NCBI GenBank assembly: GCA_009777255.1
Contig: WRMG01000002.1
Span: 2,105 to 66,104 of the forward strand
Direction of reading: 5' to 3'
Source: Oscillospiraceae bacterium
Lineage (GTDB): Bacteria > Bacillota > Clostridia > Oscillospirales > UBA929
Length of the DNA stretch: 64,000 bases
The position numbers and the translations under genes are program-made. Under the pieces are notes generated by a model that saw only the letters and a program-made list of their open reading frames with translations, did no database searches and was not told the origin of the DNA. Positions 1 through 64,000 of the stretch are shown here, in pieces. Position 1 is the stretch's first letter, and every line of letters starts with the position of its first letter.

Positions 1-829
1 CAAGACCCAGGTGTTCCTAAAGCCCGTGAACGACCATTACCGCACGCGCCTTACGCATACGCTGGAGGTGTCGCGCATAGCGCGCACCATAGCGCGCGGG
101 CTCAGCCTGAACGAGGACCTGACCGAGGCCGTCGCGCTGGGGCATGATCTGGGGCACACCCCGTTCGGGCACGCGGGCGAGGCCGCGCTGAACGGCGTGC
201 TGGAGGGCGGCTTTACCCATAACGAGCAGAGCTGGCGCGTGGTGCAAAGGCTTGAGCGCGGCGGGAAAGGCATGAATCTGTGCGCGGAGGTCGGCGACGG
301 CATAAGGTATCACACGGGCGATAAGTGGCCGGATACGCTGGAGGCCAGAATCATACGCTTCGCCGACCGTATCGCCTATGTCAACCATGACTTCGACGAT
401 GCCGCGCGGGCGGGGCTGCTCGGCGAGGAGGACCTGCCGCCGTGGCTACGCGAGTGTCTGGGCCTTGACCCGCACGACAGGATAGACACTCTTGTAAAGG
501 ACCTGATACAGACCAGCATGGATCTGAACGACGTCACCCTATCGCCTGATAGGATGCGCGCGCTCACTGAAATCAGGGCGTTTATGTTCGAGCGCGTTTA
601 CCTAAATCCGGTGGCGAAGGCCGAGGAGGAGAAGGGGCGCGACCTTTTGCGCCATCTCTTTGACTATTACATAAGCAACGTAAACGAGATGCCGCCGGAG
701 TACCGCGCCATCGCGGAGACGGACGGGGTTCCGAGGGCCGCCGCGGATTATATCTCCGGCATGACCGACCGGCTGGCGGTTATGAAATACGGCGAGCTGA
801 TGATACCGAAGGGCTGGCAAAAGGTATAG
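1..829 (+). CDS. dGTP triphosphohydrolase-like HD-domain protein (5' partial)
   Basis: The frame is open to the window start. It carries the HD motif GHDLGHTPFGH and the dGTPase-like block RTRLTHTLEVSRIAR. It sits upstream of dnaG-rpoD. Confidence 0.8.
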   Translation, partial: KTQVFLKPVNDHYRTRLTHTLEVSRIARTIARGLSLNEDLTEAVALGHDLGHTPFGHAGEAALNGVLEGGFTHNEQSWRVVQRLERGGKGMNLCAEVGDGIRYHTGDKWPDTLEARIIRFADRIAYVNHDFDDAARAGLLGEEDLPPWLRECLGLDPHDRIDTLVKDLIQTSMDLNDVTLSPDRMRALTEIRAFMFERVYLNPVAKAEEEKGRDLLRHLFDYYISNVNEMPPEYRAIAETDGVPRAAADYISGMTDRLAVMKYGELMIPKGWQKV

Positions 830-883
830 AAAGTATAATACATAATTTCCATGGTAAATATATACATGGCAGTATGAAAGGAT

Positions 884-2599
884 ATGACAATGGCCTTTCC
901 CGATACTTTTCTGGACGAGCTGGCCGCGAGGACGGATATTGTCGAGCTGATCTCGCGGTATGTGACGCTAAAGCGCCGCGGCGGTTCGATGATCGGGCTT
1001 TGTCCTTTCCACAGTGAGAAGACGCCGTCGTTCACCGTCAGCCCGGACAAGCAGGCGTTCCACTGTTTCGGGTGCGGCGAGGGCGGCTATGCCGTGCAGT
1101 TCGCGCAGAAGATCGAGAATCTGGACTATGTTGACGCCGTGAGGTTTCTGGCGGAGCGCGCCGGTATGCGGCTGCCGGAGTATTCGGACGACCCTGCCGA
1201 GAGGAGGCTCCGCGAGCGGCTGTATCTGCTGCATACGGAGGCGGCGCGGTTCTACCACGGCAACCTCATGTCAGGCGAAAATCCGTACGCGCTGGAGTAC
1301 CTTACGCGGCGCGGCGTGGCGGCGCGGACCATAAGGGTTTTCGGGCTGGGGGTATGCGCGCCGGGCGTTGATTCGCTTGTAAGGGCGATGACGGCGCTGG
1401 GGTTTACCAAGGAAGAGCTTATAGCGGGTAATCTCGCCGTCGCGGGCGGCAGGGGCGACATAGTTGACAGATTTAAGAATAGATTGATGTTTCCAATCAT
1501 AAGTGTTCAAAAAAAAGTAATCGCGTTCGGCGGGCGATTGACCGGCGACGGACAGCCGAAGTATCTTAACAGTTCGGACACACCGATATTCGCCAAGGGG
1601 CGGCAGCTGTTCGCGCTGAACCTCGCTAAAAGCTCGAAGCAAAAGGGGCTGTTGCTGGCGGAGGGCTATATGGACGTAATCGCGCTGCATCAGGCGGGCT
1701 TTGATAACGCGGTCGCCTCGCTGGGGACGGCGCTTACGGATAAACAGGCGGAGCTGATCAGGAAGTATTCCGGCGGAGAGGTGACGATAACCTATGATTC
1801 CGACGCGGCGGGACGGGCGGCCAGCGAACGCGCGGCGGCGCTGCTGAACAAGGCGGACGTCAAGGTTTCGGTGTTATCGCTGGACGGCGCCAAGGACCCC
1901 GACGATTTTTTGCAGCTTTACGGGGCGGCGGCGCTGAGGCTGAGGCTTGAGGAGCGCGAGAGCCATATGTCGCACAAGCTGGCGCAGTTGGCGGCGGAGG
2001 TTGATATACAAAGCGACGACGGGCGCGTCGAGTTTTTGAAAAAAGCCGCAGCGGTGTTAGCCGGCGTGAACAACGAGGTCGAGCGCGAGATATACACGGC
2101 GAGGGCCGCCGCGATAGCGGATGTTACAAAGGAGGCCGTCGCGCTGGAGGTCGGCAGGCTGAACGCGGGGACGCGGAGAAAGGCGCAGTTCAGGGAGCAG
2201 CGCGATTCGGCGCGTATCGGCGGCAGGGAGTCGAAGGCGATGCGGGCGGAAACTGAGTTTATACGGCTGGCCATTGATGATCCCGAGCTTGCGAGAACCG
2301 TCGCCGCCGAGCTGAGGCCTGTGGACTTTGAAACAGGGTTTCTGGGAGAGGCTTGGGCGCGGATACTGTCCGGCACGCAGTCAAATCTGAGCATGTCGCA
2401 GTTTTTTACCGAGGAACAGACGCGGTATATGTCCAAAGCGCTGGTGCGGCCCAAGTCGCCGGAGCAGATAGAGAAGGCGCTGGGCGACTGTCTTGACACG
2501 ATCATACAGGAGAGCGCGATCCGGGCGTCGGATTCACCGGAGATAACAAGGGCGATGCTGGGCGCGAAAAAAAAGAAACGGTATGGTGAGAAAGAATGA
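884..2599 (+). CDS. dnaG: DNA primase
   Basis: CHC2 zinc finger [29 protein letters not shown] and a Toprim region ([19 protein letters not shown]). Classic dnaG-rpoD order. An alternative ATG at 890 has better RBS spacing. Confidence 0.95.
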
Positions 2600-3708
2600 A
2601 TATTTCGGAAGAAAAAAAAGGAATACTGAAGGACCTTCTTGAAATCGGAAAAAAGACCGGCAAACTCACGCCTAAGGAGCTTGCCGAGCTTATTGAAGAG
2701 CTTGAAATGACGCCGGAGGACTTGGAAAAGTTTTATGAAATGATAGACGGCATGGGAATAGACGTATCCGACGACGACTTTTTAGAGGACATTACCGAGG
2801 AGGAGCCGATAGATTTAGACGACGTTGACGAGATACCGCCCGAGGAGATTGTGGACCCCGAGGTGCTGATGGAGGGGTTCAACATCGACGACCCCGTGCG
2901 TATGTACCTCAAGGAGATCGGCAAGGTTGATCTGCTTAGCGCCTCGGAGGAGATAAGTCTTGCCGAGCGCATGGCGGCGGGCGACGAGCGCGCGAAGGAG
3001 ATGCTGGCGGAGGCGAATTTAAGGCTGGTCGTAAGCATAGCCAAGCGCTATGTCGGGCGCGGGATGCTGTTCCTCGATTTGATACAGGAGGGCAATCTGG
3101 GGCTTATCAAGGCCGTTGAGAAGTTCGATTATACAAAGGGTTATAAATTCTCCACATATGCCACATGGTGGATACGGCAGGCAATTACGCGCGCTATCGC
3201 CGATCAGGCGCGCACGATCCGCATACCCGTGCATATGGTGGAAACGATCAACAAGGTCATAAGAGTGTCGCGCCAGATGCTTCAGGAGCTGGGCCACGAC
3301 CCGTCGCCCGAGGAGATCGCGGCGGAGATGAATATGCCGCTTGAGAAGGTGCGCGACATAATGAAAATAGCGCAGGAGCCGGTGTCGCTCGAAACCCCGA
3401 TCGGCGAGGAGGAGGACAGCCATTTAGGCGACTTCATCCCCGACGAGGACGCGTCGGAACCGGCCGAGGCCGCGTCGTTCGCGCTGCTCAAGGAGCAGCT
3501 GGTGGACGTCTTGGGTACGCTGACGCAGCGCGAGGAGAAGGTTCTGCGCCTGCGTTTCGGAATCGAGGACGGGCGGTCGCGGACTCTGGAGGAGGTCGGG
3601 CGTGAGTTCCAGGTGACGCGCGAGCGCATAAGGCAGATAGAGGCCAAGGCGCTCAGGAAGCTGCGGCATCCCAGCAGGTCGAAGAAGCTGAAGGATTTTT
3701 TGAATTGA
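2596..3708 (+). CDS. rpoD: Primary RNA polymerase sigma factor (SigA/RpoD)
   Basis: Region 2 ([23 protein letters not shown]), region 3 and region 4 ([30 protein letters not shown]) are all present. ATGA overlap with dnaG. Confidence 0.95.
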
Positions 3709-3731
3709 GATAAAAAAACTGTCATTCCGGG

Positions 3732-3768
3732 CGCGGCGAAGGATCTTAGTGATTCTTCGCCGCGTTTG
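3732..3768 (+). terminator. Putative rpoD terminator hairpin
   Basis: Stem cgcggcgaag / cttcgccgcg followed by a short T run (ttt). The T tract is weak. Confidence 0.4.
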
Positions 3769-3823
3769 GAGTGACAAGCCCTGAAAGCTACGCGTCATGG
3801 AGGTTGTGTAATGACAAGCTCTG

Positions 3824-3852
3824 AAAACAGCGCGACAGGGACGCTGTGTTTT
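3824..3852 (-). terminator. Putative intrinsic terminator of the ATP-grasp gene
   Basis: On the minus strand, acagcg-N9-cgctgt is followed by TTTT, just downstream of the stop at 3873. Confidence 0.5.
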
Positions 3853-3872
3853 GTGCGGAATATGTTGTTATG

Positions 3873-4727
3873 TCAACTACACGTTATGCGTATGTGTTTG
3901 ATAATGTCTCCGGCGATGTCGGCGCCGGAGCATTGGCTGAGCGCCTTGAAATGCGCGTTGGAGTTAACCTCGCATAAAACCGGCTCGCCGTGCCGGCCGA
4001 ACAGAATATCAACGCCGCCGAAGTCCAGCCCGAGGATTTTACAGGCGGCGACCGCCGTTTCGGCGTACCCGGGCGGCGGCGTCACCGTTTCGGCGGTGCC
4101 GCCGTTCGTCACATTCGACCGGAAGCCGCCGTCCTGCGAACGGCGCGTCATGGCCGCGGCAACCTTGCCGCCGACGATATAGACGCGCATATCGCGGCCG
4201 TGGCTGGACTCGATGTATTCTTGGAATAAATACGGTTTAATGCCCATCAGCCCTGCCGTTTCGCGCATTTGCGGGAGGTTTTCGGCCAGAAACACCTGTA
4301 ACCCGAACGAGCCGAAGCAGCCCTTTATTACAAGCGGGAATCCCAGACGTTCGGCGATTGGTTCCAAAAAACCGTAATCGCCGTAGCCGACCAGCTCATA
4401 TGTTTTGGGCGCGAGCAGTGTTTCTGGCATTTTTATTTTGCCCAGCAGAGAGAGGTAGGTCAGCGATTTGTCGTCGCAAAGCTCTATCGCGCGCGCGGGG
4501 TTGAACAGCCGTATCCCCTGCCGCTCCAGCATTTCGGCGAGGCGTATGTCCTTGTCCCAGAACAGCGCGAAATCCGGCCGCGCGCCGGAACAGCCGAGTA
4601 GCAGCCCGGCGTTGGTTTTGCGTATGAGTTCGACGCCCTGCTTTGCCGCCGCCGCCGTCAGCATATCGAAATGCCCGTCGAACAGCGGCGCGTCCACAAA
4701 GGCGTTTGTTATAAGCCAGCCTGTCAT
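3873..4727 (-). CDS. RimK-type ATP-grasp ligase
   Basis: ATP-grasp blocks GFPLVIKGCFGSFGLQV, RDMRVYIVGGKV, FRSNVTNGGTAE and GGVDILF...EVNSNA. Start moved to the internal ATG at 4727 (MTGWLI) because the longer ORF overlaps the upstream gene. Confidence 0.7.
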   Translation of the reverse strand: MTGWLITNAFVDAPLFDGHFDMLTAAAAKQGVELIRKTNAGLLLGCSGARPDFALFWDKDIRLAEMLERQGIRLFNPARAIELCDDKSLTYLSLLGKIKMPETLLAPKTYELVGYGDYGFLEPIAERLGFPLVIKGCFGSFGLQVFLAENLPQMRETAGLMGIKPYLFQEYIESSHGRDMRVYIVGGKVAAAMTRRSQDGGFRSNVTNGGTAETVTPPPGYAETAVAACKILGLDFGGVDILFGRHGEPVLCEVNSNAHFKALSQCSGADIAGDIIKHIRITCS

Positions 4728-4750
4728 TTTATAGTTTTCCTTTTCTATAC

Positions 4751-5428
4751 TTACAATACAAACATTAAGAACAATACGGCCCATGCCTTTTTGATGTCTC
4801 TGTTTACAAGCAGGTAAGCCGCGCCGAACATAAAGCCTCCTATAGCGGAGCTTATGCCGTTTGCCGGATCGAAAAATCCGCGGCTGATGATATGCGCAAT
4901 GCCCCAGGTTAAGCCGCAAATAATGCCGCCCCATGGGATATTCGTCCTTTTGGTCCAGCTTTCAAGCGCCTTTTGGCCAAAAACGATGATAAGCAGAAAC
5001 AACACGGTTTCAACCATATAGTAGAGATATTGAAACGCGAACCGCAGCGCTCCGTTTGCCTGAAATTCCCTGACGACCTTGAAATTCATATGCCAGCCAA
5101 TATAGCTTATCACCACGGAGAGCGCGATCGCCAAAGCTGCGGCGCCCCACTGCCAGAGCTTCATCTTTTCGCCTTTTTTGAATATATCAAACCCCATTTT
5201 TGTTTTAGCCAGCCGCACAAGCAAAACCGCCGCGCCGCTCCACGCCAGACAGGTGACTGTCCAGTGTAAAATAAGCTGCCAATGCGGGCTCTGAAAGCCC
5301 GGAATTTCCCCGAAAACAAGATAGCCAAGGCCAATTACAACAAATTCCAGCCCAAGCCCCGCAAGCGCGCCGAGCGCAAGCAATAAATATTTCCGGCCCA
5401 TACCTTTCAAAGCATCGTTGTTCGTCAT
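4751..5428 (-). CDS. Integral membrane protein, unknown function
   Basis: About six hydrophobic segments. No family motif could be assigned securely. Confidence 0.5.
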   Translation of the reverse strand: MTNNDALKGMGRKYLLLALGALAGLGLEFVVIGLGYLVFGEIPGFQSPHWQLILHWTVTCLAWSGAAVLLVRLAKTKMGFDIFKKGEKMKLWQWGAAALAIALSVVISYIGWHMNFKVVREFQANGALRFAFQYLYYMVETVLFLLIIVFGQKALESWTKRTNIPWGGIICGLTWGIAHIISRGFFDPANGISSAIGGFMFGAAYLLVNRDIKKAWAVLFLMFVL

Positions 5429-5477
5429 AAAACACCCAGCCTTCCTTAAATTAACGGCGCGATGAGGGCATCGCCCC

Positions 5478-6896
5478 CTACACTCCCAAAAATTCTTTCA
5501 TCAGCGCGCATTGGCGGCGCGCCAGCTCCATGTCCGGCATCTCGCAGAATATCCTGATAAGCGGCTCGGTGCCGGAGAAACGCGCGACCAGCCAGCCGCC
5601 GTTTTTGAAGAACACCTTGCAGCCGTCCATATATGACGCCCGCTCGGTTTCGATTTCAAATACGGGCAGTTTTTTGTCCTCCATCAGCAGCCTGACGACG
5701 GACGACTTTACATCGGCGCTGAATTTGTAGTCGTACTCGCACATGAACGGCTCGCCCAGCATGTCCGTTATCTCCTTGTATATCTCGGACAGCTTACGGC
5801 CCGTGACCGCCATCATCTCGACTAGGAGCGACGCGGCGTATATGCCGTCCTTGCCGGCGATATGCCCGCGCACGGTAAGGCCGCCGGAGGATTCGCCGCC
5901 GATCACCGCGTCGGTTTCCAGCATTTTTGAGGATACATGCTTGAACCCGACCGGAACCTCGTAGCAGGTTTCGCCCAGATGTTCCGCGACGCGGTCGAGC
6001 AGGTGCGTCGTCGCAAGGTTGCGGACGACGGGGCCTTTCCAGCCCTTGTATTTGCCCAGATAGTAGTACAGCAGGACGAGTATCTCGTTGGGGTGCAGGA
6101 AGCGGCCGCGCTCGTCGATAACGCCCAGCCTGTCGGCGTCGCCGTCGGTGGCGATGCCTATGTCCGCGCCGTTTTCGATTACGAATGTCCGCAGCGCGTC
6201 GAGCGTTCCCGCACTGGGCGACGGCAGCCGCCCTCCGAACAGCGTGTCGCGCCGCTCGTGTATCACGTCTACGTTGCAGCGCGCGGTCATGAGAATCGTT
6301 TGCAGCGAGGTTCTGGAAACGCCGAACATGGGGTCGAGTACGACATTCAGCTCGGCGCCGCGTATGGCTTCGGTGTCGATAGACGCCAGTATGGAGTCGA
6401 TATAGGCGTTAACCGGCTCAATTACCGATATTTGTCCTTTTTTCAGGCCCTCCGCGTACTCGGTCACGGGTATTTCGGCGTGATAAAATTTTTCTATATA
6501 CTCCTCCATTTGCGCCGTGACCTTTTCGTCGGCGTCGCGCCCGCCGCGCGTAAACAGCTTTATGCCGTTGTAGACAGCGGGATTGTGCGACGCGGTGACG
6601 GCCATGCCATATGGCAAGTCAAAGCGCTTTACAGCGAACATGACCAGCGGGGTCGGCGCCGGGTGTTTTATCACACGCACGGGACAGCCCGCCGCCGCGA
6701 ACACCTCCGCCGCCCAGAATGCCGCCACGTCGGACAGAAAGCGGCGGTCATAGCCGATTATAACGCCGCGGTTCAGCACGCCGTCGTCTTTCATTTTTTC
6801 GCAAAGGGCATAGGTCAAGACCTGCACATGGCGGCGCGTGAACCCGTCGCCTATGATGGCGCGCCAGCCGCCGGTACCGAATTTAATATTGTTCAT
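5478..6896 (-). CDS. Phosphoglucomutase/phosphomannomutase family (alpha-D-phosphohexomutase)
   Basis: Active-site loop TASHNP (MAVTASHNPAVYNGIKL), metal loop DGDADR and sugar loop GGESSGG. Confidence 0.85.
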   Translation of the reverse strand: MNNIKFGTGGWRAIIGDGFTRRHVQVLTYALCEKMKDDGVLNRGVIIGYDRRFLSDVAAFWAAEVFAAAGCPVRVIKHPAPTPLVMFAVKRFDLPYGMAVTASHNPAVYNGIKLFTRGGRDADEKVTAQMEEYIEKFYHAEIPVTEYAEGLKKGQISVIEPVNAYIDSILASIDTEAIRGAELNVVLDPMFGVSRTSLQTILMTARCNVDVIHERRDTLFGGRLPSPSAGTLDALRTFVIENGADIGIATDGDADRLGVIDERGRFLHPNEILVLLYYYLGKYKGWKGPVVRNLATTHLLDRVAEHLGETCYEVPVGFKHVSSKMLETDAVIGGESSGGLTVRGHIAGKDGIYAASLLVEMMAVTGRKLSEIYKEITDMLGEPFMCEYDYKFSADVKSSVVRLLMEDKKLPVFEIETERASYMDGCKVFFKNGGWLVARFSGTEPLIRIFCEMPDMELARRQCALMKEFLGV

Positions 6897-9295
6897 GATT
6901 GCACCCCCATTATTACCGTGACTTCGTTAACCGTGCCGGTTGGTTGGAACGGGATCACGCCGGTTACGGGCCTGCCGTTCAGTGTTATCTGTTTTACGCC
7001 TTTTTGTACGCCGTCTGGATTGCTTACCGTGATAGTATATATTGCGCCTCTCAGACGGCGCGATACGGTAAATTCTTTCCAGTCCGGCGGTACGCAAGGG
7101 TCTATCGCCAGCCCGTCAAACACAGGCTGTACGCCCAGTATATATCGAGTCGCCGCGAAGTACGCCCAGCCCGCCGTGCCGGTCATCCACGGATGGTTCG
7201 CGCGCCCGTGGGCGGCGTTGTCGCGCCCCATTACAAACTGGCAGTATGAGTACGGCTCCGCGAAACGCGTTTCTATGTCGTCGTTCTGCATCGCCGGACA
7301 AAGCGCGTTGTAAAATTTCATCGCCCTGCCGCCGCGGCCGAGCATTGCCTCCGCCGCCCACGCCCACGGGTTGGGGTGGCTGAACACCGCGCCGTTTTCC
7401 TTGACGCCCTGATAGACGCGCGTGACATAGCCGACGGAGTCGTCAACGGTCCTGAACGACGGCGCGTTGAGCATCAGCCCATAGGGGGTGTAAAGGTATT
7501 CGTCCACGGCGTCCATGCACATAACGCCGCGTTCGCCCTTTGCCGCGCCGGAGATAACTGCCCATGTGTTGCTCTCCATATGCACCTTACCCTCGGCGGA
7601 CTCGTCGGTGCCGATCTTGCGCCCGTCGCCGGTGTAGCCGCGCAGATACCATTTGCCGTCCCACAGTTTATCGTTGCATACCTTTTCGATTTTTGCCGCC
7701 ATTTCACCGTAACGCTTGGCGTCGTCAGCGCGCCCGAGGAACTCCGCCGCCTTGATAAAGGCGTTCAGCGCCCAGAGATGCAAAAACGACACCATGGCGC
7801 TCTCGCCGCCGCCGAGATTGAGGCAGTCGTTCCAGTCGGCGCGGAGGCCCTTGGCCACGCCGTTGGCGCCGGTCTGCGCGGCGGTGAACTCCAGCGACGC
7901 TTTCAGATGCTCGTAAACGGTGGCTTTCGGGCCGTCGGCATAGGGAATGACCTCGTCGAAGAACGACACCTCGCCCGTCTCCGCGACATACTCGCACACC
8001 GCCGTGACAAGCCACAGCGCATCGTCGGAGCAGACGTCGTCCAAGCCGCCGATCATATCCTTTCTGCTGGGGCGCGGCACGACGGTCGGGGATTTGTATT
8101 CGAGCTGTTTTTCCGGTTCCATGAACCATTCGGGCGAGAAAAGATGTATCCCCCAGCCCTCCGAGGTCTGGCCGTGCAGCAGCTGAACCAGCCTGTTCCG
8201 GCAGCCCGCCGGTTCCGCGTGGGGTATGCACATCGCGTCCTGCGCGGTGTCGCGGTAGCCCAGCCCCGTGCGCCCGCCCGTTTCTATAAACGACGCGAAA
8301 CGCGAGAACAGCACGTTTATCTCAGCCTGATACGGCGTCCATATGTTTATCATAGTGTCGAAGTCTTTATGCGGCGTTTTGATCTGGAGCGCGTTCAAGC
8401 GTTCGTCCCAGAACGACGCCAGCTCCTTTTGGGCCTCGTCCAGCTTCGCGGCGGAGCTGTACTTTTCGCGCATTTCCGCGCCCCTGGCGCGGTTTCCCTC
8501 GCCCAGCATGAACCACAGGCGGGCTTCATCTCCCGCCTCAAGCGTCAGCCTCTTTTGCAGCGCGCCGCAGTGGTTGTAGCACAGCGCCGACGAATTTGAC
8601 ATCATGCCGCTCTCCACCGCGGAGGGGTTTGACTCTGTGCGGTAGTTTCCGAGAAAGCTCTCGCGCACGCAGTCATAGCCGTCCGGCTCGAAGCCGGACG
8701 TGAAGAACTGACAGCCGTCCTCTTCGTAATAGAGGTCGTACTCTATAATGCCGTCCGCGTAGCTTGAGCCGGAGCAGTACAGGCTCATCTGGAAATTTTG
8801 ATTGTCTGTGTCTATGTGGTGGTATGAGAACTCGCAATAAGAGTAAACCGAGAGCTTACGCGGTCTGCCGGATTCGTTTTTCAGCGTGACATCCCACAGC
8901 ATGACGGGGTCGCCGGCGGGCACGAACAGGGTTTGGCCGGCGCTTATACCGTTGTAATCGCACGAATATTTTGAGTATGACAGGCCGTGGCGGCATTCGT
9001 ATTTCGCTTTGCTTAAATCCTTGCCGGTCGGCTGCCACGAGACAGTCCAATACTCGCCCGTTTCGTCGTCGCGTATGTAAACGTAGTATCCCGGGCGGTC
9101 AAGCGGCACGGCGTTGGGCCTGAACCGCGTTATGCGGTGGTACTGCGGGGATTTATACCACGCGTAGCCGCCCGCGTTATGCGACACCACCGCCGCGAAA
9201 TCCTTGATGCCGAGGTAATTTGTCCATGACACCGGTATGTCGGGGCGCGTGACGACATACTCGCGCGCCGGATTGTCAAAGTAACCGTAATTCAT
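6893..9295 (-). CDS. GH94 cellobiose/chitobiose-type disaccharide phosphorylase
   Basis: 800 aa with N-terminus MNYGYFDNPAREYVVTRPDIPVSWTNYLG, typical of cellobiose phosphorylases. ATGA overlaps with both neighbours. Confidence 0.85.
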   Translation of the reverse strand: MNYGYFDNPAREYVVTRPDIPVSWTNYLGIKDFAAVVSHNAGGYAWYKSPQYHRITRFRPNAVPLDRPGYYVYIRDDETGEYWTVSWQPTGKDLSKAKYECRHGLSYSKYSCDYNGISAGQTLFVPAGDPVMLWDVTLKNESGRPRKLSVYSYCEFSYHHIDTDNQNFQMSLYCSGSSYADGIIEYDLYYEEDGCQFFTSGFEPDGYDCVRESFLGNYRTESNPSAVESGMMSNSSALCYNHCGALQKRLTLEAGDEARLWFMLGEGNRARGAEMREKYSSAAKLDEAQKELASFWDERLNALQIKTPHKDFDTMINIWTPYQAEINVLFSRFASFIETGGRTGLGYRDTAQDAMCIPHAEPAGCRNRLVQLLHGQTSEGWGIHLFSPEWFMEPEKQLEYKSPTVVPRPSRKDMIGGLDDVCSDDALWLVTAVCEYVAETGEVSFFDEVIPYADGPKATVYEHLKASLEFTAAQTGANGVAKGLRADWNDCLNLGGGESAMVSFLHLWALNAFIKAAEFLGRADDAKRYGEMAAKIEKVCNDKLWDGKWYLRGYTGDGRKIGTDESAEGKVHMESNTWAVISGAAKGERGVMCMDAVDEYLYTPYGLMLNAPSFRTVDDSVGYVTRVYQGVKENGAVFSHPNPWAWAAEAMLGRGGRAMKFYNALCPAMQNDDIETRFAEPYSYCQFVMGRDNAAHGRANHPWMTGTAGWAYFAATRYILGVQPVFDGLAIDPCVPPDWKEFTVSRRLRGAIYTITVSNPDGVQKGVKQITLNGRPVTGVIPFQPTGTVNEVTVIMGVQS

Positions 9296-10533
9296 AGCAG
9301 CTCTCCATATAATATTTTATTTTTTACGTCCATTATTTTAACACGTCTTATTTGATTGCGCAAGCCTGCCGCCATGACGGCAACCTGAAAATAATTGTCC
9401 GCGTGTCCGGCGCTTTCGCCGTTTTTCTCGGTTTCAAACAGCACGTCAAGCTCTGTCTGTCTTGCCGCGCTTTCGGCGAACAGCTTATCCGAAAGAAGTG
9501 CCGCACGCGCGGCGCGCGCGCGCTTTTCAGCGTTGGTCAGGCGACCGGGCAGTCCGGCGGCCTTTGTGCCCGGGCGCGGCGAGAACGGGAAGATATGTGT
9601 AAAGGTAAAGCCCGCGCGCTCGACAAAATCGAGCGTCTCTTGAAAGTTCTCCTCTGTTTCCCCGGGGAAGCCGACTATCAAATCGCATCCCAGCGTACAG
9701 TCAAACGCGCCGAGCAGGCGTCCGGTCGCCTTTTCCGCGAGCGCCGCGTCATAGCCTCTGCCCATGGCGGCAAGGGTTTTGCCGCAGCCGCTTTGCAAAG
9801 CGAGGTGGAAGTGCGGGCAGATATTTTTATGCTTTGAAAGGGTTTCGGCAAACTCCTCCGTCACGCACGACGGGTCGAGCGAACCGATACGGAAACGTAT
9901 CTCGGGGAACTCGACGGCGAGCGCCGCCGCCAGCGGCGCAATACCGCCGTCATAGGCGGATATTTCTATGCCGGTCAGGACGATCTCCTTAGCGCCCCCG
10001 TCCGCGAACGCTTTCGCGCCGGAGAGTACGGCGCCGAACGGCACGGAGCGCGATGCGCCGCGCAGGCTGGGGATAACGCAGTATGAGCAGCTGTTTGAAC
10101 AGCCGTCCTGAATTTTCAGAAAGGCGCGGGTTCTTGTCAAGTTTTGAGTTTTAAGTTTTGAGTTTTGAGTTTGGTGCGGTGTTGGCGGACGGACACAGTC
10201 CTCTCCCGCGGCGCGTTCCAGCTCCGTTATGAATTTTGATACGTCGCCTGTGCCGCCCAGCACGTCGATATGCGGCGGCTTTTCGGTCATGGCCTGCGCC
10301 ATGCAGCCGTGTACCGCGACAACGACGTTCGGGAAGCCGCGGCGCGCGCGGCTTATCGCGGCGCGGGACTTCCTGTCGCTTACCGCCGTGACGGAGCAGG
10401 TGTTGATTATCACCGCCTGTACAGGCCCGCCGTCCGGTATATGCACGTGCCCGCGGGAGATAAGCCGCTCTATCAGGCTGTCGGTTTCGGTCTGGTTGGT
10501 TTTACAGCCCAGCGTTACGCATGAAAAAGTCAT
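9292..10533 (-). CDS. mtaB: Radical-SAM methylthiotransferase, MtaB-like
   Basis: N-terminal MTTase domain (TLGCKTNQTETD), radical SAM CSNSCSYC motif and a C-terminal TRAM-like region. Confidence 0.8.
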   Translation of the reverse strand: MTFSCVTLGCKTNQTETDSLIERLISRGHVHIPDGGPVQAVIINTCSVTAVSDRKSRAAISRARRGFPNVVVAVHGCMAQAMTEKPPHIDVLGGTGDVSKFITELERAAGEDCVRPPTPHQTQNSKLKTQNLTRTRAFLKIQDGCSNSCSYCVIPSLRGASRSVPFGAVLSGAKAFADGGAKEIVLTGIEISAYDGGIAPLAAALAVEFPEIRFRIGSLDPSCVTEEFAETLSKHKNICPHFHLALQSGCGKTLAAMGRGYDAALAEKATGRLLGAFDCTLGCDLIVGFPGETEENFQETLDFVERAGFTFTHIFPFSPRPGTKAAGLPGRLTNAEKRARAARAALLSDKLFAESAARQTELDVLFETEKNGESAGHADNYFQVAVMAAGLRNQIRRVKIMDVKNKILYGELL

Positions 10534-10648
10534 TATCTTAAATAACCCTTCAAAAATTTTAATAAAATTCTCCGCCGGTAATCTTTTGGCTCACCCCTTG
10601 ATTTTTTCGGAGCAATGGTTTATAATCCTATTTAGAGAGGTGATAAGG

Positions 10649-10885
10649 ATGAAGGTATTCGATATACAGCTCGCGTCCATAAACGACGTGAAGGCGTTTG
10701 TGAACGCCGCGTGCTTGCAGCCGTTTGACATTGATATAGTGTCGGGGCGCTATGTGATTGACGCGAAATCAATTATGGGTATATTCAGCGTGGACCTGTC
10801 AAAGCCCATACGCGTGGAGATTCACGGCACCGAGGAGGACGGCATGGAGTTCTATAACGCCGTCAAGAATTTTATCGTAGAGTAA
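10649..10885 (+). CDS. HPr-like small protein
   Basis: A 78-aa ORF starting at an ATG preceded by AGAGAGG. It has an HPr-fold-like sequence (DAKSIMGIFSVDLSKPIRVEIHG). The longer ORF in the track is antisense to mtaB. Confidence 0.65.
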   Translation: MKVFDIQLASINDVKAFVNAACLQPFDIDIVSGRYVIDAKSIMGIFSVDLSKPIRVEIHGTEEDGMEFYNAVKNFIVE

Positions 10886-10949
10886 AGCGCACAGTAATAT
10901 TTAGCGGCGGTTTGTCATAATCATGTCCTAAGAAGAGGAGGTACAGGTT

Positions 10950-12176
10950 ATGATACGATCGGCCGCTGTTTTTTTGGCGCTGCTGCTTTTGCTCTCATCC
11001 GGCGCGGCGGCGCTTACCGTACAGGATCGCTATGATCTGCTGGAGGCGTTCCCCGAGCTGGAGGTATTCGACGACACGCCGTTTGACGGGGATTTGCCGG
11101 CCGCGGGCCTTAGCGCGCCCGACCTCGGCGTTCCCAGCGCGATACTGATTGAGAAAGAGACGGGGAATATACTGTTCGCGCTTAATGAGCGCGAAGCGCG
11201 CCCGCCTGCCAGCGTTACAAAGGTTATGACGATGCTTATTGTCATGGACGCGCTGGACGGCGGGATAATAAAACTTGAGGATAAGGTTCCCGTGTCGGCC
11301 TTCGCGCAGAATATGGGCGGTTCGCAGGTTTACATGCACGAGGGCGAGGAGTATACGGTAAAGGATATGCTGAAAGCCATTGTCATCGCGTCGGGCAACG
11401 ACGCCAGCGTCGCCATGGCCGAATATCTGGCGGGGAGCGAGGAGACGTTTGTAGGGCGCATGAACGAGCGCGCCGCCGAGCTGGGTATGACCGACACCGT
11501 TTTCAAGAATTGCAGCGGGCTTCCCGAGGACGGTCACGTCACCTCCGCCCGCGATATAGCGCTTATGTCGCGTGAGCTGCTGTTAAAGCATCCGTCCATA
11601 CGGGACTATACCACCATATGGATGGACAGTCTGCGCGACGGTACCTTTACGCTGTCCAACACCAACAGGCTCGTCCGTTTTTATCAGGGGGCGACGGGGC
11701 TGAAAACCGGCTCGACAAGCCTGGCTAAATTCTGTCTTTCGGCGAGCGCCGAGCGCGACGGCATGGAGCTTGTCGCCGTAATAATGGCGGCGGACTCCAG
11801 CGATATACGCTTTGCCGCCGCGCGAAAGCTCTTGGATTTCGGGTTTGCCAATTACCAGCTGGTGTCCGCCTATCCCGACGAGGTGCCTAAGCCCGTGCCT
11901 GTTGAGCTGGGCATAAGCCCCGAGGTCGTCCCCGAGGTTGCGGCGGGCTCAAGGCTCCTTGTTGAAAAGCGCCAGGTCAGGGACCTGGAAAAGATCGTCA
12001 CGCTGGCGGAGAGCTTGAAAGCGCCTGTACAGAAAGGTCAGAAGCTGGGCGAGATCACCGTGAAATACGACGGTCAGGTGCTGGCGTCGATACCGATAAC
12101 GGCCGCGGACGATGTGCCGAGGCTGACATTCTGGCAGATATTCAAGCGGATGCTGGGGATGTTTTTAATGAGGTAA
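10950..12176 (+). CDS. D-alanyl-D-alanine carboxypeptidase (S11 PBP)
   Basis: Signal peptide plus the SxxK (SVTKVMT), SGN and KTG motifs. Confidence 0.85.
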   Translation: MIRSAAVFLALLLLLSSGAAALTVQDRYDLLEAFPELEVFDDTPFDGDLPAAGLSAPDLGVPSAILIEKETGNILFALNEREARPPASVTKVMTMLIVMDALDGGIIKLEDKVPVSAFAQNMGGSQVYMHEGEEYTVKDMLKAIVIASGNDASVAMAEYLAGSEETFVGRMNERAAELGMTDTVFKNCSGLPEDGHVTSARDIALMSRELLLKHPSIRDYTTIWMDSLRDGTFTLSNTNRLVRFYQGATGLKTGSTSLAKFCLSASAERDGMELVAVIMAADSSDIRFAAARKLLDFGFANYQLVSAYPDEVPKPVPVELGISPEVVPEVAAGSRLLVEKRQVRDLEKIVTLAESLKAPVQKGQKLGEITVKYDGQVLASIPITAADDVPRLTFWQIFKRMLGMFLMR

Positions 12177-12195
12177 ATCTCCCGCCGGTTGTGGC

Positions 12196-12220
12196 GCACC
12201 CTCTTCCCGAAAGAGGGTGC
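12196..12220. terminator. Bidirectional hairpin between convergent genes
   Basis: Perfect 10-bp stem gcaccctctt / aagagggtgc with a 5-nt loop. Confidence 0.6.
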
Positions 12221-12231
12221 AAGAATTTCCT

Positions 12232-12807
12232 TTAGAGTTTCTTTATAGGCAAGGCTCTGACAATTACAGGGGTCAAAATGCCCGCCGCTATCGCTTCGGC
12301 TACACCGTTCGTACCGACGACACCTAATATAGCGGGAAGTAATTCTTCAGCCGCCATGCCGTAAAACTCGGCATACGGGACTTTGTACAGCAGATATATG
12401 GTTCCCAGTACAAAAACCGTGTTTACAAACGAACCTGCAACTCCGCATATCGCCGCCCCCGCCATAGGCGGGGTTTTTATTTTTTTCAGAAACGCAAACA
12501 GATAACCGGCCGCCAACCCCACCAATACGCGCGGCAGCACCGATACGAGCGGGTTAGTGAACACTATCGGGTCGATAGGCGATGTCGGTAAAACAAACGC
12601 CCTAAACAGGCATACAACGCCCCAGACTCCGCCCAGAACCGCGCCGTGCAGTCCTCCCAGCGCGACCGCGCCGATGATCACGGTTATTTGAATAATCGTC
12701 GGGTTGAACGGCTGTATGGGTATGTACCCCAAAAACGGCACAAAATTTTGCACGACTATAATAGCCGACAAAATACCCATGAGCGCCAACCGATAATTCT
12801 TTTTCAT
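12232..12807 (-). CDS. ECF transporter S component
   Basis: 191 aa with six TM segments and a Gly-rich helix pattern typical of ECF S units. ATGA overlap with the mfd stop. Confidence 0.65.
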   Translation of the reverse strand: MKKNYRLALMGILSAIIVVQNFVPFLGYIPIQPFNPTIIQITVIIGAVALGGLHGAVLGGVWGVVCLFRAFVLPTSPIDPIVFTNPLVSVLPRVLVGLAAGYLFAFLKKIKTPPMAGAAICGVAGSFVNTVFVLGTIYLLYKVPYAEFYGMAAEELLPAILGVVGTNGVAEAIAAGILTPVIVRALPIKKL

Positions 12808-15800
12808 ACAATTTCTCCTTTCGCTGTCTCAAATTTACTGATAAACTCCCTCGCCTCCCTGACGGGGCTGACCCCTCCGGCAAGCCTCAGCGTGATGCCG
12901 GGTTCGCTGCCCGCCGAAAACAGGATTTTCCCCTTGTATTGCGGCAGAGCGCATAGAGATGATACCACGGCAAATTCAGGTTTGTCAAGTTTGAAATACA
13001 CCCTGCCCGCCTTTTGGGTGATCTCCGGTATGCCCAAAGCGCCCGCTTTCGCGCGCAGCAGCGCTATCTGCACCAGCGTATCCACCGGCTTAGGGACATC
13101 GCCGAATCTGTCGATAAGCTCCTCCAGCACATCCGCGGCGTCCCCGTCGTTCCTCACGGCGGCGATGCGGCGGTAATAGTCCATGCGTATCCCCGACGAC
13201 GCGACGTATCTTTCGGGTATCTCGGCGGGGACGGATAGCTCCACCGTGCAGTCGCCGATTTGAGCCACGGTTTCGCCGCGCTCCTCCAAAACAGCCTCCT
13301 CGAGCAGCCGCAGATACATGTCGTAACCCACGCTTAGCATCTGCCCCGACTGCTCGGCGCCCAGAATGTTGCCCGCGCCGCGTATCTCAAGGTCGCGCAT
13401 GGCTATCTTGAACCCCGAGCCAAACTCGGCGAACTCGCGTATGGCGGCGAGCCGTTTTGCTGCGACCTCGGTTAGTACCTTGCCCTGCCTGTATGTCAGG
13501 TAGGCGTAGGCATGGCGCGGGCTTCGCCCGACGCGCCCGCGCAGCTGGTGCAGCTGCGAAAGCCCCAGCTTGTCGGCGTCCTCGACTATAAGCGTGTTGA
13601 CGTTGGGTATGTCTATGCCCGTTTCGATTATTGTTGTGCAGACAAGCACCTGAAGCTCGCCGTCGGTCATCTCGCGCATGACCTCGGCGAGCAGGTCCTC
13701 GCTCATCTGCCCGTGCGCCGCCGCGACGCTGACGTCCGGCAGAGCCTCCTGTATCCTCGCCGTTACGCGGTCGATCGTGTCCACGCGGTTGTGAAGATAA
13801 TACACCTGGCCGCCGCGGCCCACCTCGCGCCTTATCGCGTCGAGCAGTATGCTCCAGTTGTGTTCCAGCACGAATGTCTGCACCGGCGAGCGGTCGCGCG
13901 GGGCCTCCTCTATCGTTGACATGTCGCGTATGCCCGACATGGCCATGTTCAAGGTGCGCGGGATAGGCGTGGCGGTGAGGGTCAGCACGTCTATCCGGCG
14001 CGCCAGCTCTTTCAGGCGCTCCTTGTGCGACACCCCGAAGCGCTGTTCCTCATCCACAACCAGAAGCCCGAGGTCGCTGAACCTCACGTCCTTTTGCAGC
14101 AGCTTGTGCGTGCCGATAATCAAATCAACGCCGCCGGATTGCAGGCGCTTTAATGTCTCCTTTATCTGCTTAGGCGTCCTGAGCCGCGAAAGGACGTCCA
14201 CGCGCACGGGATAGCGGTCGAACCGGCGCATGGCGGTTATATAGTGCTGTTGGGCCAAAACCGTTGTGGGGACAAGCATCGCCGCCTGTTTGCCGCCCAG
14301 CACACATTTCATCACCGCGCGAAGCGCGACCTCGGTTTTACCGAAGCCCACGTCACCGCAGAGCAGCCTGTCCATGGGGAAAGGGCGCTCCATGTCGGCT
14401 TTTATCTCGGCGGTGCAGGTCAGCTGGTCTTCCGTTTCGGCGTATGGGAACGCCTCCTCAAAGCCGCGCTGCCACGCGTCGTCCGACGGGAACTTGAATC
14501 CCGGGCGGCGGGAGCGCTCGGCATAGAGCGCGATAAGCCCCTTTGCCAAATCCTTGGCGTATGACTTCGCGCGGTTTTTCGCGCGCTGCCAGTCCTGAGT
14601 GTTGAGCTTGTTGAGCTTGACGGGCGCCTCGTCGCCGGCGCCGATGTATTTAGAAACAAGATTCAGCTTTGTGACCGGCACGTACAGTATGTCGGTGCCG
14701 GCGTAGCTGAGCTTGACATAATCGCGCGGCACGCCGTCCGTCTCTATCTTGACCATGCCCTCGAACCGCCCGATGCCGTGGAAGTCGTGGACGACCAGGT
14801 CGCCCGTTTTCAAATCGGCGTAAGAGCTGATACGTGAGCGGTTGTCCTTCTTCGCGCCCCTCTCGCGTTTCCTGCGCGAGAGTCCCGCGAACTGGCCTTC
14901 CGAGATGACGGCCAGCCTAAGCGCGGGGTATTCCATGCCCGCCGACAGCTGTCCGCGTGAAATGACTATTTTGCCGTCCTTCGGTATCTCCGCGGGCAGA
15001 TTGTCGATCGACGCGGGCAGTCCCCTCTCGTCCAGTATCTCCCGGAGGCGCCTGCCGCGCTCGTCGTCGGGGCAAAGCACTATAACGCCGCAGCCCTGAT
15101 TATGGTAGTGCGCTATGTCGCCGATGGCGGTTTCAAGGCTCCCGCCGTATGACGGCAGCTGCTTTGCCGTCAGCCCGAACATGGCGCGGGGGCGTATTTT
15201 GTGGCTTGACGGCGTAAACGCGTCGAGCTGAAGCGTCTGCCGCTCCGAGAGCGCCCTGTAGAAATCCACGTCGTCAAGCAGCCAGTTAAACGGCGGCTTT
15301 TTCCCGCTCTCCAGCAGGGTTTCGATGTCCTGCGCGTACTGCCACATGGTATTCTCTATGCGCTGATTCAGGCGCGACTGTTCGCTGAGCGCGATTATCG
15401 CGCCGGAGCGGATATAATCCAGTATCGCCGCGAATTTTTCCGGCGCCTGATTGCCCGGGAACTCCATCGCCGGCAATATCTGCGCCTCGCGGACGGGCGA
15501 GAGCCGCCGCTGGGTGCCGGTGTCGAACGCGGAGAGCGTGTCAATCTCGTCGCCGTAATATTCTATTCTGTAAGGGAATTCCGCACCCGGCGGGTAAAAA
15601 TCAATTATACCGCCGCGCGATGAGAACTGCGCCGCCGAATCGACGGAGTGTACCCGCGTATACCCCGCGTCCGTGAGGGTTTGTATCAGGCTGTCGGGCG
15701 GCAGCGTCTGCCCCGCGCGCACGCTCAGCGCTCTGCTCAGAAGCTCCTCCGGCGGCAGCGCGCGCTGCATGACCGAATCCGCGGTCGCCGCCGCGACGCC

Positions 15801-16142
15801 GGTGAAGCCGGCCGCCAGCTGATATAAAGCCGCAATACGGTTATGCTCCCACTCGCGGCTCGACGCGCTGAAGTCGTGGAACGCAAATTCCCTCGCGGGG
15901 ATATTAAGGCAGTCCTCGCCGCAAAGCGCCGACACGTCGGCCGCAAGGCGCGCCGCCTCGGCCTCGTCAGGCGTTATAATGAGCATCGGCTTGTTCGTAT
16001 AGCGGCGTATCGACGCGAGCAGATGCGCCTTATGGGCATGAGAAAGCCCGCTGACGGCGGCGGGAAGCCCCCCCTCCGCGGCCAGCGGAAACAGCTTTTC
16101 TATTTCATGGATTTCCGTTAATGCTTTGCATAACGCAAGCAA
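12804..16142 (-). CDS. mfd: Transcription-repair coupling factor
   Basis: 1112 aa with a UvrB-homology N-terminus, a CarD-like domain, DEAD/H helicase motifs (GDVGFGKTEVA, VVDEEQRFG) and a TRG motif region. Confidence 0.95.
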   Translation of the reverse strand: MLALCKALTEIHEIEKLFPLAAEGGLPAAVSGLSHAHKAHLLASIRRYTNKPMLIITPDEAEAARLAADVSALCGEDCLNIPAREFAFHDFSASSREWEHNRIAALYQLAAGFTGVAAATADSVMQRALPPEELLSRALSVRAGQTLPPDSLIQTLTDAGYTRVHSVDSAAQFSSRGGIIDFYPPGAEFPYRIEYYGDEIDTLSAFDTGTQRRLSPVREAQILPAMEFPGNQAPEKFAAILDYIRSGAIIALSEQSRLNQRIENTMWQYAQDIETLLESGKKPPFNWLLDDVDFYRALSERQTLQLDAFTPSSHKIRPRAMFGLTAKQLPSYGGSLETAIGDIAHYHNQGCGVIVLCPDDERGRRLREILDERGLPASIDNLPAEIPKDGKIVISRGQLSAGMEYPALRLAVISEGQFAGLSRRKRERGAKKDNRSRISSYADLKTGDLVVHDFHGIGRFEGMVKIETDGVPRDYVKLSYAGTDILYVPVTKLNLVSKYIGAGDEAPVKLNKLNTQDWQRAKNRAKSYAKDLAKGLIALYAERSRRPGFKFPSDDAWQRGFEEAFPYAETEDQLTCTAEIKADMERPFPMDRLLCGDVGFGKTEVALRAVMKCVLGGKQAAMLVPTTVLAQQHYITAMRRFDRYPVRVDVLSRLRTPKQIKETLKRLQSGGVDLIIGTHKLLQKDVRFSDLGLLVVDEEQRFGVSHKERLKELARRIDVLTLTATPIPRTLNMAMSGIRDMSTIEEAPRDRSPVQTFVLEHNWSILLDAIRREVGRGGQVYYLHNRVDTIDRVTARIQEALPDVSVAAAHGQMSEDLLAEVMREMTDGELQVLVCTTIIETGIDIPNVNTLIVEDADKLGLSQLHQLRGRVGRSPRHAYAYLTYRQGKVLTEVAAKRLAAIREFAEFGSGFKIAMRDLEIRGAGNILGAEQSGQMLSVGYDMYLRLLEEAVLEERGETVAQIGDCTVELSVPAEIPERYVASSGIRMDYYRRIAAVRNDGDAADVLEELIDRFGDVPKPVDTLVQIALLRAKAGALGIPEITQKAGRVYFKLDKPEFAVVSSLCALPQYKGKILFSAGSEPGITLRLAGGVSPVREAREFISKFETAKGEIV

Positions 16143-16695
16143 TAGACAACCCCCCTGTGATCATTTCCGCGGCGCTCACGGCCTTATCCACCGCCGCCGC
16201 CATCGCCGGTTTTTCGTCGGGCGAAAAGCCGGACAGCACCCAGTCCGCCATATCATAACCGGCATGAGGGGGTGCGCCTATGCCGAGCCTTATTCGCGGG
16301 AACATATCGGAGTTCAGCTGATAGATAATATCCTTCATGCCGTTATGGCCGCCGTCGCTCCCGCCCGGGCGCACACGCACCTTCCCCGCCGGAAGCGCGG
16401 CGTCGTCATAGATAACGGCAAGCCTATCCGGCGTGAGCCTGTAATAATCCAGACAGGCGCGCACCGCCCTGCCCGACAGATTCATAAATGTCTGGGGCTT
16501 CAGCAGTATGATACGGCGGCCGCCGATGTTCCCCTCGCCGTAAAGCGACTGGAACCTGAGCTTCTTCACCTTGATATTATACTTCGCCGACAGCGCGTCT
16601 ATTACCGCAAATCCCATATTATGGCGCGTGCCGTCATAACGGGGCCCGGGATTGCCCAGCCCCGCCAGTATATACCCGGGCGGCTTCAGTATCAT
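16105..16695 (-). CDS. pth: Peptidyl-tRNA hydrolase
   Basis: GLGNPGPRYDGTRHNMGF signature. Confidence 0.95.
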   Translation of the reverse strand: MILKPPGYILAGLGNPGPRYDGTRHNMGFAVIDALSAKYNIKVKKLRFQSLYGEGNIGGRRIILLKPQTFMNLSGRAVRACLDYYRLTPDRLAVIYDDAALPAGKVRVRPGGSDGGHNGMKDIIYQLNSDMFPRIRLGIGAPPHAGYDMADWVLSGFSPDEKPAMAAAVDKAVSAAEMITGGLSIACVMQSINGNP

Positions 16696-17648
16696 TGGAA
16701 CAAATCAGATATGGATATTTCGTCGTAGACCCTCTCGATGGCCTCGGCAAACACGGGTGCGACGGGCAGAACCGTGAGCTTGGCAAGCTTCGGGCGCGGC
16801 GCGGGTATGGTATCCAGAACGACCAGTTCCTTGAGCATGCTGTTATCAACGCGCTCGCCGGCCGGCCCCGACATGACCGGATGGGACGCGCAGGCGTATA
16901 CCGCGGTGGCGCCGCCGGTTTCTATAAGCGATTTCGCCGCGCCGACCATACTGCCCGCCGTGTCCACCATGTCGTCGAACAGTATGACGTCCTTGTCCTT
17001 TACGTCGCCGATTATGTTCATGACATCGCTCTGGTTTGCCGCCATGCGGCGCTTGTCAACGATAGCCAGCGGCATACCCATTTTATCCGCGAAATAGCGC
17101 GCGCGCTGCACCGAGCCGATGTCGGGCGACGCCACGACCATGTTATGACGTTCCTCGCCGAATTTCTCAATGAAATACTTGACAAAGATATTCCCGCCGA
17201 CAAGGTTGTCCACCGGAATATTGAAGAACCCCTGAAGCTGCGAGCAGTGCAGATCCATTGTAAGTATGCGGTCGGCGCCCGCCGTGGTGATAAGGTCGGC
17301 GACGAGCTTGCCGGAGATCGGATCGCGCGGCTTGGTCTTGCGGTCCTGGCGCGCGTAGCCGAAATACGGTATTACGGCCGTTATGCGGTACGCTGACGCG
17401 CGCTTGCACGCGTCTATCATGATCAAAAGCTCCATCAGGTTGTCGTTTACGGGCATACATGTCGAGTTACATAGAAACACGTCCGATCCGCGGACGGTTT
17501 CATAAAACGAGACGGATATTTCGCCGTCCGAGAATCTGTCGATCTTGCTGTCGCCCAATTTTATTCCAAGGCAGTCGCATATGGACTGCGCAAGGGCGGG
17601 GTTCGCGTTGCCGGTAAAAATCTTAATCAGTCTGTCATGCGGAATCAT
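16692..17648 (-). CDS. prs: Ribose-phosphate pyrophosphokinase
   Basis: PRPP synthetase blocks (YFGYARQDRK, DLHCSQLQGFF, DDMVDTAGS). Confidence 0.95.
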   Translation of the reverse strand: MIPHDRLIKIFTGNANPALAQSICDCLGIKLGDSKIDRFSDGEISVSFYETVRGSDVFLCNSTCMPVNDNLMELLIMIDACKRASAYRITAVIPYFGYARQDRKTKPRDPISGKLVADLITTAGADRILTMDLHCSQLQGFFNIPVDNLVGGNIFVKYFIEKFGEERHNMVVASPDIGSVQRARYFADKMGMPLAIVDKRRMAANQSDVMNIIGDVKDKDVILFDDMVDTAGSMVGAAKSLIETGGATAVYACASHPVMSGPAGERVDNSMLKELVVLDTIPAPRPKLAKLTVLPVAPVFAEAIERVYDEISISDLFQ

Positions 17649-17664
17649 GCGTCCTCCTCCTGTT

Positions 17665-18816
17665 CTACCAGTTTCTTTCTCTGTCCAGCGCCCAGTCCTC
17701 TTTGTTTATCTGTCTTGAGCGCGCTATCGCCAGCGCGAACGGCGGCACATCGGCGGTAACGGTTGACCCCGCGCTGACGACCGAGCCTTCGCCGACGGTG
17801 ACCGGCGCTATCAGCACGCTGTTGCAGCCGAGGAACGCGTCGTCCCCGATCCGCGTGACATGCTTTGAAACGCCGTCGAAATTTGCCGTAACGCTGCCGC
17901 AGCCGACATTGACATGCCTGCCGACCTCCGCGTCGCCTATATAGCTAAGATGCGCGACGATACTGCCGGCGCCGACCTTAGCGTTTTTAAGTTCCGTAAA
18001 GCTGCCGGCCATCGTTTTGTCGCTTAAATGGCAGCCCGGGCGTATGTGCGCGTACGGCCCGACGCGGACGCCGTTTTCCAGCGTTGAGAGGCTGAGCGTT
18101 GATTTGGTTATCGTGCAGCCCTCGCCGATTTTGCAGCCGTATATATCCGTATCTGGGCCTACGCGGGTTTTGGAGCCTATATTGGTATGCCCCTTCAGCA
18201 CGCTCCCGGGTTCTATAACGGCGCCTTTTTCAATGATTACATTGCCGCCGATGCTGACGGTGCCGGGGTTTTTAATGATTACGCCGTTTTCCACATGCCT
18301 TAGAATAATACTCTCCCGCACATACTCCCTGAGATAATGAAAATCCAGCGGCGTATCGGCGGGCCTTACTCCCCTGACCGGCAGCGGCACAGTCTTCGAT
18401 TCGGCAAAGGACTGCACGGCTTCGCCTTTCAGAACGTATATCTGAAGCGGCCGCCCGTTCTCCATCTGAATATGATAGACGTTATTGTTTGCGCGCGCGA
18501 ACAGGCCCATTATCTCAAGCACAGCCCCTTCGTCGAGGTATGCCGGAGCCTCAAAGATAAACACCATATCATCGGGCCGGACATCGGCAAACGGGTTCTG
18601 CCCCAGATGCGCGACCTTGCCGTCGGGCAGGTTCAGCGTACCGAGCAGCCCCTGTATCTGTTCGGTGGGAGGGCCGGACACAGAAATGCTTACTTCCCCG
18701 AATCTCTCAAAAACGCCCGTCTGCAATTGTATAAGCGATCTGTCCATTATAGTGTCGGACAGGGACACCGTTTTAGGCCAGGCGGGCGTCAGTCTGAAAA
18801 TATAGTGAATCGTCAT
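17665..18816 (-). CDS. GlmU-like protein: intact left-handed beta-helix acetyltransferase half, divergent N-terminal half
   Basis: The C-terminal hexapeptide-repeat region is clearly GlmU-like, and the gene sits in the glmU position upstream of prs-pth-mfd. The start was set to the ATG at 18816, which follows GGAGTGA. No LAAGxGTRM-type nucleotide-binding loop was seen. Confidence 0.65.
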   Translation of the reverse strand: MTIHYIFRLTPAWPKTVSLSDTIMDRSLIQLQTGVFERFGEVSISVSGPPTEQIQGLLGTLNLPDGKVAHLGQNPFADVRPDDMVFIFEAPAYLDEGAVLEIMGLFARANNNVYHIQMENGRPLQIYVLKGEAVQSFAESKTVPLPVRGVRPADTPLDFHYLREYVRESIILRHVENGVIIKNPGTVSIGGNVIIEKGAVIEPGSVLKGHTNIGSKTRVGPDTDIYGCKIGEGCTITKSTLSLSTLENGVRVGPYAHIRPGCHLSDKTMAGSFTELKNAKVGAGSIVAHLSYIGDAEVGRHVNVGCGSVTANFDGVSKHVTRIGDDAFLGCNSVLIAPVTVGEGSVVSAGSTVTADVPPFALAIARSRQINKEDWALDRERNW

Positions 18817-18870
18817 TTCAATCACTCCGATGTATATTGTATCACAGGAGCAAATATTTTGCAAGCACCC

Positions 18871-20442
18871 CTACAGATATTCCAGCGCCTCTTTAATACG
18901 CGCCAGCGCCATGCGGCATTGCCTGTCGGTCAGATCGCGGGCGCGCGCGGTAAACCAGCGGGTCAGCGCCTCGCACAGCATCAAGTCGCCGACAAAGACC
19001 GCCGAGGGCTGCGCCTCCGCGCTTTCCGCCATAAATATGAGGTCCGCGCTCTCCTTAACCGTCAGGTTTATTTTCGGGCAGTCGTCGATGAACACAAGCC
19101 TTAACAGCGGATATGCTTCCATTATCCGCACAAGCTCAGTTAGATACGCGCGCAAAGCCTCGCCGCCCAGCGTAACATCGCGCGGCGTAAGCAGCTCCAC
19201 ACCCGAGAGGCGGCAGGTGCCGTTTATCACCACGGCGTCGATAACGCCTGTGGGCATGATTATTGTCCACGGATAGTTTTCGAGATGCCTCAGCAGCGAT
19301 TCGCGCCGCTTTGCCAATATATCAATATGGGTATCGAGCTTGTCCCCCTTGAGATTCTGCGAGAGCAGGGCATATAGATATGTTTCGGGCATAAATATCG
19401 GATCCGGCGTATTCTTGACGCAGAACAGCGCCCCGGGCTTGTCCTCCAGCACTATAAGCCGCTGCGCCAGCGCGAGCGGCGCCCCCTTGTCATACGCGGC
19501 GGCAAGCGGGCTGCAATTCTCCAGCTGGGAGTTGACCATATTTACAAATGGGATTATATCCCTCGGGTTCTTAAAAGACAGCGTGTTTGTCTGTTCCGCG
19601 TCGAAGTAAGACACGACCGCCGCGTGGCCCGCCAGCACGAACAGCGCCGGCATCGAGGCGTCGGCGCCCTTGCGTCCGTATGAGAAAAAGCGTCCGGTCG
19701 CGTAAAGCGGCATATATGTCGAAAGCAGCGGCGTAAGCGTGCTGCCGTGCGCCGCGGGGTGCAGCATATGTACAGTATGCCCGTTTTTTATTATATGCCT
19801 GAGGCTTTCGTTGTACAGCTTCTCAAATTCCGCGTCGCCGGCCAGCCATTCGCCGTCGGCCGGAGGCATAATGAAAACGTCGCCGGGGTTTCTGCTCAGT
19901 GTGACCGCGTGCATGAAGTTGATTACCGCCTGCCTTAGTCCCGCGACTCCCCCGAACCGCTCGTGGTTGGCGATCATGCCGGGCTGGACGCGCGGATAAA
20001 GGCTGACCGGCCCGGTCGGGACGCGCGCAGACTCCGAGAATATCTTTGTAATTCTGTCGAACATGCCGCTCACCACCGCCGGCACCTCGGGGTCGAGATC
20101 AAGTTTTATTTTCTTTGTGACAACGCCGCCGCTTAGCCAGCTGTGAAGCGCGTCGCTCAGCTCGTCGCGCGATTCGCAGATGATGCCCAGCATGGCGTCC
20201 AGCGTGTCGCGGTCATGCTTCAGCATACCTATACCCGCCAGAAAAACCGCTATATCGCGGTAAGCCGCCGAGCCGCGTTTCGGAACGCGGTTCCCGCTGA
20301 GCCATCGCGACACAAGCGACGCGTCGGCGGAAATGCCGCGCGCCAACGTGACGTTGTTTATGCGGTAAATACTCATCAATGTCTGTAGTTTTTGTGAAAA
20401 ACGCGTAACGCCCACCTTCTTTTCTGTTAAATATCGTATCAT
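18871..20442 (-). CDS. XRE-type HTH regulator with large uncharacterised C-terminal domain
   Basis: N-terminal HTH (INNVTLARGISADASLVSRWLSGNRVP). It is divergent from the surface-protein operon. Confidence 0.5.
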   Translation of the reverse strand: MIRYLTEKKVGVTRFSQKLQTLMSIYRINNVTLARGISADASLVSRWLSGNRVPKRGSAAYRDIAVFLAGIGMLKHDRDTLDAMLGIICESRDELSDALHSWLSGGVVTKKIKLDLDPEVPAVVSGMFDRITKIFSESARVPTGPVSLYPRVQPGMIANHERFGGVAGLRQAVINFMHAVTLSRNPGDVFIMPPADGEWLAGDAEFEKLYNESLRHIIKNGHTVHMLHPAAHGSTLTPLLSTYMPLYATGRFFSYGRKGADASMPALFVLAGHAAVVSYFDAEQTNTLSFKNPRDIIPFVNMVNSQLENCSPLAAAYDKGAPLALAQRLIVLEDKPGALFCVKNTPDPIFMPETYLYALLSQNLKGDKLDTHIDILAKRRESLLRHLENYPWTIIMPTGVIDAVVINGTCRLSGVELLTPRDVTLGGEALRAYLTELVRIMEAYPLLRLVFIDDCPKINLTVKESADLIFMAESAEAQPSAVFVGDLMLCEALTRWFTARARDLTDRQCRMALARIKEALEYL

Positions 20443-20489
20443 GGGTGTTTTTTCCTGTCAAGGACTACTCATTATTTATATTTTTATTA

Positions 20490-20518
20490 TTGCACATTAT
20501 CCGTTTTTTTGATATACT
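20490..20518 (+). promoter_or_regulatory. Putative sigma-A promoter of the vWA/SLH operon
   Basis: TTGCAC, a 17-nt spacer and TATACT. The spacer contains a T7 run. Confidence 0.4.
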
Positions 20519-20570
20519 GTAAATAGGTTATTGTAAACCTGTTTAACATGCGTTTTAGGAGTGGCAATTT

Positions 20571-22421
20571 ATGAGAAAACGGTTCCTTTCTGTTTTAACA
20601 GCGTTTTGCTTTCTGACGGCTCTGATGACTGTAATATCACCCGCGTCATCGGCCGACGAAAACGGGGGTTACAGTATAACGGGCGTGCCCGTGCGAGCTG
20701 TGATTAATCAGGAATTAAAGCTCACATACACTGTTAATGCGCCTGAAGATATTGATATTACGTTAACTTGGAGTGTTATCGGCGACGGCGGCACCGGCGC
20801 GTCAATCAAAGACGATATTTTCACAGCAAGAAGTCCTGGCATTGCGACTGTTCGGGCGGTTGTTTCGGAACTTGTCCTCGACGAAAACAACGAAACTCAG
20901 TCACGTGAAGAAGTTCACGAACAGGATTTTCAGATAGCGGTCTACCCCGCCCCGTTCAATAATATTTCGGTAAGCGTGAATTATATGCCGGCGGGAACGG
21001 CAACCGCGTCTTCGTTTGAGGCAATGCCGGGCGAAACGGTGTTCCTAAGCGCCGAGCCTAACCCCGGCTACTACTTTGACCACTGGCAGGTAACCTCCGG
21101 CGATATGACAATATGGGAACCCAAAACGCCGGATTCATATTTTATAATGCCTGAGAGCGAAGTTGCGGTGACGGCTGTTTTTGTGAATGACCGGCATAAT
21201 CCTGAGAATAATTATAACAGGTATACAGTGCTTGTTTTGGATGTATCGGATTCAATGCGCGGAACACCGCTCGCTATGATGAAGGACGCCGCCGTTCAAT
21301 TCTGCGAGAGTGTAATAGGCGCGGGCGGCGACAATAAAATCGCGGTTATTTCTTATTCCTCGTCCGTAACAACAGAGTGCGATTTCACATCGAATATTTT
21401 CGAGCTGAGAAATACGATCAACGGCATAGAGCTTGGAGCGGGACAAACAAAAAGTATCTACGGCGCGCTGGAACGCGCTGACGCTTTATTGGATAAATAT
21501 CAGGAATCGGCGGCGATCTCCAAGAATATCGTTCTTCTGGCTCACGGCTTGCCGTATTCGGGACATACGCAGAACACGGGAAAGTATATGATCTACGACC
21601 ACGCGAGCTATCAGTATTGCAACGCGGTTTATTCCTTGGCCTTGCGTATACAAGGGAAGGTCTGCAATATATATTCCGTGGGCTATACCGGTAACATCAA
21701 AGCGGACAGCTTGCCGTTTTACCGCAGATTTATGCGGGATATTCAAAACGCGGGGTATTACGAAGCCGCAAACCCCTCGGATTTTCCCGGTTATTTCAGA
21801 AGCATATCTTCAGTGGTGCTGAACGACGGAGCCGGCGGCGCATCTGACGCCGCGGCGCCTCCGATCGGGCCGCCGCCCTCGTCGTGGGCGGCAGCGGAGG
21901 TCGGTGAGGCGATAAGGGCAAACCTTGTCCCCAGATGGATGCAGATGTCGTATACCGACACCGTATCGCGCGCGGAATACTGCGCTCTGGCCGTGCGTCT
22001 TTGTGAAACCGTATGGAGAGCAGAGCTTCAGCCGGTACCGGTCACGGAAAGTGAGTTTAGTGATACAACAGACATAAACATAAGAAAACTTGAGTCGCTT
22101 CCCCCGATGCGAAACGGTTCCCCCGTTATTCAGGGTATCGGAGACGGCAGATTTGACCCCGACGGGCTTTTAACGCGCGAACAGGCGGCAACGCTGCTCG
22201 CGCAGCTTGCCGACGCGATGGGCAGACCCATGAGCTTCTCAGATGTCAGCTTTTTCGACGACTGGAGCCACGCGTCATCATGGGCTAAAGCCGGAATCGG
22301 CCAGATTCACTCGGCGGGCGTTATGCAGAGTATCGGCTATAATTATTTCGCGCCGAAAAACCCATACACGCGGGAGCAGAGCATAATAACAATGCTGCGG
22401 ATGCGCAGCTGGTTAAGATAA
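20571..22421 (+). CDS. Cell-surface protein: Ig-like/InlB-B-repeat-like region, vWA domain and SLH repeats
   Basis: Signal peptide, MIDAS motif LVLDVSDSM, a GYYFDHWQV repeat-type block, and C-terminal SLH-like repeats (GRFDPDGLLTREQAATLLAQL; YFAPKNPYTREQSIITMLRM). Confidence 0.7.
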   Translation: MRKRFLSVLTAFCFLTALMTVISPASSADENGGYSITGVPVRAVINQELKLTYTVNAPEDIDITLTWSVIGDGGTGASIKDDIFTARSPGIATVRAVVSELVLDENNETQSREEVHEQDFQIAVYPAPFNNISVSVNYMPAGTATASSFEAMPGETVFLSAEPNPGYYFDHWQVTSGDMTIWEPKTPDSYFIMPESEVAVTAVFVNDRHNPENNYNRYTVLVLDVSDSMRGTPLAMMKDAAVQFCESVIGAGGDNKIAVISYSSSVTTECDFTSNIFELRNTINGIELGAGQTKSIYGALERADALLDKYQESAAISKNIVLLAHGLPYSGHTQNTGKYMIYDHASYQYCNAVYSLALRIQGKVCNIYSVGYTGNIKADSLPFYRRFMRDIQNAGYYEAANPSDFPGYFRSISSVVLNDGAGGASDAAAPPIGPPPSSWAAAEVGEAIRANLVPRWMQMSYTDTVSRAEYCALAVRLCETVWRAELQPVPVTESEFSDTTDINIRKLESLPPMRNGSPVIQGIGDGRFDPDGLLTREQAATLLAQLADAMGRPMSFSDVSFFDDWSHASSWAKAGIGQIHSAGVMQSIGYNYFAPKNPYTREQSIITMLRMRSWLR

Positions 22422-22439
22422 AACGAGGAGGAATGTATT

Positions 22440-23600
22440 ATGAAAAAACGATTTGCGGCCTTGTTCTTTGTGATTGCTTTTTCTCTGATAATAATGGCAA
22501 CGGTGTCTGGTATGCCTGATTTTGAGGGGGCATCCGCGCCGCCGACTATTCTGGAGCTTCCCCAAGTTTATAACGCGGACGGCACTGCTGCCGGAACAAA
22601 ATATGCCATAATCCCCCATGACAAGATTACGTCCGCCAACGCCGGTGTGTCATGGAAGGATTTCGGGAATGCCGTCCTGCCCGGCGACAAGGCAGACATA
22701 ACAAAGCTGCTGAACACAAAAACCGTCTCTTACCTGATAATCCCCAAAACAGCCGACCTAGCAACTATAAAGACCATTGAAGCCTTGGCAGATATTGGTT
22801 ACGATATTTACAAGCTGCTGCCGCCGGAGGCCAAGCCGAAAATCAACAAACCGACGTTTACGGAAGCCGATGGTGTTATTTTCGCCGTTTTTGATTTTGA
22901 TCCCGACAAATACCAATATCAAATGACCGGCGAAACAACTTGGGAAAACTGCAACGACGTCGTTGACGGCAAGTTTGCCGTGCCGCTGAGGGAATACAGA
23001 GTCGATTTTAATTTTAGATTGATGCCGGCCGACGCGGAAAAAAACACTCCCTCACAGGCCATCAAAGTAACCGTTCCCGCAATGGCAAACCCCGTTTCAA
23101 CCAAGCTGGATATTGCGAGAGGTGAAATAAAGGCAAAAGCCGGATGGGAAATCGAAGTAGTAGCGTCAGGTTCAACAAAAACAACAACGCTTACCTCCGC
23201 AGTGACCTTTGTAACCGGCGGCGACGGAGATATATCAACGGGTTCGCTGGGCGACGGAGCGACCATGTTCAGATACCGGCTTAAATCCACAACCGGCAAA
23301 CCGGGTTCGGAATGGTCGGAAATAAATCTTAATATAGGCATAAGCGAAGAGCTCTCCGGCGATCCCACTAAATATTTTACGTTTACCGGCAAAACAAACA
23401 TAATGATAATAGGAGCGGTTCCTATTCAAATAAAAGACGCCAACGGCAGATGGAAAACCGTTAAAAATATAAACGCGTCAAAAGACATTCCGGCTGATAC
23501 CGGTGTTGAAGTAAGAATGGCGGGGACAAGGACAAGGCTTCCGGGGCCGCCGAAAACTTTGCGCTGTGATTTGACAGACGGCAGGCTTACCCTAGGCTAA
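22440..23600 (+). CDS. Secreted protein, unknown function
   Basis: Signal peptide and a strong RBS (GAGGAGG). It lies 18 nt after the vWA gene. Confidence 0.5.
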   Translation: MKKRFAALFFVIAFSLIIMATVSGMPDFEGASAPPTILELPQVYNADGTAAGTKYAIIPHDKITSANAGVSWKDFGNAVLPGDKADITKLLNTKTVSYLIIPKTADLATIKTIEALADIGYDIYKLLPPEAKPKINKPTFTEADGVIFAVFDFDPDKYQYQMTGETTWENCNDVVDGKFAVPLREYRVDFNFRLMPADAEKNTPSQAIKVTVPAMANPVSTKLDIARGEIKAKAGWEIEVVASGSTKTTTLTSAVTFVTGGDGDISTGSLGDGATMFRYRLKSTTGKPGSEWSEINLNIGISEELSGDPTKYFTFTGKTNIMIIGAVPIQIKDANGRWKTVKNINASKDIPADTGVEVRMAGTRTRLPGPPKTLRCDLTDGRLTLG

Positions 23601-23610
23601 ACAGTTCAAA

Positions 23611-23645
23611 ATTAATGCTCTCTGTGAGTCACAGAGAGCATTAAT
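23611..23645. terminator. Bidirectional terminator hairpin
   Basis: Perfect 15-bp stem attaatgctctctgt / acagagagcattaat between convergent genes. Confidence 0.7.
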
Positions 23646-23652
23646 CGCGCTT

Positions 23653-26600
23653 TTATTTTTTCACGGTTACTTTGCATTTATCGGTCTTGCCGCTTGCTGT
23701 TCTTACGGTGATCGTCGCGGTTCCCGGCCCGACCGCCGTTATTCTGCCGTTTTCATCGACCGTCACGACTTTTGTGTTGCTTGATTTCCAGCTCACCGCT
23801 TTTTCGGCGTTTTCCGGCGCTATTGTATATGCCAGCACCGATTCATCGCCAACCGTCATTTGCAGGGTCTTTATGTCAAACCTGACTCTTGAGGCGGGGG
23901 TTGACACATTGACAATACATTTCGCCGTTACTCCGGTGAGATCACACACGGCGGTTATTACCGCGGCTCCGTTTCCAACCGCCGTCACCGAACCGTTCGG
24001 GCCGACCCTTGCCACGTTTTCGTCCGACGACACCCACGTAACCCCGCGCCCTGCCGCTCTTGAGGGTTGATATTTGACATTAATCGAAGATGATTTGCCG
24101 GGCGCGAGCGACAGTGTGTTTTTGTTCAGAGTGATTGCTGTGGCGCCGCTTGAGTTGGTAACGGTCACTGAACATGACGCGCTTAATTTTGTGTTGCTTA
24201 CCGTTAGCTTGATAGTCGCCTTACCTGATTTGACGCCGGTTACCAAGCCGTTTTCATCAACAGTCGCGACGGCGGGATTTGACGACGACCATTTGAACGC
24301 CGCGGGGTCTATATTCGTGATGTCGAAGTAGGGCAGCAGCAGCAGCGACCCATTTTCGGCGACAGACGCCGACGAGCGGAGCTTAACGGATTTGGGGACG
24401 GCCGGGGCTTTTGCCTGTTTCCCGACTTTCACCCCCGCTTTTGTTGTTTTTGTGCCGTCGCTTGATGTGATCGTGACTTCGGCGTCGCCTTCGGCGACAG
24501 GCATTGCCATGCCGGAAGAGTCTATAATGAGATTGCCGTCGCTGCTTGAGAACGTCGCCGTTGCGGCGTCGATACCGGCTGCCTGGGCGGCTTTGGTCAC
24601 TTCAGGGATGTCAAAGGCCAACGCCGGTGAGAATAGACTTCTGCCGCCTATGATGCCGATGGATGCGCCCTCAAAACCTGGAATTGAAGTAATATAAACA
24701 TCCATCCATCTAGTGTTTGATATGTTCGTTATTCTAACAGCCTGCGGCGTTGTTGTAAATGGATAAGTAGTGGACGTTACAGACGGGGGAACGAGGTTTA
24801 TTTCAGTACTGCCGGGATTAAGGGCATATGTTATATTTGCCGAGAGATCGTCTGTGCCAAGGAACAACTCCGCGACCGCGAGTACATTGGGATGAGAAGC
24901 CAGATCCACAACACTTTCTTCCGACGCTAGGTTGACCGTTGGGTAGTCACGAACCGTCACATTAAAGTCAACAGCTGCTTTGTCATGTGATATTCTAAGG
25001 ATGCATGTACCAGGCCCTATAATCTCAAGCCTTCTTGGTGTTTCTGTTGTCCACCCCAAAACATTATTGCCTACAATAAGCACGCTTCCCTCAGTCCCAG
25101 TAAAGATAGCGTTTAATTCATTGAGTGTAAACCCTAAGTTCGTTATCATGTACGTCGACAGAGCCGAACTGAAGGCTGTAAAATCACTGTATGGCCCGCC
25201 GTTTCTTGGCAGAACGACCTCCGGAGGAGTCACTATAGTATCCGCCGTAATTGTAAGCACATAGTTGGGAGGCAGCGACGGCACAATCTGGTCTTGCAGT
25301 GTTTCAGGCTGAGGATTAGTTGTTCCGTAATTGAACCCGTCATTAATCCTGTATTTGGCTTGAACGCTGAATGAGAGAACAGTAGGATTAGCGGCAGTTG
25401 GGTTTATATTCGCCACCATGGCAGACCACAATCTGCCAAACTGATTGCCTAAAAGGTTGGGAATAGCACCTTTTTCCTCGTTTGCCCCATTGATATATGT
25501 CCACGCGGTTATGGTAAACTCATCCAGCGGGCTGGTCGATGATTCGACCTGTTTGTATTCATAACCCCCTGTATACGAGTATGTGAGAAAAATACCGGAG
25601 ACAGACGCTGTGCGAAAATCATCGTATTGGGATTTGGTCATTGTGCGTTCATACGGCGGAGAAAGAGAAATCGTTGGAGCAAGCGCTTTAATCCATACAT
25701 AGAGCGTATTGTTGCCTGTCAGGTCTGCGGATTTTACTACCAGATGTTCATTGGGATTCGGGCTGCCGGCTCTTGTCAGTTCTCTTCCGTTTACATCGCA
25801 AATGATTTGTTCGCCGGCATTTACCTCATCATAATCCACCTGATCGTTTATACCGGCGTTCCGCAGCTTCGTAAGAACTCCGTTTTCCTTAATTTGCAGA
25901 CCGGAAAGCTCAACGTCAATCAAGGGATTAACCTCATATCCTCCGCCCGGCAAGGCGGTGAAAAGCGGAACATCCTGACCGTACCATCTGCCTTCAAGGT
26001 TTTCGCCTGTAAGCTCCCATCCGCTCGGATAAGCCGGCACTTTCGGAACAACGGCATACTTAACACGCCCGTAGTTCACCCCGGTTATCCTTCCGTTGTC
26101 ATAACTGGCCAACTGACGGGTTTCATCCGCGTCATATGTATAATCAGCTTTAGACGGAATCGGTATCCACAGCATATCGGCAGATGTAAGTCCGGTCGCT
26201 TCCGCTCTGACAATAAATTCACTCTGGTCGAACATTTGCCGGACGCGATTATTGCTGTAATTTGGTGATGGCGCGATATAATTGGTCCCGCTGTTGTTGC
26301 CCTCGTAAAATCTCACGCCGGATATGCCGCGCGGCGCCGAAATCAGGGTTATGCTGGCGATTATATCATCATCCGCATTGGTACGCAGCGTGATTGTTGA
26401 CGTGCCGATCCCCAGAGTCGCAATATCGGGTATCTCGGTTGACGGGAGACTGATCGCCCTGACATTATTGCCGCTTCCATCCCTAAAGAGTATGGGGTCA
26501 TTATCACTTGAGGTAACACTCCAGTAATACCGCTCAGGCTCTAATGTGCCGGGCTGCGGTATAATCGTCAGATAATTACTGTAAACCGCGGTTCTGTTTT

Positions 26601-29600
26601 CAATAACAGGGCGGCGCACGGTAAGATCAACACTAATGTTGTTTATTCTCACAGTGGTCGTCGCGGAACTGAGATGTCTGCCATTAGCGTCGAGCATATT
26701 AACGGTGATAATGGTATATGGCGTGGCCGTCGGATCCGCGGAAGAATCGACAGTGACATACAGTATGTCATTGCGGATATACGCCTGACTGATGACCTCT
26801 TTATCGTAGTCTATCAAGAATCTGCGCCCGCTGAGCGGCGGTATATAAATTACCTCCACTTCACGGGTACTGCCGGGGAACAACTGGAAATCAACGGGAT
26901 TCAGGAAAATATCATTTTCATTATCATATACCCATACATTTATGGTCGCGGGCGAACCGGCTGCCCCCGGCGCCGTAACGGAGATAATTGCGGGCGTTGT
27001 ACTCCTGCTCGCTCCCGCCGTGACAACGCCGGTTCTCGGGTCAACTACGGCAACCGAAGGATCAGAGCTGGACCATGTTAGGTTTGACGCGCCGGCCGGA
27101 AGCACTGTTAAGTATTGTGAATCTCTCAAGTTAACTATTTCACCGGCTTTAAGAAATACATCCTTTTGCCTGAACTCCAAGCGCGTGGCCGTAACGACGG
27201 CGCTGACAGTAACCCTCAGGGCATACGATCTCCCGCGCGGGATGTTATGCCTGATGTTCAGCGTAAACGACCCCGCGTTGAGCGCGGTTATAGTTATTTC
27301 ATTTGTCTCCTTATTATGTACCCAGCCTCCAAACCCGCGGTTACCCGACTCACTGACGGTTATGTTCAGCTTGGCAACATCGGCGGCGCTCATAAACGAC
27401 CCGTCGCTCAGCGTAACCACCAGTCTGACTGTAATTGTCGCTCCGGCGGCAAGGGTAAGCGGGCTAATCGGATCTGTTTCAAATCTGCTGATGCTCGCCT
27501 CGTTCGGATCGGGCTTAGGCTCATTCTCCGGATCGCCCAAATACTTTCGTATAGCGTCAATCACTTCCTGAATCGAACTGTACTGGCGAAGCTCCCAAAG
27601 GTACTGCGCCATGGCCAGCTTCTGCGCGTTAGAGTAATTGACATAGGGGTTAGCCCCTGTTTCAAAATCCAGAACGGCCGCGTTGGCGGCGGTTTCTATA
27701 ATTTTCAGCAATGCCGCGGCATCTCTTGATTTGTTAATTTGGTTCAGAAGATTAGACTCGTCCTGAAGCCGCTTTTTAACCGCGTTATCAAACGCCGTCT
27801 TAACCGCCGCCGCCGTGGCGAACCCTGTTCCGCGAGCCTTCAGCACCTCACTCGCCACCCAATACTTGCCCTCAGGCGAGAGCGCGTTATACGCGCTGCT
27901 GCCGGAGGAGTCGATTCCGAGTTCGGCGGAGAACGTCTTGTTTTCCAGCACGCCGGAAAGCTGGTCTATGGTAACGGCGCGGTTCAGGGCAAAAAGCCCT
28001 TGGTTGGCTCCGGTGGCAAGCCCAAGCGGGTTATGCGAATTCAGTATCATGCGCTGCGCTTCGGCCCCTGTATAAACGAACCCGTGAACCCCATGAAAAA
28101 CTCCGTTGTCAAAATTGCTCTGAAGTATCTTCTTTTGCTCTTCCGTCGGCACCGCCAGCGACAGAACGGCATTAAGGAGAGGGCCGGAATTTGAAAGCAT
28201 ACTTACTCTGAAAGCCGGCGCGGAATATAATCTTGTCTCCTCTGTGGGAGAGCGTTCCACAACAGCTGAGGCGCGGGCATTGAGAATTGCCCCTGTCCTC
28301 GCTGTGGGAGGGCGTTCCGCCTGACTTAGGTTTATACTCACGATTTGAAGATTCTCAGTCAGCTCTGTCTGATTGTCGCTCCAGTTGATAAATAGGGACT
28401 CTTCAAACTGACCGACTATATCGGATGAGGTTGCGCTTCCGTTCACGGCGCCGGGATTGTACTTAACGGGAAGGTATATAATAATCCCTAATTGATCGCC
28501 GCCGCTGGGATCGGTCACAACGGGCACGGTAAAGGTCGCGGGAATATTAGCGTTCCCCGCGCCTACCGAGGTAACCGACGGCGACATCTTGGAATTTTCA
28601 AAGCCATGCGGAGCGGGAATAAAGAAACCGACCCAGTATCCCAGATTATCGCCGGGTCCTTTTGGATGCGCGGTTAACTGAACCCGCCCTGATACGGCCT
28701 GAGTTATATTTATCTCGTCAGCCGAGCGGCCCTCTCTCATATTGCTGTAAAGCGCGTATGGCAGAGGCTCATAATTAGGCAGCAGCCTTACTCTCAGCCC
28801 CGGCGTGTTCACACGGTCAATAAGATTTGGAGTGTTTGCCTGAGGCCCGCGCCTGACGCTCTCGGTAAAGTTACCAAAGGTGACGGTGGCGTTTTCCGCC
28901 GGAAGCTGAGCGGTCCTTAAAACAGCGGAGTGGTTCATGCCGACGGTAAAGAAGTCAGGCTCCGTCCCGAACACTTCAATGATCGCGCCGTCATTGTTTA
29001 CGAGCAGATTGCGAACGTTGTTCGCGTAAGAAACCCGAACATTAGGCGCGGAAATCTCAAGGTTCTCCACCGATGTATAGTTGGTGATGAACCTGAAAGG
29101 AAGCACGGCGGAATCCCATGTGGGATTTGCGCCCGTACCGCCGCGTATATTGAACACCGCGTTTTGACCGGCGCCGCTTACGCGCGCGTTTATTACTCTG
29201 CCCTCATTAAGATTAAGCATACAATTGCTGCCGCGTATATTGAGTTCGTCAAGAACAACACCGTTAAGATTCACCACGGAGTATTCCCGCGCGCCGTCAA
29301 GTATGTTAAGGGTAAGCGAGCCCCCTCCCGGCAGCGAGCTGCCCGCAAGCGAGCCGCCTGTCAGTGTAAAGCCGGATACGGCATTGATGGTATGTACCCG
29401 CGAATGGTCGGTAATCGCGATGCGCGTGTTGCCGTTACTCATCCTGTCGGTGCCCATAACCCAGAAATCGCGGTGATTAACCAACGCGTTATCAGTCAGG
29501 GCAGGGTCGTCGTCCTCATAGGCCTCCATGCGCCCCGTCTTCCATTCAAGGCTTGAGTTGTCGTGGCCGGCTTCGGCAAAGCTCGCTATATATATGCTGT

Positions 29601-30567
29601 CGTTAATATTGGAGTTTGATATGGTGACAGTATCAGGGCCGCCGCCGCGTATGACAATACGGCCGTTGATTTCACAGTTGGAGATTACAATAGAGCTGTC
29701 AACACCGTCGCCGATTATAAGGTCGCCGTTCAGTTTAAGATGCTGCAGCGTTAATTTGCCGGATCTGTTTACCAGCAGATTACCTTTAATGAAAACACCG
29801 TCGGCCGGAGGCGTGAAGGTAGTCGTATAATTAACATTGTCATTGCCGGTATACGTCGGCTCGTTCATATAAACATACGGGAACATATTGTCCAGCAGGA
29901 GAACGGCCTCGGCGCGCGTTATATTTGAGCGCGGAGCTATCGTAAGAGGTTCGGGACCGCGGCCCGTCATCAGCCCTCTGGCAAGGAACTCATCAACAAA
30001 CGCTATCGCGTAATCCGAAACCTGGCTGCCGTCGGGAAACTGCTTCGCCGTGTCCCCTGTTCCGTTCCCCATCCCCAGCGCTTTGCCCAGCAGCGTGAAA
30101 GCGTCCTGCCGCGTCATGTTATTATTGGGTAGCATCCGTCCGTCGGCGCCTTCGGCAATCCCCATATTGATAGCTATGGCAATCTCGTCATAATACCAGG
30201 CGTTCGGGTTCAAATCCGGGAAACGCGAAGCGTATTTGTAATCAGGAACAAGCCCCCCCATAGCGCGAACCAGCATAACTATCAGCTCAGCTCTTGTAAT
30301 CGGGGCGGACGGGTTACTGTTAAAATTTGTGTGAAGAGTACCGGCTTCTCCGTTCTTCTCCTGGAACATGCCATATTCATACCAGCGGTCAGCCGCTCCC
30401 GCCGCCCAAGAGGGCATACTCGGGAAATATGTCGAAGTCGTTCTTAGTTTATAATAGCCTTTATCCCAATTCAACGCGGCGGCGCTTTCCGGCGCGTAAA
30501 CGGCCGGAACAAGACCGGACAGCATAATGCCAACCAGCAATAACGACAAAAATCTTTTCGTTCGCAT
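23653..30567 (-). CDS. Giant cell-wall-anchored protein (N-terminal SLH repeats, beta-helix region, C-terminal Big_2 Ig-like repeats)
   Basis: Signal peptide, SLH-like repeats near the N-terminus, parallel beta-helix-like repeats (ISNCEINGRIVIRGGG...), and at least four Big_2-type repeats at the C-terminus (WSSSNPAVATVDENGLVTGVKSGKATI). ATG at 30567 is preferred because it lies 7 nt after GGAGG. Confidence 0.8.
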   Translation of the reverse strand: MRTKRFLSLLLVGIMLSGLVPAVYAPESAAALNWDKGYYKLRTTSTYFPSMPSWAAGAADRWYEYGMFQEKNGEAGTLHTNFNSNPSAPITRAELIVMLVRAMGGLVPDYKYASRFPDLNPNAWYYDEIAIAINMGIAEGADGRMLPNNNMTRQDAFTLLGKALGMGNGTGDTAKQFPDGSQVSDYAIAFVDEFLARGLMTGRGPEPLTIAPRSNITRAEAVLLLDNMFPYVYMNEPTYTGNDNVNYTTTFTPPADGVFIKGNLLVNRSGKLTLQHLKLNGDLIIGDGVDSSIVISNCEINGRIVIRGGGPDTVTISNSNINDSIYIASFAEAGHDNSSLEWKTGRMEAYEDDDPALTDNALVNHRDFWVMGTDRMSNGNTRIAITDHSRVHTINAVSGFTLTGGSLAGSSLPGGGSLTLNILDGAREYSVVNLNGVVLDELNIRGSNCMLNLNEGRVINARVSGAGQNAVFNIRGGTGANPTWDSAVLPFRFITNYTSVENLEISAPNVRVSYANNVRNLLVNNDGAIIEVFGTEPDFFTVGMNHSAVLRTAQLPAENATVTFGNFTESVRRGPQANTPNLIDRVNTPGLRVRLLPNYEPLPYALYSNMREGRSADEINITQAVSGRVQLTAHPKGPGDNLGYWVGFFIPAPHGFENSKMSPSVTSVGAGNANIPATFTVPVVTDPSGGDQLGIIIYLPVKYNPGAVNGSATSSDIVGQFEESLFINWSDNQTELTENLQIVSINLSQAERPPTARTGAILNARASAVVERSPTEETRLYSAPAFRVSMLSNSGPLLNAVLSLAVPTEEQKKILQSNFDNGVFHGVHGFVYTGAEAQRMILNSHNPLGLATGANQGLFALNRAVTIDQLSGVLENKTFSAELGIDSSGSSAYNALSPEGKYWVASEVLKARGTGFATAAAVKTAFDNAVKKRLQDESNLLNQINKSRDAAALLKIIETAANAAVLDFETGANPYVNYSNAQKLAMAQYLWELRQYSSIQEVIDAIRKYLGDPENEPKPDPNEASISRFETDPISPLTLAAGATITVRLVVTLSDGSFMSAADVAKLNITVSESGNRGFGGWVHNKETNEITITALNAGSFTLNIRHNIPRGRSYALRVTVSAVVTATRLEFRQKDVFLKAGEIVNLRDSQYLTVLPAGASNLTWSSSDPSVAVVDPRTGVVTAGASRSTTPAIISVTAPGAAGSPATINVWVYDNENDIFLNPVDFQLFPGSTREVEVIYIPPLSGRRFLIDYDKEVISQAYIRNDILYVTVDSSADPTATPYTIITVNMLDANGRHLSSATTTVRINNISVDLTVRRPVIENRTAVYSNYLTIIPQPGTLEPERYYWSVTSSDNDPILFRDGSGNNVRAISLPSTEIPDIATLGIGTSTITLRTNADDDIIASITLISAPRGISGVRFYEGNNSGTNYIAPSPNYSNNRVRQMFDQSEFIVRAEATGLTSADMLWIPIPSKADYTYDADETRQLASYDNGRITGVNYGRVKYAVVPKVPAYPSGWELTGENLEGRWYGQDVPLFTALPGGGYEVNPLIDVELSGLQIKENGVLTKLRNAGINDQVDYDEVNAGEQIICDVNGRELTRAGSPNPNEHLVVKSADLTGNNTLYVWIKALAPTISLSPPYERTMTKSQYDDFRTASVSGIFLTYSYTGGYEYKQVESSTSPLDEFTITAWTYINGANEEKGAIPNLLGNQFGRLWSAMVANINPTAANPTVLSFSVQAKYRINDGFNYGTTNPQPETLQDQIVPSLPPNYVLTITADTIVTPPEVVLPRNGGPYSDFTAFSSALSTYMITNLGFTLNELNAIFTGTEGSVLIVGNNVLGWTTETPRRLEIIGPGTCILRISHDKAAVDFNVTVRDYPTVNLASEESVVDLASHPNVLAVAELFLGTDDLSANITYALNPGSTEINLVPPSVTSTTYPFTTTPQAVRITNISNTRWMDVYITSIPGFEGASIGIIGGRSLFSPALAFDIPEVTKAAQAAGIDAATATFSSSDGNLIIDSSGMAMPVAEGDAEVTITSSDGTKTTKAGVKVGKQAKAPAVPKSVKLRSSASVAENGSLLLLPYFDITNIDPAAFKWSSSNPAVATVDENGLVTGVKSGKATIKLTVSNTKLSASCSVTVTNSSGATAITLNKNTLSLAPGKSSSINVKYQPSRAAGRGVTWVSSDENVARVGPNGSVTAVGNGAAVITAVCDLTGVTAKCIVNVSTPASRVRFDIKTLQMTVGDESVLAYTIAPENAEKAVSWKSSNTKVVTVDENGRITAVGPGTATITVRTASGKTDKCKVTVKK

Positions 30568-30611
30568 GAACAAACCTCCCCAACTCTGCTTCCAAAAGAG
30601 CTTATTATCTG

Positions 30612-32588
30612 CTAACCAAACTTTGATAAAAATGTGTCAAATAAATTTGCGAATTTGCCGCCCGGCCGGTAAAACACCGGCGGCTTCCCTATCGGCGCGG
30701 GCACGGTAGTCTCCCCTCCGGTATACTGGCGCCCCGTCCACAAATGCACCCAGTATCCCTCCGGCAGCACAAGCGTCCGCTCGGTCTGTTTTTTCCGCAG
30801 CACCGGCGCCACAAGCATTTCGTCGCCCAGCATATACTGCGTGTTCAAGTGCGCCAAGTCCTTCTGCTCGGGAAAACTCAAGATCATCGATCGCAGCACC
30901 GGCATACCGTCGCTGGCACATTCTCGCACGCACGCGCTTAAAAACGGCGCCAGCGTGCTGTGGATGTTGACCATGCGCGAGAACTCTTTGAGGGTATCCT
31001 CGTCGGAGTCGAACTGCCAGCCCTTGGCGCTGCCCTCCACGACGTACATAACGGGCGTGAACGCCGCCCACTCCAGCCAGCGCAGGAACAGCTCCTTTGT
31101 GCGCCCCGCCATGAATGATACATTGCCGCCGACCTCCGACATGCACAAGCCTATACCCGACATGCCAAGGCTCAGCGCCGCGTTCAGCGCGGCGGGCAGC
31201 CCGTCCGAGGCTCCCCAGCCGGAATTCAGTTCGCCGGTCGTAGCAAGCATTGTATGCGCGCCGGTGCCCGCGAATCCCGTCCGTGCGATGAACACCGTAT
31301 CGGAGCCGCGCCCCGCCTCGCGTATCGCCTGACGGTTGAGCCTGCTCCATAACAGCGGCCACTTGTTGTGCGCCCTTACGGGGTTCTCCTTCGAGAACAG
31401 TATTGCGTCGTCGGGCAGAAACGCGCCCATATCGGCGTAATAGCCGGAAAAGCCCAGCGCGAGAATGTTGGATTTGATAAGCTCTTTATACCAGAGGCAC
31501 GCGTCGGGGTTGCTGAGATCGAGATGCCCCGCCATAAAGCCGCCCATGTCGGTGATATAGTTGCCGCCCTCGTGCTTTTTTATCAGATAGCCCTTTTGCG
31601 ACGCCTCGGCGAACAGCTGCCCCTCGATGGAGAGATGCGGGTTTATATACGCCAAAACGCGCACGCCGCGTATCGTCAGCTCCGAGATAAGTTTATCAAG
31701 GCGCGGATACAGCTCTCGGTTCCACGTCCAGTCGTAGAACGGGCATTTACCCTCGGACGTTTCACGCTCGCCCGTCCAGTCGCGGATAAGCAGGGCCGAA
31801 GCCGCCGCGCCGGAGCCTACTGTCTTTTCAAGTTTATCCAGAAGCGGCTGCATCCCGCCGTGTATCTCCAGCCACGCGCCCTCCACCGCCCAGTTAGGCA
31901 GAACGGCGGGCCGCCCGGTCAGCCTTGTAAGTTTACGCATAAGCTCTGCGGGTTCGTCCGCCGTGCCTATCGTAATAGCCGACGGCAAATCCCAGAACTC
32001 CGCGCGGTGGTGCTTCGCGCCCCGAAAGTCGAACGTCCCGTATGACGGCGAATTAGTGTAGACGAAGGTGAAGTCCTCGGTAACGTATACCGGCTGCGGG
32101 TTGGGGCTTCCGGCAAGGCCGCCCAGCTTCAGCCCGTTTACGGGGTTTTTCCGCGCCCAGTTTATCTGTTTCTCCAGAACCCACATGGGAAGTCTTTTCC
32201 CGCGCAGGTTCAGCGTCTCATACTGCGCGCCGCCGCCGAACACCTTTTGCTTCGGGTTCGCTGCGAAATTGAGCCACACGCGGCAGATACCGGCCGAGGA
32301 GCGCTGCAGCGTAAGCACAAGGTTCTCCTCAACGACGGTCAGCAAAAATGTCGCGGACATGTTGCCGCCCCAAAATCTTATGGTCGAGCGCCCCGAGTTG
32401 TACTGCGACTGCGTCAGCGATACTTTATCCGCCGAGAAATCACTTATATGCCACTGGCCGTCCTTTATATGCAGCCTGCCCTTGCTCTTGCTGACCGTGA
32501 CGAACGGGTCGTCGGGCGTGTGAGCCAGCACAAGCCTGTCTTTCAGAAATACCGATAATCTCTCGCCTGATAACTCAACTCTGAACAT
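30612..32588 (-). CDS. GH31 family glycosidase, YihQ-like subfamily
   Basis: 658 aa with GH31 blocks (YINPH, YYADMGAFLP). The C-terminal APIGKPPVFYR block, as I recall it, resembles E. coli YihQ. No signal peptide. Confidence 0.75.
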   Translation of the reverse strand: MFRVELSGERLSVFLKDRLVLAHTPDDPFVTVSKSKGRLHIKDGQWHISDFSADKVSLTQSQYNSGRSTIRFWGGNMSATFLLTVVEENLVLTLQRSSAGICRVWLNFAANPKQKVFGGGAQYETLNLRGKRLPMWVLEKQINWARKNPVNGLKLGGLAGSPNPQPVYVTEDFTFVYTNSPSYGTFDFRGAKHHRAEFWDLPSAITIGTADEPAELMRKLTRLTGRPAVLPNWAVEGAWLEIHGGMQPLLDKLEKTVGSGAAASALLIRDWTGERETSEGKCPFYDWTWNRELYPRLDKLISELTIRGVRVLAYINPHLSIEGQLFAEASQKGYLIKKHEGGNYITDMGGFMAGHLDLSNPDACLWYKELIKSNILALGFSGYYADMGAFLPDDAILFSKENPVRAHNKWPLLWSRLNRQAIREAGRGSDTVFIARTGFAGTGAHTMLATTGELNSGWGASDGLPAALNAALSLGMSGIGLCMSEVGGNVSFMAGRTKELFLRWLEWAAFTPVMYVVEGSAKGWQFDSDEDTLKEFSRMVNIHSTLAPFLSACVRECASDGMPVLRSMILSFPEQKDLAHLNTQYMLGDEMLVAPVLRKKQTERTLVLPEGYWVHLWTGRQYTGGETTVPAPIGKPPVFYRPGGKFANLFDTFLSKFG

Positions 32589-32660
32589 AATTTCTCCTTA
32601 ACGTGTCCGTGGTTTGTCCCCTGCCGACGGGGTGGCCGCGAAGCGGCGGGGATTGCGCCC

Positions 32661-33983
32661 CTATAATTTTAACAGCGCTTGCTGCACCGCGTCCTCCATA
32701 ACGGACGCGGGGTGCAGACGGCGCGCGCTTTGGCTGAGATCGGCGCTGCTCTCTATCATGGCCGCAAGCTTCCAGACTGTTTCCGCGCCGCTCCAGCCGC
32801 AGATATGCGCTCCGATCAGGCGGTTTTTGTCGTCGGCTATGAGCTTGACGAACCCCTCCTGAATACGGCCGAAGATGTTTACCTTTACGCATACCGGAGT
32901 ATAACCGACGGCGCGGGCGGATTCTTCCGTTTCGCCGACGCTCGCCCCCATCGCGCCGCAGTCGAAAATGCGCGGCAGCGCCCTGTATGCGACCGCGGCC
33001 CGCCGTCCCAGCATATTCGACACACACGCCTCCGCCTCGCAAAACGCGCCCAGCGCCGACAGCGTACGCATATTCACGTCTCCGGCGGCATAGACATCCG
33101 GCAGATTCGTGTGGCATGTAAGATCGGTTATTATCGCGCCGTTCTCTATGGCCACTCCCACGCCGCCCAAGCCCATTCCGCGCGTCGCCGGACAGCGTTT
33201 GGCGCCTATGACTATCTTGTCGCACTCAACGCTCCTGCCGCCGCCCCTTGCGGTCATTGATACCCTCTGGCCGCTGACGGCCGTGATTTGGGTCTGCTCA
33301 AGATATTCTATGCCTTTCAGCGAGCGTTTCAGCCAGCGCGAAACGTCTGCGTCCAGCTCCTCCGCGATATTATCCCCGTCGCTTGTCAGTATGACCGCCG
33401 AGCGGTGCGACGCAAACCACGCGGCGATCTGCAAAGCGCGGATATTGCCTCCGGCAACGATTACCCTGCGCGGGAGTTTATCGTACAGCACCTCTTTCGG
33501 CGTGATTATAAGCCCGCTCCGTAAAAGCTCCTCTATCCCCTCAATATTCGGTATAAACGGCACTGAGCCTGTGGCGATAAGTAAACGGCGGGCCTCAATG
33601 CGGGTATCTCCCGCGGACACCATGTAACGGCGGTCGTGCATGTCCTCGACCCGCCCGATACCCGCGATTATCTCTACGCCTAACTCCCTCATGGTATTCT
33701 CATGCGCCTGCGCCAGCTTTTCAGTCTCCTCCTGCGCCCGTTTCAGTATCGAGCAGTATACATGCGATTCGCTTAAAAGCCTCAGTCCCAAAAACCCCTC
33801 GCGCCCTCTTGTAAGATCCGCGGCGTCGGTGAGCAGCCGCTTATATGGCCAGTACCCCTCGCGGACAGCGCCGCCGCCCGGCGCGCCGCACTCGATCAAA
33901 GCGACGGAGAATCCGGCTCTCGCGGCGAGCATCGCCGCGCGGCTTCCCGCCGCGCCGCCGCCCAGAATGAGTAAATCCTTCAC
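32661..33983 (-). CDS. FAD-dependent pyridine nucleotide-disulfide oxidoreductase family protein lacking the redox CxxxxC
   Basis: GxGxxG (ILGGGAAGSRAA), a second Rossmann fold (VIVAGGNIRALQ) and a dimerisation domain with a HP....E-like tail. GTG start lies 7 nt after GGGAGG. Confidence 0.75.
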   Translation of the reverse strand: MKDLLILGGGAAGSRAAMLAARAGFSVALIECGAPGGGAVREGYWPYKRLLTDAADLTRGREGFLGLRLLSESHVYCSILKRAQEETEKLAQAHENTMRELGVEIIAGIGRVEDMHDRRYMVSAGDTRIEARRLLIATGSVPFIPNIEGIEELLRSGLIITPKEVLYDKLPRRVIVAGGNIRALQIAAWFASHRSAVILTSDGDNIAEELDADVSRWLKRSLKGIEYLEQTQITAVSGQRVSMTARGGGRSVECDKIVIGAKRCPATRGMGLGGVGVAIENGAIITDLTCHTNLPDVYAAGDVNMRTLSALGAFCEAEACVSNMLGRRAAVAYRALPRIFDCGAMGASVGETEESARAVGYTPVCVKVNIFGRIQEGFVKLIADDKNRLIGAHICGWSGAETVWKLAAMIESSADLSQSARRLHPASVMEDAVQQALLKL

Positions 33984-33998
33984 GCGGACGCCTCCCGC

Positions 33999-35501
33999 CT
34001 AAGTGATTTTCAGGGTTCCTTTCAGAACTATGGCCGCTTTGTGCCGCCAGTAGCGCGCTCTCGCCAGTTTCCCGCCTTTTTTGACCAGCTCGGCGGCCCT
34101 TTTGCGGTTCTCTGGGCTTAGGTCGTCCTTAGCAAGCTCCAGAACGGCCTTGCGCATTGACTTGAACTGGGTGAGGAAAATAAGATCATACCAGTAGTTG
34201 ATCCTCCCGTCGCTGTTCTCGAATTTCCAGTGATAGTCGAACTGCTTCTGAATCGGCGCGTGCATAAGCTCACGCATCGCTTCGGGAGTGACCAGCTTCA
34301 TCTCAATGGCCTTATCCACTATGTCCGCTCCCGGCAGGAAACTCAGCCCGTGCAGCTGCAACTCGAACGGCAGCTTGAAATTCACGCACATCTCATATGT
34401 CTCTTTAATGGTCTCCGCAGTTTCAAACGGGTGGCGCAGCATAAGGTCATAGATAAGCTGCGGTACTTTTTCGTTATGGAATATGTCGTCGCATTTGAAG
34501 ATACTTTCATTTTTCTCGGGACGGTGAAATATCTCCTTGCGGATGTGATACGAACCGCTCTGTATCCCCATAACCACCTTGTAAAGCCCCGCCGAGCGGA
34601 GTTTACGTATCAGCTCGGTATTCGTTTTCAGCGGATGCGCCCAAACCTCGAACGGCAGCCGTATCTCTTTTTTATACCGTTTGACGAACCTGTCTATCCA
34701 CTCTGGGTCGTCACTAAATATTTCGTCCCAAAAGTGAATAACCTTTAGCTTTTTCATATTCTTTTTAGCCTGTTTAAGCTCCTCGATAACATTGTCAACC
34801 TCGCGGAAACGGACATATTTCCCTCCGCCCTTGTTCATACGCATCACCGCTACCGAGCAGCAGTATGAGCATACGAACGGACAGCCGCGCGAGCAGCTCA
34901 TCTCATAGCTGTACGACGTGACCTGCGGATCGCCGTCAACCATCGTGTCATTGTCTATCAAATGCTTGTTTTTGCCGCCGATACCGGGGATACCGTAGGC
35001 GTCAAGGTCCTGAAGCAGCGGGCGCAGGGGATTTATAACAACCTTGCCGTCCGCGTCCTTATATACCAGATTTTGAATCTCCGTGACGTCAGTTCCGTTT
35101 TTCACCGCGCTGGCCAGCTCCGCCATAACGCCCTCGCCCTCGCCGCGCGTGACATAATCCGCGTACTCCATACATTCCTCGGGCGATATAGACGCGTATA
35201 CCCCTCCCCACACGACGGGGACGCTGAAACTCTTTTTAAGCCGCGCGTTCAGCTCGTAAACGACCTCCATATACGGCGACGCCATTACGGACAGCCCGAT
35301 CATCAGCGGGTCGGCCTTCTTTATAAAGTCCAGCAGTATCCCGTATTCCGTCTCCGTAGGCAGCTTGGGCTTTATGCTGTTGTACGACTTGAAAAATACG
35401 GTTTCAACCTCAAACCCGCTCCTTTTAAGAGCGTTTTCCAGATAGCGCAGACCGAGGGATTTCGGGCTGTAAAAGCTGATCAGAACTATGGTATTCGACA
35501 T
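33999..35501 (-). CDS. B12-binding-domain radical SAM protein
   Basis: N-terminal B12-binding-like Rossmann domain and the CSRGCPFVCSYC cluster motif. ATG at 35501 follows AAAGGAGA. Confidence 0.85.
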   Translation of the reverse strand: MSNTIVLISFYSPKSLGLRYLENALKRSGFEVETVFFKSYNSIKPKLPTETEYGILLDFIKKADPLMIGLSVMASPYMEVVYELNARLKKSFSVPVVWGGVYASISPEECMEYADYVTRGEGEGVMAELASAVKNGTDVTEIQNLVYKDADGKVVINPLRPLLQDLDAYGIPGIGGKNKHLIDNDTMVDGDPQVTSYSYEMSCSRGCPFVCSYCCSVAVMRMNKGGGKYVRFREVDNVIEELKQAKKNMKKLKVIHFWDEIFSDDPEWIDRFVKRYKKEIRLPFEVWAHPLKTNTELIRKLRSAGLYKVVMGIQSGSYHIRKEIFHRPEKNESIFKCDDIFHNEKVPQLIYDLMLRHPFETAETIKETYEMCVNFKLPFELQLHGLSFLPGADIVDKAIEMKLVTPEAMRELMHAPIQKQFDYHWKFENSDGRINYWYDLIFLTQFKSMRKAVLELAKDDLSPENRKRAAELVKKGGKLARARYWRHKAAIVLKGTLKIT

Positions 35502-35542
35502 TAAAGCATCTCCTTTGTACGGGCACAATTCCAGTTGCTATC

Positions 35543-35571
35543 ATTATAGCATATGGTGACATAAAACGCAA
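35543..35571 (-). promoter_or_regulatory. Putative promoter of the rSAM/oxidoreductase pair
   Basis: Minus strand reads TTGCGT, a 17-nt spacer and TATAAT, with an upstream TG (TGCTATAAT). Confidence 0.45.
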
Positions 35572-35600
35572 TAGGCGGAATTATGTTATTTTACCGTTTT

Positions 35601-37505
35601 TTACTCCTCCGCGTCAACGGTCCCGCCTGTTCTCAGGTTTACCGTAATGGTAAATCCGCGGTCTGTATATATATCGTCCGTCCAGTAATAATCATTATAT
35701 CTAACGGACATATTGTCATTCCAAAAACTGACATCGGGTATATACCTTACCCCGCCGTCAATATCGGAAACATCCCCTATATAGACGTTTTCGGCCGCCG
35801 TTTCAGCGAGCGCGCGTATTTTCCCGTTGATAATCCCGTCAACCTGTGACGGAGCGGCGCCGGTCTGTATGCGCGGTATCAGCATTTCTATGCTGCCACT
35901 TATGTCCTCGCGGTCATAGCCGATGTCGTAAACCAAGCCGTATGGCGACAGGTCGATCGGCAGCCGCAGCCCGAACAGCATTGCGCTCGCGTATGGGTAA
36001 TCAAAAAACGGATTGTCATTTTCTATATAGATTTGCAGTACAGAACCGTTGGAATTATTCGCTATGGTAAATTCCGCGTAATCGTCCGGCACACCCGTAA
36101 ACGGACGCTTTAAGAAATACTCGTTAAAATCCGTATGATCAGCGTATGAGTATACACTTCTTGTAATCATATTAGCATTAATATACTCAATGTAATTAAC
36201 TCCGTCATAAAACAGGTCGGATAATCTCAGCCGTCTGCCCTCTTTCAAGTCGAATACGGCGGCAGCCGCACGCGAGAATTTGCTTTCGCCGCTCCTGTCA
36301 TACGCAAAGACACGAACACTCAGCAAATCTCCCGCAAGCTCATAAACGGTTTCCGCGCTGATATTTCCCCCATAAGCGCCATAGCTCTCCATCGCCTGTT
36401 CAACCCACGCCCTGACCATTCTCTCCGTTTCGGGAGCGGACGACAGCTCGGCTTCGCCGTTATTCAAGACGCTCCATCTATCTGAAAACAAGCCCTCGAC
36501 AAGAGGTTCCGTGCCGCCCGTGCCGCTGGACACAGCGGTATTTTCCGGCGTGGAGCCGTAGAAGCCGTATCCGCTCTCGTCAAGTCCCCTATTCAGCGCG
36601 CGCATGGGCACATAGCCCGCCCTTCGCGCGGCGGCCTGCCCCTCGTCGGTGAGCAGCCAGCCAATAAGCTCGCGCATGGGATGGCCCTCAGGCGTATCCT
36701 TGCGCATAACGGCGTAGTAGTACGTGATATACGGGTATGTTCCGGCCGCGATCGTATCGCGCGTCGGCGCCACGCCGTCCACCGCCATTAGGGTGACACT
36801 CGGGCTGCCGTACATATCCGACACATAGTAGAACACCGAAAAGCCCAAGGCGCCCGGCGCGTTGTCATAATCCGCCACGACGTCCACAAGGTCGCCCATG
36901 CCCGCCGGACGCAGCTCAAGCGGCGGCGGCGACGGCGCAAGCCCGTCCATCGCCAGCTTGAGGAACAGCGTCTGGCTGCCCGAGTTTTCGGGGCGCTGGA
37001 ACGCGGTTATCGGCTCGTCGGCGCCGCCTATTTCACTCCAGTTGGTTATCCCGCCCGTGTATATCCCGCGTATCTGCCGCCGCGAAAGGCTCTCCACCCC
37101 GTTTGCCGTATTACGGAGGAATACCAACGCGTCTTTTACCACAGGTATAATCTCCAGCTCCACGCCCGCCGTCTCCGCCAGCTCAAGCTCCTCCTCCGAC
37201 GGGTACGTCACGAATATGAGATCGCTCTCGCCGCCGATAAGCCGCGCATACGCCTCGTGCGTGCGGTTATGTGTCAGGCCCGCCGCCGTGCCGAAACGCT
37301 CGAGCAGTATCCCCTCGCTCAACGGTATGGTGGCGGTCGAGCCGTCAAGCCTTGATATAAGGTCATAATCCGAATAATCCTCAGGCTTTACCGCCGGCGG
37401 GCGCGGCGCGGGCGTCGGCGTCGGCATAATATCCGGCAGCGTGACGCGCGGCGAACACGCGGCCAGAACTATTATAAGCGTTACAAGCGGCAGGATTCTT
37501 TTCAT
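35601..37505 (-). CDS. Lipoprotein: PstS-like periplasmic-binding domain fused to a DUF3298/RsiV-like C-terminal region
   Basis: Lipobox LAAC and a PBP block (GSTATIPL...ITNWSEIGG...FQRPENSGSQ). The C-terminal part resembles RsiV/PdaC-type domains (tentative). Confidence 0.65.
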   Translation of the reverse strand: MKRILPLVTLIIVLAACSPRVTLPDIMPTPTPAPRPPAVKPEDYSDYDLISRLDGSTATIPLSEGILLERFGTAAGLTHNRTHEAYARLIGGESDLIFVTYPSEEELELAETAGVELEIIPVVKDALVFLRNTANGVESLSRRQIRGIYTGGITNWSEIGGADEPITAFQRPENSGSQTLFLKLAMDGLAPSPPPLELRPAGMGDLVDVVADYDNAPGALGFSVFYYVSDMYGSPSVTLMAVDGVAPTRDTIAAGTYPYITYYYAVMRKDTPEGHPMRELIGWLLTDEGQAAARRAGYVPMRALNRGLDESGYGFYGSTPENTAVSSGTGGTEPLVEGLFSDRWSVLNNGEAELSSAPETERMVRAWVEQAMESYGAYGGNISAETVYELAGDLLSVRVFAYDRSGESKFSRAAAAVFDLKEGRRLRLSDLFYDGVNYIEYINANMITRSVYSYADHTDFNEYFLKRPFTGVPDDYAEFTIANNSNGSVLQIYIENDNPFFDYPYASAMLFGLRLPIDLSPYGLVYDIGYDREDISGSIEMLIPRIQTGAAPSQVDGIINGKIRALAETAAENVYIGDVSDIDGGVRYIPDVSFWNDNMSVRYNDYYWTDDIYTDRGFTITVNLRTGGTVDAEE

Positions 37506-37521
37506 TTCGGCCTCCATTGCA

Positions 37522-37550
37522 CATAGGGCGGGGATGATCCCCGCCCTATG
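37522..37550 (-). terminator. Strong intergenic hairpin
   Basis: 13-bp stem catagggcgggga / tccccgccctatg between the stop at 37575 and the start at 37505. There is no clean T tract on the minus strand. Confidence 0.4.
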
Positions 37551-37574
37551 ATAGTTTTGTGCTTTTCGATTTTT

Positions 37575-38270
37575 CTAAGCTGACGCTTTGGCCGACTCGG
37601 CCCATTCGTCAAAGCCCTTCATCACGGCGTCGTATGTCTGCTGGCTGATGTCCGGCAGCTTGCCGCCGACAAGTTTGCTCACATCGCCAAAGGCTCTTTC
37701 GGCCATTTTACGCATCAAATCAATTTTGCTGGGATCGCCGCCGGTAATGGCCTTAGCGAAGTCCAGTATGCGCTGTGACGTCTGTTTGACGCCGTAATAG
37801 CCGTCCTCGCCGATGTCTTTTTGGGCCTGCGCGATAATCTTCCCCTGATCCTCGGCGGACAGGCTCGGGTCAAGCGAGAATGTACCGTCGCCGTTATCGA
37901 CAAGCAGATCCCAATAGCTTTCGACCCTGCTGGGGTCGATGGCTCCGTTGGAATACGCATAGCTGAACTTCCCTTCGCCGTCAGCTATCTGGTTCTTGCC
38001 GATCTGGTTGACCAGCGAGCTTACAAGGCTTTGCAGATTGCTTATATACGCTTTCTGGCTCGCGTTCAGCTCGGCTATTTTCGCGGTGTCGCGGGTATAC
38101 GTGGTCTGCTCGGGTTTGCTTTTTACAAAGCTGTCCACTTCCGTCTGGCCGTCGTCCTTGTTTGGCAGACTGTTAACGTTCGGTTCGTCGGCTTTGCTGT
38201 TGGCGGCGTTTGCCTGCGCGCCCGCCAATACTGTCGCCGCGCCCGAGGGGTTCACCCCTGAAACTGACAT
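37575..38270 (-). CDS. Hypothetical protein (possibly DUF5610-like)
   Basis: Good RBS (GGAGGGA). Low-complexity N-terminus and a C-terminal block TSQRILDFAKAITGGDPSKIDLMRKMAERAF. Confidence 0.45.
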   Translation of the reverse strand: MSVSGVNPSGAATVLAGAQANAANSKADEPNVNSLPNKDDGQTEVDSFVKSKPEQTTYTRDTAKIAELNASQKAYISNLQSLVSSLVNQIGKNQIADGEGKFSYAYSNGAIDPSRVESYWDLLVDNGDGTFSLDPSLSAEDQGKIIAQAQKDIGEDGYYGVKQTSQRILDFAKAITGGDPSKIDLMRKMAERAFGDVSKLVGGKLPDISQQTYDAVMKGFDEWAESAKASA

Positions 38271-38418
38271 TTCGGTTCCCTCCGTTTCAATATTAAGTGC
38301 CGGATATTTTCCGTTAATAACGGAATGACACTTTAGGAATTATATCGTATCATTTTTCCAAAACTTTAGCAATAGCCGAATAAAATTTTCGGGAACTTCG
38401 CCACGTAAGCTCCAACAC

Positions 38419-39897
38419 TCACAAGTTCACCGTCTTGGTTGCGATATTGCCGCAAAACGCCCTGTCATGCTCCACGAAAATCATGGTCGGCCTGTATGCC
38501 GTGATCAGCTCCTCTATCTGTATGCGCGACAGCACGTCGATATAGTTGAGCGGCTCATCCCAGACATACACATGCGCCCGTTCGCAAAGGCTGCGGGCCA
38601 GCAGCACTTTTTTCTTCTGCCCTGCGCTATAATCGCTCATATCCTTTTCAAATTGCGTCCGCGAAAAATCCAGCTTCCGCAGAATGGCCTTGAACAGTGT
38701 TTCGTCGATTCTGTGTTCGGCCGCGTATCCGCTCAAATCCCCCGCAAGAGACGACGCGTCCTGCGGCACATAGGATATAACCAGCCTGCTGCCGGCGGCG
38801 ACATGCCCGGTGTGCGGAATATCCTCGCCGCGGATCAGCTTGACTACGCTGCTCTTGCCCGAACCGTTACCGCCCGCGAGCGCCAGCCGTTCACCCTGTT
38901 CCAGAGTAAAGCTGAGACCGCTCACAACCTCTCTTTCGCCGTATGTGATTGTCAGATTTTCAACGGACAGCAGACGCTGCGCGTGATATTTCAACGGGTG
39001 CAGTTTCAAGGCGGCGGCGGTTTCAATGTTTTTAAGCAGCTTGGATTTCTCCTCGATGGCGTCCTGACGGCGCTTTTCGGTGGTTTTAGAGCGTTTCATC
39101 ATTTTTGCGGCTTTATGGCCGATATAGCCTTTGTCCGCGCTCAGCCCTGATTTAAGCGGCTCCTTTTTGCTTTTCTCCACCTTGTCCGACCAGCGGGCCG
39201 TTCTGGCGGCGGACTCCCTTAATCTGCCTATCTCCTGTCCCAACCGCTCGTTTTGCGCTGTTTCATAGGCGTCCCTGCGCTCCTTTTGCTCCAGCCACGC
39301 CGAGAAATTACCGCTCTGAATTTCGATGTCCGCCTTGTTAATCGACAGGATATGGTCTGTGCAGCCGTCCAAAAACGCGCGGTCGTGCGACACCAGAATA
39401 AATCCCGATTTCTCCCTGAGATACCGCGCCACCGTTTCGCGCGCGGCCATATCCAAATGATTGGTCGGCTCGTCGATCAGCAGAAAGCTGTTTTCGCGCA
39501 GGAACAGCCCGGCCAGCAGCGTTTTGGTCCGCTCGCCGTTTGAGAGCGTGTCAAACGGGCGGTCCAGGACGTTCTCATCGACCGCCAGCTTCGAGAGTTC
39601 CCTTTGTATCCGCCACAGCATAGCGTCCGGCGCGATGGCCGGCAGGATGTCCTGCGTGTTTTGCGACGCGTCGGCCACATCAAACGGGAAATACTCAAAG
39701 CCCACGCTCGCGGTTATCGTCCCCCGGTATTCGTACTGTCCCATGAGCAGCTTGAGAAAGGTCGTTTTTCCGCGCCCGTTGCGCCCGCAGAACCCCAGCT
39801 TCCAGTCGGTGTCTATCTGAAAAGAAACATCGGTAAAAATATCGTCATAGCTGCCGTCATAGGCAAAGGTAAGGTTTGATACATTTATCAGCGACAT
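38419..39897 (-). CDS. ABC-F family protein, ribosomal-protection (ARE/Lsa-like) type
   Basis: Two ABC cassettes with no TM domain (GRNGRGKTT / GGNGSGKSS, LSNGERTK / YSAGQKKK) and a charged interdomain linker. Start set to the ATG at 39897 (MSLINVSNL). Confidence 0.8.
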   Translation of the reverse strand: MSLINVSNLTFAYDGSYDDIFTDVSFQIDTDWKLGFCGRNGRGKTTFLKLLMGQYEYRGTITASVGFEYFPFDVADASQNTQDILPAIAPDAMLWRIQRELSKLAVDENVLDRPFDTLSNGERTKTLLAGLFLRENSFLLIDEPTNHLDMAARETVARYLREKSGFILVSHDRAFLDGCTDHILSINKADIEIQSGNFSAWLEQKERRDAYETAQNERLGQEIGRLRESAARTARWSDKVEKSKKEPLKSGLSADKGYIGHKAAKMMKRSKTTEKRRQDAIEEKSKLLKNIETAAALKLHPLKYHAQRLLSVENLTITYGEREVVSGLSFTLEQGERLALAGGNGSGKSSVVKLIRGEDIPHTGHVAAGSRLVISYVPQDASSLAGDLSGYAAEHRIDETLFKAILRKLDFSRTQFEKDMSDYSAGQKKKVLLARSLCERAHVYVWDEPLNYIDVLSRIQIEELITAYRPTMIFVEHDRAFCGNIATKTVNL

Positions 39898-40078
39898 AAA
39901 AAAGTTCCTTTCCCGTGCCGGAAAAGAACCGCGCAAAGGCACACGGGCGTCATACCCTTGTATGCGATGAGCGCTCAAGTCCAATCCCAACACGAACCAA
40001 GCCTTATTTCAGGCTTGAGTTGTCTGCGTTGTTAAATCGGACTAGCGGATCATCCTTACACCTCGCCTTGCTTAATAT
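39888..40078 (-). promoter_or_regulatory. Attenuator-like 5' leader of the ABC-F gene
   Basis: The leader is about 180 nt. It has a 3-codon uORF (ATG ATC CGC TAG, 40042-40053) after GAGGTG. A second candidate 21-codon uORF (39888-39953) overlaps the start. A terminator/RBS-sequestering hairpin GTTCTTTTCC/GGAAAGGAAC plus T6 lies at 39898-39929. An alternative pairing is CCCGTGTGCC/GGCACGGG. Confidence 0.5.
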
Positions 40079-40084
40079 GGTGCT

Positions 40085-40113
40085 ATTATAAACCAACTCC
40101 GGCAAAAAAGCAA
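40085..40113 (-). promoter_or_regulatory. Putative promoter of the ABC-F gene
   Basis: Minus strand reads TTGCTT, a 17-nt spacer and TATAAT. Confidence 0.5.
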
Positions 40114-40132
40114 GAAATTTTTTATTTCCCTA

Positions 40133-40168
40133 TTGACAATAGCGCACTTGTCGTATATACTGTATATA
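40133..40168 (+). promoter_or_regulatory. Promoter plus probable operator of the GntR/ABC operon
   Basis: TTGACA, a 17-nt spacer and TATACT. The direct repeat GTATATA-N2-GTATATA (40153-40168) overlaps the -10. Confidence 0.6.
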
Positions 40169-40194
40169 GTGTTATTATCGAAAGGCGGCGAAAT

Positions 40195-40575
40195 ATGAAA
40201 ATTATCATCTCAAACCGCTCCGGCGTGCCGATTTACGAGCAGATTAAGGAGCAGGTAAAAGCGGCGATTTTCTCCGGCGAGCTGCGGGAGGACGACGTTC
40301 TGCCCTCAATCCGCCAGCTTGCGCGGGACCTGAAGATCAGCGTTATCACGACGACGCGGGCGTACAGTGATCTGGAGCTGGAGGGCTTTATAGCCAACGT
40401 GCAGGGCAAGGGCTGTTATGTTCTGCCGCGCAATAAGGAGCTGGCGCGTGAAAACGCCATGCACAGGATAGAGGACGGCCTGAGCGCCGCCATAGCAGCC
40501 GCGAAATCGGAGGATATTATCAAAGAAGAGGTCATTGAACGGTTAAACTTATTATGGGAGGCGGATTATGAGTAA
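40195..40575 (+). CDS. GntR family transcriptional regulator (YtrA-like, short)
   Basis: 126 aa with a winged HTH (LPSIRQLARDLKISVITTTRAYSDLE) and a short C-terminal helix pair. Confidence 0.85.
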   Translation: MKIIISNRSGVPIYEQIKEQVKAAIFSGELREDDVLPSIRQLARDLKISVITTTRAYSDLELEGFIANVQGKGCYVLPRNKELARENAMHRIEDGLSAAIAAAKSEDIIKEEVIERLNLLWEADYE

Positions 40576-41422
40576 CATTTTAGAGGTGCGCGGACTGCGC
40601 AAGAGCTACGGCGCGTTTACGTTAAACGACGTAACGTTCGACGTGCCTAATGGGTTTATCACGGGATTTATCGGGCCGAACGGCGCCGGCAAGACGACGA
40701 CGATAAAGCTCATGCTGAACATCATTAAGGCCGATTCAGGAAGCGCGAGGCTGTTCGGGCGCGAGGGCGGCCTTATACAGAACGAGGAGATCGGCGTTGT
40801 GCTGGATACGCCGATGTATGTCGATGATTGGACGGTCAGGGATGCCGAGAAAGCTGTTTCACCGTTTTACTCCAATTGGGACGGGCGGATGTTCGCTGAC
40901 TACCTGAAGCGGTTCGGGCTTGATCCCAAAAAGAAAGTCAAAGAGCTCTCGCGCGGCATGAAGGTAAAGCTGCAAATCGCCGCCGCGCTGTCCCATAACG
41001 CTAAGCTGCTGATACTCGACGAGCCGACCAGCGGGCTTGACCCCGTCGCCCGCGACGAGATCTGCGATCTGCTGCGGGGGTTTGTCACGGACGAGAGCAA
41101 GAGCGTGCTGTTCTCCACGCACATCACGGCGGACCTTGAAAAGACAGCCGATTACATCACGTTTATATTAAACGGGAGCATCGCGTTCACCGGCGCGAAG
41201 GACGATTTGCTCAAAAAATACGCCCGCGTCACGGGCGGGCCCGGGGAGTTGGACTCTGAGCTGAAAAAGCTCGTCATAGGCTGCCGCGAGTACGGCGCCG
41301 GCTTTGAGGGCATGGTTGAAGCCGCGAACGCGGACAGACTGCCAAAAGGCGTTCTGACCGAGGACATAAGCCTTGACGAAATCATCATCTTTATGAACAA
41401 GGGGGCAAAAATCAATGAGTAA
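40568..41422 (+). CDS. ABC transporter ATP-binding protein
   Basis: Walker A GPNGAGKTT, signature LSRGMKVK and Walker B LLILDEPTSGLD. Confidence 0.9.
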   Translation: MSNILEVRGLRKSYGAFTLNDVTFDVPNGFITGFIGPNGAGKTTTIKLMLNIIKADSGSARLFGREGGLIQNEEIGVVLDTPMYVDDWTVRDAEKAVSPFYSNWDGRMFADYLKRFGLDPKKKVKELSRGMKVKLQIAAALSHNAKLLILDEPTSGLDPVARDEICDLLRGFVTDESKSVLFSTHITADLEKTADYITFILNGSIAFTGAKDDLLKKYARVTGGPGELDSELKKLVIGCREYGAGFEGMVEAANADRLPKGVLTEDISLDEIIIFMNKGAKINE

Positions 41423-42086
41423 GCTGAGAGCGTTTGTAAAACTGGAATTTATTACCGTCAAGCCGTATTTCACGGCAAAGAATCTGTTGCTTTACGGTGT
41501 GATGGTAATATTTCTTACCGTGATGTCCGCCGACATTTCATCAGGGCTAAGCATAGGTATGATGCTGGCCACTATGTTTGTCGGATACCCTTTCGTGATA
41601 GGCGAGAAAAGCAATATGGACGCGATGTACACCACGCTGTCGGTCAATAAAGAAACAGTGGTGCTGGGGCGGTATATTTTCACGCTGCTGTTAAATATAT
41701 GCACTGTTCTTTTCGCTTTTGCCGTTTCCTTGATCAGCCTCTTGGCCGCCGCCGTCTTCGGCTACGGCTTTCAGCCCTCGGTGAACAGCGGCGCATTATT
41801 CCTCATGCCCGCGTTATTTATGGCTATGCAAGCCTTGCAGCTGCCGCTGTATTTCAAGCTGGGCTATTCCAAGGCGAAGTTTCTTAGCATTATCCCTTTC
41901 GCCGCGCTTATGGCGGGATATATTACATTCACCGGCTTTTTCGGCGGAATCTCGGGATTGGACGAAATGCTTAACAATATATTCGCGGACAGGTTTTCAT
42001 ACCTTATTGTCTGTGCGGCGTTCGCGGCAATCGTGCTTGTTTCTTACCGTTTGTCGCTTGTGTTTTATAAAAAGCGGGAGTTTTAA
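41415..42086 (+). CDS. ABC-2 type transporter permease
   Basis: Six predicted TM segments. It overlaps the ATPase gene by 8 nt. Confidence 0.6.
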   Translation: MSKLRAFVKLEFITVKPYFTAKNLLLYGVMVIFLTVMSADISSGLSIGMMLATMFVGYPFVIGEKSNMDAMYTTLSVNKETVVLGRYIFTLLLNICTVLFAFAVSLISLLAAAVFGYGFQPSVNSGALFLMPALFMAMQALQLPLYFKLGYSKAKFLSIIPFAALMAGYITFTGFFGGISGLDEMLNNIFADRFSYLIVCAAFAAIVLVSYRLSLVFYKKREF

Positions 42087-42089
42087 TCG

Positions 42090-42458
42090 CTAAATTCTAC
42101 GTATTTCCGCGCCGAAGGGTATAAACGCCAGCTTCGCCAGCTTAAAATGCTGAAGCCCGAACGGTATCCCGATAACCGTAACGCACAGCAGCAGCCCGAA
42201 TATCGCGTGCGCGACACACAGCTCGATCCCGCAGACCAGTATCCAAATGACATTGCCGACGGCGCCCATCAGCCCGAATCCGCCCGGCGTGATGTCGCGC
42301 CCGAACGGCCACAGCACAAATCCGGCAATCTTCAAGCACTGCATACCGAACGGTATGCCTATAACGGTGACGCATAAAATAAGGCCGATGCCCGCCCATA
42401 TGATTGCCGATATGATCCCTCCGAAGAACAGCCAGAGTATATTACCGATAATTTTCAT
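42090..42458 (-). CDS. YccF-domain membrane protein
   Basis: Two copies of the VTVIGIPFG(M/L)Q motif in a 122-aa membrane protein. Confidence 0.75.
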   Translation of the reverse strand: MKIIGNILWLFFGGIISAIIWAGIGLILCVTVIGIPFGMQCLKIAGFVLWPFGRDITPGGFGLMGAVGNVIWILVCGIELCVAHAIFGLLLCVTVIGIPFGLQHFKLAKLAFIPFGAEIRRI

Positions 42459-42459
42459 T

Positions 42460-44934
42460 TTATTTCCCCTCTTTCAATATCCGCTGCGCCGCGAGAACCA
42501 GAAACATATAATTCGAGGAACCGCCGCCGAGTACATATTCCGTCTGCTGCCACAGATAAGGGAACTCCAGCAGCTCGGGAAAGTCGGGGCGTATCAGGGC
42601 GGTGCCCGATATTACCCCTCCCGGGATATACGACCAGTCGGCGCGGTTCAGCCCGTATCCGGCGGTCGCCGACTTAGCGCCGACGCCCGACGCGAATGAT
42701 ACGTTGTTAGAACCCGGGTGACAGCCCAAAATAAAGTTAAGCGCGTCGAAAATCATTTCGGGCCCGAATATATCGGGATAGGCCCTGTGCAGAAAATAAT
42801 ACCTGACCCCGAATCTCTGTATATCCCAGCCCGCCCCCCATATGCGCGGGCGGTACGGCATCCCGTAAGGCGTTTCGGCGCCCAGCCGGTCAAGCCGCTC
42901 CTTCAATGCCGGCAACGCGCCGCGGACGGCGCCGGTGAAGCCGGCGGCGTCCACCGCTTTATCAGCGCGCGCGGCGACCCAGCCCAGTTCGTCTATATTT
43001 TCGATTATAAATCCGGTTTCCGACAGCAGAAAGTTCTTATACCCGCGCTCGCCGGTACTCAGCAGCAGCTCCGCCGCGGCGTGTATTTTTGCCGTTTTTG
43101 CCTGATCGCCGTCCGCGCGCGTCACCTCATAAAGTTCGCGGGCTATCTCTAATGCCTGAGCGCTCAGCGTATCGTTAAACCCTTTAAGCGCGCGGGAGGA
43201 GGCGGCCAAATGGGCGGCGGTCATCAGCTCGCGCGGCGGATTGTCCTCGGTGAATACCCAGCGGTCGTCGCCGCCGCCTTTGATGCCGTCCGTCATGGCG
43301 GCGCTGTCGCCGAGCAGCACATACTGCCGCAGATTGCCGCAGATAATACCTCTGTACAACCGTCCCAGCGCGCGGTACGCGCCCGCCACGGACAGCACCC
43401 CATGCTCTATCTGCTGCAAAATATCATTTTTGCCGTCGGGCTGGTGAATCTCGGTCACACGCCCGCGCTGGTCGATTGCCGTCGCGTCATAATAGACGTT
43501 AAAGGCTTCATATGCCATCGACAGGATATAGGCCTCACCGGCCTGCGATTCCACGCGCAGATCAAAGTCGCCGGCGTCGTGCCAGCCGCCGATGTTCAGG
43601 CCCGGGACGGCGTCGCCGGGTTTATACTTGGTCAGCGTGGACGGCCCCTGCGCGTACCCGTCGAAGTGGATATGGTTTACCGGCGCCATACGCGCGTCGT
43701 CGTCATGGCACAGGCCGTGCCACACCCTGTATTTTTCATTTACGCGCATATGGCACATCTGTACCGGCAGGAAATACTCCAGCACCGGCTGCCAGACGCC
43801 GCGGTCGTAAATGTCTGCGGCTATACGGAAGACGGACGACTCCGACGCGCCGTATTTTACTTTATACAGCCCCTCTTCCCTTATGCCCGTGAAGTCAAAT
43901 TTCAGGTAGTTATAGCGCAGGAACCGCCCCCATTCCAGCCCGCCGTCCGATAAAACCAGCTCCGCGCCGCTCTCGGTTATTTTATAAAGGGCCGGTTTTT
44001 CGCGCCTGTTATCCCGCCCGTCCAGCTCAATAACCGCCGTCTTTGGCTGGGCGGGATGGTAGCCTATCTGCGAGGTCTGAATGACGGGCACATAGAGCCA
44101 GTCCTCGGCGACATCCGGCGTAATGGTCCATTTAACAGCGCCCTCGGCCGCTCCGGCGGGTATCGCCTCGCTGACGACAAACCAGCCGTTGTTGTGATTC
44201 AGGCGCCCGTCATACAATTTAAGGCCGGCGCCCGCGGTTTCTATCGTAATCCTGTTGTACGGGTCGTCGGGCCGGATGGTTAAGCGTCTGCCGACGGCGT
44301 ACGGCTCCGCTATAATATCGTCGGCTGCGATAGGGCTGTACCCTTCGCCGAGCAAGCGGTCTTTATCGGCCTTCGCCTCCGGCAGGGCTAAATCCGCCGT
44401 ATGCGGATGATTGGGCGGCATTTGCAGAATGGGACCGTTGGGCTGTCGGGGGAAAATCCCCTGTTTCCCGTCCATGATCCAGGGCTTTCCGAACAGCGCG
44501 CCGGGGAACAGCTCCAGATTAAAGCACAGCTTGCCGATGTATTTCTCCGGCACGGGGCGGTCTAAGTCCACCGTCACGGCGACGGACGCGCCCTCGCCCT
44601 TGACGGCGACCGAATAATTAAACTCGAAGTCGGGGTATATCATCGGGTTAAAACCGCTCAGATGTCTTGCGGGATCGGGATAAGCCAGCGTGGTTTTTAT
44701 TGTGTTCTCCGCTTCGTCAACCTCCCGCCCGAGCTGCTTCGGCACCGGCTGCCACTGCCCGGGTGTCGGCTCAAAGCGTATATCACCGTTGGTGGCGGCG
44801 CGGTTTCCGTGCATGATGACGCACACGCCAGACTGGTGTCCTTCAGGGTAAAAGTCGCTGAAAGCCATAACGTCCACGCCCCCGTTTTGGAAATAGCCGG
44901 ACGGGGTCAGTTTGAATCCCTGTTTCTTTTTCAT
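42460..44934 (-). CDS. GH9-like glycoside hydrolase with Ig-like N-terminal module, no signal peptide
   Basis: The motif GGWHDAGDFDLRV compares to GH9 GGWYDAGDH. It has a CelD_N-like segment (IQTSQIGYHPAQPKTAVI) and a C-terminal QQTEY block. Confidence 0.6.
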   Translation of the reverse strand: MKKKQGFKLTPSGYFQNGGVDVMAFSDFYPEGHQSGVCVIMHGNRAATNGDIRFEPTPGQWQPVPKQLGREVDEAENTIKTTLAYPDPARHLSGFNPMIYPDFEFNYSVAVKGEGASVAVTVDLDRPVPEKYIGKLCFNLELFPGALFGKPWIMDGKQGIFPRQPNGPILQMPPNHPHTADLALPEAKADKDRLLGEGYSPIAADDIIAEPYAVGRRLTIRPDDPYNRITIETAGAGLKLYDGRLNHNNGWFVVSEAIPAGAAEGAVKWTITPDVAEDWLYVPVIQTSQIGYHPAQPKTAVIELDGRDNRREKPALYKITESGAELVLSDGGLEWGRFLRYNYLKFDFTGIREEGLYKVKYGASESSVFRIAADIYDRGVWQPVLEYFLPVQMCHMRVNEKYRVWHGLCHDDDARMAPVNHIHFDGYAQGPSTLTKYKPGDAVPGLNIGGWHDAGDFDLRVESQAGEAYILSMAYEAFNVYYDATAIDQRGRVTEIHQPDGKNDILQQIEHGVLSVAGAYRALGRLYRGIICGNLRQYVLLGDSAAMTDGIKGGGDDRWVFTEDNPPRELMTAAHLAASSRALKGFNDTLSAQALEIARELYEVTRADGDQAKTAKIHAAAELLLSTGERGYKNFLLSETGFIIENIDELGWVAARADKAVDAAGFTGAVRGALPALKERLDRLGAETPYGMPYRPRIWGAGWDIQRFGVRYYFLHRAYPDIFGPEMIFDALNFILGCHPGSNNVSFASGVGAKSATAGYGLNRADWSYIPGGVISGTALIRPDFPELLEFPYLWQQTEYVLGGGSSNYMFLVLAAQRILKEGK

Positions 44935-45019
44935 GTCGGCTCCTCTGCCTTTTCGGCGTTTTATTTCCCCGTCAGTATAGCACGATGGGAAATAATATGC
45001 AATACGCTAAAAATCACGC

Positions 45020-45048
45020 TTGACAAGCAGCCTGTTCCCAAGTATGCT
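45020..45048 (+). promoter_or_regulatory. Putative dtd promoter
   Basis: TTGACA, a 17-nt spacer and TATGCT, followed by an approximately 85-nt GC-rich leader. Confidence 0.45.
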
Positions 45049-45137
45049 GAGTACGCACCCCCCGGCGCTCAGCGCCGCCCCCTCCGCGGGGGAGATAAAG
45101 GGCGGGATCCGCCCGCCCGCTGACAGGAGGCATAACA

Positions 45138-45575
45138 ATGAAAATAGTGTTGCAAAGAGTGACCGGCGCTTCCGTCGAGGTTGACGGCCGGATTGTTAGC
45201 GGCATCGGCAGAGGCTATGTCGCCCTGCTGGGCATAGGACACGGCGACACAAAGGAAAAGGCCGCGAAAATGGCGGATAAAATAAAAAAGCTGCGCCTTT
45301 TCGCCGACGAAAACGGGAAAACAAATCTGTCCGCCGAGGATGTGCGCGGCGATATACTGGTGGTGTCGCAATTCACGCTTTACGCGGACTGCCGGAAAGG
45401 CAACAGGCCGGGTTTTACCGACGCCGCCGGTCCGGCGCTCGCGGAGGAGCTGTACGAGTATTTTGCGGAGGCGTGCCAAAGCGGTTTTAATAAGGTCGGG
45501 CGCGGAGTTTTCGGCGCGGAGATGAAGGTGTCGCTGGTAAACGACGGGCCGTTCACCGTTATTTTGGAGGATTAA
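45138..45575 (+). CDS. dtd: D-aminoacyl-tRNA deacylase
   Basis: MKIVLQRV... N-terminus, SQFTLYAD and GNRPGF motifs. Confidence 0.9.
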   Translation: MKIVLQRVTGASVEVDGRIVSGIGRGYVALLGIGHGDTKEKAAKMADKIKKLRLFADENGKTNLSAEDVRGDILVVSQFTLYADCRKGNRPGFTDAAGPALAEELYEYFAEACQSGFNKVGRGVFGAEMKVSLVNDGPFTVILED

Positions 45576-45581
45576 AGGTTT

Positions 45582-45785
45582 ATGAGCGGCGACGAAGGCA
45601 AAGTAAACTGCTTGCAGTGCGTGCATTTCGCGGTTTCCTGGGACCCTAAGCACCCCAGAATGTGCAAGCTGTTCGGTTTCAAAACGGCGCATATGCCCTC
45701 GGAGTCCGTATACAGGGATTCGGGGCGGCCCTGTCTGGGGTTTTCGCAAAAGCCGCAGCAAAAGTCGAGAACGTCCGATACGTGA
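45582..45785 (+). CDS. Small Cys-containing protein, unknown function
   Basis: 67 aa with CxxC plus two distal Cys. It lies 6 nt after dtd. Confidence 0.4.
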   Translation: MSGDEGKVNCLQCVHFAVSWDPKHPRMCKLFGFKTAHMPSESVYRDSGRPCLGFSQKPQQKSRTSDT

Positions 45786-45815
45786 TCTGTTAGAATAACC
45801 CCGGAGGACGTAAAA

Positions 45816-46721
45816 ATGGATTATATGGACAAGGTAAACGCGGTAAGCCGTATGCAAAAGCGTATCATATCGGACCTTGACGGCGTGACTCTCGACGGCC
45901 TGAGCGCCGCCGCAGGCTACAGCAAATCTCACGCCGCGCGGATGTTTAAGGAAGTCACGGGCAAAACGCCGTATGAGTACATCCGCGCCCTGCGGCTTAC
46001 CAGAGCCGCCGAGGGTCTGCGCGATTCCGGCGGAAAAATCATCGACGCGGCGCTGGACAGCGGCTTTGGCTCGCATGACGGCTTTACGCGGGCGTTCGCG
46101 CGGCAGTTCAATATCACCCCCCGGCGGTACAGCCGCGAAACGCCGCCCGTATGCTATTTTGTCCATTACCCCATCGAGTCCTACTATCATTTGAAAGACG
46201 GGGAAAAGTCAATGAAAAACGAAAAAGTATCGAGAACAGTGACTGTCACGGCGGTCGAACGCCCGGCGCGCAAGCTGATCCTGTTGCGCGCGAAAAAGAC
46301 TGCGGGCGGCGATTATTTCGCCTACTGCGAGGAGATGGGCTGCGAGTGGGAGGGGCTTCTTAACAGCATACCGGAAAAGTTTGCTCCGGCGGCCCTGCTG
46401 ACCCTGCCGCAAAACCTCGTGGCCCCCGGCACGTCCGACACGGCGGCGGGCGTGGAAGTCTCGGCGGATTACACCAAGCCCGTGCCTGACGGCTATGATG
46501 TTATCGGCCTGCCGCCCTGCGTCATGCTGTTCTTCAACGGCGCGCCTTATGAGAACGAGGAGGATTTCTGCGTCGCCATCGGCATCGTCGGGGAGGCGAT
46601 CGGGAACTACAATCCCGAACATTACGGCTGGCGGGCCGCGCCGGAGCTTGCGCCGCGTTTCAACTTCGGCTCTTCGGAGGCATTGGGCGCGAGAATGGCG
46701 ATACCGGTAAAAAAACTGTAG
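45816..46721 (+). CDS. AraC family regulator with GyrI-like effector domain
   Basis: HTH_AraC N-terminus (GYSKSHAARMFKEVTGKTPYEYIRALRL, GFGSHDGFTRAF) and a C-terminal GyrI-like region. Confidence 0.8.
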   Translation: MDYMDKVNAVSRMQKRIISDLDGVTLDGLSAAAGYSKSHAARMFKEVTGKTPYEYIRALRLTRAAEGLRDSGGKIIDAALDSGFGSHDGFTRAFARQFNITPRRYSRETPPVCYFVHYPIESYYHLKDGEKSMKNEKVSRTVTVTAVERPARKLILLRAKKTAGGDYFAYCEEMGCEWEGLLNSIPEKFAPAALLTLPQNLVAPGTSDTAAGVEVSADYTKPVPDGYDVIGLPPCVMLFFNGAPYENEEDFCVAIGIVGEAIGNYNPEHYGWRAAPELAPRFNFGSSEALGARMAIPVKKL

Positions 46722-46745
46722 AGCGCGGCGTCTATCAGCGCCGGC

Positions 46746-46774
46746 GGGCCGATGTATACATCGGCCCGTTTTTT
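46746..46774 (+). terminator. Intrinsic terminator
   Basis: Stem gggccgatg / catcggccc followed by gTTTTTT. Confidence 0.6.
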
Positions 46775-47597
46775 ACAGCGGTTGGCAGGCCGGGCAGAAA
46801 TATATGTTGCCGCCCAGATACGCCTCGCGTTTCAGGCCGCCGCCGCAGGCCAGACAGGGGTACGCCAGTGTTTTGCTTGACAGTATCGTGCGGTAGCCGC
46901 CCGGGTTGCCGTATAAATCCTTTTCGGTGTCGCGCCCGCCGTTATCCCGCATTGCCTTCAGCGTGGACTTGACACTGCCGAACAGAGCTTCAAGCTCTTT
47001 ATCCGTCAGCGTTTCAAGTTTCCGCTTGGGGTGTAAGCGGGCGTTCCATAGCGTGTCGTGCAGCACGCCGTTGCCAAAGCCCGGGATACGCTGCTCGGTG
47101 GCGAGAAAGGCTTTAACGCTTAATTTCTGTTTCACGCCCTTGCGCAGAGCGTCAAAATAATCCGCGTCAAAGGCGTCCGTATAGGGCGAAGGCTTTTCTT
47201 TCGCGGTATTATAGTGGTGATCGCCGCCGTAATCGCTTTCAAAAACAAGCATCCCGCCGTACATCTGAACCGAGCAGCTCACGGCCGTGCCGTCGTCAAA
47301 CTCCAGCAGGAGCTGGTGCTTGGCGGGACGTTTTTCCCCGGCTTCAAGATAGCGGGCGCGTATGCCGTCGCAAAACGAGATCCGCATGTTTTCCGCCCAT
47401 ATCTCGGGGCGGCCGCCGTAAGCCGCGGAGCCGGTGATTTTCTTTCCGGCCAGCTTCGCGTTGTATTCGGCCGGGTCGCCGCTGTACCACGCGAAAGAGT
47501 GGGGATGGACGCCTGCTGCGGCGGAGCTGATCGTTTTGCCGACCAGCGTTTTGCTGATATGTTCCGACATGACATAGGTTTCGGGCAGTTCGAGCAT
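46773..47597 (-). CDS. Fpg/Nei family DNA glycosylase-like protein
   Basis: N-terminus MLELPE, an H2TH block (GFGNGVLHDTLWNARLHP) and a C-terminal zinc finger CLACGG...CPACQ. Confidence 0.7.
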   Translation of the reverse strand: MLELPETYVMSEHISKTLVGKTISSAAAGVHPHSFAWYSGDPAEYNAKLAGKKITGSAAYGGRPEIWAENMRISFCDGIRARYLEAGEKRPAKHQLLLEFDDGTAVSCSVQMYGGMLVFESDYGGDHHYNTAKEKPSPYTDAFDADYFDALRKGVKQKLSVKAFLATEQRIPGFGNGVLHDTLWNARLHPKRKLETLTDKELEALFGSVKSTLKAMRDNGGRDTEKDLYGNPGGYRTILSSKTLAYPCLACGGGLKREAYLGGNIYFCPACQPL

Positions 47598-47730
47598 TAA
47601 AGCATACCTCTTTTCTTTTGTTATTGCGCTGTGTGTACATTATATCATATAATACCCGACAATACCTGACAGCTGTGTGTCATATTGAAAAAATTTTTGA
47701 CGCGGATGCCGCCGTTATTAAAAACATATA

Positions 47731-47759
47731 TTGACGCGCTTTCATATTGCGGGTATAAT
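47731..47759 (+). promoter_or_regulatory. Putative promoter of the glycosyltransferase pair
   Basis: TTGACG, a 17-nt spacer and TATAAT. Confidence 0.55.
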
Positions 47760-47789
47760 TGTCCGTAAGAGTAAAGGAGGCGGGTATAA

Positions 47790-48587
47790 TTGCCGATGAT
47801 TTTACAGGTATTGGTTTCAACTATGAACCAAACTGATTACAGTTTGGCTCAAAAAATGAATATAAAAGGCAAATGCCTTATTATAAATCAGGCCGGCGCT
47901 GACGTAACTGTGCCTGACACAAATCCTGATATCAAGCTGCTGACATTCAACGAGCGGGGTTTGAGCAAAAGCCGCAACAGGGCGCTTGAAAACGCCCGAT
48001 ACGATATATCGCTGATTGCCGACGACGATATAATATATAACGACAGCTATGAGAAAATTATCATAGAGCAGTTCAAAAAGAATCCAAGCACAGATATAAT
48101 AACATTTCAACTTTCGGGACTGAACGGCAAGCATAAAGAATATTCAAAAAAAGAAAAAAAGCTGGGCTTTATAACGGCAATGAAAGTCACTTCATTCGAA
48201 ATAGCGTTTAGGACAGGCAGTATTAAAAAAGCGGGAATCCGATTCAACGATATTTTAGGCGCGGGCGCCAAGTATAAAATGGGCGAGGAAAATGTCTTTT
48301 TGTTTGATTGCCTGAGAAAGGGTTTGCGTATAAAGTATGTCCCCATAGAAATAGGAAAGGTTTATTTAGGCGATTCTACATGGTTCGACGGTTATAACAG
48401 CGGTTACTTTTTTAGCCGCGGAGGTTCCTTTGCGGCAATGTCGAAAAGGTGGGCAATTTTATTGATCCTGCAATTTGCCGTCCGCAAATACTCCCTGTAT
48501 AAAAATGAAAGCGGCTTTTTTCCTGCTATAGCCGAAATGCTGAAAGGGAGAAAAACATTCTTAGAGGATATAGCAAACGGAGTTTGA
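47790..48587 (+). CDS. Family 2-like glycosyltransferase
   Basis: GT-A type N-terminus (VLVSTMNQ...) and a DDD motif (LIADDDIIY). TTG start 9 nt after GGAGG, with an alternative ATG at 47796. AT-rich relative to its flanks. Confidence 0.65.
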   Translation: MPMILQVLVSTMNQTDYSLAQKMNIKGKCLIINQAGADVTVPDTNPDIKLLTFNERGLSKSRNRALENARYDISLIADDDIIYNDSYEKIIIEQFKKNPSTDIITFQLSGLNGKHKEYSKKEKKLGFITAMKVTSFEIAFRTGSIKKAGIRFNDILGAGAKYKMGEENVFLFDCLRKGLRIKYVPIEIGKVYLGDSTWFDGYNSGYFFSRGGSFAAMSKRWAILLILQFAVRKYSLYKNESGFFPAIAEMLKGRKTFLEDIANGV

Positions 48588-49384
48588 GTATTATGATACC
48601 TAAAACCATCCACTACTGCTGGTTCGGCGGCAGCCCGTTCCCCCCTCTGGTCGAGAGGTGCATGGCGAGCTGGAAAAAGCACTGCCCCGGCTGGGAGATC
48701 ATCGAGTGGAACGAATCCAATTATGACGTGACCAAAAACGAGTATATGCGCGAAGCGCACACGGCGAAAAAGTGGGGCTTTGTGCCCGATTACGCGCGGC
48801 TGGATATTGTCTATAGCCACGGCGGGATTTATTTGGACACAGATGTAGAGCTGCTCAAAAATTTAGATGCTCTGTTGACAAACAAGGCCTTTATGGGTCT
48901 CGAGGATAAAAAATATGTCGCTATCGGTTTGGGATTCGGCGCGGTAAAAGGGCATGAGACGATAAAAGCGTTAAGAGATTGCTATGACTCTATGCGTTTC
49001 ATAAACGACGACGGTTCATATAACATGCTTCCAAGTCCGGCAATTCAAACAGAATGCCTGCGAAAAGTCGGGGGGGGGCATAAAAAGGCAATAAAAAGCA
49101 ATAAAATACAGACAATCGCCGATATTACAATTTATCCCGCCGAGTATTTCGCTCCTAAACATTGGATTGTTCAAAAAACGAATATAACGCCTAATACTTA
49201 CAGTATACACCATTACGCCGCCTCTTGGCATGATGACAACATGCGGGCCAGGGTGGAATATCAGTCCAAACTGAGCAGATATGTCGGCACGCATTTAGCT
49301 CTGTTAATATCGGCGATAAAATATTACGGCTGGAAAGAGACGATGAAAAAAGTGAAAAAGCGCCTGTGTCAGATAAATCGTTAA
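48584..49384 (+). CDS. GT32-like glycosyltransferase (DXD sugar-binding region)
   Basis: IPKTIHYCWFGG, YARLDIVYSHGGIYLDTDVE. ATGA-type overlap with the GT2 gene. Confidence 0.7.
   Translation: MSIMIPKTIHYCWFGGSPFPPLVERCMASWKKHCPGWEIIEWNESNYDVTKNEYMREAHTAKKWGFVPDYARLDIVYSHGGIYLDTDVELLKNLDALLTNKAFMGLEDKKYVAIGLGFGAVKGHETIKALRDCYDSMRFINDDGSYNMLPSPAIQTECLRKVGGGHKKAIKSNKIQTIADITIYPAEYFAPKHWIVQKTNITPNTYSIHHYAASWHDDNMRARVEYQSKLSRYVGTHLALLISAIKYYGWKETMKKVKKRLCQINR
49070..49078 (+). repeat. Poly-G(9) homopolymer inside the GT32 CDS
   Basis: Nine consecutive G read as GGG GGG GGG (codons 163-165). The tract sits in AT-rich surroundings. Confidence 0.95.
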
Positions 49385-50373
49385 CCGAATACATCACGCG
49401 GCGGCGTTATCACGGGCTGTATCTGTCGCGGCGGATCTCCGACATTACCGCTTTATCGCGCGAGCTGCTCGGGCTGCATTGCTGGTTTCACCGCAATGTA
49501 GTTTTTTCCGCGCTCATCCGCGGCGCGGACATATCAGGCTGGAAATCCGCGCTGACAAAGACCTGGCTCTACCGCGGAACACTGCACGGCGCGGTATACG
49601 ACGAGCTGCCGCGGCTGCTCGCCCTGCGCGGCGGCGAACCGTGGCTCAGCCGTTTTTACAGCGAACAGATGTTATCGGACATCGCGGACAAAGTAATAGC
49701 CTGCATGGAGGACGGCGTACATTCGCGTGCCGAGATGCGGAAGATATTCGCTTACGAATATGAACCAAAGGTGATCGACGCCATGTTTTCGCCGTGGGGC
49801 GGCATCTTTGTTCACCTGGCGAGTCTGGGCAAGGTCGCCTTCAAGGACATGACGAGCCGCGATTTCGACTTGATCGACGCGGAGCCATCGGAAACGGCGG
49901 CGGATGTTCTGCCGGAAACGCTTCGCAGATACTTCGAGGCATACGGCCCCGCGACGCTTGACGACGCGGCGTGGTTTTTCGGGCTGGGACGGGACTATAA
50001 AAAGACTTTACGTGACCTTGCGTCCGGCGGTTACGACTGCTTCGAGCTTGACGGCAGAGTATATTATCATTGCGGAGAGGCTGACGGCATGGGCGATATT
50101 CCCGAGCTTAACCTGCTGTCGGGCTTTGATCCGGTCATCGTGTCCTATACGGAGCGGAGCGCCGTTCTGCCCGCCGAATATAAGCGCGATGTCATTCTCA
50201 AATCGGGCATCTGTCTGCCGACCGTCGCGGTGAACGGCAAAATTGCCGGGCTGTGGAACATAAAAAAAGGCGAGCCTGTGGTTGAGTTTTTCAAAAAGCA
50301 GCCGAAGCGCATAGAATCCGCCGCGCTCGAGCTGGCGGACAATATCCGCTGGCACACCGCCGGCAGACTGTAG
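49366..50373 (+). CDS. Winged-helix HTH_42 (YcaQ/AlkZ-like) family protein
   Basis: The C-terminal block LLSGFDPVIVSY...LPTVAVNGKIAGLW resembles the YcaQ family. GTG start overlaps the GT32 end. Confidence 0.55.
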   Translation: MSDKSLTEYITRRRYHGLYLSRRISDITALSRELLGLHCWFHRNVVFSALIRGADISGWKSALTKTWLYRGTLHGAVYDELPRLLALRGGEPWLSRFYSEQMLSDIADKVIACMEDGVHSRAEMRKIFAYEYEPKVIDAMFSPWGGIFVHLASLGKVAFKDMTSRDFDLIDAEPSETAADVLPETLRRYFEAYGPATLDDAAWFFGLGRDYKKTLRDLASGGYDCFELDGRVYYHCGEADGMGDIPELNLLSGFDPVIVSYTERSAVLPAEYKRDVILKSGICLPTVAVNGKIAGLWNIKKGEPVVEFFKKQPKRIESAALELADNIRWHTAGRL

Positions 50374-50467
50374 CGGCTGATTTTATCGGCTGTATCATGT
50401 TAATACGATTGTTTATAGGGATATAAGGGTAACGCAGAAAATTTATATTAGTTGGTGAAACATAAAG

Positions 50468-50659
50468 ATGGATAGCTATACAAAAAACGATTTAGAAGAA
50501 GCCATCAAGGCTATATCTTCAACCATAAGTAAATGTGAGAAAGCATTTGAAAAACTGAAAAAAGGCACATCTTCACACACGCTGACAAAAAGACGAATTA
50601 AAGCGTTATACATTTCAATCTCATTGATTGAAAAAGAATTATCTAATATCACCGAATAA
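50468..50659 (+). CDS. Small helical protein, unknown function
   Basis: 63 aa, AT-rich and Lys/Glu-rich. Confidence 0.35.
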   Translation: MDSYTKNDLEEAIKAISSTISKCEKAFEKLKKGTSSHTLTKRRIKALYISISLIEKELSNITE

Positions 50660-50671
50660 GCATTTTCTCTA

Positions 50672-50700
50672 TTGACAAAAGCCTAAATATAGAGTATATT
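50672..50700 (+). promoter_or_regulatory. Putative promoter of the FIST/kinase operon
   Basis: TTGACA, a 17-nt spacer and TATATT. Confidence 0.45.
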
Positions 50701-50741
50701 AGAGCTAATAAGTCAACATATGGATAATAAGAGAAAGTAAT

Positions 50742-50975
50742 ATGAGAGGACGGAACGCCATGATAGTTACGCCGCAGCAAGCCGAAAAACTTTTATGCGG
50801 AAACCAGTCATTTTCACAGCTGGGGTTTTCCATGATGGTTACTCGGCTAAAAACGCTCTACGCGAAAAACCCGTCACCGTCTACACTGCAAACCTGTGTT
50901 GCGGAAATCAACATATTCCTTGAAAAGTTCAAAATACTTATGGGCGCGGATTATGAAATCATCACAAATCTATAA
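50742..50975 (+). CDS. Small protein, unknown function
   Basis: 77 aa. An alternative ATG at 50760 has better spacing from GAGAGGA. It is the first gene after the promoter. Confidence 0.4.
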   Translation: MRGRNAMIVTPQQAEKLLCGNQSFSQLGFSMMVTRLKTLYAKNPSPSTLQTCVAEINIFLEKFKILMGADYEIITNL

Positions 50976-50986
50976 GGAGGGAGAAT

Positions 50987-51955
50987 ATGTTAATTACTTT
51001 AGAAGCGGCGTCAAAACTGATTGCTGACGGTAAGACGCTCCATATTGCGGGAACAGAGGCAATGCTCCGCAAGCTGCCGAAGGGAAATTGGATCGGCGGC
51101 TCTACCGAATATTTCATGACAAAGGACGGCGGCAGTATTTCAGGCGAGCTGCTGTTTGTTACGGAACTGCCGTATGAAACCGTTAAAATCAAATCATACG
51201 ACGCTCAGGAAATATCTCAAATAGCGGAGGACGCCTTTGACAGCGGGTTTTCAATCGTTATTATCCCCTTCGACAGCGCGGTTCACAAGGAGTACGCTCA
51301 AAACGCGCCGTCTTACGGCAAAATGTTTCTGAACGAAATTGTCGGATGGATAGCGGGCGTAAACCTCGGCATACCCGGCCAAACCCCAATAGCCGTCAAC
51401 GGGCTTAACGCGGAAGCGTTTGCCGATAAAGCCGTAGCCCTGCATATGCAAACGCCGGAGAACATAACGGTATCCATTAACATTATCAATATATTTGAAC
51501 AGGATATGGCTTCGCCTGTGCTTGAGTTTGAGGAGGAGGGCTTCCATGTCGCAAAATGCTTTGCGGACGGAAAAGAAACCGTATTCTCGGACTACTTAAC
51601 GGAAAACGCCGTAAACACAAAGCTCCCGCTTGTCGGCGACTACGCGGGCCACAGGGTCAATGTTTCCATCAAGTCGGTTGAAGACGGCGTTGTTAATCTC
51701 TACGCCCCTGTTTTCAACGGGATCAAATACCGCATGGCAAAGGATATAAAGGATTACGCCGCGGCGTTTCGTGCCCGCCTGAAAGGGATTAATGACGACG
51801 GCGCTGTGTTTTCCTGCAATTGCATTTTGAATTTCCTCTACGGCGAACTGGAGGGCAGAAGTATTGAAGCCTTTGCCGGCCCCATTACATTCGGGGAAAT
51901 CGCGTATCAGCTCGTCAATCAAACATTAGTATATGTAACCGAAAAGGAGAGATAA
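50987..51955 (+). CDS. FIST_C-like sensory protein (short paralog)
   Basis: Strong RBS AAGGAGGG. FIST_C-type tail (FSCNCILNFLYGELEG...PITFGEIAYQLVNQTLVYV). Confidence 0.5.
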   Translation: MLITLEAASKLIADGKTLHIAGTEAMLRKLPKGNWIGGSTEYFMTKDGGSISGELLFVTELPYETVKIKSYDAQEISQIAEDAFDSGFSIVIIPFDSAVHKEYAQNAPSYGKMFLNEIVGWIAGVNLGIPGQTPIAVNGLNAEAFADKAVALHMQTPENITVSINIINIFEQDMASPVLEFEEEGFHVAKCFADGKETVFSDYLTENAVNTKLPLVGDYAGHRVNVSIKSVEDGVVNLYAPVFNGIKYRMAKDIKDYAAAFRARLKGINDDGAVFSCNCILNFLYGELEGRSIEAFAGPITFGEIAYQLVNQTLVYVTEKER

Positions 51956-51958
51956 ACT

Positions 51959-53139
51959 ATGATCAAGTCATTTATGATCAACATTACCGAAATCGACGAC
52001 ACGGAGTTTGCGCTGGAGGAACTCGAAAGCCAATTGTCCGCTCAGGAACTGCTAAAAAACACCGTGGGTATAGCGACCGTAAACACCGAGTTTCTGAACA
52101 GCGGCGTATATACGGGAGTAGTAAACGCGCTTCCGTTTCCGGTTCTGGGCATGTCCGCCTATTCGCAGAACGCGAACGGAAATACGGGAATATTCCTGTT
52201 TTCCATAATGGTTTTAACCTCCGATACCTGCGAGTTTGCCCACGGCGTAAGCGAGGTCATTCCCGAAGCGGGCGACGTAACCGCTCTCACGCAGGATCTG
52301 TATAAGAAAATCAGCGTCTCCCTCGAAAGCCGCGCCAAAGTCGCGTTTTTATATGCGCCGTTTCTGCCTCAGCAATGCCCTTATAATTACTTGCAGTCAC
52401 TGTCGGAGCTGGATGCGTCGCTGCCGGTATTCGGTTCCATCGCCTCGTGCGAGGTGACGAAAATGGGAGTCGAAGAACGCAGCCTTTACGGCGGCGCCGC
52501 TTATAAAGACCGGCTGGTGATGCTGCTTGCCGCGGGGGATGTATCGCCCCGGTTTTACATCGGCTCCATAACAAAAGAGTCTGTTATAATGCCTGATATA
52601 GGCGAAGTAACCGCCGCTAAGGATAACATCGTCATGGAGGTAAACAATACCAAGGTTGACGTCGCCTTTAAGAAAATAGGCTTTGAAGACGGCGCGATTA
52701 AAGACGCCGGAGCGATAACGCTTGTCTTTATTGCGGAAGAGAAGGACAGCGGCGGCAATGTCATTTCCGCCACCGCGAGATCTCTTTATGTGGTAGACGA
52801 CGGTATCGCCGCCTTCGGCGGACGGATGGCTGTCGGTTCAACCTTGTCGGTCGCCGCTACCACGAAAGAGGTTATCCTGGAAACAGGGAGAGATGTCCTG
52901 TCACAAATAAAGTCTGAACACCATGACAAGGCGGTGCTGTTATACTCGTGCTTGGGCCGGCAAATCGCCCTGCTGGGCGAGCCCATGGCGGAATACGATT
53001 TTATCGGCGAAGAGTTTCAGGGCAGCGGCTTTACTTATGTTATGGCGGCGTCCGGCGGCGAGCTGTGCCCCACATCGTTAACGGAAGCCAAAGCGTACAA
53101 CAGCGAGCATAACCAAACACTGATTGCCTGTGTCTTATA

Positions 53140-53140
<1 letters not shown>
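51959..53140 (+). CDS. FIST-domain sensory protein (NosP-like size and architecture)
   Basis: 393 aa with a FIST_C-type tail ([14 protein letters not shown]...ASGGELCP...[11 protein letters not shown]). It overlaps the kinase start by 1 nt. Confidence 0.55.
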
Positions 53141-55788
<2,648 letters not shown>

Positions 55789-55825
55789 AGCTATGAAAAT
55801 ATTAAATTCGACTAAAACATAACTT

Positions 55826-55852
55826 AACCCCTGCGCAAGCAGGGGTTCTTGT
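55826..55852 (+). terminator. Intrinsic terminator after the kinase gene
   Basis: Stem aacccctgc / gcaggggtt with loop gcaa, followed by cttgtt. Confidence 0.6.
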
Positions 55853-55884
55853 TGCAATTACTTGAATTTTCATCCAATTCAATA

Positions 55885-56361
55885 TCAGGTTTCCATAATC
55901 TCCCGCCATAACCCCAGCTTCGCCTCAAACGACAGCCTCGCGTTGGCGGGACTGCTGGACGGCAGCACATTACGCTCAATCGCCCCTATACCGCGCCGAT
56001 AAAACACATAGGCATTGTTCCCGTTGAACAGCACCCTCTCAATCCCACGCTCCGCTACGAACTCCGGCAGCTCTGTGTTATAGACCGGATTTCGTATCCC
56101 CGAATCCAGCGCGCCCTCCGGCTCACACTCGGCAATCACATCCCATATCGCAACGCCGTTTGCGAACAGCACGGCCTTTTTCCGCTCATAATCCGACCGG
56201 TCAAACGGCGCCGAAAACACGCCGAACAGCAACCGCCAGAACTGGTTGCGCGGATTACCGTAATATTCCCCGCATTCCCGCGACAGAGTGCTTGGAAAGG
56301 TCCCGAGGATCAAAGTTCGTGGTTTATCCCCGCACAGCGGCGGAAATGCTCGACTTGACAT
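55885..56361 (-). CDS. UDG-superfamily DNA-deoxyinosine (hypoxanthine) glycosylase-like protein
   Basis: 158 aa starting at the ATG at 56361. Motifs LILGTFPS and YYGNPRNQFW. The upstream part of the long ORF in the track is antisense to the VOC gene. Confidence 0.7.
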   Translation of the reverse strand: MSSRAFPPLCGDKPRTLILGTFPSTLSRECGEYYGNPRNQFWRLLFGVFSAPFDRSDYERKKAVLFANGVAIWDVIAECEPEGALDSGIRNPVYNTELPEFVAERGIERVLFNGNNAYVFYRRGIGAIERNVLPSSSPANARLSFEAKLGLWREIMET

Positions 56362-56508
56362 AGAAACCTCCTGCCGGATATTCTTCTTCCCCGTACGGCG
56401 CGGCATCCCTGACGCGCCGCGTGAAATGTATCGCGCGGTTTGTCTGTAGGGGCGGTATGCTTGCCCGCGCCAAAACGGCGCGGACTTGATGTTTTTCTGC
56501 GCGCTCAG

Positions 56509-56537
56509 TTGAAACACCTGCGGCGGTGTGATATACT
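56509..56537 (+). promoter_or_regulatory. Putative promoter of the VOC gene
   Basis: TTGAAA, a 17-nt spacer and TATACT, with an extended -10 TG (TGATATACT). Confidence 0.5.
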
Positions 56538-56586
56538 CATGCAAACAAACAGCAATTTCTACACTATTTGAAAGCGAGAGGTTTAC

Positions 56587-57405
56587 ATGACATCGACCTT
56601 TACCGTCGGCGACCTCATGATCGACTGTGCAGACGCCGAACGCACCCGCGATTTTTATGCCATCCTTATGAGCTGGGAGAAAACAGTTTCTTTTGGCTGT
56701 CCCGCGCTTAAAACTGACAACGGCATGACGGTTCTGTTTGCGAAAACCGATATTCCGTATGTGCCGCCCGTATGGCCCGAAGAGCCCGGCAAGCAGCAAA
56801 AGCAAATGCACTTGGATTTTACAGTTGACGATTTGCCGTCTGCCGTGGAGAAAGCCATTGGCCTCGGCGCGGCCAAACCCGCCGCGCAATACGGCGGCGA
56901 CTGTCATGTCACAATGCTGGATCCGGACGGGCGCCCGTTCTGCCTGTGTAAGCGGCCGCAAGAGAAAAACGAGTTTGTTTTATACTATGAAAAGATGGGC
57001 TATGGCGCAATTCCAGACGTTTCCATTAATATTGATTGCAAATATTCGGAAACGCTGCGCGGGTTTTACGCACAATTAACAGGCTGGGATCAGGGTTTTC
57101 ATTGTACGGCGTTAATTGACAGCAATAAAATGGTCGTCCACTTTATGGGATGTGACGGCGACTTCGATTATATTCCGCCCGTATGGCCCGAGGAGCCCGG
57201 CAGGCAGCAAAAGCAAATGCACTTCAATTTCCAAGTGGACGATTTGCCGTCTGCCGTGGAGAAAGCCCTTGGCCTCGGCGCGGCCAAACCCGCCGCGCAA
57301 TACGGCGGCGGGCATTTTGTCACGCTGCTTGATACTGAAGGGCATCCGTTTTGCCTGTGCGCTGACGGTGAGATTATCCCGCAATCAACCTCTGCCAATC
57401 AATAA
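56587..57405 (+). CDS. Two-module VOC (glyoxalase/bleomycin-resistance fold) protein
   Basis: Two tandem modules, each ending PPVWPEEPG(K/R)QQKQMH..DDLPSAVEKA.GLGAAKPAAQYGG...PFCLC. Confidence 0.7.
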   Translation: MTSTFTVGDLMIDCADAERTRDFYAILMSWEKTVSFGCPALKTDNGMTVLFAKTDIPYVPPVWPEEPGKQQKQMHLDFTVDDLPSAVEKAIGLGAAKPAAQYGGDCHVTMLDPDGRPFCLCKRPQEKNEFVLYYEKMGYGAIPDVSINIDCKYSETLRGFYAQLTGWDQGFHCTALIDSNKMVVHFMGCDGDFDYIPPVWPEEPGRQQKQMHFNFQVDDLPSAVEKALGLGAAKPAAQYGGGHFVTLLDTEGHPFCLCADGEIIPQSTSANQ

Positions 57406-58237
57406 ACATCAGCTGGTCGCCGCCGGTCACATCCCAGCATTCCCGCGCGAACGGCGCGAAAACATTGTCCGGTTTCGGGGGCGCGGCATATCCGATTTTT
57501 GACTGGAAAATGGTGGAAATGTCCAAGTCGTCAATCGGCACGGCGCATATGCCGTCTATATCTCCGAGATAGCTCGTGCCCTCCGGCCGGATAACCATAA
57601 CGGTTTGCATATCAAGTCCCTCATAAGGCAGATTGAATCGTTTATAGAGATTAAGGTTCGGCATTTTCTTTCCTCTGGGGCTAAGTGTATCGCCTTGCGC
57701 GTCAGCCTTACGGATGCCATACAAAACCTCCATTATATTCGCGGCGTTTTCAACAAGCGGTATCCCGCCGATTGAAAAGCGGAAAAAGAAATCTGTACTG
57801 CCCGTGGATTTCAGCGGGGATGTTATTTCCGGCAAAACAAAGGGCTTCTCCCACACCCGCGTATCCGCGAGCGCGCTGATTTCATATGCCAGCCTGCGCA
57901 AGTCCTCCGCTAAAACGGCTATGCTTTTGTTGATCGACATATCGCTGATGACCGGATTGACGCGCAGCATCTCAATCATGGTGTTGACGGCCAAAAACCC
58001 TGTCATCAACGCAAAATCAGCAACACCCTTAAAATCATCCGCGCCCGCGTTTTCAAACTTTGCCTTTGCCGTGTAGTCAAACAGTCTGTTGGCAAGCGTC
58101 CGCGCCTCCTCCGCGACGACCGCGTAGCCGCGCCCGAAGTGACCGGATCTTCCCGCCTCCTGCGCGAACCCCAGGGATAATGTCCACGCCTTCTGCGCGT
58201 ATTGCTCGCACAGCCATATTTTTTTCTCACTTGTCAT
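57374..58237 (-). CDS. Fusion protein: MCP signalling hairpin-tip segment plus CheW-like domain
   Basis: N-terminus QEAGRSGHFGRGYAVVAEEARTLANR compares to the MCP tip EAARAGEQGRGFAVVAxEVRxLAxRS. The C-terminal half aligns by eye with CheW (FFFRFSIGGIPLVENAANIMEVL; VMVIRPEG...ICAVPIDDLDI; LMFIDWQRLI). ATG at 58237 lies 8 nt after GGAGG. Confidence 0.6.
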   Translation of the reverse strand: MTSEKKIWLCEQYAQKAWTLSLGFAQEAGRSGHFGRGYAVVAEEARTLANRLFDYTAKAKFENAGADDFKGVADFALMTGFLAVNTMIEMLRVNPVISDMSINKSIAVLAEDLRRLAYEISALADTRVWEKPFVLPEITSPLKSTGSTDFFFRFSIGGIPLVENAANIMEVLYGIRKADAQGDTLSPRGKKMPNLNLYKRFNLPYEGLDMQTVMVIRPEGTSYLGDIDGICAVPIDDLDISTIFQSKIGYAAPPKPDNVFAPFARECWDVTGGDQLMFIDWQRLIAG

Positions 58238-58769
58238 TGTTAAGACCTCCATAATAATATTTGGGAATACGGTAGTTAAAATATTTCGCAAGCGTCGGCC
58301 GCAGCTTTTCCAGCGCCCTGCGATGATGAGAAAGTATCGTGTTTAGATTGATCCCGTGACGTTCGCTGATCTCCCGAAACGTAAATTCGCCGTAATACCG
58401 CTCGCGGATAACTATTTGCTCAATTTGCTTGAGCGTTTGCAGGGATTGCAGAATCAGCGCGGTGTCCTCAGCGTTTTCAATTTCGCGTGCAAAGCTGTCC
58501 TCGTCAATCAACGGCGCGGTCAAATCAAAGCTCACCGTGATCCCGCTGTCAATATCGTTTCGGTGAAACACTTTATAAGCCGCTCGAATACACGCCACGG
58601 ACATATACCCGAAGTTATATTGATCGGTATTGAACCCGGGCGATTTCATCACGTCAAGAAACGCCTGATTTACAATCTCATCCGCCGCGTCCGTGATATT
58701 ATGCCTTGTATAAAACTTCTTCCTGATATATGAAACCAGCTCCGCTCTCAGGCTCTCAAGGTTATCCAA
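58227..58769 (-). CDS. Sigma-70 family (ECF-like) RNA polymerase sigma factor
   Basis: Region 2 (IVNQAFLDVMKS...) and region 4 HTH (FTFREISERHGINLNTILSHHRRALEKLR). TTG start after GGGGGAGG. Confidence 0.8.
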   Translation of the reverse strand: MDNLESLRAELVSYIRKKFYTRHNITDAADEIVNQAFLDVMKSPGFNTDQYNFGYMSVACIRAAYKVFHRNDIDSGITVSFDLTAPLIDEDSFAREIENAEDTALILQSLQTLKQIEQIVIRERYYGEFTFREISERHGINLNTILSHHRRALEKLRPTLAKYFNYRIPKYYYGGLNNDK

Positions 58770-59062
58770 TCAACCTCCCCCTTGTCTTTGTCTGATAGGC
58801 CCATCACTGTATAAAGGCGTTTAAGTGTCCGTTTTATTGCAATCTTACAAAGAATTCCGCAAGGCATATCGCGTCAAGAAACGCCCGTTTTACAATCCCG
58901 CCCGCCGCGCCCGTGGTATTATGCCTTGTGTAAAACTTCTTCCTGATATATGAAACCAGCTTCGCCCTCAGGTTCTCAAGGTTATCCAATCAACCTCCCC
59001 CTCGCCTTTTTGTCTGACGGCCCGTCACTGTATAAAGGCGTTTTGAGTTCGGTTTTATTGCA
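58652..59062. repeat. Tandem direct duplication (about 190 bp x2) of the sigma gene 5' end plus its upstream region
   Basis: 58652-58841 and 58872-59062 align at an offset of 220 nt with scattered mismatches. Both copies contain the GGGGGAGG RBS and the TTG start. Confidence 0.85.
58834..58989 (-). pseudogene. Truncated duplicate of the sigma factor N-terminus (51-codon ORF)
   Basis: It translates to MDNLENLRAKLVSYIRKKFYTRHNTTGAAGGIVKRAFLDA..., compared with MDNLESLRAELVSYIRKKFYTRHNITDAADEIVNQAFLDV for the full gene. It ends at a TAA inside the upstream region of copy 1. Confidence 0.5.
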
Positions 59063-59065
59063 GCG

Positions 59066-59094
59066 ATTATAACATAAAAAGAATTTTTTGTGAA
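59066..59094 (-). promoter_or_regulatory. Putative promoter upstream of the duplicated sigma leader
   Basis: Minus strand reads TTCACA, a 17-nt spacer and TATAAT, with an extended -10 (TGTTATAAT). Confidence 0.45.
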
Positions 59095-59097
59095 CAG

Positions 59098-59126
59098 AAA
59101 AAAACCTCCCGACAGGGAGATTTTTT
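59098..59126 (-). terminator. Terminator of the heptad-repeat gene
   Basis: Minus strand shows the hairpin tctccc-tgtc-gggagg followed by T7. The plus strand has a symmetrical T6. Confidence 0.5.
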
Positions 59127-59144
59127 ATGTAATGCCGTTTGGGC

Positions 59145-59726
59145 TTACCTGAGCGGGACGTTTACTATGTGTTCCACGCGGTCGGCCCAGTCAATCAAGG
59201 CGTTTGTTCCGCTGCGGACTTCCTCCAGAGAATCCTTAATGTCGGCTATGTCGTCTTTCATATCGACAATTTCCCGTTTAATGACGGTGACGTCTTGCTT
59301 GAGGCCCGCGACGTCTTGTTTTAGGACGGTAATTTCTTGCTTAATGCCAACAATGTCCTGTTTAAGGCCCGCGACATCTTGTTTAACATCAGCGACGTCT
59401 TGCTTAATATCGGCAACCTCTTGCTTAAGGACTTCGACATCTTGCTTAACATCAGCGACATCTTGCTTAACATCAGCGACGTCCTGTTTGAGGACCGTGA
59501 CATCTTGCTTAACATCGGCGACGTCCTGTTTAACATCAGCGACATCTTGTTTAACATCAGCGACATCTTGTTTAACATCAGCGACGTCTTGCTTAAGGCC
59601 CGCGACGTCTTGCCTAATATCGGTGACATCTTGTTTAATGTCGGCGACGTCGGTTTCCAGTCTTTCCTGCCCTTGTTTTAAGCCCTTTAATTCTGTAAGT
59701 ATCTGAACCAGAATCTCATTTTCCAC
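59145..59726 (-). CDS. Coiled-coil protein built from 20 consecutive heptads (consensus DVADVKQ)
   Basis: 193 aa. Residues 26-165 form an uninterrupted heptad array with V/I/L at positions 2 and 5. GTG start. The gene has its own promoter and terminator. Confidence 0.65.
   Translation of the reverse strand: MENEILVQILTELKGLKQGQERLETDVADIKQDVTDIRQDVAGLKQDVADVKQDVADVKQDVADVKQDVADVKQDVTVLKQDVADVKQDVADVKQDVEVLKQEVADIKQDVADVKQDVAGLKQDIVGIKQEITVLKQDVAGLKQDVTVIKREIVDMKDDIADIKDSLEEVRSGTNALIDWADRVEHIVNVPLR
59232..59651 (-). repeat. 21-bp tandem repeat array (coding)
   Basis: Twenty in-frame 21-nt units. Several adjacent units are near-identical (gacgt(c/t)gctgatgttaa(a/g)caa type). Confidence 0.85.
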
Positions 59727-59764
59727 TTAGTGCAACCCCTTCCCCCTGTTAATCTTGTACAGAT

Positions 59765-59793
59765 AGTATATCATAAAAATTAAGGGCGCACAA
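59765..59793 (-). promoter_or_regulatory. Putative promoter of the heptad-repeat gene
   Basis: Minus strand reads TTGTGC, a 17-nt spacer and TATACT, with an extended -10 (TGATATACT). Confidence 0.5.
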
Positions 59794-59841
59794 TACTTAA
59801 ATTAAAAAGAATCGGGCGGATATTCGTTCTCGCACAAAAAA

Positions 59842-59873
59842 CCTCCCGCGCTCCGAGAGGAAGAGCGGGGAGG
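59842..59873 (-). terminator. Intrinsic terminator of the Ca-binding protein gene
   Basis: Stem cctcccgcgctc / gagcggggagg with one bulge, followed on the minus strand by TTTTTT. Confidence 0.6.
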
Positions 59874-59910
59874 TGATTTTTGGCGGGACGCCGTGTGCGC
59901 CGTCCCCCTG

Positions 59911-61053
59911 TTATACCCTTAAATCGACGTGCTGAACGGTGCCGGCGCGCCCGTCCTCATACAGGAAAAAGCCGGTGCGCCGGATATAGCCGCCGGGGTC
60001 GTTTAAGCTGCCCAGAGCGTAGTCCGTTTCGACGCTGCCCAGATAGATGGCGCCGATACCGACCTCGCCCAGAGCGACAAGCGAATGTGTGCCGTCGTCG
60101 TTTACAAGCCACACCCGCAGCTTGTCGAAGATGGCGTCGTTTTCGTCGATCCAGCCGTTGCCGTCGCCGTCATGCGCGCTCAGCTCGGCAAAGCCGTTGC
60201 CGGTAAGCGCGCCGAACAGCTCGCTGCCGTCGTTTATCACGCCGTCGCCGTTTATGTCATACGCCAAAAAGCCGCTGCCATAAGCGAGGCGCGAAATCTG
60301 ATCGGATTCGCCGCCGCCGTCCAGGTCAAACTCGAACCTGGTATCGCCCAGCAAGGCCGATGGTATATCGAGATTGATGACCAGCGGGTCCTTAAACTGT
60401 ATCTCGTTTACCGAGGTTAAGCTGAATACCGCCTCCAGGTCAAGCTTCTCGTAAAACGACTGCGACATATTTAATTGTAAATCTATATCAATACGCCGCC
60501 CGTCAGAGGTCCTGACCTGCGCAGTTGTGGAAAAAGACATGCTGTTTTCTATGGATAATTCGCGGGATGCTTTTATATAGCCGCTTGTGCTGACCACCCT
60601 GAACATCTGCTGGGGCGCCTCCTGACGGCGGGACATTCCGCCGTTTATGCGTTCCCAGAGCATGGACAGGTTATCCCCGCCATGCTGTTCGTCCTGCCGG
60701 TCCTCGATACGGAGCCGGCTTTTCAGTGAGTCGATCAAGCCGCTGAACTGGGATGAGCCTGAGTACTTTTGCAGCGCCTCTAAAAACGCCCGGATAAGCT
60801 GCGCTTTCAAATCGTTTTGCCAGTCGCCGAAATCGCCGCCTGTGCCGGCGGGTTTCGCGGGCGAGTAGAGGCCCTTGACATCGGAATCCCTTTCGCCGAG
60901 GGTCAGGGTGTCCTCCAACAGCCCCGATTCCTCAAGCTCCTCGAGCGTCATCTCGGCCACGGACACTGTCCTTAGATACGCGGCCGACGAGGATTCCGTT
61001 CGCTTGTAGTCGCTGCCGCCCTGCATGGCGACAACGGCCGATTCAATTTTCAT
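59911..61053 (-). CDS. Hypothetical protein with EF-hand-like Asp/Gly Ca-binding repeats
   Basis: C-terminal DLDGGGESD, YDINGDGVINDGSELFG and HDGDGNGWIDENDAIFDKLRVW. No signal peptide seen. RBS GGAGGTG. Confidence 0.55.
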   Translation of the reverse strand: MKIESAVVAMQGGSDYKRTESSSAAYLRTVSVAEMTLEELEESGLLEDTLTLGERDSDVKGLYSPAKPAGTGGDFGDWQNDLKAQLIRAFLEALQKYSGSSQFSGLIDSLKSRLRIEDRQDEQHGGDNLSMLWERINGGMSRRQEAPQQMFRVVSTSGYIKASRELSIENSMSFSTTAQVRTSDGRRIDIDLQLNMSQSFYEKLDLEAVFSLTSVNEIQFKDPLVINLDIPSALLGDTRFEFDLDGGGESDQISRLAYGSGFLAYDINGDGVINDGSELFGALTGNGFAELSAHDGDGNGWIDENDAIFDKLRVWLVNDDGTHSLVALGEVGIGAIYLGSVETDYALGSLNDPGGYIRRTGFFLYEDGRAGTVQHVDLRV

Positions 61054-61215
61054 TTTACACCTCCATGTGACGCGCTTCGGCCCGGCAGAGCCTCATGCTC
61101 TGCGCCTCCTTGCCTCCGCGACGGTTTGGGAGGTCCCGCGTCCTCTCTCCGCGGGACACTGCTCCATTGCGTATATCGTATATTTCAGCGGAAACTTGAG
61201 GGGGAAATTTTATGA

Positions 61216-61272
61216 TTGTGCGCGGCGGGGATGTGTGGTAGAATGTTGGGGCGCGATGAGGACATCGCGCCC
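61216..61272 (+). promoter_or_regulatory. Putative purH promoter and leader hairpin
   Basis: TTGTGC, a 17-nt spacer and TAGAAT, with an extended -10 TG. A 10-bp hairpin gggcgcgatg/catcgcgccc follows (61249-61272), just before the RBS. Confidence 0.4.
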
Positions 61273-61295
61273 TACGATGGAAAGGAGAATATTTT

Positions 61296-62819
61296 ATGAA
61301 AAGAGCGATAATCAGCGTGAGCGATAAAACGGGCGTTGCGGAGTTCGCAAGGGGGCTTGCGGAAAAGGGGTATGAGATAATCTCGACCGGCGGCACGGCG
61401 GCGCTTTTGAGAGAAGAGGGGATTCCCGTTTTGGAAGCGGAGCGGGTCACGGGCTTTCCCGAGTGCCTTGACGGGCGCGTTAAGACGCTGCACCCGCTTA
61501 TACACGGCGGGGTGCTGGCCGTGAGGGACGACCCCTCGCATATGGAGACGCTGGAAAAGCTGGGGATCGGCGAGATAGATATTATCTGCGTGAATCTCTA
61601 CCCGTTTAAGGATACCGTCGCAAAGCCGAACCACACGCTGGGCGAGGCGGTAGAGAATATCGACATCGGCGGGCCGTCGCTTATCCGCGCGGGCGCGAAG
61701 AATTATAGATATGTCACGGTCGTCACGGACGCGGGCGACTATCAGGCCGTGCTTGACACTTTGGACGGCGGCGGGGCCGCGGAGCTGAGGTTCAGGCTGG
61801 CCGCGAAGGCGTTTCAGCACACGGCGGCCTATGACGCGTATATAGCCCAATATCTGGCGAAGGCGGCGGGGCTGGAGAAGTTTCCCGACCGGCTCACGCT
61901 GACCTTTGAGAAACGGCAGGCGCTGCGGTACGGCGAAAACTCTCATCAGGACGCGGCGTATTACGCGGGCGCGGACGGCGGAGTCTGTATAACCGCGGCC
62001 GAGGTTTTGCACGGCAAGGAGCTTTCGTACAACAACATAAACGACGCCGACGGCGCGATAGAGGCGGTTCTGGAGTTCGCGGAGCCGTGCTGTGTCGCGG
62101 TCAAGCACGCGAACCCGTGCGCCGTAGCGACGGGCAGGGATTCCGCGGAGGCATACGCGCGGGCGTTCGCCGCCGACCCCGTGTCGATCTTCGGGGGGAT
62201 ACTGGCGTTTAACAGTGTTGTGACCAAGGAGTGCGCCGAGGATATAATCAAGACGTTTATCGAGATTGTCGTCGCGCCGGAGTATACGGCGGACGCGCTG
62301 GAAACGCTGAAAACAAAGAAAAACCTGCGCATACTGCTGCTGCCGCAGGCGGCGGCGGCGGCGGAGCCGCAGCCCGTATACAAGATGGTCGGCGGCGGGC
62401 TGCTGGCGCAGGACAGGGACGATCTGCTGTTAAACGAGCGGCGCGCCGTTACAAAAACGCGGCCCCGCGAGGAGGATACGGCGGATTTGGAGTTTGCCAT
62501 GAAGGTGTGCAAGCATGTCAAGTCGAACGCCATCGTGCTGGCGAAGGACGGCTGCACCGTCGGCATCGGCGGCGGCTGCGCAAACCGCATATGGGCGGCG
62601 CGGGCGGCGATCGAGCGCGCGGGCGAACGGGCGAACGGCGCGGTCATGGCCTCCGACGCGTTTTTCCCGTTCGGCGACGTTGTACAGGAGTGCGCCAAGG
62701 CGGGCGTCGCCGCTATAATCCAGCCGGGCGGCTCGCTGAACGATCAGCTTTCGATAGACGCCTGCGACGAATGCGGCATACCGATGGTGTTTACGGGAGT
62801 GCGGCATTTCAGGCATTGA
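61296..62819 (+). CDS. purH: Bifunctional AICAR transformylase/IMP cyclohydrolase
   Basis: MGS-like N-terminus (ISVSDKTG...STGGTA) and an AICARFT domain. 507 aa. Confidence 0.95.
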   Translation: MKRAIISVSDKTGVAEFARGLAEKGYEIISTGGTAALLREEGIPVLEAERVTGFPECLDGRVKTLHPLIHGGVLAVRDDPSHMETLEKLGIGEIDIICVNLYPFKDTVAKPNHTLGEAVENIDIGGPSLIRAGAKNYRYVTVVTDAGDYQAVLDTLDGGGAAELRFRLAAKAFQHTAAYDAYIAQYLAKAAGLEKFPDRLTLTFEKRQALRYGENSHQDAAYYAGADGGVCITAAEVLHGKELSYNNINDADGAIEAVLEFAEPCCVAVKHANPCAVATGRDSAEAYARAFAADPVSIFGGILAFNSVVTKECAEDIIKTFIEIVVAPEYTADALETLKTKKNLRILLLPQAAAAAEPQPVYKMVGGGLLAQDRDDLLLNERRAVTKTRPREEDTADLEFAMKVCKHVKSNAIVLAKDGCTVGIGGGCANRIWAARAAIERAGERANGAVMASDAFFPFGDVVQECAKAGVAAIIQPGGSLNDQLSIDACDECGIPMVFTGVRHFRH

Positions 62820-62839
62820 GCTTACGCGCAAAAAAAAAC

Positions 62840-62861
62840 GGTCGGGCATGGAAGCCCGACC
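62840..62861. terminator. Bidirectional terminator hairpin
   Basis: Stem ggtcgggc / gcccgacc, preceded by A8 on the plus strand. It lies between convergent genes. Confidence 0.65.
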
Positions 62862-62880
62862 CCGCATTTATTAGATAATT

Positions 62881-63591
62881 TTATTCCATTTTTTCCTCGT
62901 TGTTGATGACGACCTGGCCCTCGGCGAAATACGCGTTGTTCATGGTGACGACGTTCCTGAAGAAGCTCAGCGGCACAAAGGCCGTGTCATTGATGATGAC
63001 AGGGGAGCTTCCCAGCTCGATCGGCGCCATTCTGCCGACGATATAATAGTCGCTTATCAGGCTGAAACGGATTGCCGCGCCCAGCTCGGCGACATTCTCC
63101 TCGCTGTTCCAGCGCACCGTGTGGCCGAGCGCCTCGCAAATGGCGCGCACGGGCACCATCAGTTCCTTGCCCAGCATAAACGGTTCCGGCGCGTCGAGCT
63201 TTTCGCCGTTGATAAGGTACTCGGTTTCGCCGGGGTTCACGGCGTATGAAAAGGCGTAATAGTTCGGCGGCCAGATCAGGGGGATGGGGCGGTCGATGTC
63301 GTAATAGCCCTTGAATACATCGCCCTTTTCGGGGACAGCGCCGGTGAGATCGCCGCTCTCCTGATCAACGTTAAACGAGATGGGGCCGGAGTCGGCGGTT
63401 TCGATAAAGACATTGTACATGAAGCCGCCTCTGGCGTCGTCATAGGCGATGACCTCGGTGACTTCGCCGGAAAAGTATTTGAACACGGTGAGGGTGTCCT
63501 CGATGACGGCGGGCGGGACGCCGGATTCCGCCAGCGCGGTAAGGGTTCCGAGCATCAAGACGGCGAGCAGGACGGCTAAGGCTTTTTTCAT
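62881..63591 (-). CDS. Secreted protein with copper-amine-oxidase N-terminal-like (stalk) domain
   Basis: Signal peptide. The block MVPVRAICEALGHTVRWNSEENV is typical of that domain. Confidence 0.65.
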   Translation of the reverse strand: MKKALAVLLAVLMLGTLTALAESGVPPAVIEDTLTVFKYFSGEVTEVIAYDDARGGFMYNVFIETADSGPISFNVDQESGDLTGAVPEKGDVFKGYYDIDRPIPLIWPPNYYAFSYAVNPGETEYLINGEKLDAPEPFMLGKELMVPVRAICEALGHTVRWNSEENVAELGAAIRFSLISDYYIVGRMAPIELGSSPVIINDTAFVPLSFFRNVVTMNNAYFAEGQVVINNEEKME

Positions 63592-64000
63592 TGCGGGGCG
63601 CCTCCTTCATTATTATTTTCGGGCTTGGATTTTTTGCGGCGGGCTATGGCTTTTCTGGCCGCTATGAATATTATAGCGATTATTGCCAGCCAAAGCAAGA
63701 TATATATTATATTGCCCGCGACGAACACGAAGAGATTAACAAAGAATTTGCCGATTTTTTCGAGCGAGTCCCCGAACGCGGAGCTTATGCGCTCGCCCGG
63801 GGTGTTGGGCGCGGGCGTAAACGAGTTCAGCTCGGTAAGCTCCTCGACCTCCATCAGGTATACGTACACCGCCGAGTAATCGACCAGCGAATCGTAATGC
63901 CTGAGCGAGCCGGTCATGCGGTCGATCTCGTACAGCGTTTCGGACAGCGAGGTTTCAAACTCGATGATCGACCTGCTGCTGGTTTCGCTCTCCAAGAGGC
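63588..64000 (-). CDS. DUF4349-like membrane-anchored protein (5' end outside window)
   Basis: The frame is open to the window end. It has a C-terminal TM helix plus a basic tail. ATGA overlap with the downstream gene. Confidence 0.45.
   Translation of the reverse strand, partial: LLESETSSRSIIEFETSLSETLYEIDRMTGSLRHYDSLVDYSAVYVYLMEVEELTELNSFTPAPNTPGERISSAFGDSLEKIGKFFVNLFVFVAGNIIYILLWLAIIAIIFIAARKAIARRKKSKPENNNEGGAPQ

Follow-up and report, generated by a model that had tools for sequence, protein, structure and literature searches.

A conserved gene pair of an ECF-like sigma factor and a soluble protein predicted to combine chemoreceptor-tip hairpins with a CheW-like domain

In a stretch of 64 kb from an Oscillospiraceae bacterium (called here the window), we found an ECF-like sigma factor gene overlapping with a gene whose product is predicted to carry two chemoreceptor-tip hairpins followed by a CheW-like domain. 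This pairing is a deeply conserved two-gene cassette. Few bacterial signalling parts are as conserved and as well understood as chemoreceptor tips and CheW, which are viewed as serving kinase control in arrays. Because the sigma gene adjoins the tip/CheW-like protein, chemotaxis parts appear to be reused here for transcription control, and our best reading is that the pair represents the sigma/anti-sigma theme in a new form, with a partner built from chemotaxis parts.

Both genes are on the minus strand. The sigma gene (58227..58769, 180 aa, TTG start) was recognized from the ORF list and matches with TIGR02937, Sigma70_r4 and r4_2. The partner gene (57374..58237, 287 aa) is predicted from profiles and a structure model to encode a soluble protein, with two receptor-tip hairpins and then the CheW-like domain. 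The sigma stop codon TGA occupies 58229-58227, which gives the 11 nt overlap between the 180-aa sigma-70-family ORF and the 287-aa ORF that the initial annotation had reported. A GGAGG ribosome binding site of the partner gene, read from the sequence at 58246..58250, is placed within the last sigma codons (Y-G-G), and the partner ATG at 58237 is 8 nt 3' of it (58250-58246). This placement inside sigma codons is translational coupling of both genes. The partner peptides quoted before, QEAGRSGHFGRGYAVVAEEARTLANR, FFFRFSIGGIPLVENAANIMEVL, VMVIRPEG...ICAVPIDDLDI and LMFIDWQRLI, were all found in the translation. Pfam scans of the 45 ORFs of the window detected no CheA, CheY, CheB or CheR, so the earlier statement that cheA, cheY, cheB and cheR are missing from the 64 kb also held. 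In the same scans the sole receiver domain was part of a hybrid histidine kinase (53140-55788). In two related loci (L001 and L002) the called genes around the pair likewise included no che genes, whereas a functional CheW coupling protein usually has its gene in a che cluster. PADLOC search for defence systems showed no match for the sigma or the partner protein.

The sigma protein matched TIGR02937 (sigma70-ECF) over residues 5-157 with 57.9 bits (cutoff 42.9), and matched Sigma70_r4 and r4_2 of Pfam with 43.4 and 34.9 bits. Pfam Sigma70_r2 gave no match in it at E <= 1; its N-terminal half is helical and well conserved. Region 4 aligned with the ECF sigma factors SigK (4nqw) and RpoE (2q1z). 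Homologues formed 172 clusters at 90% identity, and the best 120 of the 172 were 139-198 aa in length. The AF2 model was moderate (pLDDT 76, pTM 0.56), and its top Foldseek matches were holoenzymes of M. tuberculosis ECF SigH with a non-significant E of 0.085. Judged from its sequence, the protein is predicted to be a group IV (ECF) sigma factor of two domains, sigma2 and sigma4, without regions 1.1 and 3.

The helical region of the partner is best described as a tandem duplication of the receptor tip, with a degenerate second copy, as predicted from profile alignments. The putative hairpin 1 (aa 3-61, 58055..58231, minus strand), detected with MCPsignal and the family profile, carries the canonical turn and C-arm (EAgRsGhfGRGYAVVAeEaRtLA). 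The putative hairpin 2 (aa 66-123, 57869..58042, minus strand) is degenerate and was found by a second HMM alignment onto Tsr IDGIAFQTNILALNAAVE. MCPsignal scored 35.1 bits on the 287-aa protein against the gathering score of 34.6, covering residues 13-54 and 42 of the 172 profile positions, and was significant in all 36 family members tested. The family profile matched the tips of Tsr, Aer and TM14 (E 6e-9 to 1e-6). Mapped onto Tsr, the positions kept in the family are E385, R388, G390, G393, R394, G395, F396 (as Y), A397-A400, E402, R404, L406 and A407, and the N-arm of hairpin 1 is diverged at the positions of F373, N376 and I377. Hairpin 2 retains the N-arm pattern A-F-x-T-x-x-L-x-x-N-A-x-x-E, in which N85 and E89 are invariant in the family; its glycine turn is gone and its loop is 6 aa longer. 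When the two halves of the helical region were aligned against each other by hhalign, the probability was 92.4% (E 5e-7). The proposal of a receptor tip at the start of the partner was thus right about the tip itself and wrong about a single hairpin, as hhalign and the second HMM alignment give two in tandem. With two tandem tip hairpins in one chain, a single chain could imitate the tip of a receptor dimer.

The AlphaFold model of the partner had pLDDT 86 and pTM 0.86, and its helical part matched single-chain four/five-helix bundles in Foldseek. Because DSSP on this model gives residues 3-61 as one unbroken helix, the fold-back of hairpin 1 is proposed from homology and from these bundle-like matches. 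The helix arms are about 24-30 residues each. No transmembrane segment was predicted in the 287-aa protein (highest Kyte-Doolittle average over 19 residues 1.36) and no HAMP match was given by Pfam, which, together with the 42 of 172 MCPsignal positions, agrees with the initial view of a protein without transmembrane, HAMP and methylation helices. Since the MCPsignal positions are few, the arms are short and HAMP and transmembrane segments are absent, the partner should not be filed as a methyl-accepting chemotaxis protein (MCP).

The C-terminal part (aa 142-287, 57377..57814, minus strand) was assigned as a CheW-like domain by Foldseek and profiles, and has a family-specific C-terminal motif, RECWDxxGGxQxxFxDW. 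According to the model it has the twin beta-barrel fold of CheW/P5. Its Foldseek matches were CheA-P5/CheW structures (4jpb_A 2.6e-6, 2ch4_A 6.2e-6, 6s1k_C 4.3e-5 and 2ho9 2.9e-4; probability 1.0), with 9a72_B also among them. The Pfam CheW profile (PF01584) gave no match in the window partner at E <= 1, and matched 25 of 36 relatives with a best E of 3.6e-8. The family profile of the domain matched CheW chains of PDB with E 3e-4 to 5e-2 (2qdl 3e-4, T. maritima CheW 4e-3), aligning the LRG-x-x-iPvIdl motif between them, and the receptor-coupling arginine position of CheW (R62) is retained in the partner as R188. The claim of a CheW-like C-terminal half is therefore borne out by the fold match (2.6e-6) and by the CheW profile in 25 of 36 relatives, though this profile misses the window protein itself. 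Pfam and NCBIfam output contained only MCP matches for the partner, with no anti-sigma domain or HxxxCxxC zinc motif. The only highly conserved cysteine of the partner family is C267.

Outside of the window the pairing is widely kept. A full sigma gene was directly upstream of the module (tip hairpins plus CheW-like domain) in 37 of 46 non-redundant loci, most of them from termite-gut Defluviitaleaceae and Oscillospiraceae and from Treponema-binned contigs. Of these 37 full-sigma loci, 35 had the sigma stop between -11 and +30 nt relative to the partner start, and in 24 the genes overlapped. Relatives with about 25-30% identity (L096, L099, L100 and L102-104) retained the arrangement also, so the two genes are neighbours both in the main set and in distant relatives, as the neighbourhood survey suggested earlier was meant to find out. 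Across loci the sigma proteins were 60-82% identical, and the partners of the same loci 41-62%. The flanking genes differ between L001 and L002, the two loci with called genes, which is the expectation for an autonomous cassette. Six of the 46 loci had the module without upstream sigma and without promoter motif; therefore, a lone module can occur. Some copies of the cassette have decayed (L007/L029, L027 and L066/L067). The partner family comprised about 75 clusters at 50% identity (E <= 1e-30) with invariant residues at both ends; among the members listed, most were about 250-310 aa and the shorter ones were fragments. One protein identical to the partner was present in the protein collection (P0001, source ENA, one contig of 3034 bp), and two members (P0037 and P0041) carry the NCBI name 'methyl-accepting chemotaxis protein'.

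The module also occurs in other architectures. P0239 is a single ORF of 455 aa containing sigma and module, with the same promoter in front; it is known from one contig only (CAZUNC010000204.1), so this fusion could be an assembly error. P0274 and P0261 have an AraC HTH domain joined to the module, and the AraC-module gene adjoins a flagellin gene. P0224 and P0285 have the module joined to FliG_C, and a sigma gene is still upstream of each. In locus L002, flagellin and FlaG are about 3-5 kb from the pair. The fusions to sigma, to the AraC DNA-binding domain and to FliG_C suggest a portable regulatory module.

Nearly all loci have a 31-nt motif, TGCAATAA-N13-ACGCCTTTATA, upstream of the sigma gene. 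In the window the proximal copy, TGCAATAA-N13-ACGCCTTTAT, was identified from the motif across loci at 58811..58841 on the minus strand, some 40 nt ahead of the sigma start. A second copy (59032-59062) is in a tandem partial duplicate (58868..59062, minus strand), recognized as a direct repeat, which includes promoter, 5' UTR and about 40 codons from the beginning of the sigma gene, and holds a truncated ORF (58834-58989). The repeat units 58648-58841 and 58868-59062 are 84-90% identical with a spacing of 220-221 nt. These two motif matches in the window compare with 0 expected by chance. The motif is also found in L095, whose sigma shares only 43% identity; L102 and L099, which are more distant, retain its -35 half. 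A sigma-A promoter would not have this spacing: CGCCTT stands where its -10 box is expected. A short palindrome just past the -10 region (TGATGGgCCATCA and similar) was observed in several loci; it is missing from loci with leaders of 21-24 nt, and the predicted RNA stability is weak.

Autoregulation by ECF sigma factors typically shows itself in a conserved promoter ahead of the sigma gene, and it needs a brake. The conservation of the motif here implies autoregulation, and the promoter TGCAATAA-N13-ACGCCTTTATA is presumably used by the paired sigma itself. A PWM scan of the 64-kb window and 474 kb of related loci showed no promoter copies beyond these self-promoters, and a strict scan of 185,579 genomes gave 17 matches, which by estimate rather than calculation is about the chance number. 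Only three of the 17 came from termite-gut MAGs, each of them a self-promoter. Since no further copies were found, the regulon could be just the operon.

We consider it probable that the cassette consists of a positively autoregulated ECF-type sigma factor and a co-translated cytoplasmic regulator which binds the sigma, most likely as an anti-sigma factor. The regulator would hold the sigma inactive until a signal arrives, and it would be an exapted piece of the chemosensory array. Its two tandem tip hairpins would pack as a four-helix bundle, imitating the tip of a receptor dimer in one chain, and this bundle would be joined to the CheW-like domain. We infer the binding of the module to sigma, and likewise its inhibiting rather than activating role. 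The conserved promoter, as a sign of autoregulation, means that a brake is needed, in support of the anti-sigma reading. Further support comes from the pairing in 37 of 46 loci and in the relatives of about 25-30% identity, from a sigma better conserved than its partner, from the module joined to other transcription factors, and from the homology of the two helical halves to each other and to the Tsr tip. Counting against it, the partner had no similarity with known anti-sigma domains in Pfam and NCBIfam, six of the 46 modules are without sigma, only self-promoters were found, residues 3-61 form one unbroken helix in the model, and the sigma-module ORF comes from a single contig.

It is conceivable, though on balance unlikely, that the module is a component of chemoreceptor arrays which the host may have, or a competitor for them, and that docking sets whether the sigma is held or released. 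The bundle and the CheW-like domain might dock on CheA-P5/CheW rings or on receptors encoded elsewhere, and the assembly or signalling state of the array might be read out as transcription without CheA-CheY phosphorelay, with the sigma carried along. This is a more specific version of the anti-sigma explanation, and the checkpoint would be comparable to that of FlgM and sigma-28. The many receptor-tip positions retained in both hairpins speak for it, as do the LRG-x-x-PvID motif of the CheW-like domain with the arginine matching CheW R62, the FliG_C of some relatives as another domain of the motility apparatus, and the flagellar genes, namely flagellin beside the AraC-module gene, and flagellin with FlaG at about 3-5 kb in L002. 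However, no che genes are in the window or beside the pair in L001 and L002, and the N-arm of hairpin 1 is diverged at Tsr F373/N376/I377. The pTM of 0.86 is also compatible with a closed unit, where the protein's own bundle would already fill the CheW groove.

We give rather little credence to the explanation that the module does not regulate the sigma and is simply the chief product of expression by the sigma, such as a dominant-negative cap disturbing chemoreceptor arrays or motility once the sigma is switched on by another route. It would agree with the sole detectable promoter copies in the window and related loci driving the sigma-module operon itself, with the orphan modules without sigma, and with a module unlike known anti-sigma domains. 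But a positively autoregulated sigma without a brake would be locked on, the tight translational coupling gives a fixed stoichiometry typical of binding partners, and fusions to the AraC DNA-binding domain and, once, to sigma suit an input domain better. The ordinary annotation, a truncated or decaying MCP standing by chance beside an unrelated sigma, has the NCBI label of P0037 and P0041 and the decayed cassette copies on its side, but is extremely improbable and is refuted by family conservation (about 75 clusters at 50% identity and E <= 1e-30, invariant at both ends) and synteny (the genes are neighbours in 37 of 46 loci, and in distant relatives too), and no MCP includes the CheW-like half.

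The anti-sigma reading can be compared with known systems. ECF sigma/anti-sigma modules such as RpoE-ChrR, SigK-RskA and SigW-RsiW likewise have a small sigma2-sigma4 sigma followed by a translationally coupled partner, a promoter conserved upstream of the sigma, a sigma better conserved than its partner, and variable surroundings. They differ in the partner, which here is without anti-sigma domain, zinc motif or transmembrane helix and is predicted to have tip hairpins and a CheW-like domain instead. Chemotaxis, CheW and MCP are all absent from the main text of the 2021 paper that reclassified the ECF sigma factors. With CheW, CheV and CheA-P5 the C-terminal half shares the predicted CheW/P5 fold and the LRG...P-V-I-D motif including the receptor-coupling arginine position, whereas no cheA or receptor gene accompanies that of the partner, whose CheW-like half is joined to receptor tips, is paired with a sigma, and ends in the RECWD...DW C-terminus specific to its family. 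A survey of CheW-like architectures described rare fusions with CheC/R/X/Z, Hpt, REC or PAS, as well as MCP domains joined to full-length CheA; a tip+CheW protein and a sigma partner are both unmentioned in it.

Soluble MCPs are also cytoplasmic and have the canonical hairpin-tip sequence, which in real receptors binds CheW/CheA. The partner, in contrast, retains only about 25-30 residues in each helix arm, has no methylation helices or sensor domain and has two predicted hairpins per chain instead of a homodimer, which rules it out as a receptor that adapts by methylation. In P0239 and the AraC-module proteins the module is attached covalently as a regulatory domain, much as in ECF41/42-type sigma factors, with their C-terminal regulatory extensions, and in one-component regulators. 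In the window, by contrast, the two parts are made as distinct polypeptides, and the regulatory domain derives from chemotaxis proteins. Two systems are conceptual analogues with no sequence or structural relationship: FlgM/sigma-28, in which anti-sigma availability serves as a readout of the state of a large motility apparatus, and PhyR-NepR-EcfG, in which a partner-mimicking domain drives partner switching. We found no description of a sigma factor paired with a receptor-tip/CheW protein in the literature, of which subscription journals were thinly covered, so that absence is unproven.

The family thus shows a compact soluble module tied to transcription factors, mostly an ECF-like sigma and in some cases an AraC DNA-binding domain, with FliG_C added in others. 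Homologues now labelled 'methyl-accepting chemotaxis protein' in databases can be corrected accordingly. Should the module bind the sigma and control it, it would be a new class of anti-sigma factor and would show that exaptation can turn array components to the regulation of genes. Two genes and one defined promoter would then make a simple system for information transfer by receptor tip and CheW, or for orthogonal switches. If the module does dock on arrays, chemosensory arrays would have a further, new route of output, the module would be a new anti-sigma class arisen by mimicry of array parts, and the FliG_C-bearing relatives would extend this logic to the flagellar motor.

The 180-aa sigma is encoded on the minus strand from a TTG start codon at 58769 to 58227, with TGA at 58229-58227 as the stop codon; its partner gene, on the same strand, runs from ATG at 58237 to 57374 and encodes 287 aa. 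The 11-nt overlap reported in the initial annotation is borne out by coordinates 58227 and 58237, and all peptide strings quoted there were found in the window translation. The GGAGG of the partner gene (58250-58246, minus strand) lies within the sigma codons Tyr-Gly-Gly, 8 nt 5' of the partner ATG, so the two genes are translationally coupled. In the searched protein collection, P0001 (from ENA) was identical to the partner and P0061 (from JGI) was 100% identical to sigma. A plus-strand glyoxalase-domain gene at 56587-57405 (Glyoxalase_6, 124.5 bits, two matched stretches) is convergent with the partner gene, the two sharing 32 nt at their 3' ends.

Sigma matched TIGR02937 (NCBIfam sigma70-ECF) with 57.9 bits (cutoff 42.9; residues 5-157), and both Pfam Sigma70_r4 and r4_2, while Pfam Sigma70_r2 gave no match. 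Its region 4 could be aligned with the ECF sigma factors SigK and RpoE in PDB, and its N-terminal half is strongly conserved and helical. The AF2 model was moderate (pLDDT 76), and the closest structures to it were ECF SigH holoenzymes, at a level that is statistically not significant. We filed sigma as an ECF-like factor with divergent region 2.

The partner passed the Pfam MCPsignal model marginally (35.1 vs 34.6 bits, only residues 13-54, the tip core), and the model matched 36 of 36 relatives in the family alignment. The family profile hit the tips of Tsr, Aer and TM14 in PDB at E 6e-9 to 1e-6, and also aligned a second stretch, about residues 70-89, with the N-arm of the Tsr tip. Comparison of residues 1-64 with 65-128 by hhalign (probability 92.4%, E 5e-7) confirmed that this region is duplicated internally. 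The receptor-tip assignment made earlier was thus right in kind and wrong in number, as the partner has two tips instead of one. Mapped on Tsr, hairpin 1 has a canonical turn and C-arm, with E385, R388, G390, G393, R394, G395, A397-A400, E402, R404, L406 and A407 retained and F396 changed to Y. Hairpin 2 retains the N-arm pattern (A372, F373, T375, L378, N381, E385, R388) and part of the C-arm; its glycine turn is gone and it has six extra residues. The AF2 model of the partner was confident (pLDDT 86, pTM 0.86), and Foldseek found its helical part similar to single-chain four/five-helix bundles. We infer, rather than observe, the fold-back of hairpin 1, since DSSP gives residues 3-61 of the model as one unbroken helix. 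The searches for TM segments and for HAMP were both negative in the partner, in agreement with the initial annotation.

The C-terminal half, described there as CheW-like, resembles CheA-P5/CheW in the model (Foldseek E 2.6e-6 to 2.9e-4). Pfam CheW matched 25 of the 36 relatives, and the family profile hit CheW chains in PDB at 4e-4 to 0.18. The motif LRG-x-x-P-V-I-D is retained. Its arginine, R188, is shared by at least 90% of relatives and lines up with that of the NLRG motif in the CheW proteins of T. maritima and E. coli; in E. coli this is R62, which receptor coupling requires. The C-terminus carries an invariant family-specific motif, RECWDxxGGxQxxFxDW. Homologues are annotated as "methyl-accepting chemotaxis protein". 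The partner itself belongs neither with MCPs nor with ordinary CheW proteins, and is best described as a soluble single chain of two receptor tips and a CheW-like domain (hereafter the module).

The partner family comprised 60 clusters at 90% identity and about 75 clusters at 50% identity (E <= 1e-30). Genome matches were termite-gut MAGs assigned to Defluviitaleaceae, Oscillospiraceae, Bacillota and Treponema, and the 63 metagenome loci were JGI metagenome contigs, several sharing contig names with termite-gut MAG contigs. The Mfd of the window showed 61% identity to a Sporobacter termitidis MAG, and the host looks like an Oscillospiraceae relative. A surface protein of 2306 aa that carries SLH and Big_2 domains (23653-30573, minus strand) and the GH94, GH9 and GH31 genes elsewhere in the window are consistent with a fibre-degrading host among the gut Clostridia.

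The two genes proved to be conserved neighbours. Among 46 non-redundant loci having enough upstream DNA, a full sigma gene lay directly upstream of the partner in 37, sigma remnants in three and none in six. The distance from sigma stop to partner start was -11 to +30 nt in 35 of these 37, and the genes overlapped in 24. Sigma identity across loci was 60-82%, whereas that of the partner in the same loci was just 41-62%. Flanking genes were not the same in L001 and L002, the two loci with called genes. Much more distant members (P0213, P0254, P0224, P0285) each had a sigma gene immediately upstream.

The motif TGCAATAA-N13-ACGCCTTTATA was present upstream of the sigma gene in nearly all loci. 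The motif resembles a promoter of the ECF type: with a 16-17 nt spacer, the place of a -10 box is taken by a conserved CGCC, and the TATA-like part lies farther from TTGCAA than a sigma-A promoter would allow. Two perfect copies occur in the window (0 expected by chance), and a 35-nt PWM detected there those two and no others; on 474 kb of related loci it detected at most one site per locus, upstream of the sigma gene. The full motif was found even in the locus where both genes are fused, with sigma 43% identical, and its -35 half in still more distant loci. When 185,579 genomes were scanned under strict criteria, the match count was about equal to our chance estimate, and the termite-gut matches were solely further self-promoters. 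The promoter sequences point to sigma being positively autoregulated.

Part of the cassette is duplicated as a tandem direct repeat on the minus strand: 58648-58841 and its counterpart 58868-59062 share 84-90% identity at a spacing of 220-221 nt. The repeated stretch takes in the promoter, the 5' UTR and some 40 codons from the start of the sigma gene, and leaves a truncated sigma-like ORF (58834-58989, MDNLENLRAKLVSYIRKKFYTRHN...) and another perfect copy of the promoter upstream of the full-length gene. Decayed cassettes (sigma and partner gene pairs) were also seen: a 32-aa sigma remnant with the partner broken into two ORFs (L007/L029), a 77-aa remnant followed by an intact partner (L027), and a deletion from about sigma residue 146 into the CheW-like part (L066/L067). 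Together with the duplication they suggest that the sigma gene is prone to recombination at its 5' end. Just 3' of the -10 region, at 58790-58810 and matching positions in many loci, there is a short palindrome (TGATGGgCCTATCA, TGACGGgCCGTCA, TGAAGGCCTTCA, GATAGgCTATC), whose arms differ from locus to locus yet remain mutually complementary. It is absent where the leader is 21-24 nt, its predicted RNA stability is weak, and it may serve as an operator or form a 5' stem-loop.

Directly upstream of the cassette, 59145-59726 (minus strand) encodes a 193-aa protein of nearly all DVADVKQ-type heptad repeats (coiled coil), matched solely by generic coiled-coil profiles, with a terminator-like hairpin after the gene near 59095-59125. 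The 380-aa protein of 59911-61053 (minus strand) had no significant Pfam, NCBIfam or PADLOC match (EF-hand_6 at E 0.3 only); its Asp-rich motifs DINGDGVINDGSELF and DGDGNGWIDENDAIF look like calcium-binding sites. About 1.6 kb from the cassette 3' end (57374), an uncharacterised sensory trio of consecutive plus-strand genes (50987-55788), possibly an operon, encodes DUF6976 (410 bits), a FIST-domain protein and a PAS/HisKA/HATPase/receiver hybrid histidine kinase.

Variant architectures were also found. In P0239 (455 aa), known from just one contig, sigma and module form a single ORF preceded by the same promoter. P0274 and P0261 have an AraC-type HTH at the N-terminus followed by the module, and the P0274 gene (L098) is flanked by flagellin and GGDEF genes. 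In P0224 and P0285 (L096/L099) a FliG_C domain, scoring 78 and 60 bits, comes after the module, and both keep a sigma gene upstream. P0312 is a more canonical MCPsignal+CheW protein with no sigma gene adjacent. Taken together, these variants show the module to behave like a portable regulatory domain joined to transcription outputs, and the AraC HTH and FliG_C fusions hint at a possible link to the motility apparatus.

The best-supported reading, which we consider reasonably likely, is that the partner, co-translated with sigma, would act as its dedicated regulator, most likely an anti-sigma factor. It is based on stoichiometric co-translation, deep synteny, a partner that evolves faster than sigma, the brake that an autoregulated promoter would require, and the repeated fusion of the module to DNA-binding outputs. 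Less probably, the module may be a product expressed by sigma and not its regulator, as orphan modules without sigma exist and our search turned up no target promoter other than self-promoters. As to what the module might sense, docking of the receptor-like bundle and CheW-like domain to chemoreceptor arrays, and of the FliG_C variants to the motor, is an attractive but speculative possibility; che genes were found neither in the window, as stated in the initial annotation, nor in the gene calls for L001 and L002.

The partner family is not covered by any NCBIfam model, and such a sigma/module pair is mentioned neither in a survey of CheW-like architectures nor in the ECF reclassification paper, nor described in anything found by targeted literature searches. 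Judged from its sequence, we rate the cassette as a probable sigma/anti-sigma theme with an unprecedented putative regulator.
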